Assembly (NCBI GenBank): GCA_030390025.1
Contig: CM059430.1
Span: forward strand, 73,222,001 to 73,286,000
Length of the DNA: 64,000 bases
Origin: Squalus acanthias
Taxonomy: Eukaryota
Reading direction: 5' to 3'
Below the pieces are notes generated by a model. That model saw only the letters and a list, made by a program, of their open reading frames with translations. It was not told the origin of the DNA and did not search any database. How positions within the stretch are numbered: position 1 is the first letter of the stretch; each line of letters begins with the position of its first letter. A program made the translations under genes and the position numbers. Of this stretch, positions 1 to 64,000 are shown piece after piece.

Positions 1-137
1 AACAGGTGTAGGTCATTCAGCTCTTCGAGCCTGTTACCCCATTCAATTATGATGTGGAGATGCCGGCGTTGGACTGGGGTGGACAAAAATGAGAAGTCGC
101 ACAACACCAGGTTATAGTCCAACAGATTTATTTAATT

Positions 138-176
138 TTACAAGCTTTCGAAGCAGTTCGCTCCTTCGACAGGTAA
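138..176 (-). ncRNA. Second hammerhead copy with core mutation (CUGUCGA)
   Basis: Reverse complement of 2076-2114 except position 169, which changes core A6 to U. Confidence 0.7.
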
Positions 177-394
177 GTTAGCAATGAGAGAATCTCCCAG
201 AATTCACAATTTAAACCCAGACAAAATCTATTCACATTATTCCCTGCAACAAAGAGCACAGTCAAGACAATGAGATGTGTCCCAGGGGGTCCAACGTGTC
301 AAACCACCTGCTGGCTGCATATCCTGTCAATTTGTGTTCTTGTGTTAGCCTTTTTAAAAAAAAAACACCTGGGAAGACCGGCCATGATGTCAAG

Positions 395-1831
395 TCACGT
401 TCTGTATCGTGACATGAACCCGATATCGCGATTGAGGCCATCCTCATGAGTGCGGAACTTGGCTATCAGTTTCTGCTCTATGATTTTGCGCTGTCGTGTA
501 TCTCGAAGGCCGCCTTGGAGAACGCTTACCCGCAGATCCGAGGCTGAATGCCCCTGGCTGCTGAAGTGTTCCCCGACTGGGAGGCAACCCTCCTGCCTGG
601 CGATTGTTGCGCGGTGTCCGTTCATACGTTGTCTCAGTGTCTGCATGATCTCGCCGATGTACCATGCTCTGGAGCATCCTTTACTGCAACGTATCAGGTA
701 GACAACGTTGGCCGAGTCACATGAGTATGTACCGTGTACCTGGTGGGTAGTGTCCTCACGTGTAATGATGGTATCTGTGTCCATGATTTGGCATGTCTTG
801 CAGAGGTTGCCGTGGCAGGGTTGTGTGGTGTTTTGTTTGCTGTTCTCCTGAAAGATGGGTAATCTGCTGTGAACGATGGTACTTTTGAGGTTAGGCGGCT
901 GCTTGAAGGCGAGTAGTGGAGGCGTGGGGATGGCCTTAGCAAGGTGTTCGTCGTCATCGATGACATGTTGAAGGCTGCGAAGAACATGGCGTAGTTTTTC
1001 CGTACCGGGGAAGTACTGGACGACGTAGGGTACTCTGTTGGTTGTGTCCCGTGTTCGTCTTCTGAGGAGGTCTATGCGGTTTTTTGCTGTGGCCCGTCGG
1101 AACTGTCGATCGACGAGTCGAGCGTCATATCCCGTTCTTACGAGAGCGTCTTTCAGTGTCCGTAGGTGTCCATCGCGTTCCTCCTCGTCTGAGCAGATCC
1201 TGTGTATTCGCAGGGCTTGTCCATAGGGGATGGCTTCTTTAACGTGGTTAGGGTGGAAGCTGGAGAAGTGGAGCATCGTGAGGTTGTCCGTGGGCTTGCG
1301 GTAGAGTGAAGTGCTGAGGCGTCCGTCTTTGATGGAGATTCGTGTGTCCAAGAATGAAACCGATTCTGAGGAGTAGTCCATGGTGAGTTTGATGGTGGGA
1401 TGGAACCTGTTGATGCTATCGTGCAGTCCTTTCAGTGATCCTTCGCCGTGGGTCCAAAGGAAGAAGATGTCGTCGATGTATCTGGTGTACAGCGTTGGTT
1501 GGAGGTCCTGTGAAGCGAAGAAGTCTTGCTCGAACTTGTGCATGAAGATCTTGGCGTATTGGGGTGCGAATTTGGTCCCCATGGCTGTTCCGTGTGTTTG
1601 GGTGAAAAAATGGTTGTCGAAGGTGAAGACATTGTGGTCAAGGATGAAGCGGATGAGTTGTAAGATGGCGTCCGGAGATTGGCTGTTGTTGGTGTTGAGT
1701 ACTGAGGCTGTCGCAGCGATGCCGTCATTGTGGGGGATATTGGTGTAGAGTGCCGATACGTCCATTGTGACGAGGAGTGTTCCTGGTTCAACTGGTCCAT
1801 GGGTGCTGAGTTTCTGCAAGAAGTCTGTAGT
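395..1831 (-). CDS. Penelope-like RT (C-terminal part) plus GIY-YIG endonuclease, reading frame uninterrupted
   Basis: Motifs LVTMDVSALYTNIP, GTAMGTKFAP, RYIDD, Cys linker PCHGNLCKTC, VVYLIRC...WYIGE, GLN. The first 17 aa of the track ORF (1832-1882) are antisense read-through of the inverted repeat. Confidence 0.93.
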   Translation of the reverse strand, partial: TTDFLQKLSTHGPVEPGTLLVTMDVSALYTNIPHNDGIAATASVLNTNNSQSPDAILQLIRFILDHNVFTFDNHFFTQTHGTAMGTKFAPQYAKIFMHKFEQDFFASQDLQPTLYTRYIDDIFFLWTHGEGSLKGLHDSINRFHPTIKLTMDYSSESVSFLDTRISIKDGRLSTSLYRKPTDNLTMLHFSSFHPNHVKEAIPYGQALRIHRICSDEEERDGHLRTLKDALVRTGYDARLVDRQFRRATAKNRIDLLRRRTRDTTNRVPYVVQYFPGTEKLRHVLRSLQHVIDDDEHLAKAIPTPPLLAFKQPPNLKSTIVHSRLPIFQENSKQNTTQPCHGNLCKTCQIMDTDTIITREDTTHQVHGTYSCDSANVVYLIRCSKGCSRAWYIGEIMQTLRQRMNGHRATIARQEGCLPVGEHFSSQGHSASDLRVSVLQGGLRDTRQRKIIEQKLIAKFRTHEDGLNRDIGFMSRYRT

Positions 1832-2075
1832 GTTCATGTCACGATACAGAACGTGACTTGACATCATGGCCGGTCTTCCCATGTGTTTTTTTTTTTAAAA
1901 GGCTAACACAAGAACACAAATTGACAGGATATGCAGCCAGCAGGTGGTTTGACACGTTGGTCCCCCCTGGGACACATCTCATTGTCTTGACTGTGCTCTT
2001 TGTTGCAGGGAATAATGTGAATAGATTTTGTCTGGGTTTAAATTGTGAATTCTGGGAGATTCTCTCATTGCTAAC

Positions 2076-2114
2076 TTACCTGACGAAGGAGCGAACTGCT
2101 TCGAAAGCTTGTAA
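2076..2114 (+). ncRNA. Minimal type I hammerhead ribozyme in the Penelope pseudo-LTR
   Basis: TTAC-CTGACGA-A-GGAGC-GAACT-GCTTC-GAAA-GCTT-GTAA: stem I TTAC/GTAA, core CUGANGA, stem II GGAGC/GCUUC, GAAA, palindromic AAGCTT stem III. Confidence 0.8.
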
Positions 2115-2246
2115 AATTAAATAAATCTGTTGGACTATAACCTGGTGTTGTGCGACTTCTCATTTTTGTCCATTCAATTATGTCAGTGCCAATATATATC
2201 TTTCACCTATCTACCTGCCTTGGTAATGTGAGCGTTAATAACCTTA

Positions 2247-5200
2247 GAATCATGTTAGAATGCTGCACAGAAAGAGGCCATTCGTCCCAACGTGTCTAAG
2301 CCGGCTCCTTAATAGCGCTATCGAAGTAGTCCCACTCCCAGGCTCTTTCCCCATAGTTCTACATTTTTTTCCCTATTCAAGTATTGATCCAATTCCTTTT
2401 TGAAAGTTATTTTTGTATCTGCTTCCAGCACCCTTTCAGGAAGTGCATTCCAGATCATAACATGTCGTGGTGTATTTTTTTTCCTCATGTCTACTCAGGT
2501 TCTTCTGCCAATTACCTTAATCTTTAACCACCCTGCTGCCACTGTACACAGTTTCTCTTTATTTAGTCAATATAAAACCATCATGATTTTGAACACCTCC
2601 ATCAAATCTCCCCGTTACTTTCTCTGCTCTTTTTGCTAGTCTACCAACGTCACTGAAGTCTTTCATCGCTGTTAATATTCTGTGCAACCTTTCTAAGGCC
2701 TTGACATCTTTCCTGAAGAGTCGTGCCCAGAATTGGCAACAATCCTGCGGCTGGGGATTAACCCGTGTTTTATAAAGTCTTAGCATTTTCTCCTTGCTTT
2801 TGTACTCTATTTGTAAAGCCAAGGTTATTGTATTTATTTTAACTGCCTTCTCAACTTGTACTTCCAGCTTCAAAGTCTTGTGTATGTACACTCCAAGGTC
2901 GCTTTATTCGAGACTCCCCTTTTAAATAGAACCATTTAGTTTATATTGCTCTCCTCATTTTTCCACCCAAAATGAATCAGTTCCCGCTTCTATGCGTTAA
3001 AATTCATTTGCCACGTGACTTCCCATTTGACCAGTCTGTCTGTGCCCTCCTGATGTCTACTGATGTCCTGCTCACCGTTTACTATATTTACGAGTTTAGT
3101 ACAGAAATATAGAAACATAGAAAAATAAGAGCAGGAGTAGGCCATTCGGCCCTTCGAGTCTGCTCCGCCATTCAATATGCTAATGGCTGATCCTCTATCT
3201 CAATACCATATTCCCCCTCTCTCCCCATACCCTTTGATGCCTTTTGTGTCTAGAAATTTATCTCTCCTTCTTAAATATATTCAGTGACTTGGCGTCCACA
3301 GCCTTCTGTGGTGGAAAATTCCAAAGGTTCACCACACATTTCTCCTCATCTCACTCCTAAATATCATACTCCGTATCGTGAGACTGTGACCACTCGTTCT
3401 AGACCCCGCAGCCAGGGGAAACATTCTCCCTGCATCCGATCTGTCCAGCTCTGTCAGAATTGTATACGTTTCAATGCCATCCCTTCTCATTCTTCTAAAC
3501 TCTAGTGAATACAGACCTAGTCGATCCAATCTCTCCTCAGACGACAGTCCTGCCATCCCAGGAATCAGTTTCGTGAACATTCGCTGCACTCCCTCTAAGG
3601 TAAGTATATTCCATTCAGTACATAGTACTCCAGGTGTGGTGTCACCAAGGCCCTGCATAACTGTAGTGAGACATCCTTGCTCCTGTACTCAAATCCTCTT
3701 GCAATGAAGGCCGACATACCATTTGCCTTCCTAACTGCTTGCTGAACCGGCATGTTTGCTTTCAGTGACTGGTGTGCAAGGACACCCAGGTTCCTTTGTA
3801 CATCAGCATTTCCCAATCTATCATTATTTAAATAATATTCTACCTCTCTGTTTCCCTAACGAAGTGGCTAACTTCACATTTATCCACGTTATACTGCATC
3901 TGCCATGTATTTGCCCACTCAAAACAATTTGTCTAAATCGCCTTGAAGCCTCTTTGCATCCTACTGACAAGTCACAATCCCACCTAGTTTCGTGTCGTCA
4001 GCAAACATGGAAATATTACATTTGGTTCCCTCATCCAAAACATTGATATATATTGTGAAAGCTGAGGATCAAGCACTGATCCATGAGGTACCCCACTAGT
4101 CACCGCCTGCCACCCCGAAAAAGACACATTTATTCCTACTCCCTGTTTCCTCTCTGTTAACCATTTTCAATCCATGCCAATATATTACCTCCAATCCCAT
4201 GTGCTTTAATTTTGCACACTACCCTCTTATGTGAGACTTTATCAAAGGCCAGCTGAAAATCCAAATACACCACATTCAGTTGTTTTCCTTTATCTATTCT
4301 GCCAGTTACATCCATTAGGTTTGTCAAGCACGATTTCCCTGTCATAAATCCATGTTGAATTTGTCTAATCCCGTTGATATTTTCGAAGTGTCCTGTTATC
4401 ACATCTTTAAAATGAACTCTAGCATTTTCCCTGCTACTGAGGTTAGGCTAACCGGTCTGTAGTTCCCTGTTTCCAAACACCCTCCTTTTTTAAATAGTGT
4501 GGTTACATTTGCCACCTTCCAATCTGCAGGAACTGTTCCATAATCTGTAGAATGTTGGAAGATGACAAACAATGCATCCACTATTTCCATGGCTACCTCT
4601 TTTAGTACACTGGAATGCAGATTATCAGGCCCTGGGGATTTATCAGCTTTCAGTCCCATTAATTTCCCCATGCACTATTTTTTTCACTAATACTAATTTC
4701 ATTTAATTCCTCCTTCTCACTAGACACTTGGTTCTCTAGCATTTCCGGGAAGTTATTTGTGTTCTCCTCCGTGAAGACAGAAACAAAGTATGTGTTCAAT
4801 TGCCCTGCCATTTCCTTGTTCCCCATTATAAATTCTCCCGTTTCTGACTGTATCATCTCCAAACAAAAAGAGCACTGTCCCCTGGGATGCAACAATGCGC
4901 ACTTCCCTCCAGTCCGTAAAACAACCATTCACCACTAACCTTTGCTTTCTAACCCTTTGTCACTCTCGTATCCACCTAGCCACAACTCCTTTAATCCTAT
5001 GGGTTTCAATTTTACTAACAGTATATTACGTGGTGCTTTATCAAACGCTTTTTGAAAGACAATATACACAACATCAACCGCAAATCCTCATGCACACTTT
5101 CCCTTAATTCATCAACTAACTCATTTAAGTTAGTAAAACACGAGTTGCCTTTAACCTTAGGATGACTCTCCTGTAATTGCTGAGATTTTCCGTAGTTCCT

Positions 5201-5730
5201 TTTATAAACGGTGCTATAACATTTGGAGTCCTTCAGTCTTCTGTAACCACTCCCATACCTAAGGAGGATTGGAAGATTCTGGCCAGAGCCTCCACAATTT
5301 CCACCCTTACTTCATTCACCAACCTTAGAATAAGCCTATCCGGACCGAGTGATTTCTCTACTTTAAGCGTGCCCTCCTTCATCTATTTTTATCCTCTCCA
5401 GTTTCGCCACTAACCCCTCCTGTTCTGTGACAGAGACAGCATTCTCTTCTTTAGTGAAGCCAAATGGTAAGTACTTATTTAATACGGCAGATATTGTGTT
5501 CTCTGCATCCCAAATGCTGTTTCTCACTGAAACATGCTCCACTTTACTCACTTCATGCACCAGAACTAAATGTAGTACCGCTTCGTTCCTCTTTGGATTG
5601 GAAACAAACTGATCAGCCATGTTATATTGTACACATTTCAGAAATTACGACCATTCTTTGCCCTAAACAATGTTATTTCCCCAGTCCATATTCAGATAAT
5701 TGATTCCCCTTTATCGCTGCCTTCTGCAAT
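2247..5730 (-). mobile_element. Older degenerate CR1 LINE, split by a younger CR1 at ~3101-4850
   Basis: CR1 ORF2 fragments (LQIEYKSKEKMLRLYKT; DRLVKWEVTWQMNFN; AVLHLVLVHE). The host sequence rejoins across 3100/4851. Confidence 0.8.
3101..4850 (-). mobile_element. HER1-like CR1 LINE, 5'-truncated, nested
   Basis: Tail ACATAGAA repeats plus GAGCAGGAGTAGGCCATTCGGCCC hairpin. RT fragments KADKSPGPD, NYRPVSLTS, QHGF..GKSCLTNL, YLDFQ.AFDKV. Confidence 0.92.
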
Positions 5731-6073
5731 TTGCCTGGAAACGGGACTTGATGAAAGCATTCCGAAAAAGGTTTTATAAATGCCTTGTTTGGTAAACTAT
5801 CGTTTTAATCACTATTAACGCATAACTTGATTGACTATTATTCCTCTGCAACTTATTACAGCTCATACAGTCCGAACCAAATAAACTTGTAGAACAGGAA
5901 AACCGTCGAGCAAGCAGAGTGGACTCTCGTCATTCCAAACCAATCACTGGGATTTCCTGTTTATTCTTGCCGCTGGCGTAAATTGTATTGGCACATATTT
6001 ACCTGTAGACGGAACACTTGCTGAAAGTCATGTTCTACCTTTTCGGAGTAGCGTGCAGGAACATGCCTTTTTT

Positions 6074-6670
6074 GGACCTGAATTTGCGATCGGAGGATTC
6101 CCGTGGGTGGATGCCTCGGATCATCAATGTTTTTACCTGCTAGTACGCGAGATACGAAGGCTTGCGCTCCTGGGCCTCTCCTGGTAGAAATACGGAGAGG
6201 CCCACGTATCCTAGGGGCGCATGCGGTTCGGAAGCGGACATGGGATCACGTGGGCCAGCCCAACCATGAAAGAAGGGAATCACCATTCATACTTTTGACA
6301 TTTCTGTACGTATGGAACTGTCAAAAGTTTGAATGGGGATGACTTAAAAAATACACGAACACATGCAATATTTTTTTTTCACACATATAAAATTTATTAA
6401 AAAGGCATCTAATTAAATATTTTAAACAAAAATTGAATTTTTGAAAAAGATTTATCAGTTTAAACGGGGCTTAAAATAAACTTATCTTATTGGACAGGAT
6501 TTTTAATGCATAGGTGAGTGATAACATTTTATTTTTCTATTTTCTAAAACCCTTATGCTGGGAAAAGGAGGCCTTACGCCTGCTTTTAACAGGCGTAAGA
6601 ATTCCACAGCCTTTCAGCGGGCGGAATTTGTGCAAATAGCGCAATCTCCACTCGGACAGGGTCTTTTGCC
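6074..6670. mobile_element. Harbinger-type MITE (one end truncated)
   Basis: Starts GGACCTGAATTTGCGATCGG. Same GC-rich arm / AT-rich core architecture as the copies at 8945, 30093 and 41999. Confidence 0.75.
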
Positions 6671-6863
6671 AGAGAGGTAATACAGCGCCATTATGTCTAA
6701 GAATGTAAAGTACAGTTTTGATTGCGAGAAACGCCACTTACAACATACAACTCGTTAGTGCAGCATCCATCAACAAATTTGCTCGCGTAACATAAACACT
6801 ACAGTGTTCTGGACACTTGCATTCTCCAGATGAAAGAAAAGTGCTCCATAGAGTAGAACACGA

Positions 6864-6995
6864 GGGCCCAGAATTGCGATCGGAGGCTTTCCGCGGGCTG
6901 ATGCCACCGAACCGTAAAAAAATCAGCGAATTTTCCTGGTGGCCTGGGATGTACGGAGACTTGCGATCTTGGGCCTCTCCGGGTACGCGCGGGCA
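6864..6995. mobile_element. Terminal fragment of the same MITE family
   Basis: GGGCCCAGAATTGCGATCGGAGG start matches the 6074 copy. Confidence 0.65.
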
Positions 6996-7218
6996 GTCAC
7001 TCTGACAATCATATCAGACGGCTCCAGTCCATTTGTGTCTTGCTTCCGCGGTCTCCATGTTTCCTATCCATAAAAATAACTCGAAGCATACCGCAAGTTC
7101 AGTGCTTAAATATTATTTGTTTTGGCCGTGAAGTGTTTCTTATGCTATATTTGGAGGAATGCAATTTAGAAAACAAATTCCAGTCCAATTATCTGGAAAT
7201 TTTAAAATTGAGACATTA

Positions 7219-7440
7219 GGACAGATTTTGCGAAAGGAATAATGGTGATCCTGTCAGCTCTTACAATCGGTGGAGCGCAGCTTGTGCATGAAAAGGGCAA
7301 ATCGGACAGCAACTTCTGATGTCCGCACATGCGAAGTTAAATGTGGTAATCCGGAAGTTGCTGTCCGATTTGCCCTTTTCCTCCACAAGCTGCCCTCCAG
7401 CGACACCTTGCCGATAGACTCGGCATTGAAATCCATGTAA
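7219..7440. mobile_element. MITE fragment (second subfamily)
   Basis: Similar to 27972-28150 and, inverted, to 55630-55763. Internal inverted repeat CGGACAGCAACTTC...GAAGTTGCTGTCCG. Confidence 0.6.
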
Positions 7441-7442
7441 GG

Positions 7443-7905
7443 CGTGAAGCTACTGTATTTCATCCATGCCTTTGTTTCCTCTAGACTTGATTATTCCAAC
7501 GCACTCCTGGCTGGCCTCCCAGATTCTACCCTACGTAAATTTGACGTGATCCAAAACGCGTCTGCCCATGTCGTACAAAGTTCCGGTCACCCATCAACGC
7601 AGTACTCTCTGACCTACATTGGCTCCCGATTAAGCAACGCCTCGATTTCAAAATTATCATCCTTGTTTTCACGTCCCTCCATAGCCTTGCTCCTCCCGAT
7701 CTCTGTAATCTCTTTCAGCCCCACAACCCCCCGAGATATCTACGCTCATCTAATGCTGCCCTGCTAAACATCCCTGATTATAAACGCTCTACCATTGGTG
7801 GCCATGCCTTCTGTTGCCTAGGCCCTAAGCTATGGAATTCCCTGTCTTAACCTCTCCGCCTCTCTACCTCTCTTTCCTCCTTTAAGAAGCTCCTTTAAAC
7901 ATGCC
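7443..7905 (+). mobile_element. L2 LINE 3' fragment
   Basis: IHAFVSSRLDYSNALLAGLP, the typical L2 ORF2 C-terminus. Confidence 0.85.
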
Positions 7906-8139
7906 CCGTGTAACCTAAACTGTAGGAGAGAGTGGGAGTGCAGAACTGGTGAAGTTAATGCAGGGTTACTGGTTAGGCGAATGACAAGGGAGCAAGTGTA
8001 CAAGAGCAGCTAGGAAATGAGTGTACAGTTCACTAAGGAAGAGGTGGAGCAGTGATCGGGGTGAGGAGTGATATGAAGTGAAAGTGGAGGTGAAAATGGG
8101 AAAAGATGGGAGAGGCTACAAAATTAATTTGCTAGTGAA

Positions 8140-8860
8140 TCATAGAATCTTAGAAAAATAGAAACATACAACAACGAAGGAGGCCATTCGTCTCGTTGTG
8201 TCTGTGCTGGTTCTTTGAAAGAATAGTAGTGATTAGTCCCACACACCCGATTTCGGTCGTAGCTCTGTAATTTCCTTATCCTCATGTAGCTGTACAACTC
8301 CCTTTTGAAACTATTTATGGAATCAGCTTCCACCACCATTTCAGGCAGAAGGTTCGAGATCTTTAGCCAATGATTTTAAATCTATGACCTCTGGTTATTT
8401 ATCCACTCGGCAGTGGGATTAGTTTTTGCATATCAATTCCATACTCACCTCTCATCATCGTGAAAACCTTTATTTGATCAAATCTTAAGAACATAAGAAC
8501 ATAAGAAGTAAGAGCAGGAGTAGGCCATACGGCTCCTCGAGCCTGCTCCGCCATTCAATAAGATCATGGGTGATCATCGACCTCAACTCCAGTTTCCCGC
8601 CCGATCTCCATATCCCTTGATTCAACTAGAGTCCAACTATCTATCTATCTCAGCCTTGAATATACTCAAAGACTCAGTATTCACAGCCCTGTGGCGCAGA
8701 TAATTCCAAAGATTCTCAACCCTCTGAGTTAGAAATTCTTCCTCATCCTAGTCTTAAATGGCCTACCCCTGAACCTTAGACTCCTAGTTCTAGACATTCC
8801 AGCCAGGGGAAACAACCTCTCAGCATCTACCCTGTCAATCCCCTTCAGAATTTTGTAAGT
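8140..8860 (-). mobile_element. Two CR1 3'-end fragments
   Basis: CR1 tails at ~8140 and ~8488 (AAGAACATAAGAACATAAG...GAGCAGGAGTAGGCC). ORF VVEADSINSFKREL. Confidence 0.8.
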
Positions 8861-8944
8861 TAGCCGAAATTCTTTTAAAAGGACAAAAACCAGTCACAGC
8901 GCCAGTGTCGCCAACATTCATCTCCAGCAAGTCAAGGAAACATT

Positions 8945-9691
8945 GGCACGTATTTTCCGATCCCTACGGGTGTGTACGAGCTGTTTATACACAGGTAGGG
9001 ACCTCGCAAGTGACGGTTTCAGGCTTGCGAAGCGCATGCGCTGAAAACCGGTATTTCCGAAATGTCCAGAAACCTCTTGAAAGATCGCACGCCTGCACTG
9101 GTGAAGGGCCTCTGCGGATGGAGATTTCCGCTGTCTGCAGAACCTCCGCCCGCTGAAATCCCTTAAATATCTTGAGACTGGTAAAAGCAGGAGTAAGGCC
9201 TGCTTTTACCAGCAAAAGTGTTTAAAACTTTTCTTCATTCATTTATAATTTTAAAATATTTTAGGAAAAGGTAATTTATTTTTAGCCCCGTGAAAAACTT
9301 TATTTTTTTTTCCAAAAGACAAAATTTTTATTTAAAATATTTAATTTAATGTAATTTTAACTAATTTTAAAAACCTGATTTTTTAATTTACTTTATTTAA
9401 TGTTTTGATGTGTTTCTGGAGTGATCTCCATTCATACTTTTGACAGGTCTAAGCTGTCAAAATGATGAAGGGAAATTCCCTTCTCCCATTTGTTCCCCAT
9501 GGCCCACGTGATCCCAGGGACGCTTGCGAACCGCATGCGCCCCTGGGATACCTGGGGCCAGCGCATTACGTAGAGCAGAGGCTCAGGAGCGGAAATGGCC
9601 GGTCCTGAGGAGCCCTCAGGTAAGGGCATAGATTTTTTTCCAGAACGCAGGCCTCCACACGCAGGAAGCCTCCGATCGGAAAATACGGGCC
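8945..9691. mobile_element. Full-length Harbinger-type MITE
   Basis: 18-bp TIRs GGCACGTATTTTCCGATC / GATCGGAAAATACGGGCC. Flanks ATT/ATC. Confidence 0.88.
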
Positions 9692-9900
9692 ATCTATTGC
9701 AGCTGCCTTTAGCTCATCCAGGGCCTCTTCCTGTATCTCGCCACTTGCTGTTGTTGTCGCTCCTCCAGTTGTGCTCGCGGGGATCAATGGTGGAGTAACG
9801 TGAAATTAGAAGAGGAAGGGACGGGGAGAATCCCACGAAGAAATATAATGGGGTTCCGAATAGTGATAGATCTGCCACAGCATTACAAGGATCTCTGCAA

Positions 9901-12050
9901 AACATAACTATAGACTTATACAGCATAGAAGGATGCCATTCGGCACATCATGCCTGTACCGCCTCATTGAAAGAGGCATCAAATTAATGCTTCTGCCCCA
10001 CTCTTTATCCATAGCTCAGCAGATGTTTCCTTTTCAAATATATGTCCCATTCCCTTTTGAAAGTTAGATTGAATGTGCTTCCAACACCCTTTCAGACAGT
10101 ATATTCCAAATCATAATAACTCGCTGCATAAATATATTGTCTCAATCCCTTTTCCGGTTCTGTTGCAAATTATGTGAAACCTGTGTACGTTGTTTACCGA
10201 TCTACCTGCCAGTGTAAGGGTATCTCCTTAACCCCTCATGATTTTGAACACCTCTATTAAATCTCCCTTTAAGTTTATCTTGTCTAAGGAGAACAATCCG
10301 AGCTTCACTCGCCTCTCCACGTAACTGAAGTCTCTCATCCCTGGTATAATTCTGAGAGATCTCCCCTGCAGTCCGTATTCTTCCTAAAGTCTGGTGCCCA
10401 GAACTGTGCACTTCATGCCACCTGCAGCCTAACCGATGATTTATAAAGGTTTAGCATAAATTTAATGATTTTATACTCTATGCCTCTATTTATAAAGCCA
10501 AGGATCCCGTGTGATTTTGGAAGAACTTTATCAACTTTTCCTGGCACTTTCATAGATTTGTGAATGAGAACGTCCATGCTTCCCTGTTCCTGCAACCAAT
10601 TAAAATTGTACTATTTATTTTATATTAAGTAGCCATATACTGACTTCCAAAAAACATTACTTCATGGTTGTCTGCAATCCTAGGGCAACGCCACTGTATA
10701 CTTCCCTCCAGTCTGAAAATCCAGCGTTCACCAATACTCACTGTTTCCTGTCTCTTAGCCCATTTCGTACCCATAGTGCCACTGCCACATAATGTCATTG
10801 GCTATAATATTTTTAACACGTCCATCATTTCACATCTTATCAAACGCCCTTTGAAAGATCATGTGCACATCAATCAGGCTACATTCATCAAAATTGATGA
10901 CGTTTATTTAACAATAGCACTGAATCAAATTTGTCAGACGCCATGTAGGTTTAACAAATCCGTGTTGGCTGTCATTTATTAACATAGTTGTTCCAAGTGA
11001 AAAATAATTTTGCCTCAGATTATGATCTCTAGAAGATCTCGCAATACTGACGTTCGGCGGACTGGCTGCTTTATCTCTCTCCCCTTGTCTGAACAGGGGT
11101 GTAACAGTTGCAAGTCTCAAGTCCTCTGTTATCACTTCTATACCAAAAGAGAATTGAAAGAGTGTGAACGCAGCCACCCCAAATACTACCCTTAATTCCA
11201 TTCGGAAACTAGGATGTATCACATCTGGATCATGCGACTTTTCTACTTTGAGCGCTGCCAACATTTGAAGTACCCTACCTATATTTATTATCATCCTATT
11301 CAATTTCTCTACTACCTTCTCCTGTAATATGGCATTGACAGCATCCTAATATATAGTGTCGACAAATGCAATGTATTCATTTAGTACCCCAGCCATGCCC
11401 TCTGGCTCCACAAGAAAATCTCCTTTTTGGTCCCTAATCTACCCCACCCTTCCTTTCAGTACAAGTTTCTTTTACATGTTTATAAAAATACTTTTGTGCC
11501 CCCTGTTATGTTACCCGCTAATCAATTTCCATACACGCTTCGCTCCTCTTATTTCCGCCGTTTCTGCTTCATTTTAATCTCAATTTATTTAGTCACGAAA
11601 GGAGTTAGAGCTTTGGTCACGCCTTCTTTCCCCTTCGTGTGTACCCAAACTATCTCATCATTGAAGGCCTCGTGTTGCTCATTTACGGTTATTAATTGCC
11701 AATCTTTTATTTTTCAAGTCACCTGGGCCAGATCCCTCTATCAAGTCACTGAAGTTAGCACTCTTTCAGTATCTTCAGCTTTGTTTGTTCCTCGTTCTAT
11801 TGCATAAGCACACTAATCTAATTGTGTCCACTGTTTTTTCGACGTTCCACCATTGATACAGCATCCACTCACAACACTTCGTTCCCCAGAACTAGCTCCA
11901 TAACTGCGGCACTGCCGGTTTGCTTGAAAACACACTGATCAAGTTCGTTGTTAAGCATACATTTCAGGAAATGATTCTGTTTCCCTCAACTATATATTAG
12001 TATAATTAAAGACCCCATCATCACTATTCTATTGGTGCTACATCTTTTTG
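9901..12050 (-). mobile_element. Old degenerate CR1 LINE
   Basis: Fragments GILGFINRGIEYK, LINDSQHGFVK, EKSHDPDVIHP. CR1 tail at ~9901. Confidence 0.8.
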
Positions 12051-12059
12051 AAATAATTT

Positions 12060-12344
12060 GGGCAAGAGATAGAGGGGGACTGTGAGGAAAAACCTTTTTT
12101 ACACTGCGAGTGGTGAGGACTTGGAACTCGCTGCCGACGAAGGTGGTAGAAGCGGAGACACTCAATGTTTTCAAGGGGAGACTAGATAGGTACTTGAGGG
12201 AAATAAACTTGCAGGGTTACGGGGTTAGAGCGGCGGATTGGGACTGACTGGATTGTTCAACAGAGAGACGGCACGGACTCGATGGGCCGCATGGCCTCCT
12301 TCTGTGCCGTTATGGCTCCATGGCTCTATGACTCTATGACTATG
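12060..12344 (+). mobile_element. CR1 3' end with (CTATGA)n tail
   Basis: FTLRVVRTWNSLP-type coding end, then ATGGCCTCCTTCTGTGCCG and the tandem tail. Confidence 0.85.
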
Positions 12345-15300
12345 CCGAATATTTCACCCAAATATAAAGGGAAATGTAGATCCCCTGGAAATGTACCACT
12401 TATTTTGATTTAACGCGGGAATTGCGTGCTGGAGGTCCAAAGGATACGTGTGTAGTTGTAATTTTGTACCCTTACTGGAGCATAATCACGCGCCCCCGGC
12501 CCCCCTCCCCTACACACACACACACTTCCATTCTAGAACATTGGCAATGTGAAAAATATACTTTGTGTGTTTGACGTGGATTCCCGAAAAAAGCGGTCGA
12601 TGCTGACTCTGCTATGCAGGTATCCTTATCATTCATGTTAATCTTAGGAAGATAAGCGGTTCCTACCTCGCTTCTCTTCATGACATTGCTGAGTAGTTAA
12701 ATCCTCTGCCCAAGACACTGCAAGCTAGCAATGGCAGCTCCACGGACGACGGTTTTTAAACACGTAAACACCAAATTTACCAAGAAAATCATAATGACGA
12801 AACCGTACACCTTCTGGAGGCGTATCCAGGACATACGCGACGAACTGCTGCTAAGGGAGTACTAAGAAACTAATATTGCCATGTTTTGTACAGTGGCGTT
12901 AACTTTGTTCTCTCCATGAAGCAGGTCAATTGCTTAGACGTACATTTAAATTAGTGAGCCTGCCGCTCACCCATTCACACACATCTGGAAGATATTCTGC
13001 ATTGTAAGGCTTGGTGCCGCAGTTAGCAAGCATCTTTCAGTTTTTTGAGATAAGGTACTGCTCCCCATTTACATGGCCCGTTCAGCACTAAGTTAGTGTA
13101 TTGAGGATCACTGGGAATTCGGCTTACACAGACAAATCAAAAGAGAACTAGTCACCGCTCTCAGTTTACATGTGACGTGGGAAGGAAATTAATAAACAAC
13201 TTTTTTATTCGTCCTTTCCATATAGTTCTCTATTTTTTAATTAAAGTGAGATACAATCCCCAACTGTGTTGAGGGATTCTATATTATGATAAACCTCCGT
13301 GTGGGACAGCCCTAACCACCCCCAAAGTCTTTTAGTGATAATTCTCAGTCCGTGTTGCTTGTTACCAAAAGAATCATTCTGTCACCAGTATACCTATGAG
13401 AAGCTTTCCGAATTTTAAAAGACGTTCTTAGGCCTTCGTCACCCTTCTCAGTTCCACTGAAGGAGAAGGTCACCTGAATAGTTCCTTACGGGTCCAATCT
13501 CTTGTTCCGCACACCACGCTACTAAATGTTCACAGTTCGCTTTCAAAGCAATCAAAACACTTTGAGACAAGGAAGGGCCAGAGCACCACGCAATGCTCCA
13601 AATGTGACTCGACTCATGCTTTGTGCAAAATCAACGGCTTGATTTAATTTATATTTAGTTTTCGAATGAATAAAACCACAAATCCCATCTGCCTTTTTAT
13701 GGCATTTGCTTCTTGCACATCTACTTTTTAAGTCTTATATGGGAGCCGAGTACTTGATACAAACACAAATTTCCGATACATGAAACTCTGTTCCGAGGCC
13801 ACAAAAATAAACATTTACCCCGAATTGCTTTTGAAATATATGTTGATAATACACTAATAATTATAAGATAAATAAAACACTATCAAGTCTTACATTGAGG
13901 CGCATGCGAGATAACATCAAACCCTGTCCTTGCGGTTTAGTATTTACACACAAATTGCAAGAACGAACAACACTCATTGGAGGAATAATGCTAGAAACAT
14001 AAACTGAAACACAGAAACCGTCTGCATAGCAGCTTATTGTGTAACCCGACCTATTCATCCGAGAATAAAAAGAAGCATAAAACCAAATGGAAACATTCTA
14101 GAGCTGACCTCACGTCAAAACCAGTAAGATTTTTCCACTGCTGTTTGATACTTTTGCTCGCTAATAGATTCAATCATTTGACAAGATAAGTTTTATAAAT
14201 GTACAGATTGCCAGCATATGCAAATTCTGTCGGAAAGCTGCAGAATTTCTAGCGTTCTTTGCAATCAATAACAAAACAAATCTGTTATTCTCTCAGATGG
14301 AGCATGTTAATTCATTGCTAAATTCCGCTCGGACATTAGCGCATAGATATGCAGCAACAAACTGGAGACATCGCTAATGCACCACTACACACCCCTGCTG
14401 TGACCCTCCTAATGTCGCAACTCATGAGGGCATAATGAGGACAAGTAATTATTCGCTGTGACCTTCTCAGAGGTTCCCTTCGATTTACCGCCCATGTTAC
14501 GGCGGGAGCTCGGAAGAAACGCTGTGGAAATTCCAGGAGAATTAATTACAACAACCGCTCAATAATGGTCTTTTTTGCGACACCAAATAATTATACAAGT
14601 CGGTTAATTACAATAAATTACTTTATATTTATGCTCACTAACTCAAGTATTTTTAATTTAAATTTGTGATTGATGCCAATTTCTAAATAAGCCTTGGTAT
14701 ACGCCTACCTCCATCTAAATTGTTTTTATTTTACCTTCTTCGTGAAACGGCCTACGTTGCAATGCATCACTGACAGCGACGTGGACATAGACATTCTCAA
14801 TAAAATGGTATTCAAAATTTGGTATGACCTGGGGAAGCTGCTAAAATAATAAGGGATAACATTTCCTCGGGGTTAAGGCCGATATTCCCCGAGGTTACGG
14901 TGAGATATCGGTGGGTTACAAGGTGAAAAAACTACCGCATTTTCATGCTGGGATACGGTTGATAGGGACAATTTTAAACTCTGGTGATAGTACACACAGT
15001 TTAATATTTTCTATTAAGCGGCAGAATATGGATTATTTAGGGAAACAGGCTAAATTGAAACAGCTGCGATAAATGTACAACTCAATTTTACTTCAATAGT
15101 TTATTTAATATGCTGGAGTTCCTCCGAGTATTTAGACCCAGACTCGCGCGTTATAGCGGAATTATTCTCCGGGTACGGAACTCTAACGGTTAAAATGCTT
15201 GTCTCCAGCGGGCTCGCCAGTCAATTCGGAACCACGTTCGCTCTGAATCTGATTTATTTTTGCAAAAAGACTGCTATTGAACGGTTGTTGCAGCTCATTC

Positions 15301-15834
15301 TCCTGGAATTTCACAGATATGATAACAAAATGGCGAACATCCATTGTTCAAAAGGTGCCCTCAAATTTATGAAAGTAGCCCGGAGATTAATTTGATGATA
15401 CTCGCAGTTATTCCAGTTGTTTTACAATTACCTTCCCCCCCACAATCGAATCGTGCTATAATGTCCTGTCACTGCAGGACAATCCTCCAATCTATGGAAC
15501 TTTTTTGCTTCCAAAACCTGTTTGTTGCACGATTCAGCCCGATAGCTAGGACCTTTAGTTCTCAGGCGATCCTCTTCAGGTTAAGAAAGGGCACATTTAA
15601 ATTATGTTACGGAATCAAAAACATCGAAAACTAGCACTATTCGTCTTTTCTAGCTGTAAAAGAAAACATGAATTATGGACTTGTGAGCTCATGCACAATC
15701 TTTTTAAGCTCCCATCATGTTATTCTATAACTTCAGCCTCTTACTTCATGTCACCATATCTGCTTACAGCTACACCTGCAGATGTTACTATCTAAAGGAT
15801 ATGCATTTTTCCATTCCGCAATTAATCAGCCTTG

Positions 15835-15856
15835 TGATATCTGACGTCACATATCA
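15835..15856. promoter_or_regulatory. CRE-centred palindrome about 100 bp upstream of the receptor ATG
   Basis: TGATAT-C-TGACGTCA-C-ATATCA; perfect CRE at 15842-15849. Confidence 0.5.
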
Positions 15857-15957
15857 GTAGGAGATGATATTAGGCACACTGCCCCCCCATTCCAAAAATC
15901 TTCATCTATCCAGTTCTCATTCGTAACGGATGATTTGCCGTGTTTTCGTTGCCCGAT

Positions 15958-16012
15958 ATGTTTATGAGTGGAGCAACTTGGGGCCTATGTTTCCTGGACA
16001 TTTTTTATCCAG
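15958..16012 (+). CDS. IgSF receptor exon 1: leader peptide MFMSGATWGLCFLDIFYP
   Basis: ATG, 18 largely hydrophobic codons, phase-1 donor CAG|GTAGAA matching the phase of the V exon. Confidence 0.75.
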
Positions 16013-16348
16013 GTAGAATTTTATCTTTGTTGTTACATATTGACTATTTCCTGAAGAAGAAAGAAATAATGAATTTGATATCTAAGTTAGTGTACAACGC
16101 AAAAGTGTTTCCGCTGGTTTAATTTGATGTATTATTATGATTACATGTGTACCTTGACAGAGGGAAACATCTGGATGAGAAGGGTAATGTTATTTATGAT
16201 AATTCACCAAGAAAACACGTTCAACAACAGGAGAACAATTCTGATAGTTAGATACATTCAATTAATAATATGTCACGATGTTGTTTGTTGGTGCTGATCC
16301 ATTCCATTTTATTAATTATTTAACCGGAGTGGCTTATTTTGTTGATAG

Positions 16349-16660
16349 TTGCTGTGGACACTTCGGGTAAGGTGACTCCGGGCATTGTACAAATGAAAGC
16401 GCTCATAGGTGCAAACCTTACCTTACAATGCCCTTTCCCCTTCCATCAGCACCATTCAAACGTAAACGTTTATTGGTGGAGAGAGGGTAACGATACCATC
16501 CTGCAAGAAGATAGCAGAAAACTGTTTCAAGTAAAGAAAGGCGGCGCCTACCTTCACCTTCTCTATGTGAAGATCCCGGACGCCGGATGGTATCGGTGTG
16601 TAGCCAAGGTTGGGTATCGCCCGGTGGGAAAAAGAACTCGTGTAAAACTTGTTGTATACG
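16349..16660 (+). CDS. IgSF receptor exon 2: V-set domain with germline-joined J-like strand
   Basis: TAG acceptor; LTLQC...VYWWR...AYLHL..VKIPDAGWYRC...VGKRTRVKLVVY; donor G|GTAAGT; phase 1/1. Confidence 0.93.
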
Positions 16661-17270
16661 GTAAGTGTTAGTGGAACTGGAATCGTGGAGAGTTTACTTG
16701 GTGTCGATATTGATACTATACTTAACAAGTAATTTCAATAGGGAATTGCCCTATATATAAAACAGTACAGCGTTCTTCTTGTTTGGAACGACACGTGTTC
16801 AAAAATAAGGAACCGTTTCCAGTTCCAGACTCTTTGAAAAATGTGAAACTGAACTTTATCATCAATTGTGATTTAATTGTATATTTATCAAGTAAAGTGA
16901 ATTCAAGGCTGCGAAATAAAACGTGTCTTTCTAATTTTAGCACTGAGAAGCAGGATGAAAAGTCTTAGGGTTATTTGCAATGTTAAACAAGTTTAAAGGC
17001 CCGATATCTCATTTTGAAAGCAGAGGAGAGGATACCAAACAATCACATCCCTATCATTTAGACGGAACGCTTGCAATTTCTGCTATCTGGAAAAAAATCC
17101 TGAACCGCCGTTCGGTAAAACTGGCGAGATGCACACGATAAACCAAGTGCCGTAGTCCAGACAGAGATTCTAATTTGATCCTTTCCATCCAGAAGAGGAA
17201 AATGTTCTCTATGTATCAATAAAATCCGACTTGCACTATTGCCGTAGTTTAAGCACAACATGCCGATTCG

Positions 17271-18955
17271 AAAACATAGAAACATAGAAAAATAGGAGCA
17301 GGAGTAGCCCATTCAGCCCTTCCAGCCTGCTCCGCCATTCAATATGATCATGGCTGATCCTCTATCCCAATACCATATTCCCCCTCTCTCCCCATACCCC
17401 TTGATGCCTTTTGTGTCTAGAAATCTATCTATCGCCTTCTTAAATATATTCAGTGACTTCGCCGCCACAGCCTTCTGTGGTAGAAAATTCCATTGGTTCA
17501 CCACCCTCTGAGTGAAAATAAATTTTCCTCATTTCAGTCCTAAATGTCCTACCCCGTATCCTGAGTCTGTGACGCATCGTTCTCGACCACCAGCCAAAGG
17601 AAACATCCTCCCTGCATCCAGTCTGTCTAGCCCTGTCAGAATTGTACACGTTTCAATGAGATCCCCTCTCATTCTTCTAAACTCTACTGAATACAGGCAT
17701 GCTCGACCCAATCTCTCCTCATCCGACAGTCCTGCCATCCCAGGAATCAGACTGGTGAACTTTGGCTGCACTCGCTCTGTGGCAAGTATATCCTTTCTTA
17801 GGTAAGGAGACCACAACTGCACACAGTACTCCAGGTGTTGTCTCACTAAGGCCCTGTATAACTGTTGTAAGACTCCCTTGCTCCTGTACTCAAATCCCCT
17901 TGCAATGAAGGCCAACATACCATTTGCCTTTCTAACTGCTTGCTGCACCTGCATGTTTGCGTTCAGTGACTGGTGTACAAGAGCGCCCAGTTCCCTTTGT
18001 ACATCAACATTTCCCAATCTATCAATATTTAACTAATACTCTGCCTTTCTGTTTTTTCTACCGAAGTGGATAACTTCACGTTTATCCACGTTATACTGCA
18101 TCTGCCACGTATTTGCCCACTCACTGAACATGTCTACATCGCCGTGAAGCCTATTTGCATCCTCCTCACAACTCACAATCCCACCTAGTTTCGGGTCGTC
18201 AGCAAACTCGGAAGTATTACATTTGGCTCCCTCATCCAAATCATTGATATATATTTTGAATAGCTGCAGCCGAAGCACTGATCTCTGCGGTACCCCACAA
18301 GTCACCGCCTGCCACCCTGAAAAAGACCCATTTTTTCCTACTCTCTCTTTACTATCTGTTAATCAATTTTCAATCCATGCCAGTATATTACCCCCAATCG
18401 CATGTGCTTTATTTTTGCACACTAACCTCTTATGTGGGACTTTATCAATGGCCTTCTGAAAATCCAAATACACCACATCCACTGGTTCTCCCTTATCTAT
18501 TCCACCAAACATTCCTCAAACAGTTCCAGTAGGTTTTTGTAACATGATTTCCCTTTCATAAATCCATGTTGACTCTATCTATACGAATTGATATTTCTAA
18601 GTGTCCTGTTATCAAATCCTTTTTCATAGACTCTAGCATTTGCCCTGGTGCTGATGCTAGGCTAACCGGTCTGTAGTTCCCTGTTTTCTCTCTCCCTCCT
18701 TTTTTCAATAGTGGTGTTACATTTGCCACCCTCCAATCTGCAGGAACTGTTCCATAATCTATCGAATTTTGGAAGATGACAATCAATGCATCCACTATTT
18801 CCATGGCTACCTCTTTTAGTACTCTGGGATGCAGAATATCAGGCCCTGGGGATTTATCGGCTTTCAGTTCCATTAATTTATACAACACTCTTTTTTTACT
18901 AATACTAATTTCCTTTAATTCCTCCTTCTCACTAGACCCTTGCTTCTCTAGCATT
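17271..18955 (-). mobile_element. HER1-like CR1 LINE in intron 2
   Basis: (AAACATAG)n tail. RT motifs GVPQRSVL, FADD, KANGMLAFIARG, HLEYCVQLWSP. Confidence 0.93.
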
Positions 18956-19237
18956 GGTGGTGACATTGATATTAATAAAAAAAGAGGCCCGATGTTTAAA
19001 ATAATTGTGTTCAATATAACAGTGATACGTCAATACTGTAGGGGAGGAAACTCTGGAAATAATGTCTCTGGATATAGTGAAGAACATGTTAAATTCGGCT
19101 CCAGTCAGGGTCATTAATAACTATCGATACAGCTACTATGCACGAACACAGCTGGTGGTTATTTTTTTTTAAAACAATGAGCAGATAGTATACCTGTCAA
19201 ATGTTTTGCTTTATCTGTTTTTGCTCATTTCATTTAG

Positions 19238-19543
19238 CTGTACCCGCTGCGCTGAATAATGTCCCCATGACATCCGAAGGGGCTTCACCTGCTTTTCTGA
19301 GACACCAGTGCAGATCGGCTGCGTTTTATCCGAAGGACTTCAACCTCACCTGGCAAAAAAACGGTACCGAAATTGCGGCAGGATTTCGAACTGAACAACA
19401 GACAAAGACAGAGTGTCTATATGAAGTTATCAGCTCCTTAGAAGAGAAAACAACAATTGAGCGGGGCACAGTTTATACCTGTAAAGTAAATAACGTTTCA
19501 AACTCAATTCCTGGAAATGCCAGCTACACCTTTGCTAACAAAG
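19238..19543 (+). CDS. IgSF receptor exon 3: C1-set domain
   Basis: TTTCATTTAG acceptor; QCRSAAFYPKDFNLTWQKNG...LYEVISSL...VYTCKVNNVS; donor G|GTAATG; phase 1/1. Confidence 0.93.
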
Positions 19544-20526
19544 GTAATGTTGTAGCACACGTAACATATTTGTCGATCTCTGTGTTTTTCTCGCTATAAT
19601 CGACTTTCCATCGCAGATAATGGGTTAATGCAAGGAAATTCGGGAAGTGTATACTGCAGTTGTTTGCATATCATTCAGTCAGCTCCGAAGTCTGGTTTTA
19701 CTCCAGCTTCCATTGATTGGGTGAAGGTTGTCTTTCTGTTGGCTATTAGGATCTGATCGGAATGAAATTAGACATAAGCAACCTCGCTGACAGTAGACAG
19801 CAGAACTCAGCATAGTTATCATAAATCAGCTAAACAGCCAAAGCATTGGAAATTCACGCAGAGAAGGCACTGTGAGGGTTGTTGCCAGAAATCGCACAAT
19901 GCATTGTAGGACTGGTAAAGTTAGTGAGGACTGGAGGGATGGAGTGGGGGAATTTAGCGTTTACACACTCCCGCAGCCATGAAGCAATCCAATATCAGTC
20001 CCGGCATAATCTAATGCGCAGTGCGACTCCCTGGACACTGTAACAAATAAGAATTGCTTGCCTCCTTCTTCTGGGAAGGTGAGAGTCTTCGTTTTGATTT
20101 GCACCGAAGGGGACCTCCAATAAATTTGTAAACACATTCCATTATAATGTATTTAAACGTTTTTCCTCTATATTGATCAGATAAAACATCCAAAATGATT
20201 TTTCCCACACGTCGCGACCAGATTGATTCTTTTCCCATTGCCCTTTATTCCAGTCAATTAGAAGAGAACCATTTGATGTGTTTTTCTCCATATGTCGCAT
20301 TGCTGCTAATTATCCAAACTACGAGGTGTTTCAAACTCTTCGTTTCTGATTTCATACAAATCAGCTGAATATGGAAATAACAAAATGGACGTGCTGAGCC
20401 TTACTGTACTGTATTATTGTATTCTCAGAGGAGTATATTTGGAAAATATGCTTGTGACATTGAAACGTGTGAATATGCTTTTTACATTCCACAGTTTCTG
20501 ATTTTGAATTGCTATCAATCTCATAG

Positions 20527-20640
20527 ATTTTGACTACACGATCAATATTCTTCTGGTCGCTGTATGTCAAGTGGGTGCGTTGGTAATTTTGCTGTTGATC
20601 ATTCCGATTGTGAAAGGACTCCAATTAGTTACATCTAAAG
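20527..20640 (+). CDS. IgSF receptor exon 4: transmembrane segment
   Basis: DFDYTINILLVAVCQVGALVILLLIIPIVKGLQLVTSK; TAG acceptor, AAG|GTAGGA donor; phase 1/1. Too short for the ORF track. Confidence 0.87.
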
Positions 20641-21163
20641 GTAGGAACCGTTTCGCCTTTGTTGATCATAGTCTTTCTAACAGCAGATTTTAAAACATTT
20701 TAAAATTAGAAATTAATTTTATAATTGATACTGTAACAAATACTTTACTGGCAGGTAGAGAACGAAAGGGCAGATTACAGTCATCATTACAAGCGGAGCA
20801 TCTGAATGGTTCAATATTACTGACGGGTTACTGTAAAAATTCTTCAAACATACATCTCCGTATCTGTTTGCTTGAACTCAAGGTTAGATCATGACGTGAC
20901 TTTAGCAGACTCGTTGCTGGGAATTCCTAAACCATTTTGGTGCAGATGCTGATCTAAAGCAGTAATTTGTTTGTGTATAATGATGCTTGCACAATTTAAT
21001 CACAAGGGACAGAACACAGTTGCAATCGAAGAGCGCTCTTTTTTTAACTCGTGATACTTGTACACCTATTACAACCCGTGAACTAACCTAATTACAGTTG
21101 ATTTAGCTGTTCTGGCGTTCAACTCCGTTCTTGGCGATTAAATTCAATTTTATTTCCCACCAG

Positions 21164-21207
21164 GTGCAAAGAGAAATTCAGTAAATACAAATCAGCATGA
21201 AGATCGG
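21164..21207 (+). CDS. IgSF receptor exon 5: short cytoplasmic exon
   Basis: TTTTATTTCCCACCAG acceptor; GAKRNSVNTNQHEDR; CGG|GTAAGG donor; phase 1/0. Confidence 0.78.
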
Positions 21208-22094
21208 GTAAGGTCATCATATTTTTCCCTCTATTTTCTTTCAAATTTCAACTAAACTATTCAGATATTGCGCTCAAATAAAATGCCCACATGAATCCTT
21301 ACCGCTTGGAGTTATTCATGGTCTTTACCTGTCCTGTGAAACATACATCGCATTCTATGAAGATGGGAAATATAGAATAATGACCGAAGCGTTAAGAAAC
21401 TCTCGCACCGATTTTAATAGACAGTTAAATTATACATTGTAATCCATCTTATAAAAAATGTCATGATATTTGAAAGGACCAATTATAGTATTGAAGAGGT
21501 CGCAGAACGTTGCTCGTTCCTTTTTGCGAACAAGGAAATAGCACGGTGAATTAAAGGTCCAAAATTGATCCTTGTGTATCAAATGGCACCAAGGGACTAT
21601 CAGATCTCCATAGCAGATTTGTACCTGCCTAATAAGTACATTATTGGAAACCTGCTGTTCTACGCAGCTCAAAGCAATTCCACACCGTCGTTGTTGCACG
21701 ATGACCTAACCCGGCATCTCCAGGTGACCGAACCCAAATGCTGTTTTCTGTTCAACCAGTCTGTGGCTATTTTTTTTACAAGCTGGAGACCTCAAATCAC
21801 TATTATATTTACAGGTTGTTTTCGCTCGTAACCCAACAAGCTGTGATGCATGGAAGCTGCAAAAAGTAGTTTTGGTGCAAGAGTACAGATTCCCTTAAGG
21901 ATATTATTGAACCAGTTGGAATTTTACGTTAATCCAAAAGGTGAATGGACACTGCTACTGAAACTAACTATTATATTTTCAGATTTTTAAAACTGAATTC
22001 AAATTTTAAAACTAGCATTTGAACTAATCTGATCAGGATTATTAATCCTGGTCCACGAATAGGGTGATAAGACTTGCAAAAATATCTCTGAAAT

Positions 22095-23326
22095 TATATG
22101 TGTAATTTAACTAGATTTTCAAAAGGCCTTCGACAAGGTAATTCATATTAGACTAATGAATAAGGTCAGATAATGTGGAGTCAGGGGACAATTAGCAGAA
22201 TGGATAACTAGCTGGCTTCGAGATTTAAAGCAGGCAGTAGCCGTAAATGGTAGCTATTCAGTGTGGCAGAAGGTGGGCGTGGTGTTCCACAAGGATCAGT
22301 GCTGGGACCACTATTGTTCACAATTTATATTAACGATTTAGATTTTGAAATCAAAAAGACAATTTGTAAATTTGCAGATGGCACCAAATTGTGGGGGTCG
22401 GGAGAGTGGGGGCGGAGGGACTGTGAGGGGATAGTCAATACTGAAAAGGACTGCAACAAATTGCAGGAAGATATTAATAATCTTGATGAATGCGCATTTA
22501 ATTATCAAATTAAATTCAACAGAGATAATTGTCAGTTATGACATTTTGGTAATAAAAATAGGCAGGTCACAGATTACTTGGAAAACATGAATCTAATTTG
22601 GGTAGAAGAGTAAAGGGATCCATGAGCAAAAATCGTTGAAAGTAGCGACACAGATTAACAAGGCCATAAGAAAGCAAACTAAACACTAAGCTTTATTTCT
22701 AGAGGGATTGAATTGAAAAGTACAGAAATTATGCTAAACTTGCATCGAACCTTAGTTAGAACACAATTCGAATACTGCGTAAAATTCTGATCGCCATATT
22801 ATGAAAAGAATATAGACTCACTGGAGATTGAGCAAACATGATTTACAAGGATGATTCCAGAAAGACGGGGGTATACATATCAGGAAAGGATGAACAGGCG
22901 AGGTCTCTTTTCTCTTGAAATGGGAAGAATGAAGGGTGACCTAATAGAGGTATTTAACATTATGAAAGGTTTTTATAGACTAGATACAGAGAGAGTGTTT
23001 TCACTTGTGGGAAAGAGCAAGACTAGAGGCTATCAATATAAGGTATTCACCAAGAAATCAAATAGGGAATTCAGAAGCAATTGCTTTACCCAGAGAGCGG
23101 TGAGAATATAAAAGTTGCTACCACATGGAGTAGTTGAATCGAAATGTTTAGATGCATTTAAGGGGAGGCTGGATAAGCATATGAGGGAGAAGCGAATAGA
23201 GGGTTATGCTGAAAGATTTAGATGAGGAAAGACGGGTGGAGGCTCGAGTGGGGCATAAACGCCGGAATGGACTGGTTGGGCCGAATGGCCTGTTTCTGTG
23301 CTGCATATCCTGTGTAAACCTATGTA
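22095..23326 (+). mobile_element. CR1 LINE fragment in intron 5
   Basis: GVPQGSVLGPLLFTIYINDL, KGDLIEVFNIMKG, CR1 3' UTR. Confidence 0.9.
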
Positions 23327-23638
23327 ATTTTAGGAAAAATTTGATCTCTTTTTACTTTTTTTCATACAAATATTGGGTTAGCATTAGATATTTGCTCAGC
23401 CCAGGGTCATATGTCTCTCCTCTAAGCGAGCGCTTAATTCCCTTGGACTTCTGAATCAATAACTATTTATACAAGAGGGTCACCAATGCTCCCTATCAAT
23501 AAGACCCGTCCTTTGTGTGCATTGTATGTTGTTATCTGGTGCATGTCCATCTAAGCATTCCTCCTAGCTTCTGGATGCATAGGATTTTGGAAAGTGCAGG
23601 TAAAGTATAGACCAAGCAGCTTTTTCATTTCATATAAC

Positions 23639-24414
23639 GGCCCAGATTTTACGGGGCCAATGACGGCGTACGCACAGCATATGCCATCTTAAGCCCTCAG
23701 AATGGCCCCGCGATTTCCCGGATTCCGCATGCGCCGCGCGTGCATGATAACCCAGAACTTGCAATCTATTAAGCTTCACCTTGACCAATCGTCCACATGT
23801 GCCCCAAAAACACTTTTGCTGGCGCAGATTTGGGCTATATGCCCAACAACTGCCCAGTAAATGCCCACAATACCTTTATGCCTGATAAAAGCATGGGTAA
23901 GGCTTGCTTTTACCAGCGTAAGGATTGAAATAAATGTTAAATTAACATTTAAACAGGATTAAAACATACAAAATATTTAATATTACTTTATTAACATTTT
24001 GTCCTGTATTAAAATGTTTCAATTATTTTTTAAAAAATTTAATTTTCATTTTAAAAGCTTAATTAAAGGGCATTTAAATAATTTTGAACAAGGGAATATT
24101 TATTTGTATTAGAGTTTTGTGAATTATTTTTTTATTTTGTGCTTTCTCGTAAGCTTTTGTGGAATGCGTTCATAAATGGAGTCCCCATAAGCTTATGAGG
24201 AATCCCCCTTTCTAATTGGTTGACTTGGCCCTCGTGATCCGAGGGATGCTTCCAAACCGCCTGCGTCCCTGGGATTCGTGGGACTTTACACAGGCGTCTG
24301 CCTTCAGGCACAGGACCCGAAGACTCCGAAGCCCGGGAGCCAGCAGGTAAATGCTTATTTTTTCGGTTTGGAGGCGTACTCTGGAGGTACGCCTCCGATC
24401 GCAAATGTCGGCCC
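23639..24414. mobile_element. Full-length Harbinger-type MITE
   Basis: Ends GGCCCAGATTTT / GCAAATGTCGGCCC; 3-bp TSD AAC/AAC; inverted homolog of 30093-30869. Confidence 0.85.
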
Positions 24415-24436
24415 AACATGCAGGAATCTGACGATT

Positions 24437-24716
24437 GGACCGGATTTTGCGGTCAGTTGCGAACAAACCGCAAGATCCCTTCGTTACACTTACGCTTGGA
24501 ATGGGTAAGCCATAACTTTTTTTCTGGCGTAAATAACCCAACTAAGTTTCCTCCCTTGGGTCTTTCGGCGAGATATAACACAGCGTCTGTCGGAGCAGGA
24601 CAACTCGGACAGCAACTTTCTGATTAGCCGGTGGCCGATAGTTGCTCTCCGATTTACTTTTTAATAGCGCTGTGTGCTGATAGCATCACCATTTTTTTTA
24701 GCGCAAAATCAGGGCC
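24437..24716. mobile_element. Short (280-bp) Harbinger-type MITE
   Basis: TIRs GGACCGGATTTTGCG / CGCAAAATCAGGGCC; flanks ATT/ATA. Confidence 0.7.
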
Positions 24717-25099
24717 ATAAATGTGTTTAGCACTGCTACAGTTACCAATTTCCCATCCATACTCCTATGTTATAAAATCTTTACACATTGTATGAGCTGA
24801 TGGACAGAAATTTCCTTCCAAATGCGCAACACGGAAGTTAGACCTGAAATGTTTCCATTCCCGGGCTGTACCGCCGTTATTTTTACGATCAAATGTAATG
24901 CCAATCTCATTAGAATATTGAAGACCATAAAATGCGAATACAGCAGCCTAAACAATCGGGGCACACGGACATCACCGATCTCACGTCTTATACTCCTTCT
25001 TCAATATGCGAATTAATGTTCCAAACATTTTCCATGAATATTAGGCAACATGGCTAAGCACCTGCAATGGGTGCACTTCATTTTTTAACGTAATTTATA

Positions 25100-27035
25100 C
25101 CTATACCATATAAATGCAGTAATAGAAACAGAAAACAACGTTCAGGTCTCAGTGAGGATAATTTGGAAAAAAGGTATAATATTACGATGAAACACCATAA
25201 AAAATGATATATTTCCTGGTGTGCCTAAAAATCTGATCGCAATATTCGGAGAACCTCTGAGCAAGCGCAATTGCATGAAAATATTGCATAAGTCTTAATA
25301 ATAGTAGGGCCACTATTATGTTCGGAGATACATTCAGATTTAGGGGTCAATGGACAGCCGTATAGATCGAGGAGAGTTGGGCATATTGTATCAAATACAA
25401 AAATGATATAAAGATATTTAAGATAAAAAAGGGGGATAATTGATAAACTAATCAAACTTAAGAGAGGATAAAAATCCTGGCCCAGATGGATTGCATCCAC
25501 GCATATTATAATAAGTTAGGGCAAATATGGCAGGTGCACTATTACTTATATATAACAATGCATTAGAACAGGGAATACTGCAAGGCGACTGGTGGAGAGC
25601 TAAAGTGATTCCTATATTAAAACATGGAAATAGAATAAGTCCCGTGAATTATAGACCAGTTAGCTTAACGCCGGTGGTAGGTAAGAGAGCCGCATATTTT
25701 CTCAAAGCTATCATAGATAAACATATCGAAATTAAAATATAATAGAGTAGGGTTCAAATGGGAGGATTCTGCAGGATCAAACTTATTGAATATTTGAAGC
25801 AGTAACAGCAAGAGTAGACAAGTGTAATGCAGTCGATATAATATATTTGGAGTTTCAAAAAAACATCGATATTGTATCGCATAGTAAACTCATGATTAAG
25901 ATAAGAGCAAGTGGAGTCAGAGGACAGGCAGCACAATCGATAGCAAGCTGGCTACAAAACAGAAAGCAGAGAGTAGGTTTTAATGGTTGTTACTCAGACT
26001 TGCAAATGGTGGGAAGTGGTGTTCCACAGGGATTGCTGATGGGACAAATGTTGTTCACTATTTACATTAATAATTTTGACTCAGAAATCATAAGTTTAAG
26101 TTTAAATTTGCGGACGACACGACATTGGGAAGTGCAGTTCATACAATGGAAGAATATGACAAAATACAGGAAGATAATAATAAGCTTACAGAATAGGCAT
26201 GTAATTTTCAGATGGAATCCAATTTAGATAACTGTGAGGTGGTACAATTTGTTAGGAACAATAGGTAGTCCACATACAGCTAGGATAATAAAAGACTGAA
26301 TGGAGTAGAGGGGCCAAGTAATCTGGGGATACAAATACACAAATCACTAAAAGTAGCGATACATATTAATCAGGCCACATGAAAACAAACCAAGATTGGG
26401 ATTAATTACTAGACAATAGAATTAAAAAGCAGTGAAGTTATGTTAAACTTGTATCGAACCTTGGTTAGATCACCACACTTGCAGTACTGTGCACAGATCT
26501 GGTCTCCATATTATAAAAATGATATAGAGGCACTGGTGAAAGTGAATAAATGATTCACACGAATGGTACCAGAATTGAGAGGATACACTTATCAGGAAAG
26601 GCAGAACAGGCTGGAGCGCTTTCCTCCAGAAGAAATAATGCTGAGGGATAACCTGGTAGAGGTATTTAAGACAATGAAATGGTTTGCTAGGTTAGACGTA
26701 AATAATATGTTTCCAATTGTGGGGAGTCCAAATATTTGGATCATAAATATAAGATATTCACTAAACAATCCAATAGCAAATTTAGAAGAAACGACTTTAT
26801 CCAAAGAGTAGTAAAAATGTGGAATGTGCTACCACAAGGAGCAGTTGATGCAAATAGCATAGATGCATTAAAGGGGACGCTAGATAAGCACATACGGGGG
26901 AAAGTAATAGAAGGATATGCTGATAGGGTTCGATGATTTAGGGTGGGAGGAGACTCCTGTAGAGCATAAACGCTGACTTCGACCAGTTGGGCGGAATGAC
27001 TTGATTCCGTGCTATACATTCGATAGAACTCGATG
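25100..27035 (+). mobile_element. Old CR1 LINE in intron 5
   Basis: NYRPVSLTPVVG, GSGVPQG, VVKMWNVLPQ, CR1 3' UTR. Confidence 0.88.
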
Positions 27036-27334
27036 GAACGTGTGTAACGCAATAACATCCAAATTTCATCAATTTTTTAAACCGCATAATAGGTTCGTGC
27101 CCAGATTACGCGTGTCTCTGCGCGCAATCTTCTAGCAAATGCAAGGCCTCCCGCTGTAATTTGACAGAAACCAGGAAACAATGGCATAAATCTTGTTTAC
27201 ATATATCTTGCAGCTAATTCATCTCTAAGTTCTTTACTTCTTTATCGCAATCTTACCTCGATCCAGAAGGTCATTTGTTGAAGCCCCACTGCAGCTGCTG
27301 ATCGTATAATGTTGACTGATGTTCACGTGTAGTC

Positions 27335-27578
27335 TCCAGGTAGTGTTGCATTGAACCACGTGCCGTGTTTTAGATGAGACGAAAAATCAAGTCTTCATGT
27401 GCTTGATAAAGTGCACGTAAAAAATCCCACGGCAAGATTTCACAAAGAGCAGTGGAGTTCTTTAGGTAAAGGCGGGTATATGGAGTTAGGTCGCTGATCA
27501 ACCAATATCTCTCTGAATGGCGGAACAGGCTCGAGGGGCTAAATGGCCATCTCCTGGTCCTATGTCCCTATGTACCTG
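27335..27578 (+). mobile_element. Deu-SINE fragment followed by a CR1 tail
   Basis: Similar to 41370-41470; then GAATGGCGGAACAGGCTCGAGGGGCTAAATGGCC. Confidence 0.6.
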
Positions 27579-27971
27579 TGTTCATGTGTTGCAGCCATAA
27601 TTGGTTCTTGAGCCAATACCAACACATGTTACTTATTTCATTGTTATTTGCGCGACCATGCTCTGCACAAATTAGATTCCACATTTGCCTAAATAAAAGC
27701 AGCATCTATGTTATAGAATTAATTAATTTCCTATGGAGCACATTTACATATTCCTCTGCCCATCCCCACTTCGCCGACTCAAAGATTAGCTTGTAGCTGC
27801 CAATCTAAACAATCACCTTCCCATTTTGTTGGGGGCCATATTTATTTACGTGATTATCTACGTAAGATTGATTCTTCACTCTAATTGACTTATTTTTCCG
27901 GATTTTAGTTTCAGCAGGGAAGGAATGGCACTGCCCATAGACTATATGGAGGCTTTTGAGTGGCAAATTAC

Positions 27972-28740
27972 GGACCCTGATTTTGTGTTAAGAATAATGG
28001 TGAAATTATCAGCGCTCACCTTTATTATGGAGTAAATCAGACAGCAAATTCTGGAGTTCGCACATGCACAGTTAAACACGAAAATCTGGCAGTTGCTGTC
28101 CGATTTTCCTTCCCCTGTATCTCACCGATACATTCGGCATTGAAATACAAGTGTGAAGTAGCATTAAAACCCACGAGTTAGCCACGAAACAGAGCAGAAC
28201 ATGTTAGCGGTGTTGCATTCAGGTGTAAGTGATTTTTTTACAACGTGATTCATTGCCAAACAACCTGTCTGGTATTGAACATTTACTTTTACATGGGTGG
28301 AGACTCATTCCTTCAGAAGCTAAACGGCTCGGATCATTCGGCCAGCGGTGGAGGAAAGGCGCACGCCGTTCATCACTCTGATAGCTACCCTCAGACTGTT
28401 TGCGTTCTTTTGAGCAGTAACTTGCTTTAATTAGACGTCTGATCCAACATGGCGCCCCGGATCTCTGTCGTGTGCGAGCTGAGCATACAACAGCGTGGCT
28501 CTTCAACCTATCAGTTTGAAGAATCCTCTCTCAGAAACAGTCAATAAACTAGGAAGTATAAACCAGGAAGTAAGAATTAGATTTAATTCAGTGCAAAATC
28601 ATGTACAGAAAGCGAAATAAATAGAGTGAAAAAATGGTGTTATGAGAGAGATACAAGAGACAGAAAGAAAAACTAAAAACTGACATTGCACTTCTTCTTC
28701 TTTTAAAAATTTGCACTAACTTTCAAAATGTTAAAATTTA
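27972..28740. mobile_element. Decayed MITE (second subfamily); right end uncertain
   Basis: Starts GGACCCTGATTTTGTG; 5' arm homologous to 7219-7440. Confidence 0.5.
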
Positions 28741-28974
28741 TGATTCGTTAGGGTACTAAAGTCTTAGCTTTTTCTAATCCATTGAAGTTTCGATATTGTT
28801 CCCTCGTGAGTTGTTGATTGATGAAAGAAATTGTAAATTAAATTAATGCTCTGCAGAAATAAAAACAAGCCACTGACATTATGCTACTTCAATTGTCTAT
28901 TATATGTAAAGGCTTCGTGACTCTTGAAACTCCAGGAAAAGTAACTCAATGAATGCCAAAGATTGACTTTCTAG

Positions 28975-29058
28975 AAAGAACGAGGAGCAGCTGACGATAA
29001 GCTGACGTACACTGCTCTGGATCTGATCGCTTCCAAGAAAACTGCTCAACCTAAATAA
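28975..29058 (+). CDS. IgSF receptor exon 6: ITIM-bearing tail, ends at TAA
   Basis: TTGACTTTCTAG acceptor, phase 0; KERGAADDKLTYTALDLIASKKTAQPK*; ITIM LTYTAL at 29002-29019. Confidence 0.82.
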   Translation, partial: KERGAADDKLTYTALDLIASKKTAQPK

Positions 29059-29219
29059 CAGGAAGAGAGTAAAATATATACAGAGGTACAAATCAGTTCC
29101 GACATAGAAACAACAATCATGCAAATAAGAATAATTTGGTTGAGATGATATTTAGATTTAACGTGACGTAATTTTCCTTTAGCTTTTAAAAAAATATAAA
29201 ACACTCGTTTGTTCCACAG

Positions 29220-29345
29220 ACCAAACATGGCGCCGTTGATAGCAAACTGACTTACGCTGGTACGAATTTTACTGGTTCCAAGAAAACGTCGGAATCTCAA
29301 AAAAAAAAGAATCAAGTCTTGTATACGCAGCGGTGAAGACCAGCA
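29220..29345 (+). pseudogene. Duplicated second Tyr-motif exon, now downstream of the stop and frameshifted
   Basis: TTTGTTCCACAG acceptor; TKHGAVDSKLTYAGTNFTGSKKTSESQKK, then after an A10 run ESSLVYAAVKT in a shifted frame; aligns with exon 6. Confidence 0.75.
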
Positions 29346-29942
29346 TCTTAATTAGACAAACATGGACATGCTGAAAAGTTTCGGGGGATTTAAAAAAAAT
29401 AAACGTAGCTTGTCCATTTTACTGTGTTGCTGCCCTTTCTCCAGGCCTTGCATATCTTCCCAAGTCCTGGAACGAGTTGTTGCCTTCCACCATTCTTTAT
29501 TGGAAACGCTCCTTTCCGGATTCGAACTCACGCACTGTGTGTCAGTCAAAATCACAACTGGCTTCTTTGCAGCTGTCAAACCTGTTACCATCCCCTGTGA
29601 CCTCGCAATGAAGTTTGACATGTTGAATCAGTAAATTATTCTCCACTGTTTTTGTTGAAGTCTGATTCTGTGCTATTCTTTCTGGTGATTCCGCCTCTGC
29701 CATTGGAAAAAGCGATTTAATCTTCTCTATTTCTCTATTTCCCATTCTCATGTTTACGCGCTTTTGTCCTTCTGATGTTTCTTACTGCTTCAATTGTTCG
29801 AGTTATTCTTTTTGTTTAATGTCTTTAATTTCTTAATGGCTCATTCTATTTCCTGACAGGTGAATATTTATTGCAATATATTACCATTCCAGCAATAGTT
29901 CCTCACTTTCCGCTCCAACCCACTCCCCGTTTACCTGCTTAT

Positions 29943-29948
29943 AATAAA
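29943..29948 (+). terminator. Candidate polyadenylation signal of the receptor gene
   Basis: AATAAA followed by GT-rich sequence; an alternative AATAAA lies at 29398-29403. Confidence 0.35.
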
Positions 29949-30092
29949 ATGTTGCTGTGTCATTGTTGCGTGCAGAAGTGGACCAAGTCCCAAGTATTAA
30001 CTATCGGTTCTCACCGCAGTTTCTGACTGGCTTGTGGTTTTTGTTTGATGTTTTAGTGTCGTGACTTAGAAATTGCAATTTTTACAATTATT

Positions 30093-30869
30093 GGACTGGA
30101 AATTGCAATTGGAGTCTTGCCGCCCGTGTACGCCTCCAAAGCGCAAGGAAAGTACGTATTTATCTTGTGTCTGTGGAGCTTCTGACTCTGGCGGTCACGG
30201 GCCTACAGGCATACGCCTGCGTAAACGCCCACGGATCCCTGTGCGCATGTGGCTGGCAAGCGTCCCTGGGATCACGTAGGCCAGGCCAACCAATGAAAAG
30301 GGGAATTCCAATTATGCGTATGATGATTACATGTACGTACGGAATCCCATTAAGCATAATAGAAATCACCGAATAAATAACATTTCACAACACTGAAACA
30401 AAAATAAATGATCACAGGTTCAAAATTAATAAAATACACTTGAATTAAACATTTCAAATAAACATTTAATTTTTTGAAAAATATAAATAAACATATTTTA
30501 AACAGGACAAAAATAACCCAAACTATTTTTAAATGTACGTGAATATTTAAATCATTAACAAAAGTATTTTAACATTTATTTTAAACTTTACACTGGTAAA
30601 AGAAGGCTTTTTACCTGGTTTTATCAGGCGTAAGGGTTTTGTGGGTATTCGCTGGGCAGCAGTTGGGCCAATAGCCCAACTATGCGCCAGTAAATGTGAA
30701 TTTACAGTGGATGCATATGATCTGTCAAGGAGAAACCTGACAGATCGCATGTTCCGACTTTCCACGAATGCACATCACATGCAGAAACTTGGAGCTTGCG
30801 GGACACTCAAAACACTTACGACAGCGTACGCTGTGCGTACGCCATCGTTGGTCCTACAAATTCAGGGCA
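30093..30869. mobile_element. Full-length Harbinger-type MITE
   Basis: GGACTGGAAATTGC start with ATT flank; CAAATTCAGGGC end; inverted homolog of 23639-24414. Confidence 0.82.
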
Positions 30870-31254
30870 ATATTATTATAGCACGGCAAAAGCATTCTGC
30901 CCCTCTGCCTACACAAGGAAATACATGTTAGCCCTTTGTTCCAGCTATAAACTTTCACTGTTAGATTACAATGCCTTCTATTACCTTTCAGTATTATGCT
31001 TGACTACATTACGGGTTAGTATCACGTTTTGTTAACCTTTAGTTTTATTCTGCTGTAAAATTTAGCTTACAAAGCGCAATGGACACGGAAGTGGTTCAGA
31101 TTATAGTCTTCCTATGATCTCTTCAGTTCTCATGTTACAAAGGACATTGGACAAGGATGTAGTGTGCTCGTTCACAACAGATAAGAATCCTCAAGGGAAA
31201 AAAAGGACAAGTCCAAATAAGGGACGTGAGAAAGGCATTGGGTTCTTGTGAAGC

Positions 31255-31358
31255 CAATCCGACGAAGGGTTTCGACCTGAAACGTTAACTCTCTTTCTCT
31301 CTCCACGGATGTTGCCTGGCCTGCTGAGTTTTTCCAGCGTTTTCTGTTGTTATTTCTA
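31255..31358 (+). mobile_element. Solo Penelope pseudo-LTR fragment with degenerate hammerhead
   Basis: CCGACGA-A-GGGT-TTCG-ACCT-GAAACGTT; homologous to 53241-53372. Confidence 0.7.
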
Positions 31359-31526
31359 AAGATATTGAGAGCTGAGCATGGTCAGGTCTTGTCCCCATCC
31401 CTCACAAACTTATTTGGGGTGCATCAGCGGAATTAGTGAGCTGTCTGAAGCATATATAAGGGATGGGTGCTGCTTTGTTTAGTTATAGCGAGCAACATTC
31501 AAGATAAAGTGCGAGGGGAGCCACGT

Positions 31527-34060
31527 TTGCTGATGATACAAAGCTTGATGGGAAAGTAAGCTGTGAGGAGGACACAAAGAGCCTACAAATGGATATAGAC
31601 AGGTTACATGTGTGGGAAATAAGGTGGCAGATGGAGTATAATGTGAGAAAATGTGAGGTTATTCACTTTGGTGGGAAGAATAGAAAAACAGATAATTTTT
31701 TAAATGGTGAGAAACTATTAAATGTTTGTGTTCAGGTAGATTTAGGTTTCTTCGTACAGGAAACACCGAAATTTAGCATGCAAGCACACCAAGCAAATAT
31801 AAATGCAAATGGCATGTTGGCCTTTATTGGAAGTGGTTTGGAGTACAAAAGTAAGGATGTCTTACTTCAATTGTTTAGGGCTTTGAGGAGACCACATCTA
31901 GAGTACTGTGCACAGTTTTGGTCTCCTTATCTGAGAAAAGACATATATGCCTGAGAGGCATTGCAACGAAGGTTCACTAGGTGGGTCACCGGGATGAGAG
32001 AGTTGTCCGATGCAAAGAGATTCAGCAGATTGGATTTATACAATCTGGAGTTTAGAAGATCGAGAGGTAATATCATTGAAACATATTAGATTCTGAGTGG
32101 GATTGACAGGGTAGATGCTGAGAGTGAAGGGCTAATTACAAGTCCGAGCTCTTTCAGACTACCACAGATCAGGCGTATTCCCCAGACGTTTACCTTCAAC
32201 TAAAGTTAGCGGTAGCCGGATCATATAAGACGCTTAATTGGGTCTAAAGGTCAGACTACCTCTCCCTAAAGGAAAGAAACAGTCTAAAGATGTTACCGTC
32301 CTCCGGATAGTACTTTTATAAATTTAATTAGACTGTAAACTTCCGGATATTATGAGGTTCCGGAATACACCCCAGAATTCTGCAACTCCTTTGAGTGTAC
32401 AGAAATTTGAGCTCGCAAGATGATACAGAAATTCTCTGTGAGACCATTCTAAAAATATATAGATTTATTAAAGAACCGACATTTAGTAAACAGCTGCTAT
32501 AGCAATCGCAACTTTGATCGTTCAAAATACAAATAGCGTACATTTCTTATCAGAGATCCTTATTCTCAAATCTTACCTTCGTTACATTTCCACACTTCTA
32601 CTTATTTCTTAATCCAGAATATCCACCAAATCAAATACCTTGATTACCCGAGACTCAAAAGTTAAAAACTTACAGAGAGTGTCTGTGAAGTTGAGAAACG
32701 CTTGTCTTCCCAGCGACTTCTGATTTTCCATTTGAAAAGCTCTTATTTTTAGATCTTTTTTGGGTAGTTTATCCTTTGAAGTTTTCCTGATGATGTAAAT
32801 TAATTGTCTTTATTGATATCTCTGTTGAATGCTTTCTGTCTTTACTGTCAATTTAGCCATGACATGCATAATTATGTCTCTTAGTTAAATGTTTCAAAAA
32901 CCATCATAAACACAATGACAGCAATGGTTTCTGTTTGATGCAATTCTTATCGAAGGTCCCCATTCAATTCCTAATATTGACTTTACTGGTTATTACCAGA
33001 CTTCGTGTCTCCTACAGGCTCCAAGTTTAACACATAAACAACATTACTGCTTGATGCATCCATTGATGTCATTTTCAGAGTATTTCTGTAGGTATATTTT
33101 ACAACTTGTCAATACTTCATCTAGAATGTTCCACACATTTCTTATTTATTTCAATTGGTTTTTATCAGACCTCGGGACTCCATACTTCAAGCTTAACATT
33201 GAAATTATTTGTTCAGCAGGCGTTTCTTTTACTGGATATCTTTTCTTCAAAGCCTTCTGTAGGTATCATATTCACAATATATAAATTCAACACAATTTAA
33301 CTCAGTCTTTACTTGTTTTCGAGCGATCTCAATTGGTTGCATATTTAACCGTGTTTCCTGTCTTACTTGATGTCATATTAAGAAGGCTTATGGTTGTTTA
33401 ATATTCTAAGTTTTTGCTTGCATCAATGTTAGCTTTTAACACTTTAAACTGGGTGAATCCTTTGTGTTGGTTCCAATGTTCAGACATAGAGGAACCTCCA
33501 ATTGTTTGCTTCAATAGGGGCTTTGTCTTTGTCAATATTCCATTTCCATCTCAAAGCTTGTGGTGTTTTACAACTTTGTTTACAACTGATCTTTATCTCA
33601 GAAGCCTATATTTCTGCCTGCAGCCTTGTCTGCGAAGGCTTAGGTCTTTTAAACCCAGTATGTCATTTTTTAATAATTACAGAAATCTGTCCTTAGTATC
33701 TTGTATTTTTCTGAATCCTGGCTAATCCTTCACAAGAGGTTGTTTCCCCTGACTGGCAAGTCTAGAACTAGGTAATACTGTTCAGGATAAGAGGTCGGCC
33801 ATTTAAGACTGAGCTGACGAGAAATTTCTTCAGTCAGAGTGTTGTGAGTCTTTCGAATTCACTACTCAAAGCGGCTGTGGATGCTGAGTCGTTGTGCATA
33901 TTCATCTTGAGTTAGATTGATTTTTTGATTCTAGGGGAATCAAGGGATATGGTGATGGAACTGGAAGTGGTGTTGAAGTCGAAGATCAGCCATGATCTTA
34001 GTGAATGGCGGAGCAGGCTCGAAGGGCCGTATCGCCTACTCCTGCTTCTAATTGTTTTGT
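31527..34060 (+). mobile_element. CR1 LINE 3' part interrupted by a solo LTR
   Basis: FADDTKL...RPHLEYCAQFWSPYL; sequence rejoins as GATGCTG-AGAG-GTTGTTTCCC across 32124/33735. Confidence 0.9.
32125..33734 (-). mobile_element. 1610-bp solo LTR (retroviral/LTR retroelement)
   Basis: TG...CA termini (TGAAGG / CCTTCACA); 4-bp TSD AGAG at 32121-32124 and 33735-33738; clean insertion in a CR1. Strand inferred from AATAAA and a splice donor on the minus strand. Confidence 0.8.
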
Positions 34061-34581
34061 TATTATATAAGTGCTACCTCCAAAAGTAATTGCAAACAAT
34101 TCTGTGTCGAATGTAGAATCACCAAGCCTGTGCAGCATGTTTCTGTAACTGGAATTGAGGAGATAAACGGAAATGAGTTGCTTTTTCAAGCTCTCGAGAA
34201 GGAAAAAGTTAGTTGAAGTTAAAAGGGATAATCATTTTTTTAAAGAGAGGACTGCAGTCTAGTTGATAGCTACCCAATACTCTGTACCGAGCAAGGACAT
34301 TGTTTTGGGAGCAATGAAATTCATCATTGACAGGTCCTGCCGTCCAACAATACTGCGCTTTGCATGTGGGATAAATTGGAAATGAGAAAGCGGAATCAAG
34401 CACAATATAAACGGTTATACTGGAAAATAAAAGTTCGAAGAAGAGGATCGCTAAGGTACTATATTCAAACAAAATGTGCTAATAACTTGGACCAAGTTGG
34501 GAACTTTAATCTATGCTTCCAAGATATTAAGCTATTGGACATTAAAGTTCCTCCAGGGCACAAGTCAACAAATATATCAAT

Positions 34582-37500
34582 CATAGAATCATAGAATCAT
34601 AGAAGATGAGAGCAGGAGTAGGTCATTCGGCCCCTCTAGCCTGCTCCGCCAATCAATGCGATCATGGCTGATCCTCCAAATTCAGCACCCTGTCCCTGCT
34701 TTCTCCCCATATCCCTTGATCACTTTTGCCTTAAGAAATATATCCAACTCCTTCTTGAATCTATTTAATGAATTGGCCTCTACTGGCTTCTGTGGCAGAT
34801 AATTCCACAGGTTCACCACTCTCTGGGTGAAGAAATTCCTCCTCATTTCAGTCCTAAATGGCTTACCCCTTATCATTAGACTGTGACCACTGGTTCTGGA
34901 CTCCCCGACCATCGGGAACATCCTTCCTGCATCTAGTTTGTCTTGTCCTGTCAGAATTTTATAGGTTTCAATGAGATCCCCTCTCATTCTTATAAACTCC
35001 AGCGAGTAAAAGCCCAATCGACCCAATCTCTCTTCAGACATCATTCCTGCCATCCCTTGTATCAGCCTTGTGATTCTTCGCCGAACTCCTTCCATGGCAA
35101 GAACATCCTTCCTCAGATAAGGCGACCAAAACTGCACACAGTACTCAAGGTGTGGTCTCACCATGGCCCTGTACAACTGCAGCAAGACATCTTTGTTCCT
35201 GTACTCAAACCCTCTCGCTATGAAGGCCAACATAGCATATGCCTTCTTAACCGCCTGCTGCACCTGCATGCTTAACTTCAGCGACTGGTGCTCAAGGAAA
35301 CCCAGGTCTCGTTGCACTTTTCCTTTTCCCAATCTATTGCCATTCAGATAATAATCTGCCTTTCTGTTTTTGACACAAAAGTGAATAACCTTGCATTTAT
35401 CCAAGGTATATTGCATCTGCCACGCTCCTGCCCAATCACCCAAACTGTCCAAATCATCCTGAAGTTTCACGGCATCCTCCTCGCAGCACACACGCCCACC
35501 CAGCTTTGTGTCATCTGCAAACTTAGAGATATCGGGACAAAAATGCGGCCCTTCCCGGGTGAGTACACAGTCCGTACTCACCCGTAATGCGTCCCGAAGT
35601 GCCGGTTTCCTGCATGCACTGCGCATGCGCGGGAAACCGTAACTTCCGGTATGGTGAAGGGGCCGGTTCCGAGGTGAACCGCGTGCGCAGTAGAGGCTGC
35701 ACGCACGCAGCAAACGCAGATTTTTTTTCATGTGTCTACGTGAGGGTAAGTAGTGAAGAAACTATGCTATTAAAAAGGATGCACAGTACCCGTTTTCAAA
35801 AAGGTAAGTGGTTAATTAAGTATAATTTAAAAAATTTTCAACTGGTTTATCTTTTTTAGATACTTTAAAGAAAGGTAAGTTTATTTTTATCACTTTTAAA
35901 AAGTATTTTAAATTTTTCAAAAGTTTTAATTTTTGTTTAAAGTGGTTAATTTATTTAACTACAGTTATTTTATAAAGGTGATGGTTTAAAAAAAATGTTT
36001 ATGTTTAGCTGTTCTTTTGGGGCCGATTTCAATTCACAGATTTGACAGGTCTCCTGTCAAATCTATGAAGGAAAGATGGTCTGCTGCCATTGGCTCTCCA
36101 TGGCCCATGTGATCCCAGGGGTCGCATCACACTAACTACGCTCCTAGGACATGCAAGCACTGCGCGTCGGCTCTTGGAGCAGGACCAGTAGCTGAAGTTC
36201 CCGTGGGCCCAAAACACAACGGCAGACAAGATAGGTAAGAGCGCGCGTGATCCTTAATCCCGTGGCTAACCGGAGAGGCGATTTTCTGACCCAGTACATC
36301 TTGTTCCCTTGTCTAGATCATTAATAGATATTGTGAATAGCTGGGGTCCAAGGACCGATCCCTCCAGTACCCCACTATTCACTGCCTGCCACGCGGAAAA
36401 AGACACATTTATTCCAACACTTTGCTTTCTGTCTGCCAACCAGTTCTCTATCCAAGTCAATAGCTTGCCCACAATCCCATGTGCCTTAACTTTAAACGCT
36501 AATCTCTTATGCGGCACATTATGAAAAGCCTTTTGGAAGTCCAAATACACCACATCCACTGGTTCTCCCTTATCTATTTTACCAGTTACATCTTCAAAAA
36601 ATTCCAGTAGATTAGTCAAGCATGATTTACCTTTTGTAAATCCATGTTGACTTTGTACGATCCTGTCACTGTTTTCCATGTGCTCTGCTATTACATCTGT
36701 TATAATTAACTCTAGCATTTTCCCCACTACCGATTTAAGGCTTACTGGTCTGTAATTCCCCGTTTTCTCTCTACCACACTTTTTGAATAGTTGGGTAACA
36801 TTAGCTACCCTCCAATCCATGGGTACTGTTCCAGATTCCATCGAATGTTGGAAGTTGATCAGCAATGCATCTTCTATTTCAAGGGCCACTTCCTTAAGTA
36901 CCTTAGGATGTAGATTATCAGACCCTGGGGATTTATCGGCCTTCAATCACTTCAATTTCCCTAACACCATTTCCCTACAAATCTGATATCTTTCAGTTCC
37001 ACCCTTTCATCAGACCCTATGCTCCCCAACATCTCTGGGAGTTTATTTGTGTCCTCCTTTGTGAAGACAGAACCAAAATATGTATTTAATTGACCTGATA
37101 TTTCTTTGTTCCCCATTATAAGTTCCCCTGATTCTGACTGCAAGGGACCTATGCTTGTTTTCACTAATCTTTTTTCTCTTCACATATCTATAAATGCTTT
37201 ACAGTCAGTTTTTATGTTCTCTACAAGCTTACTCTCGTATTCTATTTTCCCCTTCTTAATGAATCCCTTTGTCCAGCTTTGTGGAATCTTAAACTGCTCC
37301 CAATCCTTAGGGTTACTGCTTTTTCTGTCCAATTTATATGCACACTCCATGAATCTTATGCTATCTCTAATTTCCCTTGTTAGCCACGGTTGAGTCACCC
37401 TTTTTGTTTTATGCTTATGCCAAATTGAATGAACAACTTCTGTAGTTCGTCCATGCGGTCTTTGAATGTTTGCTATTGTCTATCCACTGTCAACACTTTG

Positions 37501-38432
37501 AGTGGTATTCCCCAATCAATCCGACCCAATTCGCACCTCATATCATCGAAGTTTCCTTTATTTAAATTCAGGACCCTAGTCTCTGCGTCAACTACTTCGC
37601 TCTCCATCCGAATGAAGAATTCTGTCATATTATGATCGCTCCGACCCAAGGGGCCTCGCACAAGAAGATTGCTAATTAATCCTTTCTCATTGCATAATAC
37701 CCAGTCTAAGATGGCCTGATCTCTGGTTGGTTCCTCGGCATATTGGTGCAGGAATCCATACCGTAAACACTACAGGAATTCCTCCTCCATAGTATTGTTA
37801 CTAATTTGGTTAGCCCAATCTATATGTAGTTTAAAAGTCACCCATGATGACTGCTTTGCCCTTATTGCACGCTTCTCTAATTTCCCTTTTAATGCCATCC
37901 CCAAACTCCGCCTTACTGTTTGGAGATCTATATATCACTCCCACTAACTGTTTCTGCCCCTTGTTATTTCTCTATTCAACCGATACAGATTCCATATCAT
38001 CACAGCTAATATCCTTCCTTTCAATTGTGTTAATCCCATCTTTTACCAGCAATGCTAACCCACATCATTTTCATTTTTGCCGATCTTTCCTGAATATTGA
38101 GTACTCTTGGATGTTGAGTTCCCAGCCTTGGTAACCCTGGAACCATGTTTCGGTAATCCCAATCAAATCATATTCGTTTAGCTCTATTTGTGCAGCTAAT
38201 TCATCCACCTTTTTTCAAAAATGCTCCTTGCATTAAGACACAAAGCCTTCAGGCTTGTATTTTTAACGCTCTTAGACCTATTAGAATTAGCATTTACTGT
38301 GGCCATGTTTAATTTAAACCGTTGTTTTCTCTAACTGCGACTTTTGTTTTTCTCCTTCCTATCTTTTGCTGTTTCCTTGTTTCCCTTTCCTCTGTCTCCC
38401 TGCTCATGTTCCCAACCCCCTGCCATTTTAGT
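34582..38432 (-). mobile_element. Near full-length ORF2 of a HER1-like CR1 LINE, interrupted by a MITE
   Basis: APE endonuclease (PLGRSDHNM) through RT (QHGFTKGKSCLTNLLEFFE, FADDTKL) to the (CATAGAAT)n tail. Confidence 0.93.
35534..36292. mobile_element. Harbinger-type MITE inserted in the CR1 RT domain
   Basis: Ends GGGACAAAAATGCG / CGATTTTCTGACCC; host CR1 sequence resumes on both sides. Confidence 0.85.
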
Positions 38433-38821
38433 TATCTGGTATTAATGAACATTCTAGTGAAATTAAGGAAAATGTGGTTAAGAATAGTTAAAAGAAACCT
38501 TTCTCTTGGAAATGTTTTTGACTTTGGCTGTAATGCACTATAAGATAACTGCATTTGCCAGAGTGGTCACTACCAGAACCATCAGGGCAATGCAGGGGGA
38601 GATAGAGAAAGACCTCCAAACACACTAAATCTGTTGATAAGATAAACTGGAAGCCCATGAATGGCTTTAATCTAATGGCACATGTGCTCAAATGTGATAT
38701 GAGTAAGGCAACCATCATGCATAAATGCTTGATGAAGATGCACTGCACAATTGATCTCCGACATGCTCAGTTACTTGACAATAGCATGACATGAAATGGT
38801 TAATGTGGCTCAGGAGATTGA

Positions 38822-39421
38822 GAATTTAAAAAAAATCAAAACAAGACTACACCTTGAGTATTGTGTGCAGTTTTGGTCGCCTTATCTGAGGAAGGATGCT
38901 CTTGCCATGGAGGGAATGCAGCGAAGATTCACCAGACTGATACCTGGGATGGCAGCAATGACGTATGAAGAGAGATTCGGAAGATTGTTCTTGTATTCGT
39001 TAGAGTTTAGAAGAATTAGACGGGATCTCATTGAAACGTATAAAATTCGAACAGGACTAGACAGATTAAATTCAGAAAGGATGTTCCCGATGGCGGGGGA
39101 GTCCAGAACCAGGGGTCACAGTCTAAGAATAGGGGGTAAGCCATTTAGGACTGAGATGAGGAGGAATTTCTTTACCCAGGGAGTGGTGAACCTGTGGAAT
39201 TCTCTACCACAGAAGGCAGTTGAGGCCAATTCATTAAATATACTCAAGAGGGAGTTGGATATATTTCTTAAGGCTAAAGGGATCAATGGATATGTGGAGA
39301 AAGCAGGGACAGGGTACTGAATTTGGATGATCAGCCATGATCTCATTAAATGGTGGTGCAGGCTCGAGGGTCCGAATGGCCTACTCCTGCTCCTATCATC
39401 TATGTTTCTATGTTTCTATGT
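38822..39421 (+). mobile_element. HER1-like CR1 3' fragment
   Basis: HLEYCVQFWSPYLRKD...EKAGTGY*, (TTTCTATG)n tail. Confidence 0.93.
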
Positions 39422-39689
39422 CACATGCTCCACAGAACAACTGGCCAAATAATGAAACAATCAGTACAGAGTTAAACACACTGGTACCTATCAGAGAGAT
39501 TGAAATTACAGTAAAGAGGGACATAGAAGTCGTTTTTTCCAAAATTCAGCTTTACGTTCCTTTGAGTTTAAATGTAATTGGAACAATTGAGGGCTACGGC
39601 GAAATAATGCTTACCAAGAAATATCCTAAAAATGGATAAGGCTTAAAGGACAGCTGTAGAATCTTTTAGGATCCTGACTTCTTGATAAA

Positions 39690-40797
39690 ATGTAAACTGT
39701 AGCTTCCTGTGTAATGTATTATGGTTATTTGTCTGTATCACGATGTGTAATGTTGACCAAATGAAATTGAGTCTAAATGAGCCACTGTCTTGTGAAAGGT
39801 ATGCGATGCTAACAAGGCGAGTTCCTTAAATAAGGCGACGCATGGCAAACACGGGCTATTGGAGATTAAGACTGAGAAGCAGGAAAATAAACCATGTTCT
39901 TGGATTACTTCTGTAGTTTAAAAACCCTAATACTGAAAGACTGACATGCTTCTGAAACAACGTAATACTGACATTAAAAAGGGTGGTATCTATCCCTTGG
40001 AATCATGTATGGTGGGAGATGGAATAAAATGCCGGTCAACATCCATACTACCGCTTATTATCCGTGTCACTGCCCATCAACCCAATTATGGTATTAGGCG
40101 TCTTGCTCGTCCCTATCTGTTGGCTTAGTTACATAATGAGATGCTTGACTGTGCGAGCCCGTGCGTATGAGGCGGATGCATTAGGTAAAAGTTGAGGAAT
40201 CAGAAGATGTTTTGCATCCTCAAGGTGGGGAATATTATAGTATAATTCTCTTCATTACCGTTCAGTTTTAAGTTTTACTAGAGTAAGGATTATTATTAAG
40301 TTTTGTTAATCTATAGTTTTATTCTCCTCTTTAAAATTAAGCTGACAAGGTACAATGGACACAAAAGGCTTTTTAGTGGGTAACCATCTTATTATCTCTT
40401 CAAAGGTTATAAAGTGCAATGGACACAGCTGTAGCGTGTTAGAGTACATTAGATAAGGAAGCTCAAGAGAACAAATTGCAAGTCCTTGTGCACGTGAGAA
40501 ATATATGTAATTCGTTGGAAGTCAGCCTAAAGACATTGAGCTCTTGGCCCCCATCCCCTAGAAAGATATTTGGCTGCAGCAGCGAAGTTAGCATGAATTC
40601 ATATATAGTGTAGGGGTTTGCAGTGTTTAGTTGCAGAGAGCGACCACTGAAGGAGAAGGAAGAATAGGACAGTATCCAGAATATGCGTCCTACTAGAGGA
40701 AATCGGATAAATTCGTTTTACTTCTGTAACTTATTGACTCTTTACTGGAATGTTGTAAAAATCGTGTGTGCTTATAATAAAGGACCCCCGTTAACCA
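39690..40797 (+). mobile_element. Possible solo LTR; boundaries uncertain
   Basis: LTR-like composition with TATA-like and AATAAA-type motifs; no convincing TSD found. Confidence 0.3.
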
Positions 40798-41230
40798 AGT
40801 TTTCTGTCACCAGGCCTAATTGTACTTCACCTGTTTATGCAATCCCAACGCAATATTATCCAGCGCGATAGGATCGGGTTTCAGATGGACAGTTGAAACC
40901 CAACTTACTTTTTGACTGAATATTTTCCGAAATAAACTGTTAATCCAATCTTCAACATTCAGGTCCTGATGATTCAACCGTGTTTGTATTTAATATCAGC
41001 AAATTATTATTTGTTTGTGCATTGCTTGAATCCATCAACCGCTACAGTTTCCAACCTATTATGTCGTCATCTGGAAACCCTCAGTTTATGGATTGAATGA
41101 AAAGCAAGCTAAGCACCGTCCCTCACTTTTACTTTGCTACCACGTTCACTTATGTGAATCGCCTCAACATCATCCTCCTCACTCCAACATCTCCCTGAAG
41201 TCCCGCAGGATTTCCCTCCTTATCTGGTAC

Positions 41231-41696
41231 GTCAGACAATGGCTCAGTTGGCAGTACCCTCAACTCTGAGTCAGAAGGTAGTGGGTTCATAGTCCCACTC
41301 CAGAGACTTGAGCACAGAACTCTAGGCTCACACTCCAGTTTAGTGCTGAGGGAGTGCTGCACTATCGGAGGGGCCGTCTTTTGGATGAAACATTAAACTG
41401 ATGTCCCGTCTGCTCTCTCAGGTAGGCGTAAAAGGTCCCATGGCAGTATTTCCAAGAAGAGCACGGCACTTCTCTCCGGTATCCTGGCCAATATTTAGCC
41501 CTCAATCAACATAACAAAAACGGATGATCTGGTCATTATCACGTTGCTGTTTGTGCGAGTTTGCAGAGCACACATTACCTGCCCCGTCGCTTACATTAGA
41601 ACAGTGACTATACTTCAGAAAGTACTTCATTGGCTGTTAAGCGCTTTGGGATAACCGGTGGCCGTGTAAGGCGCTATATAAATGCAACTCTTTCTT
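41231..41696 (+). mobile_element. tRNA-derived Deu-domain SINE (SacSINE1-like)
   Basis: A box TGGCTCAGTTGG, B-box-like GGTTCATAGTCC, Deu-like core GGATGAAACATTAAAC...AAAGGTCCCATGGCA, L2-type tail GCGCTATATAAATGCAA. Confidence 0.82.
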
Positions 41697-41998
41697 ACCT
41701 CTCCCACGTCACACTTCTACCCTGACGAATGCTGATCTCCTATCGTAGCTTGGTTTATTCATCATCTCCACTGCTATCTCTTCGCTACTCTACATCAAAC
41801 GCAACTGGGTCAGAATTTTGCAATTCGCACTCTCACCCACAAAATGGTTCCACTGCAGAAATGTCATCCTTTCCAATCTCCAGATGTATTCGTCCTCATC
41901 TATAAATTTCCTGGATCTCGCCCAATCTACAATAGTTAACTACTATAACCAAACATCACACAAGCAACCGCGGCAGCTTTGACAACAGGTTACACCAC

Positions 41999-42750
41999 GG
42001 CCGGAAATTGCCCAGAGGAGGCTTCCTGTCTGCGGGCCTCATATCGGGAAAAAATCTATGCCTTTACCAGAGGGCTCCCGAGGACAGGCCAATTTCGATC
42101 CTGGGCCTCTCCAGGGCGAAATGCTCACGGCCCAGGTATCCAAGTTGCGCTTGCGGTTCACTTGGATCACGTGGGCCAGGCGAGCCAATGGGAGAAGGGA
42201 ATCGTAATTCATACTTTTGACAGATAGACCTGTCAACATTATGATGGGGATCACTGTAAAAAGACATTAAATCATTAAATAAATTATTTTTTAAAAATCA
42301 CGTTTTTAAAATGAGTTAAAAAGACATTAAATTAAACATTTTAAACAAAAATTTAATTTTTTGCGAAAAGTAATTAATGCTATTTTTCGGGGCTAAAAAT
42401 AAACTTATCTTTTTTTAAAAGCATTTTTAAATTATAAATGAGTGGAAAATAACGTTTTAAATTTTTTTTTTTAACTCTTATTCAGGTAAAAGCAGGTCTT
42501 ACGCATGCGTTTACCAGGCGTAAGGTTTTTAAGTGATATCAGCAGGCGGAGGTTCTGCAGAAAGCGGAACTCTCCACCCGCAGATGCCCTTCTCCAGGGC
42601 AGGCGTCCGATCTGTCAATAGGATTTCTGCAGATCGGAAATGCCGGTTGTCAGCTCAGGCGCTTCGCATGCCTGAAACCGGCATTTCCGATGTCCCTCCG
42701 GGTGTGTGCACACCTCGTACACACCCGTAATGATGGGGAAATACGGGCCC
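41999..42750. mobile_element. Full-length Harbinger-type MITE
   Basis: GGCCGGAAATTGCC / GGAAATACGGGCC; inverted homolog of 8945-9691. Confidence 0.85.
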
Positions 42751-43548
42751 TTGAAATCTACTCCTCCGATCACCACTGGTGGTCGCAGTTCAGGGTCTTC
42801 CATTCGGAATACACTCTCTGAAACTATCTGGGTTATTCTTTCCCTTCCTGCTCAAAAATAAACCTAAAGCTGTTTAATTCTCCTGTATCTTTGCCCCTCT
42901 TGAAACGTATCTGTACTTTTTTTCATCTAGTTAAGCGAACAGTTCAATACTTTCAGTAGATGCATTTGAATGTCCTATATAAATGCTAGTTTTTGCTTTA
43001 ACCATACACATTGTCAGTACTGTCGGGCAAGAGGTATCATAGCATTAACAATACATCTTCTGACATCACTAACATATCAGTGAGTACCATGCCAAAAAAT
43101 ATAAGAAATGCATATCCCAGAAATATTATGAAGAACATAAATTGAAATTTATTCTTGAGAGAACTCGAGACGAAATATAGTGGTCGAAAATAATTCAGTT
43201 TATATTTGAAGTAAAAATGATAAAATGTGTATAACCATTATTCTATACACATATATTTGTGGATAATTTGCCAAGCAGTTTTCTGATTAATATGGTTCTG
43301 AATTATAATGTTATTTACATGACCAAATCACGCATATGTTTTCGGAAACGCTGTTTAATTGCTCCATGCACTATTGTGAAGAAAAAAACACCAATATAAT
43401 CTAACAAAGTTCGGTAAACATATATTCGACTTTTCTTTGCAGATATGTTTGGACTCTCACGGCTGTAGCATAGACATAAAAAGGGGAGGTGACTGATTTT
43501 TTTCTCTTGAATTCCTAGTTAATGCAAGTTATTTTTTAACATTCGGAC

Positions 43549-44755
43549 TGAACAGAGGTGTTCCGCAAAGTGGTCACGAAATCTGCCTTTGGTCTCCCCA
43601 ATGTAGAGTATATCGCATCATGAGCAGCGAATACAGTATAAAGTACACGTAAATCGAAGTTTCACCTGGAAGGAGTGTCTGGGGCCCTGGATAGTGGAAA
43701 GGGAGGGGGTAAAAGTACAGGTGTTGAATATCCTGCGCTTGCATGGTAAGGTGCCGGGAGAAGGGCAAGTTGTGTTGGTGGTGATAGAGGTGTGGACCAT
43801 GGTGTCGCAGAGAGAGCGGTCCCTTTGCAATACTGAAAGGGGATGTGAGGGGAAGATGTATTTGGTGGCGGGATCAAAATGGAGGTGTCGGAAATGGTGT
43901 AGGATGATCCGTTGAAAGTGGAGGTTGGTGGAGTGAAAGGGGAAGACAGGTGGAACCCTTTCGTGGTTCCGGGAGGGAGGGGAAAGAGTGAGAGCAGAAG
44001 TGCAGGATTTAGAATGGACACGGTCACGGGCCTTGTCAACCACGGTAGAGGGGAATCCTCGGTTGAGGAAAAAGGAAGACATTTCAGAAGCAGTAGTATG
44101 GAACGTGGCATCGTCAGAGCAGATACGGTGGAGACAGAGAAACTGGGAGAATGGAATAAAGTCCATACATGACGCGCGGTGAGAGGAAGTGTAGTTCAGG
44201 TAGCTGTGGGAGTCAGTGGCCTTATAGTGAATGTTTGTTAATAGTCTATCCGCAGTGGTGGAGACAAGGAAGTCGAGGAAGGGAAGGGAAGTGTTGGAGA
44301 TGAACCATGTGAAGGTGAGGGAAGGGTGGAAATTGGAAGCAAAGTGAATGGAATTTTCTAGTTCAGGGCCAGAGCAGGAAACGGCACCGATACAGTCATC
44401 AATGTACTAGACAAAGAGGTCAGTAAGGGAGCCTGATTAGAACTGGAACAAAGAATGTTCCACATATCCCACGACAAGGCAGGCATAGCTAGGACCCATG
44501 CGGGTTCCCATAGAAGCACCTTTAATTTGGCGGATGTGAGTGGAGTCAAAGGAGAAGTTGTTCAATGTGAGAACAAGTTCAGCCAGGCGAAGGAGTGTGG
44601 TGGTGGAAGGGGACTGGTTGCGCCACAGTTTAAGGAAGAAGCGGAGTGCCCTCAGGCCATCCTGGTGGGAGATGGAGGTGTAGAGGGATAGGACATCCAT
44701 AGTCCATTTTCTCTTTTTATTTCAGATTTCCAGCATCCGCAGTATTTGGCATTTA
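43549..44755 (-). mobile_element. Second, degenerate Penelope-like element with a short inverted pLTR remnant
   Basis: MDVLSLYTSISHQDGL, GASMGTRMGPSYACL, IPFSQFLCLHRICSD, YCIRCS. 44701-44755 matches the pLTR at 53320-53370 in the opposite orientation to the ORF. Confidence 0.85.
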
Positions 44756-46110
44756 GCCAGAAAGATACTGAGGTTAAAAGGGTTAGATTATGAGGACAGT
44801 TTGCAGAGACTTGGCTTGCAGTCCCCTGAGTATAGATGATTAAGGGGTGAGCTGGGTGGTCGTGTGTGCTGTGATGAGGATGCATCGAAACTCCAGTATG
44901 ATTGGGACAGTGTGGGTGATTGGACAGATGCATGGCAGATGCAGCATAATGTGGATAAATGCGAGGTTATCCACTTTGGTGGCAAAAACCAGGAAGGCAG
45001 AAAATTATCTGAACAGCAATAGATTGGGAAAAGGAAAAGTGCAACGAGACCTGGGTTTCATTATGCACCAGTCGCTGAAGGTAAGCATGCAGGTACAGCA
45101 GGCAGTTAAGAAGGCAAATGCTATGTTGGCCTTCATAGCAAGAGGATTCGAGTACAGGAGCAAGGATGTCTTACTGCAGTTCTACAGGGCCTTGGTGAGA
45201 CCACACTTTGAGTATTGTGTGCAGTTTTGGTCGCCTTATCTGAGGAAGATGTTCTTGCCATGGAGAGAGTGCAGCGAAGATTCACCAGACTGATACCTGG
45301 ATCGGCAGGAATAACGTATGAAGAGAGATTGGATCGATTGGGCTTGTATTCGCTGGAGTTTAGAAGAATGAGAGGGAATCTCATTGAAACGTATAAAATT
45401 CTAACAGGACTAGACAGACTAGATGCAGGAAGGATGTCCCCGATGGTGCGGGAGTCCAGAACAAGTGGTCACAGTCTAATGATAAAGGGTAAGCCATTTA
45501 GGACTGAGATGAGGAGGAATTTCTTCACACAGAGAGTGATGAACCTGTGGAATTCTCTACCACAGAAGACAGTTGAGTCCAATTCATTAAATATATTCAA
45601 GAAGGAGTTCGATATATTTCTTAAGGCTAAGGGGACCAAAGGATATTGGGAGAAAGCAGGGACAGGGTACTGAATTTGGATGTTCAGCCATGATCGCATT
45701 GAATGGCGGAGAAGTATCGAGGGGCCGAATGGCATACGCCTGCTCCTATCCTCTATGCGCTAATTGAGGGCTTTAAGATAATTAGGGAAATTACTTAGTC
45801 TGGTTGGAGAGTCCAGAACTAGGAGAGATAACCTTAACATTAGAGCTAGGCTGCTCAGGTGTGATGCCAGGAAACACTTCTTCACACAAAGGGTAATGAA
45901 AATCAGGAACTGTCTCTCTCAATAAACTGTTGAGGCTAGTTCAATTGACAATTTCAAAACTGAGATTGATAGATTTCTGTTAAGCAACGGTGTTCAGGGA
46001 TGTGTAAACAAAGCATGTAAACATGTTTAGATACAGCCCAGCCCTGATCTAATTGAATTCCGGTAAAGGTTTGAAGGACTGAATGGTCCACTACTGTTTC
46101 TGCGTTCCTT
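44756..46110 (+). mobile_element. Older CR1 3' end with a younger HER1-like CR1 nested at ~44831-45759
   Basis: Host reads TTAAGGGGTGA / CTAATTGAGG across the insertion; both elements carry CR1 tails. Confidence 0.85.
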
Positions 46111-46324
46111 TATACCAAGCCTTCTGACATTGCAGCTTCTGCTAACTTCAGCAAATAGGGAAACAGGTCTCGCAATGGGAATCAAGGCTCGCTTCTGCTC
46201 ACTGGAGGAAGCCAGGCATCTCTCGCTGCACCAGACACAGCTTCCAATCGTCTGTCAATACTTTCCCATCAACATTTTCAGGCAATATCCACATAAATGG
46301 CAATGCAAAGGAAAAGCTCGCTAC

Positions 46325-46590
46325 ACAACAATAAATTGCAATTATATAGCGCCTTTAACGTAGAAAAAACGTCCAAGACGCTTCACAGCAACATAATAGG
46401 AGAGAAATCTACACTGAAGTAAAGGAGATATGAGGAGGCCAGACGGAAAACATGATCAAAGAAGTAGGCTTTAAAAATGTTTTTTAAATGAGTAGAGTGA
46501 GTTGGGCAGGGGGAGAGTTTTTGTCTGGTAATGCCAGTTTTGGAGGAACAGAGTTGCGGAGGGTTGTAGAGCTACAGAAGATTACAGAGT
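46325..46590 (-). mobile_element. L2 3' tail
   Basis: TTATATAGCGCCTTTAACGTAG...GCTTCACAG; similar to 60135-60400. Confidence 0.7.
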
Positions 46591-46591
46591 C

Positions 46592-49500
46592 AGCGAAAGC
46601 ATAGTGGTTATGTTACTGGGCTAGTAATCCAGAGTCCTGGGTAAGTAATCCAGTAGACGTGAGTTGAAACCCCACCACGACAGCTGGGGAATTTAAATTC
46701 AGTTATTTAAATAAATCTGCAATTTAAAAAAAAAGCTAGTATCAGTAAAGTGAAACATGAATCTTTCGGATTTTCGTAAAAGCCCATCAAGTTCATTAAT
46801 GTCCTTTAGGGGAGGACATCTACAATGCTTACCTGATCTGACCAGTATATGTGGTCCAGTCCCACAAAATTGTGGTTGACTCTTAACTGCCCTCTGAAAT
46901 GGCCGCGCAACCCACGTAGATAAGCCAGTATGAAAAACAATCATAAGAACAAAAACGAAAGGTCCACCCGGCATCGAGCTAGGCATTGGTTTTGGACACG
47001 ACACGACAGTCCAGTCGACCCTGCAAAGTCCTCCTCATCAATATATGGGGACTTGTGCCAAAATTGAGACAGATGTCCCACAGAGTAGTCAAGCTGTCAT
47101 ACTCACAGAATCATACCTTTCAGCGAGCGTCCCAGACATCTCCAGAAAAATGCCTGGGTATGTCCATAATGTCCTGTCCCACCATCGGGTCAGACCCAAC
47201 AGAGGTGGCGGCACAGTGTATCGTCCATGTTGAACAGCACTTGGAAGAAGCACAAAGGGCACAGAATATAATCTGGGTGGAGGAATTCAATATCCATCAC
47301 CAAGATTGGCTCTGTAGCACCAGTACTGACCGAGATGACCGAGTCCTGAAGGGCATAACTGCTAGACTGGGCAGGTGATGAGAGAGCCAGCAGGAGGGAA
47401 AACCCTACCTGAGCTCGAGCCAGCTGCATATGTATATGACAGTATTGCTGGCAGTGACCACTGCATAGTCCTTTGGAGTTGAATCCCGTCTTCAAACTGA
47501 GGACACCCTCTATCCTGTTGTGTAGCACTACCACCGTGCTACAAGGGATAGATTCAGAACATATATAGCAGCTTAAAACTGGGCATCCATGAGGCTCTGT
47601 GGGCCATCAGCAGCAGCAACATGTTGTACCACCACAATCTGTAACCTCGTGGCCTGGAATATCGCTCACTCTACCATTACCATTACCATCAAGCTAGGGG
47701 ACAAACCCTGGGTGAATGAGGAGTGCCGAAGATCATGCCAGGAGCAGCACCAGGCGTACCTAAAAATGAGGTACCAACCTGTGGAAGCTGCAACAGGCTA
47801 GTCAGCGGGAGCAGCATGCTACAGACAGATCCAACAACCAACGGATCAGATCAAAGCTCTGCCGTCCTGTTACATCCAGTCGTGAATGGTGGTGGACCAT
47901 TAAACAACTAACGGGCTAAGGAGGCTCCATGATTATCCCCATCCTCAATGATAGAGGAGCCCAACACGCAAGTACAAAAGACAAGGTTGAAGCGTTTGCA
48001 ACCATTTTCAGCCAGAAGTGCCGAGTGGATGATACATTTCGACCTCTTCCTGAGATCCCCAGCATCACAGAATCCCGTCCTCAACCAATTCGATTAACCC
48101 CACGTGAGAGAATGAAACGGCTTAGCGCACTGAATGCCACAAAGGCTCTGGGTCCCAACAACATCCGGGCTCTCGTGCTGAAGACTTGTCCTCCAGAATT
48201 GCTGCGCCCCAACCCAAGCTGTTCCAGCACAGCTTCAACACTGGCATCTATGCGACAATGTGGAAAACTTCCCAGGTATGTCCTGTCCACAAGAAGCAGG
48301 ACAAATCCAATCCAACCAATTAACGCCCAATCAGTCGACTATCAATCATCAGCAAAGTGATGGAAGGTGTCGTCGACAGTGCTGTCAATCGGTGCATACT
48401 CAGCAATAACCTGCTCAGTTTTAGTTCCACCAGGACCACACAGCTGTAGAACTCATTTGGCCTTTGTGCAAACATGACAAACGAGGTGAGGTGAGAGTGA
48501 CTGCCGTTGACATCAAGGCATCCTTTGACCAAATATAGCATTTAGGAAATTGAAATCAACGGGTATTAGGGGAAGAACTCGCTACTGGCTAGAGTCACGC
48601 CTGGCACCTGATTAAACATTCAGTACCTGCACCATCGGCGTGCCGTGCCTGCAGTGTGTAGAATCTACAAGATGCACTGCAGCAACTCGACAAGGCTTCT
48701 GAAGCATCAGCTTCCAACCACGCGACCTCTTCCAACTAGAAGGACAAGTGCAGCAGGCACTTGGGAACGCCACCACCTCCAAAGTTGCCTGCAAATCAAA
48801 AACCATCCTGACTTGGAAGTATATCGTGTCTCCTTCATCGTCGCTGGGTCAAAATCGTGGAACTCCCTCCCTAACAGCACTGTGGGATTACCTTCACCAC
48901 ACTGATTGCAGCGATTCAAGAAGTAGCTCACCACCACCTTCTCAAGGGCAACTAGGAATGGGCAATAAATGCAGGCCTTGCCAGCGACGCCCACATCCCA
49001 TGAACGAATACAAACATAGGGAGATGGTTGTGGTTGTTGGGAGGCCAATCATCTCAACCTCAAGACATCACTGCAAGTTTTCGTCATGGCAGTGTCCTAG
49101 GCCAACCATCTACAGCTGTATCAACAATAACGTTCTCTCCAACATAAGGTCAGAAGTGGGTATGTTCGTTCAAGATTTCACAGTATTTAGTTCCTGTCAC
49201 CACTCCTAAGATAATGAAGCAGTCCATGCCCGCGTACAAGAAGACCTGGACAACATTCAGCTTGAGCTTATAAGCGGCTAGCAGCATTCGCAGCACACAA
49301 GTGTCAGGCATTACCGTCGCGAACACGATAGATTCTAACCAACTCGGCTTAGCATTACAATCGTTGAATCCCGCAACATCCATATCCTGGGGGTCAACAT
49401 TGATCAGAAACTTAACTGAACAAACCACAAAAACAATATAGCTCTCACAACAGGTCAGAGGCTGAGTATTCTACGGCGGGAGACTCAACTCCTGTCTCTC

Positions 49501-50015
49501 CAAAGCCTTTGCAAGATCTTCAATGCACAAGTCAGGAATGTAATGGGATACTCTCCACTTGCTTGGATGAGTGCAGTTCCAATAATACTCTAGAAGCTAG
49601 ACACCATCCAAGCGAAAGCAGCCCGCTTGATTGGCACACCATACTTCACCTTAAACATTCAATCCCACCATCACCGACGCACCGTGGCTGCAGTGTGTAC
49701 CATCAACAAGATGTGCTGCAGCAACTCGCCAATGCTCCTTCGACAGAACCTCCCAAACACACGACCACTACCACCTAGAAGGACAAGGGTAGCAGCCGCA
49801 TGGGAACACCACCACATGCAAGTTCTCCTGAAAGTCACACAACATCCTGACTTGGAAATATATCATTATTCCTTCATCGTCACTGGGTCAACATCCTTGA
49901 ATTCCCTCCCTATCTATGGGATTACCTTCATCTCACAGACTGTAGCGGTTCAAGAAGCTGGCTCACCGCCTCCTTCTCAAGGGCAACTAGCCAATAATTT
50001 CTGTCCTTGCCAGTG
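46592..50015 (+). mobile_element. Degenerate APE-RT LINE (distinct from HER1) with a tRNA-derived 5' head; a 3' fragment of the same family is nested at ~48609-49012
   Basis: Pol III A/B-box-like head, then LLINIWGLVPKL, EEFNIHH, KDKVEAFATIFSQKCRVDD, CTINKMCCSNSP. Homologous to 57075-59225. Confidence 0.85.
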
Positions 50016-50029
50016 GCTCTCTTTGAAAA

Positions 50030-52625
50030 TCCTTATTCTGTAACGGCCACTCAAATATCACACCCATTGTCTCAATGAGATATCTTCTCTGCTTTCCTCC
50101 CTCTGTCACTGAACCAAGTGACTATTCATCCTCGGTGATTTCAACGTTCATCTAAACTCATCTTGCTCCGTATCCTTTGAGTTCACTGGCCTCCTTCGCT
50201 CCCTTAATCTCTCCCTTCATGTCAACTCCCCTACCTATATACTTGGCTACTTCCTCGATCTTATATCTCACGCGAGCTCGCTATCCACTCCTTAACCACT
50301 ACCGATAAGGCAACCTCCTACCATTTACTTATATTCCTCTCTACCCATATTCCCCATTCCCCCTCCTAAACCAACTTCTTTTCGTATCTGCCGCAGGACA
50401 AATCTCTCACTCCAGTCCTTCACCACTGCACATTCTAATTCCCAACTTCCTAGTCTTTGGCCTAATATTCTTCATGACAACTTTTCAGCTGCAGCCTTAC
50501 TATATCACACACTCTCCACCACCTTTGATGAGCATGTCTCCACTAAGATCATTGCACTTTCACACGCTTGTCGTGCCTCCTGGTATACCCCTCATCTCGG
50601 CTCCCTTAAGTCCAAGGGTTAAAGAATTGAACGTCTTTGGTAGACAACTGGCCTAATCTTCCATCACCAGATTTAGCCAGATCATATAAAGCACTTGCAG
50701 GTCCTGCTCTCCATAACTAAACCGCCCATTATTCTAAGATCATCCAGGACAGCCAAAATAACAGCAAGCTTCACTTCTCCACCACTAACCGTATTCCCAA
50801 ACCAGCCTCCCCTGCCTCCTCCTCCCTCACCTTTAACAATAAGTGTGAGGAGCTCAGGGACTTCTTTGTTAAGAAGATCGACAACAGCCGTTCCACTGCC
50901 TCAACTACTTCCCTCCATCCCCCTGTCCACCGGACCCTAGTACCTCTCAGCTTTCTCCCTGCCTATCCCTAAAATTGCATGTTTGCCTACTTTCTCTCCC
51001 ATATACTCCCTGGCCCTTTCAAAGCTCAACTGGTCAATGAGACCGACCTCCTTCTCTCTCGACACTATTCCTACTTATTTGTTGACAACCCAACTTTCTT
51101 TCCTGGCTCGCATTTTAGCGGATATTGCTAACGATTCTTTCTCCTCCGTTGTTGTCCCCCTTTCCTTCAAATCTGCAATCATCACCCGCCTCCTCAAAAA
51201 GCCAATCCTCGTCCCATCTGTCCTTGTAAACTATTGTGTCATCTACAACCTCCCTTTCCTCCCCAAAGTTCTTGAACGTGTTGTCGCCTCCGAAATCCAT
51301 GCCCATCTTACCCAGAACTCCCTGAAATCAGGCTTCCCCCCTTATCACAGGACTGAAACTGCTCTTACAAAGGTCACAAATGACATCCTAATTGATTGCA
51401 ACAAAGATAATCTATCCGTTCACTTCCCCCTGGATATCTGCAGCCTTTGACACAGGTGACCACGAAATTCTGCTCCAACGCCCCTCCGCCGTCGTCAAGC
51501 TGGATGGGACTGCACCTAACTGGTTTTATTCCTAGGTTTCCAACAGTAACCATAGAATCACACGCAATGTCTTCTCTTCCCTATCCCGCATTGTTACATC
51601 CGGTGTCCCCAAGGATCTATCCTTGGCCCCCTCCTATTTCTCAGCAAATGCTGCCCCTTAGTGACATCGTTCAGTAACACAATATGAGTTTTCACATGTA
51701 GGCGGATGATAAACAGCTCTACCTCTACTCCACCTCTCTTGAACCCTCCAAACATCTCTATACTATCAGGGTGCTTCTCCGACATCCAGCACTGGATGAG
51801 CAGAAGTTTCCTCCAGTTAAATATCGGGAAGACCGAAGCCATTGTCTTCGGTACACACCTCAAACTCCATACCCGATCTCTCTCCCCGGCAAGTTTCTAA
51901 GGCTGATGAAGTTTTTTTAGCAACCATGGTGTCATATTTCATCATGATTTGAACTTCCTTCCTCATCTCCGTTCTATCACTAAGACTGACCATTTCCACC
52001 ACCGGAATGTCAACCGCCTCTGCCCTTACCTCAACTTATCTGCGGTTGAAACCCTCATCAATACCTTTATCACCTCGAGACTTGACTATTCCAAAATGCT
52101 CCTGGACGGCTTCCCTTGTTGTAGCGTCAATAAATTTGAGGTCATCCAAAACTCTGACGCCCATGTGCTAACTTGTACCTTTCCCACTCACAAAGCTCCA
52201 CTGTGCTTGCTGACCTACATTGGACCCTAGTTAAGCAACGCCTCGACTTTAAAATTCAAATCCTGTATTCAAATCCCCCCATAACCTCGCCACTCCTTAT
52301 CTCTGTAATCTCCGACAGCATTATAAGCCCTCTAGAACTCTGCGCTCTACCTATTCTATATTTGTGACCATCCCCGATTTTAAATGCTCCACCGCTGGTG
52401 GTCGTGCCTTCAGCTGCCTAGTTTCAGTTCTGGAATACCCTCTCTAATTCTCTTTCCTCCTTTGAGACCCACCTTAAAACCTACCTCTTCGACCAAGCTT
52501 CCTGTCACGTGCCATAACATCTCCTTATATGGCTTTATATCTTTTTTTTATAACTATCATTTGAAGCGCCTTGGGAAATTTATTATATTAAAGTGCTATA
52601 TAAATGTAAGTTGTTTTTCTTGTTG
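50030..52625 (+). mobile_element. L2 LINE (about 2.6 kb, endonuclease to tail)
   Basis: ILGDFNVH, NLPFLPKVLERVV, HRTETALTKVTNDIL, LQLNIGKTE, SRLDYS, tail GTGCTATATAAATGTAAG. Confidence 0.92.
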
Positions 52626-52908
52626 TTATTACTGAAAATGGTTTTATATCTGTACCCTCACTATCCAGAAACACAAAACTGGAGGAAAGGTTGCACAATA
52701 CTTAAAACACTGAGACCATTTACCATTTATGGTACCTGATTTTACCTCCATCTCAGACGGATATAATAAACGGCTGTTTTTATTAGACTGGCTGTACGTA
52801 TTCCAAGTGTAGTTTAGCGTGATCAACATGATTCAGCTGCTCATGCGCAAAGCTGCGTGCCACGGAAGTTTCTCACGAACAGCGCCAAAGAGGGAGACTG
52901 CTGTGAAC

Positions 52909-52963
52909 ATGGAAACTACGGCAGTGGGATCTCATCTTGTGATTGGCATCATTGTTCTCACAG
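52909..52963 (+). pseudogene. Leader-like exon with a dead donor
   Basis: METTAVGSHLVIGIIVLT then G|GAAAGA (one base from GTAAGA); same 55-nt size and phase as exon 1 of the intact gene; ETS site CGGAAGT at 52863. Confidence 0.4.
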
Positions 52964-53240
52964 GAAAGATGGACCTTCAATCTACTGGTAATTATCGATA
53001 TACAGCAACAGTTAATTTTTATTCATGGAACTGCGATGGGGAAAATAGAAAGATGCTTCATTCCACAACACTTGATAACAGCGATATAATAATATAATAT
53101 AATCTAGCACATCAAACTAATGATTACAATAGACTATATGCGGATTCGCTTACAGTGGGCTCTCTAACATCGATAAAAGATAATTTTGAGTAGTTTTTGT
53201 ATCCACAAATTTACTGTTATGTCAAATTAAAAGGTCTAAT

Positions 53241-53372
53241 TTCAACGAAGGTCATCGACCTGAAACGTTAACTCTGTTTCTCTCTCCGCAGATGCTGCCT
53301 GACCTGCTGAGTATTTCGAGCATTTTCTGTTAATATTTAAGATTTCTAGCATCCGCAGTATTTTGCTTTTGT
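53241..53372 (+). mobile_element. Solo Penelope pseudo-LTR with degenerate hammerhead
   Basis: TCAACGA-AGGTC-ATC-GACCT-GAAACGTT then CAGATGCTGCCTGACCTGCTGAG. Confidence 0.72.
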
Positions 53373-53579
53373 ATAGCTCGAATTCTTTGTCTTGCACAGA
53401 ATTGCTCATTTTCATTCATGTCTTCTGGCCCTAGCAACACAGTTTACTCTAAATAATCTGATTATATTCACATCAGTTGAGCCATTTGAGAACAATATGC
53501 TACTTTGCATCAATACTGCACTACATCGGCGTCTTTTTTTCTTTAAGTTTCTTACAACCAACTATAAATATTTCGTTCT

Positions 53580-53900
53580 GGTTGGTGACACAGGCATGCA
53601 TGAGGGTTTCAGTAGCAGATGGGTTGACGTAGAGGTGGAGGTGGTTCACCACTACTTTAACAGGTGCTACCTGCCTTTAGCTGCCGTCTGTGATACACTT
53701 TTCAAGCCCGCCCTCTCCAAACAGCCAATCAATAGAGTGGGTAGCGCAGTCTGCAGGTCGGATTCATTACAATCAGTTGCCAGCAGCAATTTCACGTGTT
53801 GCCTGTGGCCAGTGGAAACATTACCAGATAACCAGTGATTTACTTTGCAGGAAGCTTGAATATGCGTTGAAACCATTGAACGAGAGTATACCTCAGCCAA
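53580..53900 (+). pseudogene. Possible heavily decayed Ig V exon
   Basis: Frame-shifted motifs in V-domain order and spacing: LVTQ..VSVADG, GRI, SNFT..L.PVE, D...IYF. Confidence 0.35.
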
Positions 53901-53943
53901 TAGCGGAATTACATCACAGAGCCGGGCGTTGTACAAACAGATT

Positions 53944-54602
53944 GGGCCGGTAATTCCGATCCCTACGGTGGGGACACGCTGTGTACCCACCCGCAGGGAC
54001 ATCGGAAATGGCGGTTTCAGGCATGCACTGCGCATGCGCTGGAAACCGGCATTTTCGATCTTTAAAGAAAGCTCTTACAATTCTTGCATCTGATAAAAGC
54101 AGGCGTAAGGGCTGCTTTTACCAGGATAAGAGTTGATTTCTTTTTATTTCACTAATTTATCATTTAAAAATACTTTAAACAAAGGTAAGCTTATTTTTAA
54201 CACCGTAAAAAACTTTAATTTTTTTTGGAAACATTAAAAAAATGTTCTAAAATAGTTAATTAATTGTACTTACAAGTCATTTAAAAATGTGATGCGTTTT
54301 TTAATTTTTTTTTAAAGTTTTACTCTGTTTTGGGGTGATCTCCATTCATATATTTGACAGGTCTTCCTGTCAAATGTATAAAGGGAGATTCCCTTCTTTG
54401 ATTGGCTCTCCATGGCCCACGGGATCGCAATGACGCTGCGAACTTCCTGCGCCTCTGGGATACGTGGGCCCTGCAGATCCCCAGTTTGGAGAGGCCCAGC
54501 ATCGGAACTGTGCGCCTCCCGGGAGCCCTCAGATAAGGGCGCAGATTTTTCCAGATCGAAGTCCTCCGCCCGCGGGAGGCCTGCGATCGGAAAATACGAG
54601 CC
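53944..54602. mobile_element. Full-length Harbinger-type MITE
   Basis: TIRs GGGCCGGTAATTCCGATC / GATCGGAAAATACGAGCC; TSD ATT/ATT. Confidence 0.9.
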
Positions 54603-54985
54603 ATTATGGTTAAAAGTAAATCAAATTCTGATACGAAGAGAAACCATTTTTATCACTCATACTGATTTTGGCGCGAACGGTTGGACCAAAACGGAGGGGC
54701 TATTTTACTATGTATTCACCCTGTGCTACTGGCACATTGAACACCAGCTTTACTTATAACTTAAGGTTGGTGCATTGCCTTTAGGAAGTCGGGACGTGAA
54801 ACAGTCATCACCGAGTAAGCAGTCTCTGACCTGCAGTAGTAGCTATCGCATTCATGTGGTTTGTGCAGTTGAGTAACTGGTCAATGATTTCCCACCAGAT
54901 GTTGATTGTGGGGGATTGGGCGATGGTAATGTTATTGAATTTCATGGAGAGGTGGTTAGTCAATCTCAACACGGACATAGTAATT

Positions 54986-55763
54986 GGCCCGTACTTTGCG
55001 GCCAGCTTTGAAGCAAAGGCGTTCGCCACTGGCCCCTAAGAACATTGCTCACAGGGATCTCGCGATCTCTGTGGTGAAGTGTTTGGCTTATTCGACGTGC
55101 AATTCAGATCAGTGTTTTGCAGTGAGAATCCCACAGTCTGAGCTTCTGTGACGTCATATACCTGTCCAAAAAGTCAATCACATTGCAGAGTTCGCATAGA
55201 CAGGACACCAGCAGGTGAACAATTTGCTTTTATTCTGACTTTTTCCAAATTGTGTAAAGAGCAAAGCAAAGATAGGTGCTCCCACACGGGGAAAAGGTAA
55301 ACCTGAAATAAATACGGAGATACTTTTATCAAATATGTATTTATAAAGTTTCTTAAAATTGTAATTTTTATTATAATGAGATATTTGAAACTCCACAAAA
55401 GTAAAATTCAGTTTTTAGGGCGTTTGACGTTTGTTTGGCAGTCAAAACGCTTTTAAAACCCCAGTTACACTTAATCCAACAAGGCCTAACATTTAATGGC
55501 GAGTTAACAGCAATATTTCCGCGGAAAAGCCCAGGTTTGGTCATTCGCACTCATTTCCCTGATTACTCTGATTGTTGGCTATGGCAGGTGGGCGGGGGCC
55601 CACAGCGCAACCAGTGTCGGAGCAGTGAATGACTGAACGCAACTTCAGGATTTCCGCGTTAAAGTGCGCATGCGCTATATCCTGAAGTTGCGGTCAGTAT
55701 CAAAGAGGTAATAACATCGAGAGTTGTTCGTTCGCTGTTATTACCCACCGCAACATCCGGGCC
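54986..55763. mobile_element. Harbinger-type MITE inserted in a minus-strand LINE fragment (~54780-55810)
   Basis: TIRs GGCCCGTACTTTGCGG / CCGCAACATCCGGGCC; TSD ATT/ATT; host similar to 57660-57870. Confidence 0.85.
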
Positions 55764-57074
55764 ATTGCCTCGTACAGTGTGACGCCAATGTTACATGCAA
55801 CTTATCCAAAGCAAGGATTTTTTTCCAATTCTTACTCCACCCGCATGGATTGCTTCGTTATCTGATCCGTTGAGAGACTTAACTTAAAAATTGGACGGGC
55901 GGATGGACAACAAACTGTCAGCAAATCAAAAAAATAGATGCCTATGATGCTGTACACGTGAAAATCTAGTTTAACTATATAAAGGATGCATCGATCATCG
56001 AAACAGAAAATAAGAAGAGCAGTCACCGGTAAAGAAGAAATCGTGAAGACAACTGAACTCGCAAGACACGGGACATGGTCAACCTGTCGTACTCGAGTAT
56101 CACTCCCCAGACAAAGGCGGTATAATTATTAATGTGGGAAACTCTCTCTTTAATTACTGATACATGGTTACATTGATTCACTATTATTCCTGTGCATCTT
56201 TTTTTAATACGTACAGACAGAACGTATTAAATCCGTGGAAAAGTAAAACCCCACATCATGCAATATGGTCTCTCTTCTTTGGAACTCAATTACTGGGATT
56301 TCCCGATTAGGTTTGCTGCTTGCGTAGATTGTGTTTTGAAGAACCTCTCCAAGACATTGATCGTTTAATTAAGGTGGTTCTTCAGCCCTGCCGGAGCACG
56401 CCGTCACTCTCTCTTAACAACCTGACACCAGCTTGCGGCCTTGGGCCCCACGCTGCTCCCACTTAGCTTGAACTTGGGACCTTGGAGCTGCGTTCAATTT
56501 GGGCCTCAGACTCCGTACTAGGGCCCCTTTTAGATTGCACGTGTCAGTTCATATTCGGGGTACATGAAATGCAGCATTCCACCCCGTTCCGGCTTCCGAT
56601 TTAGATTCAAGCCTGTTGTGCTTCAACACAACGTGACGTGCTGCTTCTCGGAAACTCAAGATGACAATGCTGTGATCAAGCAGGAATGCACATAATGATG
56701 CAACACTTTCCTTACCCATTGCACTTGTTGCGATCCAAGAGACACATTGACTGGATAATTAACGATATCAATGCTCTACCAAACATTATTTCTTTGGAAT
56801 ATTCCCATTTCCATGCTTGTCAAGTTAACCCGTAGTTTGAATATAATCAAGATCTTAAACATAAAATCTAGAGATCATGGGTGGACCGATATCTTCCTGC
56901 ATTTGTCGGGGTTAGAACGAAGCGCGAGTCAAACCCTACGATTTTCTACTTCTTCTGAATCGTTTCGCACCAACTTGTGCTTCGATTATATCTCTCCAGA
57001 CAGTGGAACAGAGCTATTGTTTCTGATTGGCAGGTGGTCGTATATGAGGGCACTTAGCAATGTTTTACTTATCT

Positions 57075-59225
57075 TAATTCGTCTTTTATGGGATGTGGGC
57101 GTTGCTGGCAATGCCAGCATTTATTGCCCATCCCTAATTGACCTTCAGAAGGTAGTTGTGAGCCGCCTTCTTGAAACAATGCAGTCCGTGTGGTGAAGGT
57201 CGTATCACAGTGCTGTTAAGGAGGGAGTTCCATGATTGTGACCCAGCGACGATGGAGGATCGGCGATATACTTCTAAGTCAGGATGATGTGTAATTGGAG
57301 GGGTTCTTGGAGGCGGTGGTGTTGCTATGCCCCTGCTGTCCTTGTCCTTGTAGCAGGAGGAAGTTGGGATTTGTGAGGTGATGCCAAAGCAGCCTTGGTG
57401 AGTTGCTGCAGTGCATCTTGTCGATGGTACACACTGCAGCCATGGTAAGACGGTGGTGTAGGGAGTGAATGTTTAAGGTGATGGATGGGGTGTCAATCAA
57501 GCGGGCTGCTTTGTCCTGGTTGGTGTCAAGCTGCTTGAGTGTTGTTGGAGTGGTATTTATCCAAGCAAGTGGAGACTTTTGCATCACACTCCTTATTTGT
57601 GGCTTGTAGATTGTGGAAAGACTTTGGGGAGTCAGGAGGTGAGACATTCGCCGCAGAATACCTAGAATCTGACCTGCTCTTGTTGCCACAATATTTATGC
57701 AGCTGGTCCAGTTAAGTTCCCGATCAATGGTGAGCCCCAGGATGTTGATGGCGGGGGATTCGGCGATGGTAATGCCGTTCAATGTCAAGGGGCTGTGGTT
57801 AGACTCTCGCTTCAAGTAGATAATCATTACCTCGCACTTCTTGGCTTGAATGTTACCTGCCACTTATTAGCCCAAGACTGAACGTCGTCCAGGTCTTCTT
57901 GCTTGCGGGCATGGAATACTTCATTATCTGAGGAGTTGTGAAAGGTGCTGAACACTGTGCACTCATCAGCGAACGTCCCCATATCTGACCTTATGTTGGA
58001 GGGAAGTTAATTGATGAAGCAGCTGAAGATGGTTGGGCCTACGACGCTGTCCTGAGGAACTTCTGCAACGATGCCCTGGGACTGTGATGATTGACCTTCA
58101 ACCATCACAGCCAACTTCGTTTATGCTAGGTATGACTCCAGCCAGTGGAGTATTTCACCCCCAATTTCCATTTACTTCAGTTTTTCTAGGGCTCATTGAT
58201 GCCACTCTCGGTCAAATGCTGCCTTGATATCAAGGGCAGTAACTCTCACCTCACCTATGGAATTTAGCTCCTTTGCCCATGTATCGTCCAAGGGAGCCGA
58301 GTGGTCTTGGTGGAACCCAAACTGGGCATATTTGAACAGGTCATTGATGAGTAAGTGCCGCTTGATAGCACAGTTGACGACACCTTCCATCAGTTTGCTG
58401 ATGATTGAGAGTAGACTCATGCGGCGGTAATTGGCCGTTTTGGATTTGTCCTGCTTTTTGTGGACAAGACATACCTTGGCAGTTTTCCGCATTGTTTGAC
58501 AGATGCCAGTGTTGTAGCTGTACTGGAACAGCTTGGCTAGAGGGGCGGCTAGTTCTGGAGCACAAGTCTTCAGCACGATAGCCGGGATGTTGGCGGGGCC
58601 CATAGCCTTTGCTGTATCCAGTGCGCTCAGTTCTTTTTTGATATAACGTGGAGTGACTCGAATTGGCTGAAGACTGCCTTCTTTGATGGTGGGGACCTCA
58701 GGAGTAGGCCGATATGGATCATCCACTCGGCACTTCTGGCTGAAGATGTTTGTAAACGCTTCAGCCTTGTCTTTTGCACTCACGTGCAAGGCACCACCAT
58801 CATTGAGGATGGAGACATTAATGGAGCCTCTTCCTCACGTTAGTTGTTTAATGTTCAAACACCACTCACAAGTGGACGTGGTAGGTCTGCAGAGCTTTGA
58901 ACTCATCTGTTGATTGTGGAATCGCTTAGCCCTATCTATATCATGTTGCCTCCCCTTTTTAGCATGCATGTTGTCCTGTGTTGCAGCCTACCAGCTTGGC
59001 ACCTCATTTTTAGGTTCGCCTGGTGCTGCTCCTTGCAAGCTCTTCTACATTCCTTATTGAACCAAGGTTGGTCCCCTGGCTCCTTGGTAATGGTAGAGTG
59101 AGGGATATGCCAAGCCATGAGTTTACAGATTTTAATGGAATGCAATTCTGCTGCTGCTGATGGCACACAGCGCCTCATGGATGCCAAGTTTTGAGCTGTT
59201 GATCTGTTCTGAGTCTATAGCGTTT
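57075..59225 (-). mobile_element. APE-RT LINE, same family as 46592-50015, 5'-truncated
   Basis: KAMGPANIP, QFGFHQDHS, ALDIKAAFDREWH, ILGLTIDRELNW; tail GCCCACATCCCAT. Confidence 0.9.
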
Positions 59226-60134
59226 AGCAAGGTATGCATACAGCCAATGAATTGAATGCATACTTCGCTGAAATGATCAGGTGACCCACAGCTGTCATTT
59301 GCATTAATGGCCAACATCATCCAATTTTTGCAGCAGAGTCCGCATCCGGAATATATTAGTGACTGGGTATTTCAGTTGCATTGATTTCTGTTACAGTTTC
59401 AAAAGAAACCCTATCTCGATCGACGGTAACACTCTGCACAATTGGAAACTTTTCATTATTCTTCCTTCGTCCAATGATAAATAAAGCAGCATTTGAATCA
59501 TTTCCAGGTGAATATGCCGTTTCGTTCCTGAGAATTTAAGTGATTTTTTAGACGATGGATTGTCTTATTAATAATTTGTTCTTCAAAATAATAAGGTTCA
59601 GAATTTCACAGGTAAATATTCTCAGATTTATTATGCCTCTGATCATAACTATTATCCACATTAATTAAACATACACTTAACTGCAGAACTTATGAAAAGT
59701 GTTGGGAGTTTACTGGACAATCTACTCACTTTAACAGTTAAAATGTAGGCTGTTGACACGTCATCCAATTAGGAGGTCTCTTTCCAAGCAACTACTCTTT
59801 TGTACTATTTTTTTCGAATCCTGTTATGTTTCAGCATTACCTAATGTTATCTTCATGTCCCATGTCAATGACTTCAGTTTTACACACTCTGATTGATCTG
59901 TCAATCAAATCATGAAGTATTTTCATGAATTAACCGGAGCCTTTTTTTTAACACTCATATGCGGTGATTGTTTTCCATCTCAGTAGGCATTATTCCTTTC
60001 GTTTTATGTATCAATATAACCAACTTTAACTTTACAAACATTATTCAACTGCCAAACCTCTCTCATTTCCACGTGAAGTAAAAAGACGAATAATGCACAA
60101 GATGCCGTTCCATTTACATGCCCAGTCGCACCTA

Positions 60135-60960
60135 CAACAACTTATATTCATATAGCAAATTAATGTAATACAATGTCCCACGGTGCTTCACAGGAGTGTT
60201 ATAAAATAAATCAAAATTTGACACCGTGATATCTAAGGAGATGTTACGGCAGATGAACAAATGCTGGGTCGAAGAGATAGGTTTTAAGGAGCGTCTTAAA
60301 GGAGAACAGAGAAGTGGAGCAGTGGAGAGATTAGGGAGGGAATTCCAGATTTTAGGGCATAGGCAGCTGTGGGCACGACCGCAAATAGTGGAACATTAAA
60401 AATCGGGGATGTTCAAATGCCCAGAATAAGCAGAGCGCAGAGGCCCAGCGGAATTACAGGGCTGGAGCTGATTACAGAGATAAGGAGTGGCGAGGCCATG
60501 GAGGTGTTTGAAAACAAAGATGATAATGTTAAAATCGTGGCCATTTTTAACTGGGAGCCAATGTAGATCAGCAAGGACAGCGGAGATGGTTTAGCAGGAC
60601 TTGGAGTGAGTTAGCTCATGGGCGGCAGAAATTTGGATGGCTTCATGTTTATGTAGGGTAGAATGTGGGAGGCGAGCCAGGAGTGCGTTGCAATAGTCAA
60701 GTCTAGAGATAACAAAGGCATGGATGCGGGTTTCAGCAGCAGATGAGCTGAGGCAAGAGTGGAGACGGGCGATATTACAGAGGTAGAAATGAGCGGTCTT
60801 AGTGATGGAACGGATATGACATAGGAAGCTAATTTTTGATCAAATATGTCATCAAGTTTGCGAACAGACGTGGTCAGCCTTAGACAGTTGCTGGGGAGCG
60901 GGATCAAGTCAGTGAAAAGGGAACGCTGTTTGTGGCTTGAACCGAAGTAAATAGCAAGAA
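60135..60960 (-). mobile_element. L2 LINE 3' fragment
   Basis: Reverse-strand SRLDYCNALLA coding sequence and L2 tail. Confidence 0.85.
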
Positions 60961-61689
60961 TTGTCACTTTGAAGACAGTGTCGGTTTGCGAGCGGGCGGG
61001 CAGTTACGAGCACCGAAATTAACAGCAAGTCAAGAAGCCTCCTTCAACCCGCCGATTCCGCCTTTAATATGGTGTGTTAGTCAGTGCACCAGAGACCCGC
61101 TCAGGAGAGTTGGGGGACCTAATTAAAGTATTTGAGAGCTCGTTATCTGTCTATTAATAGCCTTCTTTACCTGATGTTATAGCTTTCAATGGCTATGCAC
61201 GGGATTCACGAGCTTCCTGACCCTCGCCTGTGAAAGCAAGGCGAGAGCTGAGCGGCTATTGTGCATTTTAAACAACTGAAAGTTGAAAAAATCACTTAAA
61301 TACACACAAACAGACATGCATTCCTGTCTAAGGGAAACAGTCTTGCTAACACCATTTCTGCTGGGAATCTGCTTTCAGGAGTTTGCAGGTGATTTCTACA
61401 ACTTTGGAAACCATTCTCATTACATTGGAAGTCGGTCTCACTTCTTTGTAGGATTGTGCCTCTGATTTCCACTTGAGCTGGCATCCATCAGATCATTACA
61501 TGTACCGCTTTCGCTGTTTTTCCTGGGACGCAAATTCGGACCAAGATACGCCTCAGCAGCAACAACACCAGCAACACCAGCAGCAGCAGCAGACTCAATA
61601 ACCTTTTGCTGCATGGGAGGGAGTGGATGAACAAAGAGGTGCACCTCTCTGCAGACGATAACCCCAATTCAGCTATCTAAGCAGACGAT

Positions 61690-62663
61690 CAGCCTCTGGG
61701 ACATGACTGAACATAGGGCTTCGGGAATCTCAGGCTATCATGTCAGGTCAGGCAAGAGATTTGTAGCTTGCTGGAAGAAGATCTGCTGCCAAGAGGTCCT
61801 AGCGAGCACAGCTTATTAGTGGCTGTCAAAGCCACTACTGCCCTCAACTTCTTCACCTCAGGCTCCTTCGATTCATCTGCAGCAGACATTGCAGAATCTC
61901 ACAGTTGGCAGCACACAAATGCATCACCCAGGTGAACGATGCCATTTTCACAAGTCACGCACTTATGTCCACTTTGCCACTGATGAAGCTAGTCTGACTG
62001 AGCGAGCGCTCGGCAGTTCGGCTCTGGTTGGGTTCCCACAGGAGCAGAGTGTCATCAACTACACACACGTGCCTATCACGGCACCCACAGATTGCCCAGT
62101 AATGTTTGTTAACTGGAAGGACTTCCACTCCCTCAATGTGCCGCCGTCTGCACACTTAAAACGATCATCCTGCGTGTATCAGCAAGATTCCCAGGAGCTG
62201 TCTTTCGTCCTGTTCCAGTCCAACCTCCCTCAGCTCTTGATAACTTCGACCAGACTTAGCAGCTGGCTGCTTGGAGACAAGGGGTCTCCACTGAAGACAT
62301 GGCTGATGAGACCCTTGAGGAGGCCAAGTAATGAGGTCAAAGAGTGCTATGTTCAAAATCACATGACTATCAGGTGTGTAAAAGAGCAAGCAGCCGGGAT
62401 GCTGAAAATGAGCTTTAGATGCCCAGACAGGTCTGGAAGAGCAATTCAATACGCACCAGCCAGGGTCTCCAGACTGATTGGAGCTGCAGGAGGAGCAAAG
62501 CGAAGAGAGTAGAGCCTCTTCAGAGGAGGAGGAGGATGATGAGGTGCAGGTGGAATATGAAGATGAGGAGCAGGAGGATCCTGAGGTGGAGTTGGCAACA
62601 GCAGCGGCGCACATTGTTGCCCGCGAGGCCCAATATGGCAACATAATGGCACGAATTATTTAA
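61690..62663 (+). pseudogene. Harbinger DDE transposase (HARBI1-like), frameshifted
   Basis: VAVKATTALNFFTSGSF, INYTHV, NWKDFHSLNV, LLGDKG, WLMRP, EQAAGMLKMSFRC, acidic C-terminal tail. Confidence 0.88.
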
Positions 62664-62887
62664 TCATGCCAGTGCAGACATATCGCACCCAGATGCTGCA
62701 CCAACATCCCCCCACCCCACCAACACAACAAAGCAATCAAAACCATTCCTGCCACACAAACACACACATATTGCTCGAGGTTAATTCATGTCTTACCGTT
62801 CTCTCCAACTGACAAGGCATCTTCCCAGGTAGCAGGCAAAATGGACAAGACGAGAAAGCGGTCCAAAGAAATACATTTACATGGTTC

Positions 62888-63910
62888 CTAAATTGAACCC
62901 TCTAACATTTTGGAACACACCCATGTGCATAGCCTTTTGGATCTACGATTGTGTCTTTTTCTTTCAGCAACCCTACGATGTGCAACATCTGTTGATTCAG
63001 TAGAGGTAGAGCCAGGCAGCTCACTTCCCTGATCTGACTGCTTAGACACATTGGTTTTGGATCCTGTGAGGGCCCCACCGGAAACTGCTCCTCCTGCACC
63101 TGTGCAGGGGTAATACTCAGCCATCGGGATCCGAAGCAACATATGGGTCTCTGACTAAGGTGGAGGCAACAGGCGAGTATTGGGAGCACTTTGAGCACAG
63201 TCCCCAAGCCCATGTCCCCTCTCACCATCTTCCCTCTCATGGTCCACTCACATTCCCGGCTAGCAAGGAGCTGGAGAGCACCTTGCTGCACTTCAGTGGG
63301 ATGATGAACGGATAAGTTTAGGTTGGCATCCCTCCTAGAGATGACTGCAATCAGAGTCTGCAAGCTGGTATTCAGAGCAAGCATGCACTCGTTTGACTGG
63401 CACATTTGTGCTCCATGCAAGTGGCCACCATGTCCACGGAAGAAAACATCCTAGCCAACGCTTGTGATAGGGTGCTGCTCATGTTGTAGATAGACTCCTC
63501 CATTCTCCCTACTATCGCATACATCGCGACTGGAAAAGCTGCCAGAGCCTCCCGCCTTTTTTACTGCTCCTCACGAATCATCCTCTTTGTCGACAGCCCA
63601 CGAGGTGCAGTATCTGCATCCAGCTGAGTACTGATTGGAGCGTCCTGCGGCCCCTGACGAAAACTCTGCACTGATGCCCCTGTCTCTACCAGCTGCTCTT
63701 GCTCAATTGTGATCTTAGAGCTGCCAGGTGTCAACACTACTCTCTCACTCACTGGAGCCACAGGCGTGTGCATATCTGCGCTGGTTCTGGGTGCGTACGA
63801 GCCATGTGGCACTGCACCATCAGAGGCTGAGGACTCTTCTGAGGAGTTGTCTTTCTCTTCTGGCTGGACAGTTGTGGGGGGGTGGATGGAGGAGAGGGCA
63901 CTTGATGGGC
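62888..63910 (-). pseudogene. Probable last exon of the Harbinger second gene (normally the Myb/SANT partner)
   Basis: Overlapping low-complexity minus-strand ORF pieces convergent with the transposase; acceptor TCTACCACAG at 63920-63911. The Myb domain itself is not visible in the window. Confidence 0.5.
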
Positions 63911-64000
63911 CTGTGGTAGATTAAAGACATGAATTAGACCTCATATGATAAGAATTGTTTAAGTTACCATATCCACATGATCATATTTCATTGGCTACTG

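What the first reader, a model, noticed from the sequence alone, without database searches (positions are those of the whole stretch)
15958..29058. Non-rearranging VJ-C1 antigen-receptor-like inhibitory receptor hidden among repeats
Seen: six exons (55+312+306+114+44+84 = 915 nt, 304 aa) with GT-AG sites and compatible phases (1,1,1,1,0). They encode a leader, a V domain ending in a J-like strand (GKRTRVKLVV), a C1 domain (FYP..F.LTW.KNG, YTCKV), an uncharged TM and the ITIM LTYTAL. The ORF track shows only the leader, V and C1 pieces as unconnected ORFs. Established: C1-set domains are largely restricted to jawed-vertebrate immune molecules (Ig, TCR, MHC, tapasin, SIRP, B7H6), and a germline VJ-C1-TM gene is the architecture proposed for the pre-RAG antigen-receptor ancestor. 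Inference: this is a shark TCR-chain-shaped receptor that signals through an ITIM rather than CD3, possibly from an uncharacterised NK/myeloid receptor family.
Basis: partly seen in the sequence, partly recalled or inferred. Interest (0 to 1): 0.9.

Follow-up and report, generated by a model that had tools for sequence, protein, structure and literature searches.

The report
Shark SIRP-like V-C1 inhibitory receptor gene
This is a real six-exon gene for a cell-surface immune receptor from a large shark, ray and chimaera family that resembles both antibody light chains and the mammalian brake receptor SIRP-alpha, but this copy has lost most of its signalling tail.

Summary
All five introns are GT-AG, the phases are 1,1,1,1,0, and the exons sum to 915 nt. 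Each exon matches, in the same order, predicted V-C1-TM-tail proteins of cartilaginous fish (V exon 64-68% identical, C1 exon 68%).

The gene is therefore not an orphan. It belongs to a multigene family found in chimaeras, sharks and rays. RefSeq names these genes inconsistently: SIRP-alpha-like, SIRP-beta-like, tapasin-related-like, Ig-lambda-like, NCR3LG1-like. The family includes ITIM-tailed members and short-tailed members with a basic residue at the membrane edge.

Among solved structures, the ectodomain is about equally close to SIRP-alpha and to Ig light chains. UrIg2 comes next, and T-cell receptors do not lead.

the stop codon is premature for the family. A TAA sits where relatives have Q or H. 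The rest of that exon and a degenerate, frame-shifted seventh exon follow it. This copy keeps one of four tail tyrosine motifs.
- **Other departures:** the J-like strand has lost its second glycine, and the N-terminal domain scores as Ig_3/I-set rather than V-set.
- **Not shown:** no spliced read was seen, so expression is unproven.
- **Earlier scan notes:** unchecked first-stage notes flag the same architecture at many other places in this genome.

The parts
15958..16012 (+). Exon 1: start codon and first part of a split leader (MFMSGATWGLCFLDIFYP), donor GTAGAA, phase 1
   Evidence: It is 69% identical over 16 aa to the N-terminus of P0162 and 56% over 18 aa to P0002. An Asp sits where four relatives shown have Gly in the hydrophobic core.
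16349..16660 (+). Exon 2: end of the leader plus a V-like Ig domain that runs through its G strand (GKRTRVKLVV) in one exon. Acceptor TGATAG, donor GTAAGT.
   Evidence: Ig_3 1.8e-7, I-set 2.8e-5, V-set 2e-4 (below cut-off); relatives at 7.5e-36; 64-68% identity over 102-103 aa; no RSS heptamer; sits in a 100/100 clade of 14 rows.
19238..19543 (+). Exon 3: C1-set Ig domain (CRSAAFYPKDFNLTWQKNG ... YTCKV)
   Evidence: PF07654 C1-set 3.5e-10, 40.5 bits against a cut-off of 21; best PDB match is UrIg2 at 4.3e-9, then Ig constant domains, an IgNAR C domain and SIRP-alpha; 68% over 100 aa to P0162.
20527..20640 (+). Exon 4: membrane-proximal stalk and uncharged transmembrane helix, with a Cys near its outer end
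   Evidence: It is 55% over 29 aa to P0158 and 52% over 33 aa to P0002. It aligns with the relatives' IAGCAGGAL...IVKGL segment.
21164..21207 (+). Exon 5: short cytoplasmic exon (AKRNSVNTNQHEDR), pyrimidine-rich acceptor, donor GTAAGG, phase 1 to 0
   Evidence: It is 69% over 13 aa to P0002 and 64% over 14 aa to P0158.
28975..29058 (+). Exon 6 as read by the open frame: KERGAADDKLTYTALDLIASKKTAQPK, then TAA at 29056-29058. It carries the only intact ITIM-type motif, LTYTAL.
   Evidence: It is 74% over 27 aa to the tail repeat of P0158/P0005. Relatives have Q or H where the TAA sits.
29059..29085 (+). Untranslated remainder of the family-type exon 6 (QEESKIYTE, in frame after the TAA), followed by a GTACAA donor
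   Evidence: It corresponds to QREESTVYAE of P0158, the family's second tyrosine motif.
29220..29374 (+). Remnant of a seventh, duplicated tail exon. It reads TKHGAVDSKLTYAGTNFTGSKKTSESQKK, shifts frame in an A10 run (29298-29307), then reads ESSLVYAAVKTS... in the +2 frame.
   Evidence: tblastn hit at 29223-29294, E 1.8e-4; 57% over 28 aa to P0158, and LVYAAVK is seen only in the frame that starts at 29222.
29398..29403 (+). First AATAAA after the tail exons; a candidate polyadenylation signal
   Evidence: pattern only; no RNA evidence.
17291..19014 (-). Retrotransposon fragment (reverse-transcriptase remnants) inside intron 2; high-copy repeat
   Evidence: RVT_1 8.7e-4 for 18033-18305(-); summed contig depths of thousands to about 10^5 across 17167-18976 in all 4 runs.
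22263..26936 (+). Retrotransposon fragments inside the 7767-nt intron 5
   Evidence: RVT_1 1.8e-7 for 22263-22541(+) and 2.4e-4 for 25847-26227(+). ORFs are listed.

Best explanation
The locus is an inhibitory-type member of a multigene family of type I membrane receptors in cartilaginous fish. Each member has a split leader, one germline-joined V-like Ig domain with a J-like G strand, one C1-set Ig domain, a transmembrane helix, and a tail built from 37-residue exons that each carry two tyrosine motifs.

The family has two kinds of member. ITIM-tailed members have an uncharged TM. Short-tailed members have an Arg at the outer edge of the TM. That layout is the one seen in paired inhibitory/activating receptors such as SIRP-alpha and SIRP-beta.

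This copy belongs to a V-domain subfamily shared by sharks and rays. Its ectodomain and TM are intact. Its tail is cut short by a TAA inside the first tail exon, which leaves one ITIM (LTYTAL). The next tail exon is degenerate and frame-shifted.

Inferred mechanism, if the gene is expressed: the V-like domain binds an unknown ligand; a Src-family kinase phosphorylates the tyrosine of LTYTAL; an SH2-domain phosphatase (SHP-1/SHP-2 or SHIP) is recruited and damps activating signals. With one tyrosine instead of four, the signal would probably be weaker than in full-tailed relatives.

Shown here: gene structure, domain types, family membership, the tail truncation. Inferred: expression, ligand binding, signalling.
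For: - **Exon model:** the junction codons match those of relatives.
- **V exon:** 212 proteins at E<=0.001 in 1.84 billion. The single-stretch hits of 220-450 aa are V-C1-TM proteins.
- **Taxa:** of 30 clusters looked up, 25 are cartilaginous fish, 3 are tetrapod multi-V proteins and 2 are unnamed. In some searches, 17 of 18 and 23 of 24 listed proteins are cartilaginous fish; the remaining one is a rodent SIRP-alpha.
- **Order of exons:** each exon matches the same relatives colinearly.
- **Domain type and J motif:** C1-set by Pfam. The family consensus is GNGTGxxLxV.
- **Short-tailed members:** P0162, P0164, P0011 and P0165-P0167 have an Arg at the TM edge.
- **Integrity of the ectodomain:** the window departs at 5 of 37 conserved columns. 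Family members, each left out in turn, depart at 1-9 of 37-42.
- **Subfamily:** the V tree places the window in a 100/100 clade of 14 rows with sharks and rays.
- **Tail:** the TAA, the remainder of exon 6 and the frame-shifted exon 7 are shown.
- **Nearest solved structures for the tail-less relative P0162:** SIRP-alpha 6.7e-13, Ig lambda 9.5e-13, SIRP-gamma 5.9e-11, UrIg2 2e-10.
- **Alignment to SIRP-alpha:** the family profile aligns to rodent SIRP-alpha from its third Ig domain through the TM and both ITIM pairs in one stretch of 67.5 bits.
Against: - **No spliced transcript was seen.** The only run with unique matches (X1; that it is RNA is a guess) has one 261-nt contig inside the V exon (7 differences) and one 260-nt contig inside the C1 exon (20 differences), and no joint. 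These could come from a paralogue, a related species or DNA.
- **No product of this gene appeared among the database hits**, so it may be unannotated or treated as a pseudogene.
- **The tail has a premature stop, a broken third motif (LTYAGT) and a frameshift.** This pattern also fits a decaying copy.
- **Other departures:** Asp in the leader core; two Gly-to-Arg changes in the J-like strand; Asn at a C1 column where all 22 relatives have Ile; Asn for the near-invariant His of C..V.H.
- **The tail's likeness to SIRP-alpha may be generic.** A tail-only profile scores SIRP-alpha (four tyrosines) at 30.0 bits and two unrelated reptile ITIM receptors (two tyrosines each) at 16.6 and 9.2 bits.
Confidence: 0.6

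Rival explanations
1. It is a young pseudogene of the same family. After a nonsense change in the first tail exon, the downstream tail decayed. The Ig exons still look intact only because little time has passed.
For: - TAA where relatives have Q or H, a degenerate LTYAGT, and a frameshift in an A10 run of exon 7.
- Asp in the leader core, loss of the second J-motif glycine, Ile to Asn at a column invariant in 22 of 22 relatives, and His to Asn in the C1 hallmark.
- No product of this gene among the database hits.
- No junction-spanning contig.
Against: - The 831 nt of exons 1-5 have no stop or frameshift, and all ten splice sites are canonical.
- Departures at conserved columns (5 of 37) lie inside the family's own range of 1-9.
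- Tail length and the number of tyrosine motifs also vary among predicted relatives, for example P0002, P0163 and P0090.
- The TAA lies about 30 nt before the last candidate exon junction, so by the usual 50-55 nt rule (recalled) the message would escape nonsense-mediated decay.
- The A10 frameshift lies after the stop and could be a homopolymer assembly error.
Confidence: 0.3
2. One reading: a TCR-chain-shaped relic of the pre-RAG antigen receptor that stands apart from described families.
For: - Germline-joined V through the G strand plus a C1 domain plus a TM.
- The family-level J motif is GNGTGxxLxV.
- The family profile aligns to Ig light chains in one stretch across V, J and C.
- The best PDB match of the C1 exon is UrIg2.
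- Unchecked first-stage notes place relatives among Ig light-chain clusters.
Against: - No TCR chain appears in the best 60 PDB matches. SIRP-alpha ties with Ig lambda.
- The TM has no charged residue of the kind TCR chains use to assemble with CD3 (recalled).
- The V-like domain has only 56 residues between its two cysteines and scores as Ig_3/I-set. A V-only profile finds I-set proteins, pIgR D5 and a shark V-NAR first.
- This 64-kb window holds no Ig light-chain gene.
Confidence: 0.1

Closest known systems
SIRP family (SIRP-alpha, -beta, -gamma; PTPNS1)
   Same: - Non-rearranging V-like domain with a J-like strand, followed by C1-set domain(s), a TM and a tail with paired tyrosine motifs.
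- Inhibitory members alongside short-tailed members with a basic TM residue.
- SIRP-alpha is the best PDB match of the tail-less relative P0162 (6.7e-13).
- The family profile aligns colinearly with SIRP-alpha through the C1 domain, TM and tail.
- RefSeq's commonest name for the relatives is SIRP-alpha-like.
   Different: - One C1 domain instead of two.
- The V-like domain is shorter.
- Similarity to Ig light chains is as strong as to SIRP.
- The tail likeness is no greater per motif than with unrelated ITIM receptors.
- Orthology, synteny and CD47 binding were not tested.
- This copy keeps one of the four tyrosine motifs.
UrIg and UrIg2 (non-rearranging shark VJ-C genes; PMC12227049, abstract and section 7 read)
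   Same: - Single-exon VJ-type domain with a split leader and C1-type constant domains, found in cartilaginous fish.
- UrIg2 is the best PDB match of the window's C1 exon (4.3e-9) and a high match of the family profile (3.4e-28).
   Different: - Nurse shark UrIg2 has nine C domains and the epaulette shark model has 11. The paper describes UrIg as also having several C domains.
- The word ITIM does not occur in that paper's main text.
- This gene has one C1 domain and an ITIM tail.
Immunoglobulin light chains (including the germline-joined clusters of cartilaginous fish, recalled)
   Same: V-J-C1 order. Light chains give one-stretch matches across V, J and C to the family profile (about 75 bits) and to P0162 (9.5e-13). 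RefSeq names some relatives 'immunoglobulin lambda-1 light chain-like'.
   Different: This gene has TM and cytoplasmic exons, no RSS, and a short I-set-like V domain. No light-chain gene lies in this window.
[quoted passage not shown] 2019, cited in PMC10751288)
   Same: PMC11599192 and PMC10751288 (passages read) list PRARP among non-rearranging genes with a joined VJ domain.
   Different: Could not be compared. The paper is not held and no PRARP sequence was available. What I recall of its domain make-up comes from no call.
NITR (novel immune-type receptors of bony fish; recalled)
   Same: V domain with a J-like motif, a TM, ITIM or charged-TM variants, and large gene clusters.
   Different: As recalled, NITRs lack a C1-set domain and are known only from bony fish. 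Here the second domain is C1-set.

Membership tests
Cartilaginous-fish V-C1-TM receptor family (unnamed; RefSeq 'SIRP-alpha-like' and other names) | Homology of leader, V-like, C1, TM and tail exons, in the same order | tested here: met
   each exon matches P0002, P0158 or P0162 in order; the exons fit the family alignment; the V exon lies inside a 100/100 clade of 14 family rows.
Ig C1-set domain | Pfam PF07654 above its curated cut-off | tested here: met
   40.5 bits against a cut-off of 21, E 3.5e-10.
Ig V-set domain | Pfam PF07686 above its curated cut-off | tested here: not met
   21.9 bits against a cut-off of 26; Ig_3, ig and I-set score higher. There are 56 residues between the two cysteines. 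Relatives do carry precomputed V-set hits.
Joined VJ domains (antigen-receptor-like) | J consensus FGxGTx(L/V)xV in the G strand (consensus as quoted in PMC11599192) | tested here: inconclusive
   The family consensus is GNGTGxxLxV. This copy reads VGKRTRVKLVV: the first Gly, the Thr and the V/L pattern are kept, but the second Gly is Arg.
Non-rearranging (germline-joined) gene | V through the G strand in one exon, with no recombination signal | tested here: met
   one open exon, 16349-16660; no CACAGTG or CACTGTG between 15900 and 19700.
SIRP family | V-C1-C1 ectodomain | tested here: not met
   Only one C1-like exon exists in the gene and in the whole window. Relatives also have one.
SIRP family | Tail with four tyrosines in two ITIM-type pairs (SIRP-alpha) | tested here: inconclusive
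   Full-tailed relatives meet this feature and align colinearly with SIRP-alpha. This copy stops after the first motif. A control shows that similar per-motif scores arise with unrelated ITIM receptors.
SIRP family | Orthology or synteny with SIRP loci; CD47 binding | not testable with these tools
UrIg / UrIg2 | VJ domain followed by several C domains | tested here: not met
   This gene has one C1 exon only. The UrIg2 architecture is taken from PMC12227049, section 7.
T-cell receptor chain | Charged TM residue for CD3 assembly (recalled), and closest sequence kinship to TCR V and C domains | tested here: not met
   The TM is uncharged. No TCR chain is in the best 60 PDB matches. One TCR scFv appears at 5.9e-11 in the V-only search.
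PRARP | Sequence kinship to the chicken PRARP genes | not testable with these tools
   The paper is not held and no PRARP sequence was returned by any search.
ITIM-bearing inhibitory receptors | (S/I/V/L)xYxx(I/V/L) in the cytoplasmic tail (consensus recalled) | tested here: met
   LTYTAL starts at 29002. Phosphorylation and phosphatase binding were not tested.

The most novel reading that the evidence does not exclude
The family to which this gene belongs may be a surviving non-rearranging VJ-C1 lineage found across cartilaginous fish. On this reading it is as close to Ig light chains as to SIRPs and is interleaved with light-chain clusters, as unchecked first-stage notes on other parts of this genome say. 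It would then be among the nearest living relatives of the gene type that the RAG transposon split, and it would work today as a paired inhibitory/activating innate receptor system.
Probability: 0.15. Interest if true: 0.85.

Novelty: new variant of a known kind. Interest (0 to 1): 0.55.

Why it matters
Non-rearranging genes with a joined VJ domain and a C1 domain are the material from which models of antigen-receptor origin are built. UrIg and UrIg2 were described only in 2023 and 2025.

This family spans chimaeras, sharks and rays, has several V subfamilies, and includes both ITIM-tailed and basic-TM members. It scores about equally against SIRP-alpha and Ig light chains. Properly placed in trees and on chromosomes, it could bear on three questions:
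- whether SIRPs and light chains share a VJ-C1 ancestor;
- how old paired-receptor signalling is;
- what sits among shark light-chain clusters.

This particular copy adds less. It is one member, with a truncated tail and unproven expression. It does show the birth-and-death turnover that is typical of such families.

Tried and rejected
- **C1 exon against the 5.8-billion-protein index.** It found nothing. The tool only sees proteins of 0.55-1.75 times the query length, so this result says nothing about longer relatives.
- **RNA evidence.** The single run search gave no run recorded as RNA. Laying four runs on 15900-21300 gave only two short, low-depth contigs inside the V and C1 exons of run X1 and no joint. 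Everything else lay on the intron-2 repeat. At 90% likeness these contigs could be from a paralogue, another species or DNA, so I do not count them as proof of transcription.
- **Synteny.** This window holds no other Ig-like exon.
- **Reference trees.** Trees with TCR, IgL, SIRP, tapasin, NKp30, B7H6, PRARP and UrIg were not built, because no tool gave me those sequences apart from one rodent SIRP-alpha. I used ranked PDB searches instead.
- **Rejected labels.**
  - TCR-like: see the rival explanations.
  - B7, B7H6 or PD-L1-like: PD-L1 V domains match the V exon only at 2.5e-5, and B7H6 matches P0162 at 2.4e-8, below SIRP and IgL.
  - Tapasin-related: this is an automatic name only, and no tapasin chain is in the best 60 of any PDB search.
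  - UrIg/UrIg2 member: the domain number differs.
- **Literature.** Nine answered searches found no paper in the held library that describes a V-C1-TM-ITIM family in cartilaginous fish. The library lacks most subscription journals. Fu et al. 2019 (PRARP) and Flajnik et al. 2023 (UrIg) are not held. Supplements were not opened. Table S1 and figs S1-S2 of PMC12227049, and supplementary file S9 of PMC10751288 (a Callorhinchus scaffold with the Ig lambda cluster), may list these genes.
- **Joined product.** All searches were exon by exon, and the exon peptides were added to the family alignment as separate rows.

Full report
**The observation**

I read the stretch and scanned it by script. The six exons are there:
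- E1 15958-16012 (55 nt)
- E2 16349-16660 (312 nt)
- E3 19238-19543 (306 nt)
- E4 20527-20640 (114 nt)
- E5 21164-21207 (44 nt)
- E6 28975-29058 (84 nt, TAA at 29056-58)

They sum to 915 nt. Every intron starts GT and ends AG. Intron lengths are 336, 2577, 983, 523 and 7767 nt, and the phases are 1,1,1,1,0.

Introns 2 and 5 carry reverse-transcriptase remnants. The intron-2 piece attracts enormous contig depth in all four runs laid. So 'hidden among repeats' is fair.

**Domain types**

- Pfam calls E3 a C1-set domain, well above its cut-off (40.5 against 21 bits, E 3.5e-10).
- E2 is an Ig domain, but V-set is its fourth-best model and falls below the cut-off (21.9 against 26 bits). Ig_3, ig and I-set score higher.
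- There are only 56 residues between its two cysteines.
- A profile built from V-only relatives finds multi-I-set proteins, pIgR domain 5, a shark V-NAR (7e-12) and one TCR scFv (5.9e-11).
- I therefore call it V-like.
- No recombination-signal heptamer lies between 15900 and 19700. One exon runs through the G strand, so the gene is germline-joined.

**Relatives**

The V exon, scored against 1.84 billion representatives, gave 212 proteins at E<=0.001. The giant multi-Ig proteins in that list are sums of weak I-set matches. The informative hits are single-stretch proteins of about 220-450 aa:
- P0002 and P0004: 64% identity over all 103 residues
- P0005 and P0158: 68%
- P0162: 65%

Their sequences show leader, V-like domain, C1 domain, TM and a tail.

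Every window exon matches them in order. The four split codons give V, A, D and G, the same residues relatives have at those junctions. This supports the splice model without RNA.

**Who has the family and what it is called**

- Of 30 clusters whose names I looked up, 25 are from cartilaginous fish, 3 are tetrapod proteins with several V-like domains and no C1 domain (lizard, turtle, frog), and 2 are unnamed.
- In the two word-indexed searches, 17 of 18 and 23 of 24 listed proteins are from cartilaginous fish. The remaining one is a rodent SIRP-alpha.
- The species include Callorhinchus, nine sharks (for example Heterodontus, Heptranchias, Stegostoma, Scyliorhinus, Cetorhinus, Rhincodon) and rays (Pristis, Hemitrygon, Hypanus, Mobula).
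- RefSeq's names disagree: 'tyrosine-protein phosphatase non-receptor type substrate 1-like', 'signal-regulatory protein beta-1-like', 'tapasin-related protein-like', 'immunoglobulin lambda-1 light chain-like', 'natural cytotoxicity triggering receptor 3 ligand 1-like', or 'uncharacterized'.
- Many members sit on one chromosome-sized record per species. For example, nine clusters lie on one 99.65-Mb Heterodontus record.
- None of the listed proteins is this window's own product.

**Shape of the family**

- An alignment of 22 members has the G-strand consensus GNGTGxxLxV, a J-like motif.
- Some members have tails with repeated units such as LTYAALDL..SKKT.KPKQ.EE.TVYAE.
- Others (P0162, P0164, P0011, P0165-P0167) end soon after a TM that starts with an Arg.
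- That is the layout of paired inhibitory and activating receptors. The pairing with ITAM adaptors is my inference.
- A V-domain tree of 54 rows (none dropped) shows several well-supported subfamilies. It puts the window in a 100/100 clade of 14 rows that holds both sharks and rays, nearest to Heterodontus P0158/P0005 (support 86/59).

In relatives the first tail exon is 37 codons long and ends ...KPKQREESTVYAE. The next exon begins TKH..DSKLTYAAL.

- **Premature stop.** The window reads ...AQPK-TAA-QEESKIYTE, followed by a GTACAA donor at 29086. The stop sits where relatives have Q or H, and the rest of the exon is still recognisable.
- **A seventh exon remnant.** After a good acceptor, an exon copy starts at 29220 (TKHGAVDSKLTYAGT...; 57% over 28 aa to P0158). 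Its ITIM-type motif is broken (LTYAGT).
- **A frameshift.** An A10 run at 29298-29307 shifts the frame, so the family's last motif, LVYAAVK, appears only in the +2 frame.
- **A candidate poly(A) signal.** An AATAAA follows at 29398.

So this copy keeps one of four tyrosine motifs. An earlier first-stage note (s1-889082) had described the duplicated two-tyrosine exon. I confirm the duplication, but not that four motifs are usable.

**Working gene or pseudogene?**

For a working gene:
- Exons 1-5 are open and all splice sites are canonical.
- At the 37 columns that are at least 85% conserved in the family, the window departs at 5 (G114R, P127A, I130N, T149S, H209N). Members left out in turn depart at 1-9 of 37-42.

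Against a working gene:
- I130 is invariant in all 22 relatives.
- The second J-motif glycine and the next one are both Arg.
- The leader core has Asp where four relatives shown have Gly.
- The tail is decayed.

RNA evidence is nearly absent. The run search found no run recorded as RNA. The lay showed only a 261-nt contig at 16347-16607 (7 differences) and a 260-nt contig at 19265-19524 (20 differences) in run X1, with no joints. They fall inside exons, but at 90% likeness a paralogue, a related species or DNA would look the same.

I put a working, short-tailed receptor at about 0.6 and a pseudogene at about 0.3.

**Comparison with known families**

| Query | Best PDB matches |
|---|---|
| C1 exon | UrIg2 4.3e-9; then Ig heavy and light constant domains; an IgNAR C domain 1.9e-7; SIRP-alpha 1.7e-6 |
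| V exon | I-set proteins; PD-L1 V 2.5e-5 |
| Family profile | Ig chains; UrIg2 3.4e-28; SIRP-alpha 3.1e-26; B7-H3; SIRP-gamma (long multi-domain chains gain from summed scores) |
| Tail-less relative P0162 | SIRP-alpha 6.7e-13; Ig lambda 9.5e-13; a kappa chain 4.2e-12; SIRP-gamma 5.9e-11; UrIg2 2e-10 |

No TCR chain is in the best 60.

The family profile aligns to rodent SIRP-alpha in one stretch from its third Ig domain through the TM and both tyrosine pairs (67.5 bits). A tail-only profile scores SIRP-alpha at 30.0 bits, and 0 of 300 shuffles reach that. Two unrelated reptile ITIM receptors, with half as many motifs, score 16.6 and 9.2 bits. The tail likeness may therefore be the common ITIM grammar rather than shared descent.

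My reading is that the gene works like a SIRP-type inhibitory receptor. It is not shown to be a SIRP: it has one C1 domain, not two, and orthology is untested. It is not UrIg or UrIg2, which have many C domains; the UrIg2 paper never mentions ITIM. It is not a TCR chain.

**Literature**

Nine answered searches found no description of such a family in cartilaginous fish in the held library. What I read:
- PMC12227049: abstract, section 7 and found passages.
- PMC10751288: found passages.
- PMC11599192 and PMC5112662: found passages.

Supplements were not opened and may list these genes. The claim 'not in print' is therefore weak.

**Context from the scan**

Unchecked first-stage notes describe paralogues 8 kb and 30 kb upstream and 28 kb downstream of this window. 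They also describe the same VJ-C1-TM-ITIM architecture at eight or more other places in this genome, several 'among Ig light-chain clusters'. I could not test these claims.

**Verdict**

The gene model is real and belongs to a widespread, automatically annotated family that appears uncharacterised in the literature I could search. The TCR-like framing is not. This copy has a truncated tail and unproven expression. The interest lies in the family more than in this member.

Noticed in passing
window 29059-29374: After the TAA, the rest of the family-type tail is still readable: QEESKIYTE, a donor, then a duplicated exon with a broken motif (LTYAGT). An A10 run shifts the frame before LVYAAVK.
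   Followed up: yes
window 17167-18976: The intron-2 retrotransposon fragment draws summed contig depths of thousands to about 10^5 in all four runs laid. It is a very high-copy element in these organisms.
   Followed up: partly
window 395-1882 (-): A 495-codon open frame with a reverse-transcriptase domain (RVT_1 9e-8). A first-stage note places a minimal hammerhead ribozyme nearby at 2076-2114. Together these suggest a Penelope-like element (recalled association, not tested).
   Followed up: partly
window 61889-62512 (+): An open frame with a DDE_Tnp_4 transposase domain (5.1e-7). It looks like a Harbinger/PIF-type DNA transposon remnant; that type name is recalled.
   Followed up: no
proteins P0162, P0164, P0011, P0165-P0167, P0055: Family members with an Arg at the outer edge of the TM. 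Most have short tails.
   Followed up: partly
proteins P0005, P0071, P0104, P0124, P0131: Predicted isoforms or genes that go from the V-like domain straight to the TM, without the C1 domain. The C1 exon seems to be skipped or lost repeatedly in the family.
   Followed up: no
proteins P0097 (lizard) and P0075 (turtle): Reptile proteins with three V-like domains that each end in a J-like GxGT motif, then a TM and an ITIM pair. RefSeq names them 'titin homolog' and 'polymeric immunoglobulin receptor-like'. They may be relatives of the joined-VJ receptor group.
   Followed up: no

Follow-up and report, generated by a model that had tools for sequence, protein, structure and literature searches.

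The segments at 28975-29085 and from 29220 onward of the window (a stretch of 64,000 nucleotides of Squalus acanthias DNA) are paralogous phase-0 exons, and their duplication is real and old. We consider it probable that these segments, here called tail units A and B, are old tandem copies of a 111-nt phase-0 exon with two tyrosine codons, likely spliced in series into the cytoplasmic tail of a receptor predicted to be inhibitory, and that the gene in the window stops after the first of its tyrosines.

A V-C1-TM receptor gene on the plus strand ends with units A and B (Table 1); its transmembrane exon is preceded by a single V and a single C1 exon, its splice sites are all canonical, and its frame is open until a TAA in unit A. 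The series of leader, V, C1, transmembrane, short cytoplasmic exon and tyrosine units is closely homologous to database models of a V-C1-TM 'SIRP-like' cluster, and the combination of an uncharged transmembrane segment with the motif LTYTAL fits an ITIM-bearing receptor. The transmembrane exon differs from that of an intact paralog (L084:7201-7363) at several places, including a Gln in the hydrophobic stretch. A further exon-like stretch at about 25120-25174 was rejected as a candidate, as in phase 0 it opens with stops and the models of relatives have no exon there; a unit profile run over the window finds two units only, and none at this position. Elsewhere, the window contains decayed non-LTR retroelement pieces at 398-1894 (minus strand, with a 499-codon reverse-transcriptase-like frame), 3100-4900, 17270-18950, 43621-44720 (minus strand), 47500-50000 and 57100-59200, and an inverted copy of 340 nt (80-419 and 1832-2172, 98.5% alike).

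Table 1. Features of the receptor gene, in coordinates of the window.
Feature	Position	Strand	Basis and remarks
Leader exon, ATG at 15958, phase 1 donor	15958..16012	+	tblastn with P0001/P0002, splice sites, translation
V-type Ig exon, open	16349..16660	+	Pfam Ig matches, V-set below its cut-off
C1-set Ig exon, open	19238..19543	+	PF07654, 39.7 bits against a cut-off of 21
Transmembrane exon, hydrophobic stretch without charged residue	20527..20640	+	tblastn, translation
Short first cytoplasmic exon, 44 nt, phase 1 to phase 0	21164..21207	+	matches P0002 residues 262-275
Tail unit A, 111-nt symmetric phase-0 exon, Tyr1 29008 (LTYTAL), Tyr2 29077	28975..29085	+	
Premature TAA (CAA in paralogs), 27 nt before the donor	29056..29058	+	contigs of two samples
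A-B intron, 134 nt, GT donor is the would-be Val codon of motif 2, read-through frame 20 codons	29086..29219	+	
Tail unit B, likely last exon	29220..29345	+	Tyr3 29253 decayed to LTYAGT, Tyr4 29324 out of frame
2-nt insertion in A run, unit B	near 29298	+	comparison with paralogs, contigs of two samples

The local DNA alignment of units A and B scores 101.5, a value that none of 1000 dinucleotide shuffles reaches (mean 37.5, sd 6.2, maximum 70) and that compares with a best score of 69 among 900 other 280-nt windows on both strands. The exons are identical at 49/78 nt in the window gene (first 78 nt) and at 74/111 nt in the closest intact paralog. The introns upstream of the two units do not align (571 of 1000 shuffles score as high), and the downstream flanks align weakly (35 of 1000). 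Each unit has its own acceptor, tttctag/AAAGAA at 28975 and tccacag/ACCAAA at 29220, and the same phase at both ends, as in a symmetric tandem exon duplication. The initial annotation had claimed the alignment and a phase-0 AG acceptor for each segment, and the alignment statistics and splice-site reading agree with it; a lack of nucleotide alignment, which it had held to count against the duplication, is not what we find. Both of its translations are present as written, although the 'VQI' of QEESKIYTEVQI falls past the donor GAG/GTACAA (29085/29086) and becomes intronic with splicing.

The gene belongs to a large family. The V exon has 101 matches at E<=1e-5, located on contig C6 between 57.5 and 76.9 Mb and on two small contigs, so that nearly all lie on one contig in the manner of a clustered multigene locus, and the tail DNA has six further matches of 74-88%. 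Forty-seven tail loci, drawn from the 60 matches of the tail search and not including all tails of the cluster, contain 89 units, with two units at 40 loci, three at one and a single unit at six. Wider fetches revealed a third unit at three more loci (one of them first seen as single) and, at two single-unit loci, an upstream unit about 6.5 kb away; two or three units are present at 44 of the 46 cluster tail loci, the other two showing one unit in the first fetch. An example of an intact paralog is at C6:74,054-74,068 kb, and another repeated pair of tail exons was confirmed in its position 573 kb away.

Several variations on this organization are seen. A three-unit subfamily with six tyrosines comprises L031, L037, L035/L089 and L050 (C6 61.8, 62.2 and 67.9 Mb; C3468), and a matching three-unit tail occurs in the database models P0017 and P0019. 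Many terminal units (L033:1498-1670, L052, L044 and related units) have a fifth tyrosine (VIYTE, AVYTE, DIYTE) 14-16 residues past Tyr4, in an extension with a dN/dS of about 1. An orphan unit on another chromosome (L076:3156-3266, plus strand; G000:C2 near 53,506,150) is A-type and lacks both a GT donor and a B unit; the 43 kb upstream of it and the 12 kb downstream contain neither a V nor a C1 match. It was rejected as a relic from before the duplication, as in the tree it nests inside the A units of one C6 subfamily, and looks like a moved fragment.

Splice-site conservation and automated database models indicate that A and B are likely spliced consecutively into one tail. A GT directly after codon 37 is present in 39/40 non-terminal and 14/46 terminal units (two truncated units and the orphan left out, and paralogs not being independent events), 36 of the 39 reading GTA, so that the donor looks to have been kept only where it is needed. 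Spliced models with the same A-B junction are found in Callorhinchus, Heptranchias, Heterodontus, Mobula and Pristis; a Heterodontus model joins ESTVYAE to TKHRAADSKLTY, which corresponds to the 29085-to-29220 junction of the window, and has the A/B pair twice. The two AB copies of this ABAB tail (P0002) are identical in protein, reflecting either a very recent duplication or an artefact of assembly or annotation. The initial annotation had suggested looking for intact two-unit tails in paralogs and other chondrichthyans, and would have doubted the duplication if orthologs never splice into the counterpart of 29220; intact tails occur in the paralogs and database models, and splicing into this homolog is present in the models of relatives.

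In the databases, the proteins closest to the receptor are models from sharks and rays that bear the labels SIRP-alpha-like or B7-H6-like. When the P0002 tail region was used to look for homologs, two Heterodontus models were the only matches, whereas a profile built from 33 shark units picked out 46 of 1.84 billion proteins. Of the 20 that were identified, chimaera, sharks and rays account for 15, birds and a snake for four, and a teleost for one. The tyrosines are spaced 23/14/23 in shark tails and likewise in chimaera models. Because the chimaera models share both junction and spacing, the repeat likely predates the split of chimaera, rays and sharks; chimaeras and sharks separated about 400 million years ago. 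A tree was built from 85 units, excluding five loci whose units are broken; in it, five genes of the window's subfamily have A units and B units that fall into matching subtrees, and a recent duplication inside the window gene was rejected (own A and B as sisters, p-AU 3e-6). For one ancient duplication versus several, the alternatives have p-AU values of 0.17, 0.06 and 0.30 on 143 columns. The dN/dS ratio of terminal units is 0.55 (p 0.009, 13 disjoint pairs) and that of penultimate units overall is 0.99.

An unusual feature of unit A is that the Val codon of its second motif is also the GT donor, such that the spliced product reads TIYTET and not IYTEV. We classified 31 stop-free tails from the 41 multi-unit loci (partial tails, stop-bearing tails and the window's own were dropped), using the consensus sequences S/I/V/LxYxxI/V/L for an ITIM and TxYxxV/I for an ITSM given in the accessible part of PMC8631942. 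Motif 1 is an ITIM in 20/31 and motif 3 in 26/31. Spliced motif 2 ends in Thr in 25/31 and in Asn in 1/31, and conforms to a consensus in only four (two ITSM, two ITIM), whereas the same motif read through into the intron is an ITSM in 24/31 and an ITIM in 4/31. In models of other species the motif 2 residue is Thr in 15/24 pattern matches (33 models), at least one of these matches being no junction. Tyr2 is retained in 30 of the 31 tails with TAT and TAC equally used, which argues that it matters at the protein level. The initial annotation had envisaged an ancestral receptor with a four-motif tail made by exon duplication. A multi-tyrosine tail arising by tandem duplication of a two-tyrosine exon is what the intact paralogs and the models of relatives display, but the four motifs are not all consensus motifs, as motif 2 loses its +3 Val upon splicing, and the number is not fixed at four, as tails have 2, 3 or 4 units.

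Taken together, the tail suggests the following mode of action. The tail is short and likely disordered. Upon ligand binding, its tyrosines would be phosphorylated by Src-family kinases, and SHP-1/SHP-2 would then dock at the ITIM-like motifs 1, 3 and 4, by extrapolation from SIRP-alpha in mammals; motif 2, whose +3 residue (usually Thr) is contributed by the exon that follows, would bind more weakly or bind something else. With phase 0 at both ends, a unit may be added or dropped without a frame shift.

As to the window gene itself, the four Tyr motifs assigned to it initially are reduced to the first, as its tail is open only to the TAA at 29056 and one tyrosine is left. This stop and the 2-nt insertion in unit B are both covered by a 563-nt contig of a second sample, from another study, which differs at a single letter and has no gap, and both are matched by first-sample contigs as well; the TAA and the insertion are not assembly errors, one of the two samples possibly being the source of the assembly. 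The pY+1 residue of LTYTAL changed from Ala to Thr on the window lineage, and in PD-1 experiments a polar residue here weakens SHP-1 recruitment (PMC8631942, in its accessible part). The predicted product is a receptor of about 300 residues with a single ITIM-consensus motif bearing Thr at pY+1, which would serve either as a brake of reduced strength or as a decoy. Transcripts with a stop within 50-55 nt of the last junction escape nonsense-mediated decay, and a transcript of the window gene probably would do so because its TAA is only 27 nt before that junction. Sister genes have lost parts of their tails in other ways: L006 has a stop at Tyr4, L005 has deletions of Tyr1 and in unit B, L007 lacks unit A, and L002/L101 have a frameshifted V exon and an open tail.

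Two doubts bear on these units and on the gene that carries them. That their likeness is an artefact of assembly or sequencing, or a chance resemblance of two ITIM-like motifs, is hardly credible: the frameshift does fall within an A homopolymer, and one sample (the first) also has a contig that is one A shorter, but the alignment statistics, the family-wide occurrence and the gap-free second-sample contig with the same stop all contradict it, and for the duplication this explanation is refuted. A more serious contender, though still the less probable one, is that the window gene is a young pseudogene, with the stop and frameshift as its first lesions, and that only the paralogs matter. The two lesions, the decay of motif 3 to YAGT and the sister copies broken otherwise (frameshifted V, lost motifs) are consistent with this, and the gene may simply be dead because the substitution ratio on its lineage is close to neutral (8 synonymous and 27 non-synonymous changes); this ratio fails to separate it from its intact paralog (5 and 17). 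Against a pseudogene, both lesions are confined to the tail, and neither the five exons upstream nor any splice site is damaged, with zero lesions in 831 nt of upstream coding sequence versus about 3.6 expected neutrally from intron rates (a rough P0 of 0.03, the expected count being inflated by indels in intron homopolymers). From its sequence, we regard the window gene as somewhat more likely a truncated receptor than a dead gene.

Two further proposals concern what the tail does and where it came from, and both seem unlikely to us. The first is a splice switch, in which retention of the A-B intron would give a two-tyrosine ITIM+ITSM tail, with a TVYAQV-type motif predicted to be able to bind SAP/EAT-2 or SHP-2, and splicing would give a four-tyrosine tail with motif 2 disabled. 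It is favored by the restoration of motif 2 on read-through described above, the conservation of the T-x-Y-A block with synonymous variation, unit starts just 240-470 nt apart in most genes, many weak donors (GTACAA, GTACAG, GTAGGA) and one database model, P0032, that reads through the donor. The read-through frames, however, vary from 2 to 50 or more codons, with a dN/dS of 0.93 and indels in 3/13 pairs, and the Val follows automatically from a GT donor, so that separate selection for it is unneeded. L002 and L004 have an in-frame GT 18 nt into the A-B intron, a possible alternative donor that would keep the motif 2 Val, where the window has AT, and model P0015 has two extra residues (VG) at the A-B junction.

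The other proposal is that the shark pair and the SIRP-alpha tail stem from one duplication in the first jawed vertebrates, with tetrapods later losing the middle intron. The shark-only profile does retrieve SIRP-alpha-like tails from 1.84 billion proteins, namely those of birds and a snake and a mammal-type one (P0049, which we take to be a mammalian SIRP-alpha-like tail), at E-values of 6e-7 to 3e-4; the tyrosine spacing in SIRP-alpha is 24/17/26, the tails align collinearly, and both ectodomains have V plus C1 domains. But the same profile retrieves unrelated teleost receptors and repeat proteins, and teleost receptors of other families score in a range overlapping the SIRP-alpha tails. The SIRP-alpha halves were tested for a one-to-one correspondence with shark A and B and show none: in 8/9 sequences, the ninth being a tie, both halves score closer to shark B than to A, and the two halves resemble each other more than they resemble either shark unit. 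Whole-protein identity of the shark receptor with SIRP-alpha is 21%, and searches of the V and C1 exons against PDB gave no SIRP chain among the matches at E 1e-6. With profile matches this weak, this level of identity and no half-to-half correspondence, the link to SIRP-alpha-type tails drawn in the initial annotation may go no further than analogy; the four tyrosines in two pairs on which it was based are present in intact paralogs and relatives and absent from the window gene. A still broader scenario, that some 100 receptors are tuned by a stackable two-tyrosine exon, with splicing or retention of the intron switching between SIRP-alpha-like and PD-1-like tails and the exon being the ancestral SIRP-alpha building block, we consider quite improbable. 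The reading that we prefer is the more modest one of old tandem exon copies in a predicted inhibitory receptor.

Parts of this are already known: public databases contain models of the family, and there are precedents both for tandemly duplicated exons and for tyrosine motifs interrupted by introns (PMC5112662). New here are the count of units across the family, the finding that their number varies, the position of the donor within motif 2 and the truncated state of the window copy. The literature searched, with most subscription journals and supplements outside its scope, yielded no description of the shark family or its tail exons, and the available portions of PMC12227049 and PMC12975943 contain nothing on the family. 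A recent IgSF survey dates the SIRP family to tetrapods and would for this reason not count the shark family (PMC13262535, available sections). The shark genes offer an exon-level view of how a multi-tyrosine inhibitory tail can be assembled, extended and trimmed in an old vertebrate receptor family whose V-C1 anatomy is antigen-receptor-like, the window gene being a natural one-tyrosine truncation of a brake receptor. Two questions become testable with them: does splicing switch motif 2, and do the SIRP-alpha and shark tails have a common origin, or did the SIRP-alpha tail arise by independent duplication?

Among known systems, the closest are the cartilaginous-fish V-C1-TM cluster models (for example Heterodontus XP_067906072.1, Callorhinchus XP_007902825.2 and Heptranchias XP_067853494.1), labelled 'tyrosine-protein phosphatase non-receptor type substrate 1-like' or 'NCR3 ligand 1-like'; the labels are automatic, without a functional test. 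The window gene shares their exon order, unit length and A-B junction, and its V exon is 67% identical to that of Heterodontus, but it stops after Tyr1, whereas the Heterodontus model has four units. SIRP-alpha is similar in its V and C1 domains, uncharged transmembrane segment, four tyrosines in two similar pairs and LTYAxL..EYAxI/V patterns. All four of its tyrosines lie in the last exon, unlike the shark tail, which is split into repeat exons of variable number; its ectodomain is V-C1-C1 where the shark receptor has one C1, and all its motifs have a hydrophobic +3 residue where shark motif 2 usually has Thr. Mouse SIRP-alpha has eight exons and two C1 domains (PMC12324903), and its recruitment of SHP-1/SHP-2 is described in the accessible parts of that paper and of PMC8631942. 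By analogy, we infer that the shark receptor would work like SIRP-alpha, and do not file it as a member. The ITIM+ITSM tails of PD-1 and BTLA and the TIYxxV/I motifs of the SLAM family (consensus sequences in the available text of PMC8631942 and PMC2212903) resemble one shark unit read through its donor, with an ITIM followed 23 residues later by an ITSM, although the candidate shark ITSM would exist only upon intron retention. The tails of Xenopus Ceacam proteins, as far as PMC5112662 is accessible, have YxxL motifs split by phase-0 introns, and thus share with the shark tail a phase-0 intron inside a tyrosine motif whose last residue comes from the next exon; in Xenopus the next exon completes an activating motif, whereas in the shark it usually substitutes Thr for the consensus residue.
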